In this document: positions 1-64,000 of the stretch, in pieces
How the letters are laid out: each line of letters opens with the position of its first letter
Numbering within the stretch: the first letter of the stretch is position 1
Assembly: GCF_002571385.2 (NCBI RefSeq)
Contig: NW_019217954.1
Coordinates: 308,510-372,509 of the forward strand
Direction of reading: 5' to 3'
DNA: 64,000 nucleotides
From: Stylophora pistillata
Lineage: Eukaryota
Program-made: the position numbers and the translations under genes
The notes under the pieces: model-generated
The model's input: the letters and a program-made list of their open reading frames with translations, nothing else
What the model was told of the DNA's origin: nothing
Database searches by the model: none

Positions 1-430
1 AATTGAACAAATTGCTGGCGGCAAGAAAAGTAGCTTTTAAACCACTGCAGAGTTACGTTACGGATAACATAGTGCTCCAAGCTGGCAAACAAGATTTGAT
101 GGTCGAGAGTGTCGAATGCTTTGGAAGATCAAGGAAAACACCCACCGCTGTTCCGTGATGGTCGATTGCAGAAGCAATTTTATTTACCAAATGAATTAGC
201 GCCACATCGAGTGATTTTTCCGAAATCCGAACTGAAAGCGGTAAAGTGTATCGTGTTTTTCGGCAAATTATGTATGATATTTTCGAAAACTGATTTCGAA
301 AAATTAGGCAATAAAGAAATAGGTCTATAGTTTACAAAAAAGCTAAAATCCTCTATTTAGAAAACGGGATCATTTTGGCGATTTTAGGTTGTCCGGGAAG
401 ATTTCTTTTAACAGAGATAGATTGATAATA
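1..430 (-). mobile_element. Decayed LINE (L2/CR1-like) reverse transcriptase fragment
   Basis: The reverse complement matches the RT fragment at about 2080-2505 (KIAK..P.FK, YRPISLL, GVFLDL.KAFDT-type motifs), with frameshifts. Confidence 0.8.
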
Positions 431-554
431 TAATAAATAAAGGTCTTTTTTAAGAATGATTGTGCAAACAGACGTGCCACAATTAACATGAATAACATGA
501 ATAAAATGAATAAGGAAAAAGAAAAGGTATTAATTACTATTGAAAAGACATCTA

Positions 555-931
555 TTAATAAAAACTGATTTAAAACGGCTTGTCTGGACCTTAGGCAAAA
601 TATTTAGTATACAGTGACACGAAATCCCACCTAAAGTGTATACTAGATAAATTGGATATATCAACAAAGTTGAAATGGTAAATTGGCCACCGTAATGATT
701 ACAAAAGCTGACGTTTCGAGCGTTAGCCCTTCATCGGAGCGAAGGGCTCCGACGAAGGGCTAACGCTCGAAACGTCAGCTTTTGTAATCATTACGGTGGC
801 CAATTTACCATTTCAACTTTGTTGATATATCCAATTTATCTAGTATACACTTTAGGTGGGATTTCGTGTCACTGTATACTAAATATTTTGCCTAAGGTCC
901 AGACAAGCCGTTTTAAATCAGTTTTTATTAA
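555..931. repeat. Near-perfect palindrome of 186-bp arms with a 5-nt spacer, built on a Penelope-type hammerhead repeat
   Basis: 555-740 is the reverse complement of 746-931, with one mismatch at 733. The spacer is gaagg. Confidence 0.95.
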
Positions 932-1192
932 ACGGATAAATTAATAATAAATTAGTATTTATTAAACGGATGTTGATACCAAACAGTTTAGATCCTAGAC
1001 AGTTCAGTAAACAATCAGAACATCAATTTGCCCTGAGTAAGATTTCAGGTTCTCCTCGAAACATTTTTGCTCGAAGCTTTGTTTAGTCGCGTGCTCTGGA
1101 ATGTCCTAAAAAACTCCTGATCTATATTTTTCGATCAGTATAATGGGGTCACTTGTTAAACCATGATAATTTGTTGATGATGAGATATCACA

Positions 1193-1369
1193 GAGGGCAT
1201 CAAAGGGATTCACAAATAGCCGTAAAACTCGGTGAGGTTAATCGATAGCCGTAGAGCGCCGCAAAAAATAGCCGTTAGTAAACTTTGACAAATTTTAACC
1301 GACAGTCGTAGAAAAAGTTCACCGTAAAAGAAATTTCTGGCGGCAAGAATGGACTCCGTTGAGACCCTC
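1193..1369. mobile_element. Decayed MITE related to the element at 4939-5442
   Basis: GAGGG...GAGACCCTC ends and internal ccgt(a/t)a repeats. Confidence 0.5.
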
Positions 1370-2046
1370 TACCTTGTCCGTTTTTTCACGAACCTTACCT
1401 ACCTTGTCCTTGCGGGGGCCCATAACCAAAGAATAAATTATCATAATTTTAGCACAAAACGCTAGAAAAGACTGCTAATAGCAACGTAAGTTGAGGTACA
1501 CACTGGTTGGGAGCAAGGTAAAAGTTATTTGAAACGGTCTCGATGACAAACACGTATATCAAACGTAAAAAATAAAAAATCTCTATAGCTTGATAATGAG
1601 ACAGTTTTATAAATAACAAAATGTTGAATCTTACATGTGGGCTAGTAAGCTTTGAGAAAATTAACCGTTGGTTAGAACGATTTAAATATAGGTAAGCTAA
1701 CCCCGTTTTATGTCGGTCATTTCAGAATGCTTTAATATCAGACTGCGAAATGGCTCTTCTAGCTTGTAAACGAAGTACAGCCTATCTTCAGCAGGTGGTG
1801 CAAAATTTGATTAATGAGACTAGTTTGTTTTTTTTTGGTCATTAACTCATTCCAATTACATCTTCCAGGCCTTCATTTTATTTCAAAGCTTGCCGGTAAT
1901 ACTGATTGGCAATAATAGTGATGTTGAGTAGTCTTGCTGCACAATTAAAATGACTGTTATGTGGCGCCAAATGTCTTTTGATTATTTAGGGAGTAGTGAT
2001 TATTTAGAGGGCGGTTATAAGTATTAGTCAATATATATCCCCAGGC

Positions 2047-3040
2047 ATGTCACTAATTTCGGCTCCTTTGCCAGATATCATCAATCTATCTCTAGTAAAA
2101 GAAACTTTCCCGGAAAAACTTCAAATCGCTAAAATTACTCCCGTCTTCAAAGCAGAGGATTCCAGCTTTTTTGTCAACTACAGACCTATTTCTTTGTTGC
2201 CTAATTTTTGCAAATTTTTCGAAAATATATATAACTAGCCGAAAAACACGATACACTTTACCGCTGTCAGTTCGGATTTCGGAAAAATCACTCGTTATCG
2301 CACGCGCTAATTCATTTGGCAAATAAAATTGCTGCTGCAATCGACCATCGCGGAACAACGATGGGTGTTTTCCTTGATCTTCCAAAGCTTTCGACACTCT
2401 CGACCATCAAATCTTGTTTGCCAACTTGGAGCACTATGTTATACGTGACATGGCTCTACAGTGGTTTAAAAGCTACTTTTCTTGCCGCCAGCAATTTGTC
2501 CAATTCAATCATGCTTGCTCTCTACTGCAAACTATCAAGTGTGGTGTCCCTCAAGGTTCGATATGAGGCCCACTATTGTTTATTCTATACATAAATGACC
2601 TAGATCTTCTTTTCGCTAGATCTGCTTTTCGCTGATGACACCAGTATCTTTTATTCTCACTGAAACCCAAATTGCTTAGAATCCGTACCTAATGATGAAC
2701 TCCAAAATTTTGATATTTGGCTAAAATGTAATCTCAAGCAATTTACAATTCTCTACCAATGTCCTAAAATTTTGAACTCTCTCCCTATTTCAGTGACTCG
2801 TTCGTTAAACTTACTTAGCTTTAAGACGAAAATGTAAAAGTTTTTACTTAAATAATCACTGAATCGGCTAAGCCGCACATTCGCAGCACTTTTTCTTTAC
2901 TTGATTTATTATTGTGAGTGAGGTGGCTGTCCCATACAGGTCAGGTGGCTCCCTGGGTCTCCTCACCTTCTAGCAATTAACACTAATTAAGTCTTTGTAT
3001 TGTTAAAATGACATAAAAAAATAAAGATGATGATGATGAT
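2047..3040 (+). mobile_element. 5'-truncated LINE (L2/CR1-like) with RT remnants and a (GAT)n tail
   Basis: Translates to IINLSL, KIAKITPVFK, NYRPISLLP, GVFLDL, CGVPQGS, YINDL and FADDT across frameshifts. AATAAA is followed by gatgatgat at about 3020-3040. Confidence 0.85.
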
Positions 3041-3105
3041 AATTATTTACAAAAACTTTTTCTTTATAACATTTAACGACAAAAGTAAACAGTAAAACAT
3101 GTTTC

Positions 3106-3147
3106 AAACGACGTTTCGACCGCGTTTTACGGTCATTTATCAAGTTT
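3106..3147 (-). other. Degenerate minimal hammerhead-like motif (Penelope-type)
   Basis: Minus strand reads AAAC-UUGAUAAAU-GACCG(loop)CGGUC-GAAA-CG-UC-GUUU. Stems I and II pair, but the CUGANGA box has diverged. Confidence 0.5.
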
Positions 3148-4938
3148 TAAAAGTTAAAGTAACACATGGGCATATATACAAAGAGCGAAAATATGCGAAA
3201 CGGGTATTTGAAAACACGATGTGTAAAAGAATTTTAATGTGCGAATAGAGGGGTTAAAAAAATGACGAACAGCAAATGCAAGGGAAGCAAAGAAAAAGAG
3301 ATGCAGAGTGCCTAAACAAGCGTGGTCATATTTAAAGCACCACTTTACAGTTTTGTTGTTTCTAAATCATTAAAAGGCGAAACAGGTTATTTAACAAACT
3401 GATGACCAAAAATACACATGTGGTTATTGGAAAGACTCCAGAATACTCCCATACCATTCAAAACAAAGCCATAGTCCCTAAGGCGATCTTTTACTTTCAT
3501 AATTGTTCCCGTTCATCCAAGAACTTTTGCTATCCAGACGACAAAGGGATAGAAAACAAGCGAAGAAATGAACGTTTGTTACAATAACAAAATATTGTCA
3601 ATACTGCAAAGGTACCTTTGAAGAACCACATTTTCGGCGAAGTTTTTCTGCTTCACCAGTTTTTCGTTTCCTTGAGTATGATGATGCATTTTGAAACGGT
3701 ATAAACTACAATCAACGCACTTTGCGCGGGAAACTGCGCCGTAGGTATATTGTCAGTTGCGCTATAAATGTATGTAAATGCAACGAGTCATACACCGAGG
3801 CGAAATGATCTACCAGCAATTCCAATCATAACAAAAACAAAATAATTTGGATATATCAACAAAGTTGAAATGTTAAACTGGCCACCGTAATGATTACAAA
3901 GCTGAAACAAGACCACAATTCTACTCTGGTTTCTTACGATTTTTTTCTATCCGTCTTCTTTGTTTTCACTGAACTCAAATGGTGTATCTACGGACTCGCG
4001 CAAAGAGTAAATCCCTTTCGACAACAACAAACATGCAAATCATTGTAATGGTATTCCCGCGAAAAAGCAAAGGAGAAGGTTAAAATCAGGTTTTTAACTA
4101 TATCTCGCTGGCACTTTTTGATTTAAGATTAATTTTTCACCAAACTATAGATTAATTGTTTGAGCTGGAGAATGAGCGACAAAACTTTTTATTCCGCAAA
4201 ATTTGGCATCTGAACGTCTTCAGCAACCTTTTTAAAGAGGAAGTGAACGCTGAAATTTGTATTTTTTGCATTTATTTCTAGTTAACTTTAGAGGAGTGAG
4301 ATAAACTCTCTTTGGTTAATTTCCGTTCACTTCTTGTTTTTCACGAGAAAATTTGATTTGAAGTTGCCTTTTTTTCCGCTCTTGCGGCTAAGACCGTAGT
4401 CTCAAAACGATTAGCAGCGGTCGAATATAACGTTAGTGGTGGGGACCTAACTTGAGAAGGCCTCATGTGAAAGTTCAAACCTAAACGCTTTTCGCACTTC
4501 ACTTTGCAAATATGAATTTGAAAGTATTCAGTCGTGGAGTGAATCGGTGCACCCGCCACCCTCTCCGTACAGCCGCACAGATTAACCAAGCGCTGGATAC
4601 CGCCGGAGCCCAGTTCAGTAAAAATTAGTCATCACACATACACCTCTCCAAATAAAGAAAGACATTGAAAACCGGCTTACCTACATCAGAAATCATGGTT
4701 GTTCGTTACCATGAGTTTATCACCCATAAATAATTACTGCGTCCCACTCGCTCTTATCGTGTGCTGTCTTAAGTGTTTGATATANGTCTGCTTTGGCTCA
4801 GAAATTCCCATTCCACCCTCCATTCAGGTAACACCAGTAAGAGCCTCCATGAATTTTTGGTTAACATCGTTAGGCCCGCAAAAAGAACCAAGGGAGCGCA
4901 CAAAACAACTCTCGGTACAGGAACAGTGTGTTTACTAA

Positions 4939-5442
4939 GAGGGTCTCAATGGGGGGGGGAGGGGGGGGAAAGAGAAGCCCTTTTGACAGTTAAATCTAAG
5001 GTTATTTGACGGTTGATGGCTAAGTTTTTGGAATGTCATTTCTAAATGAACTAAACGCGCGAGTTGTCTGCAATTTTTCGTAATGACGCGTTTGTAAAGA
5101 ACTGTTAATTTATAACACCTTTTATTCATTAATAACTAAGGTTTTACGACACCGGAAGTCAGTTCTGTCGCTAACCGGGACTAATCGCGCCTTAAGAGTT
5201 AAAGGACTTATATAAATGTATTTTTGTGATATATCAAAACTTTTATCTATAAACAACAGAACTTGACCCCAATTAAGGCGATCGTTTAGTTCTTAATTAA
5301 GGATATCGGAGACATTTGACGGCTAACACTGGCTTGTTTATTTGACGATTGACGGTTGACGGTAAAAATATTGCGTTTTTGACAGTCGACGATTGATGTT
5401 TTGGCCATTTGACGGTTGACGATTAACCCCATTGAGACCCTC
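4939..5442. mobile_element. MITE with GAGGGTCTCAATGGGG terminal inverted repeats and a 6-bp TSD (tactaa)
   Basis: TIRs at 4939 and 5427-5442. tactaa at 4933-4938 and 5443-5448. Internal tgacggt repeats. Confidence 0.85.
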
Positions 5443-5700
5443 TACTAATGTCCATTTGGAAAAGTAGTTTTGATTTCACTCTTTTTTGATATATAGAGAT
5501 GTGAATATTCAAAAACTTTTACTCAATATGAAGACTTGATTGTTACAAAGCAAGCAATAGAGCGCTGTTTCCATGTTATTGAAGAATGCTGGGAAAGGCT
5601 CGCGCCATCCTGTTTGAGTTAGTCGGCTGGAGTTCCCAATGAGGCCGATGCTCACCATTTTTCTTGAATTTTTACCTACTTTACAGAAACAAATACAAAC

Positions 5701-6390
5701 ATGGGACGTGTTACAGTCATTTTTCTCGTGGTGTGTCTAATTGCCGCTGTCCTGGACGAAAGGTGAGTAGCTTGCCATATGAATACATGTGGTGACATCA
5801 TCACGCAGAGGATATGGGACAAGGGCAAATTATTGACCACCAAATTTCTCAAAAAGGTCTAAAATGAACATAGAGTTAGAAAATGGGAGTTAGACATCCT
5901 TTAAAATACCGGTCCCCGGTCAATTCCATCTCACTAACTCTCGCTGGTAAAAGAAAACAGCAACAAAAAAAAAAGACAATCTGAACAATTAAAAGGAACA
6001 CATGATTTCGCTTCACCCCTTAACATTTTCTGACAGAGCCTGTTTCTGAAAGACCTGAGGGACAAACCTAAAAATGCGAAAATTAGTTACAAACATAAGA
6101 TTCTCCTGACAATGACAATGAAATAATTCCGTATACAGACTGACAAAAAAGGAAGTTAACGGATGGGCACGGCTCTCGATCCCTTCTTTGTTTTCAGTGA
6201 CGCTTGGCGTCGTCGACGAAGGAGACCACCTCTTCATAATCGTTTAATCGCCCAAGAGCGTGACCAGACATATGGCGAGGAGATGAAAAAGGAGAAAGGA
6301 ATAAGCCCAGAGGAAAACATGGATATTGAGCCGGGAACTGAGTTCCAAGATCAGGAAAATGAAAATTATTACCTTGATCATGAAATCTGA
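5701..6390 (+). CDS. Small secreted Arg-rich precursor peptide, 84 aa (exons 5701-5762 and 6198-6390)
   Basis: ATG in aaacATGG context. A hydrophobic signal exon ends AG|gtgag, and a polypyrimidine tttcag| acceptor joins it in frame. Product: MGRVTVIFLVVCLIAAVLDESDA-WRRRRRRPPLHNRLIAQERDQTYGEEMKKEKGISPEENMDIEPGTEFQDQENENYYLDHEI*. An upstream acceptor at about 5686 suggests a 5'UTR intron. Confidence 0.8.
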
Positions 6391-6937
6391 TTTGCTCGAG
6401 GACGTTTGCTCTTGACGTTTCCAGTTTTTGTAGATCCTCAAAGGCATAACTTCAGACATATATTTAAATCTCATCCATGTCTTGGAAAAAATTTTCATGG
6501 AATATACTCAACACTCATTACTCGTGTGAACTGTGTTCGTTTGTGTTTTTATATGAAGTAAAAAAAAAAACTTGGCTCAAGGAAGTGTTACCCTTTCGTA
6601 TTTGTCTTCACTTCATGATAAGCACACAAAAACACCGTCTCGAATTCAATCAAGGACGAAGTTATAAACACCTTTCAATTTACCACCTCGACTTTAAAGG
6701 ATGAAGGCTAATTGGTCCTAATTGTGAGAAGAAAACGCAACAAGGAATATCCCCTATGCCTACAATCACAATCTGTCCTCACCAGCTCTTGATGGTGAAA
6801 TAATTATTTACACTTGTTGTATTTCTCTGACTAAGTTTATTGCTGAAGTGTTTTTAACCATAAAGGTCCGTGGAAAAAGTCACAATCAACAAAATATAGA
6901 AATAATAGACAGCCAAAATATCAATTCGGCATCGAAT

Positions 6938-7178
6938 GACTCTTGGAAACTTCCTACTCCTACTCCGTTTCCAGCTTGGCTTCGCCAAGCCACAAGCAGA
7001 TTACTACTTAGTTCAAAATCGTCCTTCTGACCAAGTCCCAAAGAGTGACCTAGTAACTAGCAATGAAAGAGAGAATAAGAGAGAAATGGAGTAAAAGGAT
7101 AACGTGGATATTGAGCTGGGAATCTATATCAACGATTATGATGAGATAAACTCATTGGAAGAAGAAAGCTTATTTTGA
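6938..7178 (+). pseudogene. Decayed tandem paralog of exon 2 of the secreted peptide gene
   Basis: aggataacgtggatattgagctgggaa (7096-7122) matches 6311-6337 at 24 of 27 bases. Also ttcaaaatcgt vs ttcataatcgt and gactcttgg (DSW) vs gacgcttgg (DAW). Contains a frameshift and a TAA. Confidence 0.65.
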
Positions 7179-8660
7179 TTCAACAGGGTGGGTTTTAACC
7201 CAGTTTGGTTTCTACAGAGTCTCGGGCTTTGCTGAAGAAACACTTTAGTCGCACGCTCACTTTTTTGGGTGAATTGAAATTAACACTTCTTTGAACGGAA
7301 ATTTAGTTTATTCGTGTTTATGAGTGAAAGTGCAGCTAACAGTGAGATCAAACACATTTGAAGTATGTGGCAAACCAGGAAAAAAATGAACATCGTGGGT
7401 AACTATTAAAGCTAGAGTTCCCTACCTACCTAAAAAATTCTACATCTAATTCTAGATCTCTTCTCAAGAGTGGTCTAAGGCGCAAAACCAAGGGACCTGT
7501 TCTTAAATGAAGACCGGAGTCTCTAACGGAACTGTGGTTCTGAGTCAGCGTGGGTGTAACAAAATAATTTGATTTAACCCTAAGCAATTAGCCACCGTAA
7601 AGAGCTTCGAAAGCAGACGATTCGGACGTTGGTCCTTCGTAAGAGCGAACCTGCTCTTGGTCCGCTGTGTTTTTACCGAGAGATATAGGTTTTTCTGGCG
7701 CAGTATTTATTCAGTGGTATATAGGTCAGCTTTTGTTCGTACACATTACCAGCATGACTATTTAACAGGTAGGGCAAGGATATACGCCAACTAATGAACT
7801 TCTTTGAGAAGACGGTCTCCACAAATTATGTATGGTGATATTTGGATTGGTCTTGGCAAACTCCATGTCATTGTTATCCCAGGATTTCCAATTACGAACT
7901 TAAATGATTGAGATAACGAAGCTGGCTTGTAGCTAGAGTGAACATTAAAGATATGACATATTATTACCTAATTGATGGGGTGGGTCGGACGACAAAATAA
8001 TCGGCTCGAGGTCACAATATTACGACCGAGAATAGCGATGTACTCAAGTCAAGACCAAGAGCCAAATAATGATGATCCAGCCTGACCAAACTAATTCAAC
8101 TTGTAATTCTTGCTTGACCAAGTCCATACGCACTTTATCATATCACCAACACTATTTATCTTCATTACTTTTTCTTTGTCTTTTGGAAACGGCCTTGCTC
8201 CCGCTTAAGCCCACGGCCCTCATAGGGTTTTCTTTCAAAAAACTGTTTTCAAACAAAAGCGCACGTGGTCATGTGATAACAATGGTTTTTAAATATTAAT
8301 GGTCTCTAAGGTCGTTGAATTACTGCTACATAGTAAACATTAAACACGGCTTTACATACGTCTCACATCATGTTTCAGGAAGTAGCTCTCGTGGTCAGCA
8401 AACCTGAACATGTTCCATACAAGGAATTCAACGACATCACGTGATGTGATACAGTTGAACAAGAAATAGAGGATTAATAATGAGAAAGAGAAAACAACAC
8501 ATGACAATAAAGGATCAAATTCCTTGAAAGGAGGTAGTTGTTTCGATTCGACATCTCAGGGGAGGGAGAGGGGGAGGGGATGAGGAGGGGGAGCAAACTT
8601 CTAATCACAGTTCTTATTCACATTCGAAGTTGCATTTTCTCTTGGTTTCTGAGCCACAGT

Positions 8661-38413
<29,753 letters not shown>

Positions 38414-38619
38414 TTTCTGGCGCTTGCAATCAAAGCTATTCCAGACGGTGCCAAGCGCGTGCGCTACTGTTTCCCATGAGGCGATGTTCACCTTAGCGGT
38501 CGTGTACGTGTAATAAGGCTTCCCTTCCGCAAAGGGATCTGGGGACTACACACCTCGATGGTAAGCATCAGAAATGGCAGGTTTATCAAACTGGGGGTAT
38601 TTTTCGTGATTCGCAAGCT
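38414..38619. promoter_or_regulatory. Bidirectional promoter region shared by PRPF40 and DENND5
   Basis: 206 bp between the divergent ATGs. NRF1-like GCGCGTGCGC at 38455-38464 and an ETS-like CTTCCG at 38524-38529. Confidence 0.7.
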
Positions 38620-41600
38620 ATGTCCTCCTCCGGTTGTGGTCGAAGATTTGCTGACTACTTTGTAGTCAGCGGGATAGATCTTGTAACTGGACTAGAAGCT
38701 GATCAATTGTCAGGTTTGTGACAAATTTATACGCAGTTTAATTCGCTGTTCACGATGTGCACATACGAAAGATTTGTCTCAGACCCGTGAGGCAGATGTG
38801 ATTTGCTTGTTTGACAGATCTTATTGATTGATGTGTGCCAGTACTATTGATTAGTGACCATTCAACATTCAGCAATGTTCATGACGCCTCCATGATTTTA
38901 AACTGTAATGTCATGCGATACACAGTTGTTGTTTTATTCTAGAATGTTATAATTTAATATTCTAGATCTTCGTTGTCAGCTCATACTCACTTTGAAATAT
39001 ATTTGTATCCCAACGTCAAGCAGCGACGGTAGTCAATAACAATAAAATCACCGGTTTCCATAGCTGTTAAATTTATACTCAAAATGACCAGTATAGATCG
39101 TAAAATTGATTACAAGTCATGTTAGTTTCCAGGGTAAATTTAATTTCGAAATTATTTTATGTACCACAGAAATAACAAGTGGTTAGGTTTACAGCTGCTG
39201 TTTATTTCCCATGGACAATTTGCACTTGAGAACAAATTTTTCCTCACAACTGCAGATGGTACAAAACTAACAGTTAGATATTTTGTGGATTCATTGCACC
39301 TGTGCAGATTTTTTCTGAACCAAAATTAGCGGTACCTCACACGTACATGTACAGCAATCTTAGTTTTGTCCTTTGTAGAAACTACTTGGTTCCTTTTGTA
39401 TATCATATGTCTAGAATTTGTTTTTTAGTACATGAATTTGTCTAGGTCTAAGAAAGGCTTATGAGATATCACTAATCTTTCCAAACCTGTTGTATGAACA
39501 TAATGTGCATATATTGGCTTCAGTAACTTTCTTATAAGTGTTCCTGTATTGCTTCACCGGCTTGTTATTTGGTGTACTTTGAAAAAAAGCAAGTTGTCAA
39601 GAATTCATTTTGATTCAGTTGTAATAGCCTTACAGTGTTTTTTTTTTGTTTGCTTGTTTGTTTGTTTGGTTTTTTTCTGTATATTATACTTACATGTATT
39701 TTACTTGCAATTAAGACAAAACTAGTCAGCATAATTAACATTTGTGTTGTAATTTATGGTTCAAATATGCACAGTCATACTCTAATGTGTATTGTTTCTA
39801 TATTTACATTTGTGTCCTTGTACATTTTAATCTTGCAAGGCAAAGCTAGTAAATTAAAGACATCACACCATGAACGAATAATAATACATTATTTAGATAT
39901 TTCAATTCCTCTTTTATTGACTTGACATTTGAGTATATGAGAACTTCTTTGCCCTAAAATCTTTTAGCTTTAGCATTTGACTGATGAGTTGCCATTCCAT
40001 TTGTAACAGTAATATACATGTAAAGGGAAGTGATTTAGTCTGTGAGTTTGTTTCCCTTGGTGACAACCATTTGGTTTTAGTGCACAATGTTTCATCCTCA
40101 TCAGACACAATATCATAATAATGAGACACAAAAAAGACTTGCAATGTCTTTTTAACCGGGCTTGAATTGTTTGAAGGTCAATAAAAATCAGTTCAGAGTT
40201 ACTGTGCTATTGTCATGGCGATATGATTTGTTGCGATATGATTACCTTCTTGGTTGAAAAATTTTCAAACCAGTTTCATCTTTAGTTTCCCTGGTTTCAG
40301 GTTATGATAATGGATGAGAAAAAAAGTAAAATAAGAATCAAATTGATGTCAGAAGTTTACACCAAAAAAAAAACAAAGAGCAATAAACTATATTTTGTTA
40401 CTTAAACCAAATTCCAGATCAAATTGATGCCAAACTACTTTGATTTATTCAAATCAAACCACGCCGTTCGTTGAATTTAACTTTACTGAACCTAGGATTT
40501 GTGTTAAGCAGGTTTCGAGTAACTGATCCCAAGAAGATACAGCTATAAAGAGTTAAATGTTATATGAGATATTGCTTGGGATATAGTTGTAGTGAATAAT
40601 TATGTAAGATGTCCAATGTATGTCGTATTAAATTTGCCTGCGCAATTTTCCTAAAGTGGTTGTTTTGTTTTTGACATACATTAATAAGTGACTGGTCCAT
40701 TTTAGGTGACTCTTTGCATATATCTCCTTTGGAACGCTCTTACAAAGCCAAGGTTTTGATGCACTTTCCTTCAAATGTTGACTGGAATCCTTTTGATGAA
40801 GATGCTGTTCGTATGGTAAGCCTACTAACAGACTGAGATTCTCTGAATGATAATTTCAAGAGGGATCATTTACCATTTATATCTTCCTGATTTAGCACAA
40901 AAAATTATCATCATGATAACTTCATCATGTCAAATCTTTCGAGGATGAAATTTCATGATAAAGCTACACATACATAGATTTTAAAATAACAAGCATACAA
41001 ATACTGTGAAGTCTTCAATAATACCAAGCAGCCTTTACTGCAATAGTTTGTCATGGGTTCTTTGTTATGAAACAGTTCTGATTTTTGCTTCTCCTCCTGG
41101 ATACAAAACAAAACAAAAGTCTATCACAGGTCAATCACACTCCCTTCCCAACCCTCCCCCCCTCCTCAGCATTTTGTTGGGCTTTGTTAAGAGTTTGTAG
41201 TACTTGTTTATAGTCATGAGTGAAGAAGGGTCTTTCCCAAGAAAGTATGAAAAACTGAGCCAAATTGTAAATGGATATATCAACAAAGTTGAACTGGTAA
41301 ATTGGCCACCATAATGATTACAAAAGCTGACGTTTCGAGCGTTAGCCCTTCGTGGGAGCGAATAGCTATTCGCTCCGACGAAGGGCTAACGCTCGAAACG
41401 TCAGCTTTTGTAATCATTACAGTGGCCAATTTACCATTTCAACTTTGTTGATATATCCAAATTATTTCGTTATTCCCACCGACGCAGCCCCAAACAGTTT
41501 CTTTCGAAACTTTCAGCCTTTATTCAAATTGTAAATGAATCCATAATACCAGGGCTGCACATAGGATTTTTTGTCTGCAGGAGCAAACTCCACTCACCTT

Positions 41601-44600
41601 CACAGGGGTCTCTCATATACAGACAGGGTTTATAGTTGGACATTTTGTCTCTGCCCTTACACAGAAGGTTGCCTCTAAGACCTCTAAGGAAACAAACCAC
41701 TCTGATGCTTTCCTGCCCCCCCCCCTACTATGTATGGCCTGTGATAGTAGCAGAGCAAAACAGGTGAGGTTTGGGTCAGGTTGTGTGTAGAACTGTGTTC
41801 ATTACATGACCCAGCCCAGACTTCCTTCATATTTTCACTCCTCTGCTATCATAGCGCCATTTACTGTCTAGCTTCGTGTAACGCTTTTACTCCCAGATGT
41901 GATTAACATGTAACTCATCCCTATGATGTCCTTATATATACATTAACCAGCAAACAGGCAATGAGAATACTCAGACTTATCAGGTTGAAGTTGTTATCTT
42001 GATCTTCAGCTGTAACACCAAATTCTTGTAATGGAAAAATGTAAAGGAAATATCCATCAGCTAGAAGGGAAAATTAACAAGAAGGTTAAATTCTGACCTT
42101 ACAGTGTGGCATTCTCTAATTAACCCAATGCATCCTATAGATGGTCATTTCTGTTTATTTTCCAGCTTTGTTTGCCCCAAGGACTGACGTTCAAGAAGGA
42201 ATCCGAATATCATGAACCACATTTTCACTCTTTTCTTATTACTCGTGAAGATGGCTCCAGGGTTTATGGCTGTGCTCTTACCTTCTATGAAATCGTCAAA
42301 GATGCTGAGATCTGCAAAGCAATGGATACGCTGCAGGCAATGCATGATGCAGAGCTAGCCATTGCAGAATCAAGGTCTCGCTCAAAATCTCCAGTTTTTG
42401 CCACAAAGAACAGTGCTGCATCAATGGAAACAGATAATCACAGTGAATATTTAAACACCAGCTCTGACATGCTCAATATTTCTAACAGGAAATCGTTTAA
42501 TGTTAAGAAAGATACTCTTCTAGTTTCAAAATCAATCTCTATCATAATGCCATTCCCATTTATCTCTGCTGGAAAGGGTTTCCTTGAGCAGATTTTGGGG
42601 GCCGTGCACAATGAGGAAAACTTACCACTTCCTTTGGAATCATACATTTATAATCTCCTGTTTGAGGTGCCACTTCCACCACCTGGAAAAACAATGAGAT
42701 TCAACTGCAGTGACTCAAGCATCACCTGTCAAAGACCTGGTGCAAATGAGCTCCCTCTCTTTGATTATTCATTTAAGGAGCTTTTCACTTTGCTTGGTAC
42801 TGAGAATGTTGTGAAGCTGTTTACATGTACCCTTTTGGAACAACAGATTTTATTATTATCAAATGGTAAGTAGGATAAAATTAATTACCATTTATTTTTT
42901 TAAATTATTTATTTCATAATAGCTTCCCTCTTTATACCCAAAATGAGAAAGCTCATTTTATGAATTGTTTCATAAAACCATAAAGTGAAGTATGGCTCAA
43001 GTTAATTATTACATTATTGGACTAATTACTCTTGTAAAGGTATACACCGTAGGATGGTGTACAAGATGTACAAATCTGTGAAAGGACAATTTCTGCTTTG
43101 ACTGAACTTACATGTTGAGCTGCCACTGATATCTTGGCATCAATTGGGATAACACTGTTATTCTCTAAGTTCCAGTGTTTGAAAAGTGGCTGACCAATTA
43201 GCCTTGAATTAAAGGTTTTTGATAAACTTAACTGCATATTGTTGATAAATGCCATTTAATTTTAACCCTATAACTCCCAAGAGAGACCAAGACAGAATTT
43301 CTCCTTACAACATCATTACAATATCAAGCAGACAATTATTGAGAATTTAAAAAAAACTATCAACAAAGGTAAGTTTAGTTGATGCAATACCAAATTCGCC
43401 AAACTTACATGATAAGAATTATATGGTACACAGTAAGGAGAATTGCTAAGAAGATCTTGGGAGTAAAAGGGTAAAGACAACCTTACTGCTAATGATTTAA
43501 ATGTTAGGAATCACTGTTTACAGTAGGTATAGATAAAAGACCTAAAATTTATCATCATCTTTTCAACAGACTTCCACAAGTTTATGTTGGTGGCAGAGAG
43601 TGTGACAGCAGTTCTTTTTCCTTTTGTTTGGCAACATGTGTATGTTCCAATTTTACCAGCAGCTCTGTCACATTTCCTTGATGCACCAGTGCCTTTCCTG
43701 ATGGGAATTTACTGTGCTTCTGAAGAGGATAAAAGGAATCTGTGTCTTCCATCTGAGGTGCATTTTAAATTAAATTTTATTGTATTTGTTTTCTTTGTGG
43801 TGAAATTCCATTTTGACTAGGATGTTTTATGAAGTTTTGTGGTAATGAAAATACATTGCAGAATTTAAGAACTAATATCAACATTGAGTATTGGATTATT
43901 TTATCCTAGGCTTCCCTCTGCTTAGTAGATATAGACAACTGCACTGTATCAATGCCAGAGGATCTTCCTGTGTTTCCCGATGAGCAAGAGCTGATAGAAG
44001 AGCTGACTGATACTCTGAAGAGATTTAATGTGTGTTTACCCCTTGAAAGTTTAAGTCAACCAGGAAGTGGAATGAATAGTTTGGAAAACTCTTTAGAAAT
44101 TCCACAGGAAAATAGCTTCACACAAACTACAAATGGCAGTTCTGATTATGAAACTGGAAGCAATTGTGACTCTCCAAGAGGATCACCTCGTACCAGGTCA
44201 CCTATTCCTGGATCACCACACTCAAGGTCACCCCGCTCTGGGTCACCCCGCTCTGGGTCACCGCGCTCTGGGTCACCCCGCTCTGGGTCACCCCGCTCAG
44301 GGTCACCTGTTCTACAAGCCAAGAAAATCAAACATAAAGACTCACCAAAGAGATCCAATAGAATGAAGGCTCATGGCAAAGTTGAATCTAAAGTACCCAA
44401 GTCTAAATCTTCTACCAGCTTGGATGTTACAAAAAATCCCAGGTTGCAGGCAATTGCTGCAATTGCAGAGAGGACTGGTATAATAGCACCAATTTCAACT
44501 GTTGCATCAAACTTAGAAAAATCTGTTTCTGATACACAGCTGCAGCAATTTGCTGGTATGGAGAATGAGTTTATTTTGGGAGATGAGGCAAAAGAAATTT

Positions 44601-47600
44601 CGAGAAGTAAACAGCATGAAAATGAATTCAATATTGCTATTAGGGAGATATTTGCCAATCGATTCACACAGCTCCTGGTTGAGTATGAGTCATTTGTTAT
44701 TCAGCCTAAGCAAGATTTAGAAGATTGGACCTCAAACAGGGAACAAATGCAAAACTTTGACAAGGCATCCTTCCTTTCGGACCAGCCTCAGCAATTTCTT
44801 CCATTTCTCTCACCCTTCACTGAGACACAGATGTTTGCAAGCTTTATTGACATGAAGATAATGGGAATGTGGGAAGATCTTGACCCTAGATTGGCTGTGT
44901 TTGATCAGCGTGTGGAGAATTTAAAGTCAAGATTAGGAATCACAAGGTCACCTTCCTATGAGAAATGCATGACCCTTAAAAATGCAAGTGAGTGATTAAA
45001 ATGAAATTTTTAGATTGACATTTTTGAGTCACTATGAAGTTCCCCTTTGGGTTGCATGAATACAATTAATGTAATTATTTACATGATTGTATAATACTCA
45101 GCAGAAAAGATATATGATAGAACAAAGCACTCTTGCAATGTACCAAGTGTATTCAGCTATACAACGTCTACCAGGCACAGAACATCATCTTTCCTTTGAT
45201 CTCACTGGGAAAAAATACAATGGACATTGCATATTCTTCTTCTGTAAATTCTACATTTCTTAACAAAACTCATGTACAGTTCTTCAGGAAAGAGATTTGC
45301 AATGAGCTAAAAATTTAACTCTGATCTTCCTGATGCCTAAACATAGTCTCCTGGTAGTCCCTGTGTAGACCTCATTCAAGAGTTAACGGTGACATTTTTA
45401 TTTTATTAAGTACAGATACTTATTAGCTCCTTGTACCATACACAATACTGTAATCTCGCCTTCAGTATTAAGGGGCTTTTAGGTTGAAAGAGGGTATTAG
45501 GGCCTGGATACAAACATAAGTAGAAGAAATCTCTCACTATTTTATAACAACTCATGTTATGGTTTTATTTTCTTCACCTGTATTTTAGTCCAAGTTCTCT
45601 TGCGCCGTTCCAACTCAGTTGATCACATGGCAACTCAACCCCATAAGCTAAATATTCCAGAAATGAAAGGTCTGATTTTATTTGTTTCTATTTATTCATT
45701 TTATTCCTGACCACAAGAAAAGCTTCATCATTTAGACTACATGAAGCAGAACATTTATTTGTTATTACATGCATATTTTATTGCCATTGATTATTTGGTC
45801 CTTCTCAATAACCTTTTAATGTATCTTTTGTGTGTACATTTTGTAGTCAAAGGGAGTGGCTACTTCATGAACTTGAGTTCAGAAGTTCTATGTGATGGGC
45901 CCAACTCCAAGAGGTACACGTTAAGAATTTTACAATAAACAGTATTTTTGCTTGTCTTCAGTTAGTAAGTGCAAATAAACAATGGATGAGTTGACTCTAT
46001 GTGAAATGTGACGATTTTCCAAAAGGAAATTGAAATTTCATTGAATTGTTTATTTCTTTCATATACTTCCTGCTTTGTTTTGCACTTCTTTTTTTCGATT
46101 TTCAAAACTGGGACTTTTAAATTGATAATTAAAAATAACAATCATGATAAAGAATGTTTATAATAATTGGTATGTAATTTGGCGATAAAAGAATTTTTAT
46201 ATGATATTTATTTTTAGGATGTGATGATCTATAAAGTAAAATATTTTTCTAATATTCATAACATTGAGCAATTAATATGTGTGGGCTCCAGGGACCAGTC
46301 AGGGTTTTAGAGCTCTTGTTTTTACCAGATAACCATGGCATAAACAATGCAGTTTTCATTTTTAGATAGCTGCTGTAGAACATTTCATTTGTTGTCTCAA
46401 TTGCATGATGTACTCTAACTTGTTTTTTTTAGTGGTCATCAGTCCAAAGTGAAATGGAGAAAGAAGAGTCGGCAACAGCAGCAGTCTGAACACATTTTTC
46501 TCAATACCACCCAGGTATAACACATCCATCTTTCAAAACTAATTCTAGAAGATAATTATGTTTGTTTGCATCATGGTTTAAAATTTGTAAAGTTCATTAA
46601 ACCTACATTTATATCAAAGATACATACATTTCTTGCGCTTTTCATTATCATGCCGCATTTTTGTAATTTATGCTGTTTTTTTTTTTTTGTTTGCAAGAGA
46701 CTTATGATTCCAAGGAGATCTGTAATAATTTTCCAGTTTAGTAAAAATTACATGTTGACATATTCTGGGTGATTGATTCTATGGACTTAAGTGGAACCCA
46801 AACATAAACTCAGCTAGAAAGGTTGCTAGAAATGATAATTTTGTGGAGTGTTATTTTGCCACAGGATACATTTGATGTATAGGATGCTAGATGACTGTTG
46901 TGTGACATACTGAATAGAGAAATATTTTGAACATTTGGAAAATGCAACTATGCAGTAACACAATGTTCAATACCAGGATGGACTGTGTTTTACAAAACAT
47001 TTTAGAATGATGTGCTTTTTGTGACATGTAGTGTTTCTTTGGTTTGGTTTTCTTTTTTTTCAGCTGGTTTTTACTGGTATCGACAGTTAAAAAAAAAAAT
47101 AATTATGTGCTTTTGAATGTATTTTATTTCGTGTGGATGGCAAGACAATAAAATTCTAATGATAAGGGGTGTGGTGACACTCAATACAAGAATGCACAGT
47201 ATCATATCACAAGGTCACTGATGTTGACCTGATATTGGGTGTTATTCGCGAACTCATACATGCCTTGTCTGAGGAATATTTCCAAAGTGAAATTCCATTT
47301 CTTATTCCTTTTAAACCATAGTTTGAACAAACTGTGTTGTTAGTGTTACATACAAGTCATGTATTTGAATCATGTCTCTTGTAAAATTATTATATATTCA
47401 GTTATTTCTAATTTTAGGATGGGAAGAAGATGAGAGATAAATTGGCCTCAAGCATAAAGGTATCTTAACCTACGTGACATTTTCTGAAAAGTTGGGGTTT
47501 TTAGCATGAATGTAAAATGAAGCTACACTTTGATCATTAGTTTTTTGACATCCATCTTCTAGACTGCAATGGTGACAGTTAAATTTACAGTTGGGATGAG

Positions 47601-50600
47601 CCTACTAATGATGGATAAATCCAATGTGACATCTATATGATATTACAAAATATGCACCATGTATACAAGTCCTTTATGCTTGGAAATGCTTAATTAGACT
47701 CACTACTTTTTTAGACTTAGTTTGAAAGATGTTATGTAAATCCCCAAAGGAGAATATTTGATTTTGTCAGAACTCATTTAAAATTCACCTAATTTACTAT
47801 ACATGTAGGTCTTATATATATTGGTGAGAATCTCACATAACTTTGCAGTAAATGGTTTGAACCCGGGGGTAACATGTGAAGGTGTAGTCTGATCGTCCGG
47901 GTGAGTGTAGTCCTGAGAAGGACTGTTGTCGGTGGCAGTGACTGACGTTTCGACAACCTGTGCGGAAGTCATCATCAGAGTCAAGTGAATGATTGTTGTC
48001 AGTAGAATGTTCTTATTCCAGTTCGTGTGAAATGATCGGTTGGTTTTGCCGTGATGTTATTGGCTGTAAGACTCAAGTGACGTAAGTCGGTCGTGATTGG
48101 TAGACTTCCGCACAGGTTGTCGAAACGTCAGTCACTGCCACCGACAACAGTCCTTCTCAGGACTACACTCACCCGGACGATCAGACTACACCTTCACTCA
48201 CATAACTTTGTTACCAGACTTTATCTAGCCCTTTTGTATATTGTGTAGTTCCAGAAAATATCCATACCCCTCATGGAGGGTTTTCTGTTTAGGACCCCCC
48301 TCCCCCCCAGGAATTTCCATTTTAGAGGGGTATTCAAGGACCCCCCTCTCCCCTAGAATTTCCGTTATTTTGAAATACTCCTCTGGAAATATCATTACAA
48401 TTCACTTTTTTATATTAACTCCTTAAATTTTTTGCAGGTACATTTTCCTCTTCTTTGTCAAGTTCTTTGATCTTTTTCCTTTTAATTTATTTTGCCATCG
48501 GGAATTACTTTTCACCCTTGAAAGAAATTGAGGTGGATGCTTTTTGAATTTTAACCTAGCTATATTTTTCTTTTAAGAAATATATGCAGGAGGCTAAAAC
48601 CAAGAACACTCAATTTGGAGACATGGCATTGGAGTCAACTCAAACTGGCTTTATTGAGAAACTGCTAAAGGAATGCAAGCAGAAGGTAAAGATAGCTTGT
48701 AAACAAGACAGAGTTTTAGTGCTTCCTTTTACTGTATACTGTACTCCAACCATTTTGGAAATTCCGTTGGAGCAATTTGGCAGGGTGCATGAATTTGGAA
48801 TTGGGGAAAGCAAGAATTTACAAAACAATACAATTTAGTACTTTTGTGGTAAAAAGTACTTTAGAAAGTGTATCGAGACCATTGTTCAGTGGGCAATCCT
48901 ATCATAAAAAATTTAATGTTATGTGCATTCATGCGATACATTATGCATGATAGTATTTGTATTACAATGTATTCCTTCCAACATGGATCACAACACTTTA
49001 CCCTTCGATGATAAAAGGTGCTGCTCTTTTCACACCTGCAGGAATTTTTAAAAACACAAATTCTTGATATTCATTATTCTCTGCCCTTGGAAATGGTCAT
49101 ATTTTTTCTATGAATTGAGGAGGATATGAACTTCCTTTTTTCCTGACGTGAAAAGCATGGTTATTGCTTTCAGACCAAAAAAATTCTGGTGCAGAAGATG
49201 GGACAAGAAGCAGTGGATCTTGGACATTCTGATGCAAGTGTGTCAGGAGTGGAAGAGAATACATTAATAGCCAGTTTGTGTGATCTAGTAGAAAGGATTT
49301 GGAGCCATGGTCTGCAAACAAGAGAGGTACAGTTTAGACATTGTCCTTCACTTGCATCCAATGTAAATGCATATATTTCCCCCCCCCCCTGCTTTTATAG
49401 GAACTCTCTATCTAGAGCTTGATTTAAGAGGAACTCTCTATCTAGAGCTTGATTTAAGAGGGGGCCTATCAGACAATGGGGCTTATCAGAGAGGGGCAGA
49501 AGTTTATCAAAACCTTGTTTAGGACAAAATGGTGGTCCACAAGCTAAAAACCAGAGGTGGAGGCTATTGAAGATGGGTGGGGGGGGGTGCTTTGGAGAGA
49601 GTAGTAGGAGAGCCTACAAGGGAGTGTATGCTATGGACATCAAAGATTGTTGTTTCTCCAACAAGGAGAGTTGAATTGGGTTGAAATTTTCTGTATGCAC
49701 TGCTGCCTGGATTACCTTAGAATGAGGAATATTTTCACCCATGATGACATAGATGATTTAGAAAGCCATTTTGGAAGAAGGTCCACTAATTTAAAAGATA
49801 ATTTATCAGAAATTATGTTTTTTCTTTAATTTTAGGGTAAATCAGCTGTGTGGTCACACCTGTTAGCTTTCCAGCTTGAATGTGAAGAGTTAGAGGAGGA
49901 TATTGTATACAGTCAAGACACTAATAGTCTCTCACCCTCGGCAGGTACTATACTTTGTTATAGCATAACCAAAGTAAAGCATGCTCTCTGATTGGTCAAT
50001 GAGGTTTTGGTTGTGGCCTTTAAGCGAGAAAAAACATAGGCCCATCCCTTCCTTTTTTCACCGCTGGTTTGCTCTCCATACGCAAACGAGGCTGCGTGTT
50101 TTTGAGATATTTTGACGAATGGGAAACAAACACAATCGTACGCGGTGAATAAGTCCATACCGGGGAGCAATCAAAGAATACAGGGTCACTGAGGTTGATC
50201 TTGTGGGCATGGTTTGTGAGGATGGAAAATAACATAATTGGTACTACTGGGAAGCAGTGACATGGACGAAATGGTTCTGAATTCAGTATTCTTCCTGAAA
50301 TTAAGATGTCATTCAATTTCAAGTAAATAATTTGGATATATCAACAAAGTTGAAATGGTAAATTGGCCACCGTAACGATTACAAAAGCTGACGTTTCGAG
50401 CGTTAGCCCTTCGTCGGAGCTCCGACGAAGGGCTAAATATATCCAAAATATTTCGTTACCCACACCGACGCAGCCCCAAACAGTTTCTTTAGAAACTATC
50501 AGCCTTTATTCAATTTCAACTAAATATCCTCTGCTCTGCATGGATTAGCTGTCAGTCAAAGACATGTAATATTCAGGTTTATTTGTCATTATTGTAGGCA

Positions 50601-53600
50601 AACCTTTGTCTCATGATGATCGTGGTTTCAGTTTTATCTTTGTCTTCCTTTTGTCACTGTGTGGTACTAAGAATCCCTAATGCTGCGTATGTTGACTTTG
50701 TGTGGTTGTGACTTGGGGGGAGCTTGTCAATTGAATGTCATAAATCATTACCAAAGTAATCACAGCGTCCAGTCAGAAGAAAGGAAAACATCTCGAGGAG
50801 GTAGTGAGACCACGAACCAAATGCAAGCAAACTTGCTTAAAGCGCAGGAAAACTCTAGCAACTAAGTCACGACTGGTTCCAGTTTGACCTCTGATTGGTG
50901 GAGAGGCTGGGTGCAAGATTTTTTTAGACCAATCACAGAGGAACGTGGAGAAAACCAACGCGATCCCGGATTGTTTTCGACAATCGGTTCAAAATTATCT
51001 TTTGATTTGTTATTTTAGCCAACAAGGAAGCAGACAAACAGAGTCAGCTGAGAAGAAGGTGCACTTCACCTGACATCGCAAACATGCTGCAGTCCGTTCA
51101 GCTGTCACAGCAGCAGTCAACTATTGGCTCAATATTAGCTGATATGAGGTATGTGTCCTGTACACCAGCGATTATTATTGAGTTGTTGAGTGTATCTTAA
51201 AGACTCTGAATACCAGGATTTCTATGCACTTGCTTAGAGGCTCAGATAGTCAGCCTTAAATTACGCCATCTTTTTTGTAGAATAAATTGACGAACAATCG
51301 TCTGTGAAATTGACAGTGGTGATCTCGTTCTGTACTTATGTTTACCTCGCTAAGAGGTCTGCGCTAGAAAATTGTTTCTAATATTTAGGAAAGTATCCTT
51401 TCATGGAAAAATTTTGCTGCTATTATTTTACAAAACTTAATGATAGGAAGCGGTCTGAAACAACAACAAAACAAACAGGAGTGTTTTGGTTGGTCTCCCA
51501 CGCAAGTTGTTGGATTGCCAGAAAACACCCATTGCTCTCCTCTCATTTTTCCTCAAATAAAACAGCTTTTTCCTGCAGCCCCACTGCGTACTTGGTTATC
51601 TGCGTTCCTATCAGGCAGATTTTGATAATCTTTTTGCTTTCCATATTTTTTCCAAGGACAAGATACAATTTAACTTTTTTGTTCCACTAGCCATGTGCAG
51701 AGTATGATTGAAATCAAAACCGATATTGGACATGCTCGAGCCTGGATCAGGTGAGCTTAATTATGGATTATGGATGCCTGGATGTTAGCGTCAGTCATTT
51801 CATCTTTCCATTCAAAAACACGCAATTTAGAAACCAAGTTTCTGTCCTCTTCATGTTTATGATATCTCTTCTGTTTTATTCTTTGCCTCAAAGACTTGCT
51901 TTAGAGAAGAAGGTTATCTCCAGACACTTGAAGCAACTGCTTTCAAATACAAATCTTCTGAGGTAAGGAAGTGAATCTCCTTCGTCTTCAAATCGTTTTT
52001 GAAGAAATGTTGAAATTAAAACTATCCATGTTGAGCGAAAGCATTATAAAAAAATGAATAGACACTAATAATTATCACCCCTGCTTTTCAACAGGGAGAG
52101 GTACAAAGATTATGCCTTCTTACGAACAGAAGAAGAAAAGGAGCAGTTCCTGTATCATCTTCTTTCTCTCACTGCTGTTGATTTCTTTTGTTTTACAAAT
52201 GGTTTTCAGAATACAGGTTGGTATTTTATTTAATTTTCTTCTGCCCAGTCAAGTTCCTACTTCTGCTCTCAAAGACAAAATCTCACGGAAAAAAAAAATT
52301 GGACTTAATTTTTCTGATAGTAAACATTTTCCAGTACATCAAAAATTTAAGCGGTATTTCACGAACTTTAACCAAGATCATCGGTTAAAGCCCATAAACA
52401 CTACGCTTCCCTTTGGTCTATGAACCTATTAAAGGCCGTTCATAGTTATTAGATAGGGGCTTCGTGGGATTTTTTCCGGGGGGGAGGGGGGAATGCTAAA
52501 GACGTTCCAAAGGGGAATGGGTGGAGCTGGTAACGGCATGGGGTTTTTACCCATCGGGTTTGTTGGATTTGCAAGTTAGTCCTACGGCAGCACAGCCAAC
52601 CTTAACCCTATCCCAACCTCAGACGTTCACAAGTATTTTAGACGAGAAAGTATCACAGCTTAATCTCGTGTTTTTTGTTTTTTTTTTTAATTTGTTTATT
52701 TGTGTCTTCGTTGGATTTTTTTCATGGTTGCTCCATAGCCATTACATATAAGGTGGTGATCAAGACTGGTAAGCAGCTGGGAGGTAGCACTACGACAGCG
52801 CAGTCGTGGATGACTCTGGCCGGCAGCATTGCAGACACAGGTGTAATGAACATACCCAAGAATGAGAACGAGTTCAGATTTCAGGTAAGGAATTCACCTT
52901 CGAGTTACTTTTGCGTCAATTACGAAACTAAACCATGTGAAAAATAAAACTAGTGCGACTCAGGATTTGAATATGCTTAGTAAAGAGCATTGCATGTATT
53001 ATACTAGGTAGTAAATTATTTGACATTGACGAACTTTTAACATGCAAACACGAACCTAGATGTGGCTTTTTACATCCTGGAAACTACTCCTTCACGAATG
53101 AGCTTGTCTTTACCTTTAAGCAACCTCTTAGGACTGACTAAGCGTTTGAGTCATTCACACATCGTTCGTATTCAGAAAACTTTTACGTATCAACCCGATT
53201 AGACTTTCATCGCTTTTACCCTACAGTAGATTGATGGCACCAACTCCTTAGTTCTTCCAGAGAGCCTTGTTTTATAGATTTTGTATCTTGTAGTTAATTA
53301 CACAGAACATATTCTCCTCCATCCACAGCATGCTAACTTGGGAGTGTTGACAACACTCAGGATAGGACACGATAACACAGGTGAGACAATTGGCACAGTA
53401 TTCATTTCATGTATCATAGGTCTTGTGATAAATTAAACATTCCAACTGGCAACACTTCCACGGGAAGAGTACTATATAACCCCATACACTAATTATGCAT
53501 TCCACTTCTTTGTCTTTCACGACAAAACTTTAAAACAAAGTCTACTAGTCTGAATGCATAATTAATGTATGGGGTTATATGGTACTCTTGCCCGCTTCCA

Positions 53601-54309
53601 CCTCTCGGAGAAGTTAGAAGTGATTCCGTAGCTCAGTGAGCGCAACAACATGCATTGGAGCATATTTTCAAAACACCATGAATTTATATTTGGTTTAACC
53701 CGCGATACAAGCTTTGCTTTTGCTCCAGCATGAAAACGCGGAGCGAGAGAAAAAACTGCTGCCGCTTTCTTTTTTGGCTGAAGGAACGCTCGATAGCTGC
53801 GTCACTCTTGATGTTTTTTTTTTTTTCTTGAAAGATATAAATAGAAAACAAGTTTTAGGGATTATTCTATTTATTTGTCACAATCTTTTGTTTCGTCGTC
53901 GTTTTCTGCCTATCAGATGCGAAGTGAAGCGCTTGTGAGCGGTATCCTGCTCGGCAGAGGCTCCGTGTAGTAGCGTTGAACTCTCATTGGTTCTTTATTT
54001 AGAAGCTAACAAATTCGTTTTAATTGCGACCCAAATTTTAATCTGTTTTCATTCCAAGGTTATAGCCCAGGCTGGTTCATTGAACAAATCATACTCAAGA
54101 ATGAAGTGACGTCGCATATTTACAGGTGAGTACGACTTTCTATGAATTCTGTGGTCGCCAGTTTTAAAATGTGTGGAATGCTTCCTCTGTGACTTATTTG
54201 GTACTTCGTAGATTTTCATGTGGGCGTTGGCTTGCCAAGAACATGGATGACGGAAGTACAGAGAGGCTTCTTGTTGCAGAGCTTATGAAGACTAAAGGGA
54301 CTGAGGAAG
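38620..54309 (+). CDS. DENND5: DENN domain-containing protein 5 (Rab6-interacting; DENN, RUN and PLAT domains), 3'-incomplete
   Basis: Exons: 38620-38713 ([10 protein letters not shown]), 40706-40815, 42166-42865, 43570-43757 ([14 protein letters not shown]), 43910-44987, 45589-45669, 45847-45913, 46433-46514, 47418-47459 (tentative), 48578-48685, 49174-49326 ([21 protein letters not shown]), 49836-49944, 50598-50624 (tentative), 51019-51148, 51691-51750, 51894-51962, 52095-52216, 52739-52884, 53329-53380 (IGHDN), 54059-54125, 54212-54309 ([19 protein letters not shown]). The second RUN domain was not found in the window. Confidence 0.93.
41274..41524. mobile_element. Penelope-type hammerhead repeat, head-to-head inverted pair, TSD caaattgtaaatg
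   Basis: Inverted arms surround aatagctatt. The 13-bp duplication lies at 41261 and 41525. Confidence 0.85.
44222..44308 (+). repeat. Coding 15-bp minisatellite (RSGSP)n in DENND5
   Basis: gggtcaccccgctct units translate to [29 protein letters not shown]. Confidence 0.9.
47846..48196. mobile_element. Penelope-derived insertion with a 95-bp inverted repeat and a 14-bp TSD (ctcacataactttg)
   Basis: 47876-47970 is the reverse complement of 48103-48197. TSD at 47832-47845 and 48197-48210. Confidence 0.88.
47939..47983 (-). ncRNA. Minimal type I hammerhead ribozyme motif with an intact core
   Basis: UGACU-CUGAUGA-U-GAC(loop)GUC-GAAA-CG-UC^AGUCA, with a 5-bp stem I and a palindromic ACGU stem III. 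Confidence 0.8.
49399..49461. repeat. Direct tandem duplication of about 30 bp
   Basis: aggaactctctatctagagcttgatttaag occurs twice. Confidence 0.85.
50323..50510. mobile_element. Penelope-type hammerhead repeat, rearranged copy
   Basis: Family sequence with a central palindrome tagcccttcgtcggagctccgacgaagggcta, flanked by an attcaatttcaa duplication. Confidence 0.8.
53461..53594. mobile_element. Small foldback MITE
   Basis: cgggaagagtactatataaccccatacactaattatgcattc and its near reverse complement. Confidence 0.7.
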
Positions 54310-54430
54310 GTAAGATTTTTCATGCGGTATGTTTACAATATGTAATTATGTACTTACTAAGCGATTCAGGGAGGGTCAGACGGGATGATATTCGGCTCGA
54401 GGTCATGAAGGACGGACTGAACGCATCTCG

Positions 54431-55409
54431 TTATTGAATAATTATATTGTTGAAATTTAAAAACGATCTCTGGAAAAAATTATTAAAAAAACTACGAGCT
54501 TTCGACTGCCCGAACTGCAGTCTTCGACGGGTAAAATGAATGATAAGCAAGCGATGAGGGAATTTAAATAAAGACATGAACTGCGAAATGATGAGAATGT
54601 AAATGATTATGAATATTTGTAAAAAAAGGATGTTGTATTGTCCAGGTAACGGGCAAGAATTCTTATCTGCGTTAGGTGTCACTCTGGTATGCCACGCTTC
54701 TAATGTTTTTCTGGTTCTAAAAGTGCCTTTGTCAATAATTGACACGTTTTCAAAATCAATCGCGTGGTTGTTGGACCAGGCGTGATTAGCAATTCTAGAA
54801 CTTTTGGCCGCAGTTTTGATACTTCTCAAATGTTCCCTTTTTCGGGTATTAAAGGCTGTACTGGTTTCCCCAATATAACACCACGAACAATTTGCACAGG
54901 GAATTTTATACACGACGTTGGTCTGTGATCCATCGAAGGTCGGAATTTTGGAGCTGGGAACTGTTGTGTAGAGTGGTAAATGGTTTGTTTACAACTGTAA
55001 CATCATGTTTTTTGAGGACACGTGTCAAAGGTTCAGTTACTCCTTTGATGTAAGGAAGAGAATCGAAAGACGTGTGTGACTCGGCTGGTTCAACCATCTT
55101 GAAAAACATTCCAACACGTTCCTCTGGGGATACATTTGTTGTTGAGAATCGAGTTTTTCTATCCTGTGTGTTTTTGCGGATAAAGTTAGATGGATAGCCG
55201 TTGGACTCCAAAGCTGCATGGACATAATTTAGTTCACGCTTTTTTCCTTCGGAGCAATTGGGTAGATTTAGAGTCCTGTGCAGGAGAGTTGATGCTGTGC
55301 TGACCTTGTGTTGTCTATCGTGATGGGAATTAAAATCTAAGTATATGTCTGTATGAGTGGGCTTTCTGTAAACATCAACAACGATGACTCCATTTCTCCG
55401 GGAGACCAA
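54431..55409 (-). mobile_element. 5'-truncated Penelope-like retroelement (RT C-terminus, GIY-YIG endonuclease, 3' hammerhead-like motif)
   Basis: VYRKPTHTDIYLDFNSHH, LPYIKGVTE and YKIPCANCSWCYIGET...R.REH, with frameshifts. Degenerate hammerhead at 54493-54533. Confidence 0.9.
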
Positions 55410-58400
55410 CTATGTTCAACTATGTTTCATCCTGGCTGCGGCCCTTCAATATTTTCAAATAATTATATTCTTGTACAGACTGGGGATGGTTCATATGTAG
55501 CAATCAACCCCGGTACTGCAACCTTGAATTCCAACAACTTTTCCACCAATGAAGCTCAGCTGAAACTAATGAAATATTGTAGTTTTTAAACTTATACTCT
55601 CTGAATGCACGATGTAATGTTATTTATCATTTTAACCGTAAATTAACACATGTCAAAAATGATAAATATAGTGAGCAGTTTTCCGGCTTTAGGTGAAGCC
55701 TACTTATGAAAGAAAAACATGAATTGTAAGGCCTCTTCAAGAACGACAAAAACTGAACGTTACTCAAATAATTTGATGTTGAATTACTTGATTTCTTGCT
55801 AAGTTCCACTTAATTATGATGTTTCACCATTAGATTAGACTGTTCGAATAATGTACTAATTACAGCTAATTACAAAGCACCAAGAAGACGTGGCATAAAC
55901 GAGTTTATAAGACTCAGTAGTCATGTTTAAGAAGCTAGAGTCGCTCTCGGCTATCGCCTCGAGCGACTCTAACGCTTCTTTCGTGCTTAGCAACCTCCCG
56001 CGTGCATCCATAACTCAATAGTGTATGCTGTGGTGTTTACCATTTGTTAAATTCTTCATTCAATATCGTTTCCTAGCATTCTGTGTACTCAGGAAATTGA
56101 ACAGTCAGGTTCACTTTGTTTCTTCCCTCGTCCCTCGTTCGACACACTGTGACTATTGTTCAGTGCAACCTATGCAAGCAAGGGAGTGAAGACACCGCCA
56201 ACGTTCACGTTGTACGTGGCTGAAATTTCCATCAAAATACTCTTTTCATTATTATTATTTTTTTGCGCTTAGACAGACTCCATCGCGGCGAAACTGTTCA
56301 TATACTTATGTACATTCTTTCCTTTGTTTTCATACCTTTACTTACTCCAAGATAATTTCTCAATTTTATTCCTTATATGTCGTACCTAACCGTTTTTTAT
56401 TTTCATTTGATAATCATGACATGTCGTCCCTGAAAAGTTTTTCGACACGAATAAACTGCTACACATCTGCTCTTGGCCTGGAGATCTCCTTCGTCTTCGA
56501 TTCGATTGAATCTCTGCCATGTCGGGATTCTCTCTGTTACCAGATCTCTTACTGTTTGTTACCTCGAACACTCGGTTAAAAGAAGTTCCAAATGAACGCT
56601 TTCAAAACATCTCACGCAGGCCAATATAAACAGGCAGTACTTGATAATTCAGATTAGCCGGTCAGAAAGGCGCAAATGTCTTGCGTTTTCTAAATGAGAT
56701 TTTATGGATGAGTTCAGTCTGCGCTAATTAGTTTATTTTTGTTGTTGATTTGTAAACTTGTAAAGCGACTTGATCCTCAGAAGCTAGAATTGAACTAATC
56801 TACACCATACGCTGAATGTTTCCTCCTTATTCCATACCAAAGCTTGTCCATCTTTTGTCGTTGATATGATGCTCTTTGCTAAACGAAACCGAGTGTTCTC
56901 TTCAAAACTTGTTGAAAATGCCGTTCCTTATCGTCCTAGCTGACGAGTCAAAGAAAATAATCTATTGGAGGTTAATTGGAGTAATTGTTTTCTTTGATGT
57001 AAGTCACTTATACCGCGATGAAAATTCTGCTGCAATAACTTAAATTTTTGTAACCTGAACCTAATCCTCAAAGTATGTTTGGCAACAGTTAAGCGTCGCA
57101 TTCTTGAAAATGATAAGAGTGAAAACACTGGGTGAAGATCATGGATTTTTGGCCCAGTGGATTATTTTAGAAAATAGTGAAGAATTAAGTTCGCAGGAAG
57201 CTATTGATCAGAGAATGAAGAAATCCTTCTTGTTATGCGATAGAGACAGTTCACAATCTTGATTTGACACTTCCTTACCGATCATAAATTAATTTTGCAA
57301 CTTACAGGATCTGAAAGTATTTTGGTTTGATTTGTTAAGAGGATGTTTTGGTTAAAGATAAATTGTGACATAAATGTTTATATTTGTTAACCGGGAAATA
57401 CATTGCAAACGTGAGGTTCAGGTGAATTATAACTTCTGTAAATTTTGGCAAGGCCTTGAGCTGTTAGTAAGGAACACTCAGTGAGGAACTTACGACGGAA
57501 ATATTCGCATGATGAAGTCTGAAGTCTTTCGAAACAGTGAATCCACCATGGCGCGATTTCATAGCCAGTAATGAAATTGAAATAGAGTTTAACCAGAGGT
57601 CACCAGCCATTTTTTAGGGGAGTTTCATAGACAAATGCAAAGAAGCCCCACCTATTACTTGAAAAACCCTGCGCGATTGCCCCGTGATGCTAACTAGGTG
57701 AAGTTATTGTACTACAAGCCTCAAAAGGGGCATACCTCTTGTTTTTTTTGTTGTTGTTGTTGTTTTTTGGTTTCTTTTTTTTTACACAGCGCAAACAGTT
57801 AAGTGCACTTGATTCTGAAAAAATCTGTAGGTAAGGGTTACCATTGGCGTCTCCTGTTGTTCCTGTTACGAAAGATGTGGTCTTTTCTCGATTACTTTTG
57901 AAAGAAAAGATCTTGCAGTCAAATTATCAAATGAAAAGTTTTGTTCATGGTTGCGATCATGTTGACGTGGGGAAATTCTCGTGCGGCAAAAATGTCAACG
58001 GAATCGTCAATATGGCGCAGGTTTTTCGATATCATAGCATTGAACATGTTCTTTACTCTTTGCAGCTTCCGGCCACCTGTAATTATACGTTTTTAACATT
58101 TTTACCGAATTCAGTGTCTAAATATGGTCGTTTTCTTGTAAACAATTCTAATAAGGGCGTAAAGACTAGTGGTACGTGATATAATTTTTATCCATGTAAA
58201 ACGTGCAAAGAGTTGGAAAATCAACTACATTAAAGGAAAGTCAGGGGACCCGCAACTCGACTCTTTAACGGCCTCCAATCTTCTGTTCAGTGTCTCAGAA
58301 ATGCTACGTGATTGTCTACTCACACCCACGAGAACCAGATGGTGCAGTTAGTTTTGAAGTGAACGATGTTGTCAACAAAATATTTGAATAGCTCAGCTTA

Positions 58401-58664
58401 GTTCATGTTTATTTGTGCGGGACATACCGAATATGTCGTGAATATTTTTTCCAGGTTTTCGAGTGTGATAACATAGTTGTGGACATTGTTTCAGGGTGAT
58501 TGTCTTTTTTTGAGACTGCATTATCATTCCTCAAATAAGATGGGCAGGTAGGTTTTTTTCATGGTAAGTGTTTTTCAAAGTGAGTGCAGACATGATTGAG
58601 CTTTGTGGGTTAATTTTGCCCAATAGGGTGGTGTTTGAGCAATCGGAACTTAGACTTGAAATGT

Positions 58665-59027
58665 AGTTTCTAGTTTGACGAGATTTTTAGAGGCGCCTCA
58701 AAGATCGTACATGCTTATCATATCTATATACTATCATCTTCAAACGAAAAGGTGAGAAAAATTAATTACAAGTTTATCGCTACAGAGTAAGGAAGTAGGA
58801 TCCGACTAAATGAAATCCCTAATCTATGGGTATTGTGTCTGAGCTATTAGGGTTGTAAACATGAGGTGAAGTTTCTAGTTTGACCAGATATTCAGAGGCG
58901 TCTCAACATCGCACATGGTTATCGTATTAATATCTTTTGATCTTCAAACTAAAATGAGAGGAAAAATAGTTACAAGTTTATCGCTACAGAGTAAGGAAGT
59001 AGGCTCCGACTAAATGAAGTCCCTAAT
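58665..59027. repeat. Diverged direct duplication (units of about 160 bp, period about 205 bp)
   Basis: 58665-58823 resembles 58870-59027. Both contain ttacaagtttatcgctacagagtaaggaagtagg. Confidence 0.85.
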
Positions 59028-60198
59028 GTCACGGTTTGTTCATCAAAAAAAAAAAAAAAAAAAAGAAGAAGAAAAAAGAAAAAAAACCCTCCTGAAACTT
59101 TACGTTCGTCAGGCGAATCTCCTCTTAATCTTCTCATCCTGAACAATTTATGTTTGCTTCTACCTTTTTGGTTCTGTTTTATGGCTGGTTTTTATTTATT
59201 TTATTTTATCTATTTATTTTTTGTGTTTGTTTGTTCGTTTGTTTTTCGTTCCTAACGAACTGATTTTTATTTTTCTCTCCTACAAACTTGAGTAAAGTTC
59301 AAAAGTTCATTACAACTTCCTTTCCCGAGGCCAATCGCTTTCAAGGGAAGAACCCTGATGTAGCTCATTAGCGGTTCTTTCTTTTCTTTTCTCGCGCTTG
59401 CTTGATCTTGCTGTAAGCTGTGTGCTTATGGAATGCGGAAAATTTTGTCTCACTGAAAGCAAAGGGAGTTTACCGGAAAAAGATACTGAGTAAAGAAGGA
59501 TACATTTGTTTCTGAAACCGGGAAAAACAGAACCTCGATTACCCTGTACTCCTTCAATTCTTATCAAACTGCACAGTTTTCGCATGAATGCGCAACCAAT
59601 ATCGTTCCGTGATTTTGGCTCATTCTTTAATACCTTGCATACCTATCTTGCTGTAAACAGTTCATATGTCTTAAATGGATTTTTCTTTCGAAGTCGGGTT
59701 CGTTGTTTTGGACGATAGTGTAGAAACTCTGTACAAACTTGCCCGATATAGTAGTAAATATGCTTGTTCATACTAACGTCACATTTACGTCATAAAAGCG
59801 GAAGAAAACCTAGCCAGGTGCCCTGTTTTTAAGTGGTAAATGTCTTGAGGTTGTATTCGAAATAATGCAAAAAGTCTTATTTCACTTCACATTTCTGCAC
59901 GTTTACTGCACCATAAAGTCATATGTTTTGCATTACTCGTGTGCGAGTAAAAATACTTTAATGCCTTTAAACTATGCTGGGTAGTTCCTATTTTAAAAAT
60001 TAACGTGTAGATCTATCGTCTGGAGTTAAATTGTGCTGTGACAATGTATCAGATTACGATGTTATCTTTGCGGTCTAGTTTTCATTCCCTCTGAGGCCAG
60101 AGATCATTTCAAAACCATTCAGCGTTTTCCCCGCTCTCGTATTACTTACCCACGCTAAAAATACAAAGATGACAAGCGGAGATCAGAATGAATGACCC

Positions 60199-60206
60199 TA
60201 TAAATA
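60199..60206 (+). promoter_or_regulatory. TATA box of the Ras-like gene
   Basis: TATAAATA lies about 155 bp upstream of the ATG at 60354. Confidence 0.55.
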
Positions 60207-60353
60207 CAGGTCGTGCAAATTCATCACAGATAGTATTGGACATCGCTGAGTAAACACCAAAAACTTTAGGGTGGACAGAAGAGTGGCAAGAATAAGGGAA
60301 TTTTGTTATTATCAATCGTGGCCTCTCTGTTTGGAATCATTACGCCCACGAAG

Positions 60354-61001
60354 ATGAAGGCAAAAATCAAGAAGCAAGGTGAAAAGTGGCGAAATTCGGT
60401 TGACACGTTGCCGCTTCCACGAAACGTTTTCAATGTGGTTGTTCTCGGCGCGGGAGGTGTAGGAAAAACGTCGCTTGTTACGCGCTTCGTCAAGAATGAA
60501 TTTTCAGATTGCTACAATCCAACAGTGGAGGATTTGTACGAGAAGCCCATCGAGTTGAGAAGAGGTGTCAGCGCAGTGTTGCAAGTGTTAGACACGGCAG
60601 GTTCCTATCAGTTTCCTGCCATGAAAAGACTGACACTTCAGTACGGAGAAGCGTTCATTATTGTGTATTCAGTGGTCGATTCTGCTTCACTTGAAGAGGC
60701 AGTGAAACTGCAGCAAGAGATCTACGAGGCTAAAGGCACAGAAGATGTACCCATGGTGTTTGTTGGTAACAAGTGCGATCTGACCACAGGAACAGACAAG
60801 CGGTTAGTGAGTCGTGCCATCGCGTCCACACTCACTCGCGGAAAACACTGTATTTTGGCGGAAACTTCGGCCAAGTACAATGTGAACGTTAGCGGTGTCT
60901 TCACTGCTTTATTGGCGCAAGTTGCACTTGCCAATAGTCAAAGTATATCGAAGGAGGGACAAAAGAAGAAACGAAGTGAACCTGATTGTGCAGTTTCCTG
61001 A
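60354..61001 (+). CDS. Intronless Ras-family small GTPase, DIRAS/RASD(Rhes)-like, 215 aa
   Basis: G1 GAGGVGKT, effector YNPTVED, G3 DTAGSYQFPAM, G4 NKCD, G5 ETSAK, a polybasic stretch and CaaX CAVS. AATAAA at 61631. Confidence 0.92.
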   Translation: MKAKIKKQGEKWRNSVDTLPLPRNVFNVVVLGAGGVGKTSLVTRFVKNEFSDCYNPTVEDLYEKPIELRRGVSAVLQVLDTAGSYQFPAMKRLTLQYGEAFIIVYSVVDSASLEEAVKLQQEIYEAKGTEDVPMVFVGNKCDLTTGTDKRLVSRAIASTLTRGKHCILAETSAKYNVNVSGVFTALLAQVALANSQSISKEGQKKKRSEPDCAVS

Positions 61002-63215
61002 GTTAACTGTATGCGAGGAAACGGAATTTCAATAAGGAACTTGCGGTTAAGAATATGGACTTAAGGTTTAATAGACAACTAGTAGAGATATATCTGTGCT
61101 CACGACGTCAAAATTTCGTGTTGAACTTGATATATTATTGCGAAGAGTCGCTAGTGTTGCGCAACGCCTTTAGGGCATAACAAATGTCCACTTTTCCACG
61201 GTCATGTGCGCCCAATCCACGGTTATGCGAGTTAAACATCTCTCGTTTAGAATTTAACTTATTTAAAATGATATGAACTTATTTGTAAATAGCCCTGAAG
61301 AAATAGATCAAGAATGAGGAAAAAAGACATTTTTTAAATGACATCCTTAATGCATTATCCTAACAAAGAAAGATGTATTCCATGAAATTCTCATCACGTG
61401 GCAGTTTCCGGTGTCGCGCTCTGCTGAGTAAGTAAGTTATTCACGACTCGTGATATTATTTGACTTATCTGCAGTCATGAATTTTATAGATGTCCTAATA
61501 AGTGATGTAACTCCTCGAAAATACTAGGAGCTGTGCTGCGTTAAATGAATGACTTTGTAAATAGCTGTAAATAGGAAATTACTTGTACAGATTAATTTAA
61601 ATGATGCAACATTGTACTTGTATCAATCTTAATAAAAAATTAAATTATTCAAAGTCAAATTATTGGGTGAGTGTGCAGTTTTTGTCTTTCCTATGACTTT
61701 TTTCTTTCAATTTCTAATCCTTATCACATGTAAGGTCAAATTCTGAACTAAGATAGCATCATGCATTCAGAGCGTAGAAATTTTTACACTGAAATATTTT
61801 GTTGCTTTTTTTGCCGAGTTTTAACTTAAAAATGTTTGAAATTTAAGATTACATTGTTCCCACTACATTACTGGGCTTATTGATTTCTAGAGGTGACTTT
61901 CAATTTTTCAGGAGTACAGGAAAACTTTCGATTTCTATTTCTCTAACAGTTTTATTAACTGGGTAAATAGCATTCATCAGCAATTGTCCTCGATCAGTTC
62001 TTCATTCTTTTTGTGAGCCAGGAAGATTAGAGAACTGTCCTTCTTTCGGGAAGCGCTTAGATATGATTGTGATATATGAGAGGCTTTCGAAGCAATCTTC
62101 CCTATCCAGTAATTCGTTAAACTTCTCTCAACCAGAAGTGAGGTTTAATGATGGACTCCGCGCCTATCATGCGAAGGGTCTAAAGGGGGCTTTTTGATGA
62201 AAACACTATTGTTTTATACGGTTTACTTTTGCATCAGTGAAAACATTTTCTTGTTTTCCTCGTTGTAACTTGTTCAGAGATGATATTAGAAATCAATTTC
62301 AGATACATCATTATTCTTGTTTTTTTTTTTTATGGATGAAGGAATGCATGAGGGGCCTTGTCTACTGGGATTTTTTTCTGTGGTCGTGTCTTTATCGTCA
62401 CACAACGATCAGTGTCGCGCAAATCTCAAAAATTATGATCGCGAAAAGGCAATTTTCCAAGACCCCATCTGTTTCAAGACGTGTTGTTCGTTACAAAGAA
62501 ATGACATCTTATAAAGTATTCTGTATTTCTCGTAAGGGCACACTTAATTTGGAGCCTCGCTCTGTTGTGTGTCCTGCACCCTTGTCCTCCGTTCTCTTCT
62601 ATGTCTTGTTCATATGTATATTTTAGTCCTTTTAGTATTGTAAGTATGGTGAAAGCGATTAAATATTGCTACAATGTTTTGCAACATTTGGATCACATGA
62701 GCTAAGCCGTCACTTTAATTCACGGATGCGGTATAGCCCTAATGATCTTCCACTTGGAGTGAAGTGATGTTATTTTTTGAAACAACTACCCGATTATTTT
62801 AGAATATAAGCAGCTTTAAAAAAAAAGAAAAAAAAAAAACCTCTTTTAGTTCAGTTAACATTCCAATAATGTTATGACTTCCGGTTCGACACGAAACTGC
62901 GCCGTCAATAGAATGTGTCTATTTTGCAAATCAGCATAATCGCTAAGTGCCGTATTTAGCCAACACTTACAAGGAATGTCTATGTAGTGATGTAATCCGT
63001 GTGCTGCATTACTTGATATTAGTATTTTATATTGCATCACCTGAAAGTAGTTTGAGAAAAACTGTACTGGTAGATATAGAGGCGAGTACTTCTATAATAA
63101 AACTTAAACCAGGAAAAAGCTCAGAATCAAATGAAATGCGAGGGTACTTTTTTCCCCTTTTAAGGACCTTCTTGTTGTTATGTTTTCTTTTAAGTTGTCC
63201 GCGCACCTGGGTGGA

Positions 63216-63218
<3 letters not shown>

Positions 63219-63283
<65 letters not shown>
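63219..63283. repeat. (GA)n microsatellite
   Basis: Read directly from the sequence. Confidence 0.95.
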
Positions 63284-63284
<1 letters not shown>

Positions 63285-64000
63285 GGGAAAAAAATTAAAT
63301 TCAGAAAAGAAGTTACCTTTTTTATTTCTAATGCTGATTATTTCTGTTTTTCGTGGGTAAATAAGATAACAGACCCATAATAATGCATTTCTTTCGGCTT
63401 ATATTTGAACTCTCAGGCAGAAATAACATCTTTATAAACTGGTTTCGTACGGGATAATCCAATATTTTAAGTAGAAATGACGAGGTTGTGCAGACTGGAT
63501 TGTTTGCAAAACAAGCATGCTATTTTTGGAACATCTGGTTGTGCGGAAATACATATCTTCTGACACGCCCTTCAAATGCGGCCAAAAGGGAATTTTTGGA
63601 AAAATGAAACCAGTATCTAAAAATATCACCACCATCTGTACCTTTTGATCACAATATTTTTTGTATCTTTGCTATAAAGCTATTCGAATTGTAGTACTTT
63701 AGAGCACCGTGGTAAACCTGAGGGATTCCCCTTTTTTGTTCTCGTTGTCTCAAATAAGGTGGTGTCCAATTTCTTAGCCTTTGTTGTCTTATGCGTCCTG
63801 AAGCATTGCATCACTTAAGGTTTACCCTGAAATTATCCATCGCACTAGAAGTTGGTATCTACTGGACTTGCTTAATGTTAAATTTTGTGTGCGCTTTAAA
63901 GCGACAGAGCGAGGCTGTGAGCGTTTATCAATATTTTTTACGTATCGTTTATTACTTTTCCGTCCCAAACATCTCTTAAACCGCACACAAGGCCGCCAGC

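What the first reader, a model, noticed from the sequence alone, without database searches (positions are those of the whole stretch)
5701..6390. Hidden two-exon gene for a secreted WRRRRRRPP peptide with an acidic C-terminal tail: candidate new antimicrobial or cell-penetrating peptide
Seen: splicing 5762 to 6198 joins a hydrophobic signal sequence ending S-D-A (fits the -3/-1 rule) to a mature N-terminus WRRRRRRPPLHNR, with 7 Arg in 13 residues. The tail has 15 Asp/Glu, a KK dibasic site and ENYY in acidic context. The mature region has no Cys. Known: the layout signal peptide / cationic peptide / anionic C-terminal propiece is that of piscidins, pleurocidins and tunicate clavanins/styelins, and oligo-Arg with Trp is typical of membrane-active peptides. 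Inference: this is a self-neutralised innate-immunity or microbiome-shaping peptide precursor. I do not recognise it as a named family.
Basis: partly seen in the sequence, partly recalled or inferred. Interest (0 to 1): 0.8.

Follow-up and report, generated by a model that had tools for sequence, protein, structure and literature searches.

The report
Unannotated coral secreted oligo-arginine/acidic propeptide gene
A stony-coral genome holds a real, spliced but unannotated gene for a small, probably secreted protein with six arginines in a row and an acidic tail; it is one of three tandem copies found only in this coral and a sister genus, and nothing yet shows that it kills microbes or enters cells.

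Summary
A polyA RNA contig joins 5762 to 6198 across a GT..AG intron.

The gene has at least three exons. The RNA contig carries 76 further bases of a non-coding leader, and its source in this genome cannot be read because the 6 kb upstream of the window is N.

It is one of three tandem copies on the contig: one intact paralog and one with a premature stop. A sister coral genus keeps three copies in the same gene neighbourhood. All intact copies share these features:
- a conserved hydrophobic first coding exon and an invariant SDAW
- an Arg run of 4-8
- an N-terminal segment of net charge +6 to +9
- a conserved dibasic site
- a Cys-free acidic tail of net charge -6 to -11

Exon 2 evolves at about the intron rate (dN/dS 0.6-1.5). 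Pfam, the ESM Atlas and a profile search of 1.84 billion proteins found no other relatives. AlphaFold predicts disorder.

Function is untested. The features resemble those of lineage-restricted cnidarian defence peptides. However, an L-Arg run is also a strong furin-type convertase site, so a stable WRRRRRR N-terminus is doubtful. It belongs to no named antimicrobial peptide (AMP) family.

The parts
5687..5762 (+). Internal exon: 14 nt of 5'UTR, ATG at 5701 (A at -3, G at +4), then 62 nt coding for the hydrophobic leader (M-G-R, 15 hydrophobic residues, D-E-S...). The exon ends in phase 2.
   Evidence: The X1 RNA contig lies on 5685-5760 with no mismatch and carries 76 foreign bases 5' of it. 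Acceptor ttacag|AAAC and donor AG|GTGAGTAGCT are conserved in both paralogs and all sister-genus loci.
5763..6197 (+). GT..AG intron of 435 nt. It is 577 nt in paralog 1 because of a repeat insertion and 327-328 nt in the sister genus. It is retained in the X2 contig.
   Evidence: Joint 5760/6196 'skips 435, GT..AG (cut +2)' in X1. X2 contig 5733-6428 and X3 contig 5807-6533 run through it.
6198..6390 (+). Coding part of the last exon: (S)DAW, six Arg, PP, then the conserved core and acidic tail. Stop codon at 6388-6390.
   Evidence: Homologs are aligned.
6205..6255 (+). Cationic N-terminal segment W-R6-PP-LHNR-LIAQ, net charge +7. The Arg codons at 6208-6225 are CGT CGT CGA CGA AGG AGA.
   Evidence: This segment is +6 to +9 in all six intact gene copies examined, although its sequence turns over.
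6286..6291 (+). Dibasic KK. The same alignment position holds KR in paralog 1 and RKR/KKKR in the sister genus. It is a candidate second convertase site.
   Evidence: Alignments.
6256..6387 (+). Acidic C-terminal part, net charge -11, with invariant blocks (..ESDQ.., NMDI..GTE.QDQENE) and Tyr-Tyr in an acidic setting.
6391..6672 (+). 3'UTR, at least as far as the end of the RNA contig, where Illumina adapter follows. The true polyA site was not determined.
   Evidence: record 2 and the loose end at 6672.

Best explanation
SHOWN. This is a real, transcribed and spliced protein-coding gene of a stony coral that public protein sets lack. It has at least three exons: a non-coding leader that cannot be read here, 5687-5762, and 6198 to about 6672. 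It is one of three tandem copies. The family is found only in this coral and a sister genus, and it evolves fast. The product starts with a signal-peptide-like hydrophobic leader. Next comes a Trp plus oligo-Arg cationic segment, then a dibasic site and a Cys-free acidic tail predicted to be disordered.

INFERRED. The leader is cleaved near SDA|W and the protein enters the secretory pathway. There its basic strings (R4-R8 and KK/KR/RKR) are recognised by furin-type convertases, so it behaves as a processed propeptide rather than one stable chain. I lean to a microbe- or surface-facing defence role. In that reading the cationic segment is the effector and the acidic part masks it until cleavage, as proposed for lineage-restricted bipartite cnidarian AMPs. 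My odds: real secreted-type propeptide family about 0.85; defence peptide about 0.35. The confidence figure given for this explanation refers to the whole statement, including the defence lean.
For: - Spliced polyA RNA contig.
- 14 RNA-type runs from 9 studies hold 0.41-0.54 of the query's words. The exonic share of the query is 0.49, and probable DNA runs hold about 0.9.
- Three exon-1 copies and three or four exon-2 copies in the genome, all in one cluster.
- The same exon structure, donor and acceptor occur in the paralogs and in sister-genus contigs.
- Synteny with the RD-rich neighbour gene, whose exon is 88% identical in protein against 60% for this peptide.
- Three tandem copies also in the sister genus.
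- All indels in exon 2 are in frame, and more than 20 population variants keep the frame open.
- Bipartite charge is conserved: +6 to +9, then -6 to -11.
- dN/dS is 0.6-1.5 in exon 2 against 0.2-0.45 in exon 1.
- Four nonsynonymous and no synonymous differences separate two sister-genus variants (P0003-type L010 and P0002-type L013). Site 6259 has three alleles coding R, S or G.
- No homologs elsewhere.
- Bipartite charge, tandem clusters and genus restriction are the stated hallmarks of Hydra AMP families (PMC10945409).
Against: - No activity, localisation or induction data exist.
- SignalP could not be run. Six Arg directly after the hydrophobic segment is unusual for a cleaved signal peptide and could favour a membrane-anchor topology instead.
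- Polyarginines are nanomolar-to-micromolar ligands of furin and other convertases, which cut at strings of basic residues in the secretory pathway (PMC4482483). W-R6 may therefore be destroyed, not released.
- Exon-2 nucleotide identity equals that of the intron and 3'UTR, so weak constraint explains the high dN/dS as well as diversifying selection does.
- Outside SDAW and the Arg run, the longest invariant blocks lie in the core and the acidic tail, not in the cationic segment.
- One of three copies is already a pseudogene.
- In run X2 the transcript is seen only unspliced.
Confidence: 0.4

Rival explanations
1. Prohormone-like precursor whose products are the acidic or neutral peptides. The Arg run and the KK/KR/RKR site are only convertase cleavage sites, trimmed away by carboxypeptidases. 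The released conserved pieces (..N-R-[LP]-I-A-Q-E-S-D-Q.. and ..N-M-D-I-x-x-G-T-E-x-Q-D-Q-E-N-E..) act as signalling, granule-sorting or calcium/surface-binding peptides.
For: There are two basic strings at conserved positions, and the invariant blocks lie between and after them. Convertases cut at strings of basic residues, and polyarginine binds them tightly. Tyr sits in an acidic setting near the C-terminus in most copies.
Against: dN/dS near 1 and genus-level restriction are unusual for signalling peptides with a receptor. There is no conserved Gly-basic amidation signal and no repeated peptide copies. The conserved Trp and the conserved net positive charge of the N-segment would have no purpose.
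Confidence: 0.25
2. Small membrane-anchored protein. The hydrophobic segment is not cleaved and acts as a signal anchor. The Arg run then serves as the cytosolic positive-inside flank, and the acidic tail lies in the cytosol.
For: Six to eight Arg lie within 7 residues of the hydrophobic segment, so the flank charge difference slightly favours a C-terminus-in orientation (sequence).
Against: The hydrophobic core is only 15 residues, which is signal-peptide length and short for a membrane span. An invariant small-residue motif S-D-A precedes Trp, as at a signal-peptidase site. Four acidic or polar residues separate the core from the Arg run.
Confidence: 0.1
3. A young gene family with little or no function: transcribed and spliced but evolving almost neutrally and on its way to loss.
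For: Exon-2 identity equals intron and UTR identity. dN/dS is 0.6-1.5. One copy has a premature stop and has lost the Trp. A partial copy lacking exon 1 lies on another contig. The intron is retained in X2.
Against: Three copies are retained in syntenic order in two genera. Only in-frame indels occur, and frames stay open in more than 20 variants. There are 23 invariant columns, including two long blocks, and the charge pattern is conserved. Splice signals are conserved.
Confidence: 0.15
4. Endogenous convertase ligand or regulator. The Trp plus oligo-Arg string binds the acidic cleft of furin-type convertases in the secretory pathway. This would be analogous to the small acidic disordered granule proteins proSAAS and 7B2, which inhibit PC1/3 and PC2.
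For: Hexa- and nona-arginine and Trp-polyarginine peptides inhibit furin with Ki of 0.001-1 uM. The protein is small, acidic, disordered and of secretory type.
Against: L-Arg strings are also cleaved. The comparison with proSAAS/7B2 comes from my own knowledge and no homology was found. The run length varies from R4 to R8, which would change affinity by orders of magnitude.
Confidence: 0.07

Closest known systems
Hydra arminins (and Hydra lineage-restricted AMP families in general)
   Same: Small secreted precursors with a sharply bipartite charge distribution. They are encoded by tandem paralog clusters, confined to one genus or lineage, and evolve fast (PMC10945409). From my own knowledge, the active arminin fragment is also Cys-free and rich in Arg, Lys and Trp.
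   Different: There is no sequence similarity. From my own knowledge, arminin has the anionic part first and the cationic part at the C-terminus, the reverse of the order here. Arminin activity has been shown by experiment; nothing has been tested for this family.
Piscidin / pleurocidin precursors of fish (Pfam Antimicrobial_12)
   Same: The order of parts: about 22 aa of signal peptide, a cationic peptide, then a C-terminal prodomain (PMC4995043).
   Different: There is no Pfam match. Piscidins are amphipathic helices rich in Phe, Ile and His. This segment is an Arg run followed by Pro-Pro or Gly, and AlphaFold predicts no helix there. Piscidin prodomains are highly variable, whereas here the acidic tail holds invariant blocks.
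Known coral AMPs: damicornin, AmAMP1, digitiferin
   Same: Short secreted coral proteins, under 100 aa, with N-terminal signal peptides.
   Different: All three are Cys-rich with ShK-type domains (PMC12496222). This family has no Cys and no ShK hit.
Synthetic activatable cell-penetrating peptides (polyarginine - cleavable linker - polyglutamate; from my own knowledge)
   Same: A polycation and a polyanion in one chain, with protease sites between them, so that uptake or membrane activity is masked until cleavage.
   Different: Those are designed molecules. Here neither masking, cleavage nor uptake has been shown.
Prohormone / granin-like secretory proteins (proSAAS, 7B2; from my own knowledge)
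   Same: Small, acidic, disordered proteins of the secretory pathway with polybasic strings that engage convertases.
   Different: There is no homology. This family is much shorter, lineage-restricted and fast evolving.

Membership tests
Piscidin/pleurocidin (Pfam Antimicrobial_12) | Sequence match to the family profile | tested here: not met
   hmmscan against Pfam-A at E up to 10 gave only a sub-threshold Toxin_32 hit (13 bits against a cutoff of 25) for the window peptide. It gave nothing for three relatives.
Piscidin/pleurocidin (Pfam Antimicrobial_12) | Layout: signal peptide, cationic peptide, C-terminal prodomain | tested here: met
   A hydrophobic leader, then a +7 segment, then a -11 tail.
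Piscidin/pleurocidin (Pfam Antimicrobial_12) | Amphipathic alpha-helical mature peptide | tested here: inconclusive
   AlphaFold shows no helix in residues 1-24, but at low confidence (pLDDT 51-58). The Arg run followed by Pro-Pro argues against a helix.
Coral ShK-type AMPs (damicornin, AmAMP1, digitiferin) | Cys-rich ShK-like domain | tested here: not met
   No Cys in any of six copies and no ShK Pfam hit.
Hydra-type lineage-restricted bipartite AMP families (a kind, not a homology family) | Signal peptide plus a strongly biased distribution of positive and negative residues | tested here: met
   The criterion is taken from PMC10945409.
Hydra-type lineage-restricted bipartite AMP families (a kind, not a homology family) | Tandem paralog cluster and taxonomic restriction | tested here: met
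   Three tandem copies here and three in the sister genus. Only 3 hits among 1.84 billion representatives, all coral-metagenome ORFs of the same family.
Hydra-type lineage-restricted bipartite AMP families (a kind, not a homology family) | Demonstrated antimicrobial activity of the cationic fragment | not testable with these tools
   This needs a synthetic peptide and MIC assays.
Proline/arginine-rich AMPs (PR-39, bactenecins, apidaecins) | Extended repeated Pro-Arg motifs over the mature peptide | tested here: not met
   The window copy has a single Pro-Pro. Sister-genus copies have Gly or Ala instead.
Cnidarian neuropeptide precursors | Repeated peptide copies and/or a Gly-basic amidation signal, flanked by processing sites | tested here: not met
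   No internal repeats and no conserved Gly followed by basic residues. Only the two basic strings are conserved.
Cleaved-signal secreted protein | N-terminal signal peptide with a signal-peptidase site | tested here: inconclusive
   By inspection: an n-region (M-G-R), a 15-residue h-region with mean hydropathy 3.3, and small residues at -3/-1 in the invariant S-D-A. No predictor was available, and the joined protein was not sent to any tool.

The most novel reading that the evidence does not exclude
A natural self-masked oligo-arginine peptide. Corals would secrete a Trp-Arg(4-8) membrane-active or cell-entering segment held inactive by its own acidic tail and released by proteolysis at the conserved dibasic site. 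This would be a Cys-free coral defence-peptide class unrelated to the three known ShK-type coral AMPs, and a biological counterpart of synthetic activatable cell-penetrating peptides.
Probability: 0.15. Interest if true: 0.7.

Novelty: new variant of a known kind. Interest (0 to 1): 0.4.

Why it matters
According to a 2025 paper (PMC12496222), only three coral antimicrobial peptides are known, and all are Cys-rich ShK-type.

A Cys-free, charge-bipartite, fast-evolving tandem family would widen the known set of coral secreted effectors, whether it acts in defence or signalling.

The gene also shows that small multi-exon genes are missed by coral annotations. In public data it exists only as prokaryote-style ORF calls that start inside its intron.

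If the oligo-Arg segment does survive secretion, it would be a rare natural oligo-arginine peptide with a built-in anionic mask. If it does not, the family is an ordinary lineage-restricted propeptide.

Tried and rejected
- Pfam scan of the exon-2 peptides: nothing above cutoff.
- ESM Atlas: no usable hit.
- Word-based search of 5.8 billion proteins: only 3 unnamed coral-metagenome ORFs.
- HMMER profile search of 1.84 billion representatives: the same family only. The idea that exon 2 is a remnant of a longer known protein is therefore rejected.
- Rfam on 4800-7400: no RNA family.
- AlphaFold on the exon-2 alignment: mean pLDDT 56, pTM 0.12, no fold. No fold search was made.
- The antisense ORF 6244-6498 is rejected as chance, because the GT..AG orientation and the RNA joint fix the + strand.
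- Search for the leader exon. It is absent from the window at up to 3 mismatches. A deleted remnant lies at 1489-1530. Related leader copies lie upstream of the two paralogs. The 6 kb just upstream of the window reads N, and I did not try to fill it.
- Earlier scan notes: nothing on this place.
- Each exon was used by reference only.
- SignalP was not available.

Full report
**1. What is in the sequence**

Window 5701-5760 reads M-G-R followed by 15 hydrophobic residues and D-E. The hydrophobic core has a mean hydropathy of 3.3. The next bases are AG|GTGAGT. At 6191-6197 there is ttttcag, and from 6199 the frame reads D-A-W, six Arg, P-P-L-H-N-R and so on to a stop at 6388-6390. Joining 5762 to 6198 makes the split codon AGT (Ser).

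- 7 Arg in the first 13 residues after the Trp
- 15 Asp/Glu and 11 Arg/Lys, net charge -4
- no Cys
- KK at 6286-6291
- ENYY near the C-terminus

The six Arg codons are CGT CGT CGA CGA AGG AGA. This run is therefore not a pure triplet repeat.

**2. Is it a gene?**

Yes. Twenty public runs hold part of the stretch. Fourteen runs, six recorded as RNA and eight guessed to be RNA, from nine studies hold 0.41-0.54 of its words. Probable DNA runs hold 0.87-0.90. The exonic share of the query is 499 of 1020 bases, or 0.49.

I laid four runs on 4800-8500.
- **X1 (polyA RNA):** a 641-nt contig at depth 31 covers 5685-5760 and 6196-6672. The 435-base GT..AG skip has a cut that can be read 2 bases to the right, which is exactly 5762/6198.
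- **Leader in X1:** the same contig has 76 more bases 5' of 5685. These end in ...GGGTTTTTA followed by the AG shared with the acceptor at 5685-5686. The transcript therefore starts in an upstream exon spliced to 5687.
- **3' end in X1:** the contig ends at 6672, followed directly by Illumina adapter.
- **X15 (probable DNA):** it covers the intron and shows no such joint.
- **X2 (polyA RNA):** the only contig laid here runs unspliced from 5733 to 6428 at mean depth 83.7, while neighbouring intergenic depth is 3 or less. Intron-retaining RNA is therefore abundant in at least one sample. Contigs cannot show whether the spliced form is also present there.
- **X3:** depth is 2-5 everywhere, so it is uninformative.

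In an intron-retaining RNA the frame from the ATG at 5701 stops after one more codon.

**3. The leader exon**

The 30 junction-proximal bases of the leader are absent from the window at up to 3 mismatches. In the whole genome they match with 2-3 mismatches in three places. Two are on the same contig, 51-53 kb upstream, and one is on another contig. Each match is followed by a GTGAGG donor.

Further leader-like copies lie 5.5-7.9 kb upstream of paralog 1 and about 10 kb upstream of paralog 2. The window keeps only a remnant at 1489-1530, in which the exon part is deleted. The 6 kb immediately upstream of the window reads N. This gene's own leader probably lies there. I did not try to recover those letters. 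The readable leader copies contain no ATG in the last 70 or so bases, so 5701 stays the likely start codon. Its context has A at -3 and G at +4.

**4. The family in this genome**

Exon 2 has four relatives in the 398-Mb genome, and exon 1 has exactly three copies.
- **Paralog 1**, 45 kb upstream on the same contig, is intact. It reads W-L-P, four Arg, G-W-G..., with the same donor, acceptor and tail.
- **Paralog 2**, 21 kb upstream, has lost the Trp, has three Arg, and carries a premature TAG in the tail. It is probably a pseudogene.
- **A copy on another contig** is identical to paralog 1 in exon 2, but its upstream part is replaced by a repeat and it has no exon 1. It is either an assembly duplicate or a truncated copy.

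**5. Relatives elsewhere**

The word search found three proteins. The length-unrestricted HMMER profile search of 1.84 billion representatives also found three. All are unnamed ORFs from ENA coral metagenome assemblies, mostly Tara Pacific. Each was called prokaryote-style from an in-frame ATG inside the intron.

Their contigs carry the same exon 1 (M-G-R-V-T-A-I-F-L-[VA]-V-C-L-I-A-A-F-L-H-E), the same AG|GTGAGTAGCT donor, and a 327-328-nt intron. Downstream lies the same neighbour gene. Its RD/RE-rich exon is 88% identical in protein to window 9993-10310, while this peptide is only about 60% identical. These contigs are therefore orthologous loci of a related coral genus.

That genus also has three tandem copies, with Arg runs of 7, 4 and 5-8. 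A PIP49/FAM69-type kinase-like gene lies between the second and third copy.

Among 24 variants:
- The Arg run varies from 5 to 8. It is a (CGT)5(CGA)2 tract there.
- S-D-A-W is nearly invariant.
- N..I-A-Q-E-S-D-Q and N-M-.-I-..-G-T-E-.-Q-D-Q-E-N-E are invariant.
- A basic cluster (KK, KR, RKR or KKKR) always sits at the same place.

In all six intact gene copies the segment from Trp to I-A-Q carries +6 to +9, the rest carries -6 to -11, and there is no Cys.

**6. Rate of evolution**

- Exon 2 has dN/dS of 0.59 against paralog 1, 0.85-0.89 against the orthologs, and 1.5 between paralog 1 and an ortholog.
- Exon 1 has dN/dS of 0.2-0.45.
- Two sister-genus variants (P0003-type L010 and P0002-type L013) differ by 4 nonsynonymous and no synonymous changes.
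- Site 6259 has three alleles in the laid runs, coding Arg in this assembly, Ser in the RNA runs and the rest of the family, and Gly in X15.
- Exon-2 nucleotide identity (84-87%) equals that of the intron (84-91%) and the 3'UTR (81-89%).

So there is either weak constraint, or purifying selection on the invariant blocks combined with diversifying change elsewhere. The data are too few to separate these. Maintenance of the gene is supported by in-frame-only indels, open frames in all population variants, and retention of three copies in two genera.

**7. What the protein is like**

There is no Pfam family and no Atlas neighbour. AlphaFold on the exon-2 alignment gives mean pLDDT 56 and pTM 0.12, with a single 4-residue helix. 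The protein is predicted to be disordered. Each exon was used by reference.

**8. How it most likely works**

The steps shown are transcription, splicing, family structure and charge layout.

The first inferred step is signal-peptide cleavage near S-D-A|W, which is plausible by inspection. An alternative site after I-A-A cannot be excluded. The Arg run just behind the hydrophobic core is unusual and leaves a membrane-anchor reading open.

The second inferred step is processing at the basic strings. Furin-type convertases cut at strings of basic residues in the constitutive secretory pathway. Polyarginines, especially with Trp, bind them with Ki of 0.001-1 uM (PMC4482483). A run of 4-8 L-Arg would therefore be recognised. 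That makes a stable W-R6 N-terminus doubtful unless the tail or the cellular compartment protects it.

Hydra AMP families are described as having bipartite charge, tandem paralog clusters, genus-level restriction and fast evolution (PMC10945409). This family shares all four. On that basis I lean to a defence or microbe-facing role (about 0.35).

A prohormone-like reading, in which the conserved acidic pieces are the products, follows at about 0.25. A membrane-anchor reading (0.1), a near-neutral young gene (0.15) and a convertase regulator (0.07) remain open.

**9. Comparison with known families**

- It is not a piscidin or pleurocidin. Only the order of parts is shared.
- It is not one of the three known coral AMPs, which are Cys-rich ShK-type.
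- It is not a Pro/Arg-rich AMP, and it is not a typical cnidarian neuropeptide precursor.
- It resembles Hydra arminins in kind. From my own knowledge the charge order is reversed, and there is no homology.

**10. Verdict**

The gene and its layout are real, and the family is new and unannotated. The antimicrobial or cell-penetrating function is an untested lead, and the convertase issue weighs against the proposed mature form.

I rate interest as moderate, at 0.4. This is a new variant of a known kind, namely lineage-restricted, charge-bipartite secreted propeptides.

Noticed in passing
window 4938-5443: A MITE-like element of about 506 bp with perfect 17-nt terminal inverted repeats (AGAGGGTCTCAATGGGG / CCCCATTGAGACCCTCT), about 250 bp upstream of the coding exon. 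In the probable DNA run its word depth is 12,000-17,000 against about 80 nearby, so it is highly repeated. DNA contigs that skip 4955-5422 or 4969-5408 suggest the insertion is polymorphic.
   Followed up: partly
window 7287 to beyond 11000, minus strand: A neighbouring expressed gene on the minus strand. An X2 contig of 4239 nt starts at 7287 preceded by a T run, which marks a polyA end. Its RD/RE-rich exon at 9993-10310 is 88% identical in protein to the sister genus. There is no Pfam hit for that exon.
   Followed up: partly
window 5733-6428 in run X2: In one polyA RNA run the transcript is seen only with the intron retained, at mean depth 83.7. In another run it is spliced. Whether this is regulated intron retention, nuclear pre-mRNA or an assembly choice is unexplained.
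   Followed up: no
window 6259: A tri-allelic nonsynonymous site: C (Arg) in this assembly, A (Ser, the family consensus) in three RNA runs, and G (Gly) in the probable DNA run.
   Followed up: no
window 1489-1530; G000:C171:260527-262966 and 282520-283344; G000:C41:984615-984729: The non-coding leader exon belongs to a small local repeat family, with several copies upstream of each paralog and one on another contig. The window has only a remnant with the exon part deleted. G000:C171:302463-308509, just upstream of the window, reads N and was left unfilled.
   Followed up: partly
L021:1159-2406 and L023:12136-13413 (sister-genus contigs): A single-exon PIP49/FAM69-type (secretory-pathway kinase-like) gene sits between the second and third copy of the peptide family in the sister genus. 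Whether this genome has it in the masked stretch is unknown.
   Followed up: no
window 6163-6197 and the same place in paralog 1 and the orthologs: An in-frame ATG in the last 35 nt of the intron is conserved. It is why metagenome ORF callers report 75-82-aa proteins beginning M-G-T-A-L.. or M-S-T-V-D.. that lack the real first coding exon.
   Followed up: no
L003 (G000:C178:231497-234694): A copy identical to paralog 1 across exon 2, part of the intron and the 3' flank, but with a tandem repeat (units containing GCTATCCA.CGGATAA) in place of the upstream part and no exon 1. It is either a haplotig or assembly duplicate, or a truncated duplication.
   Followed up: partly
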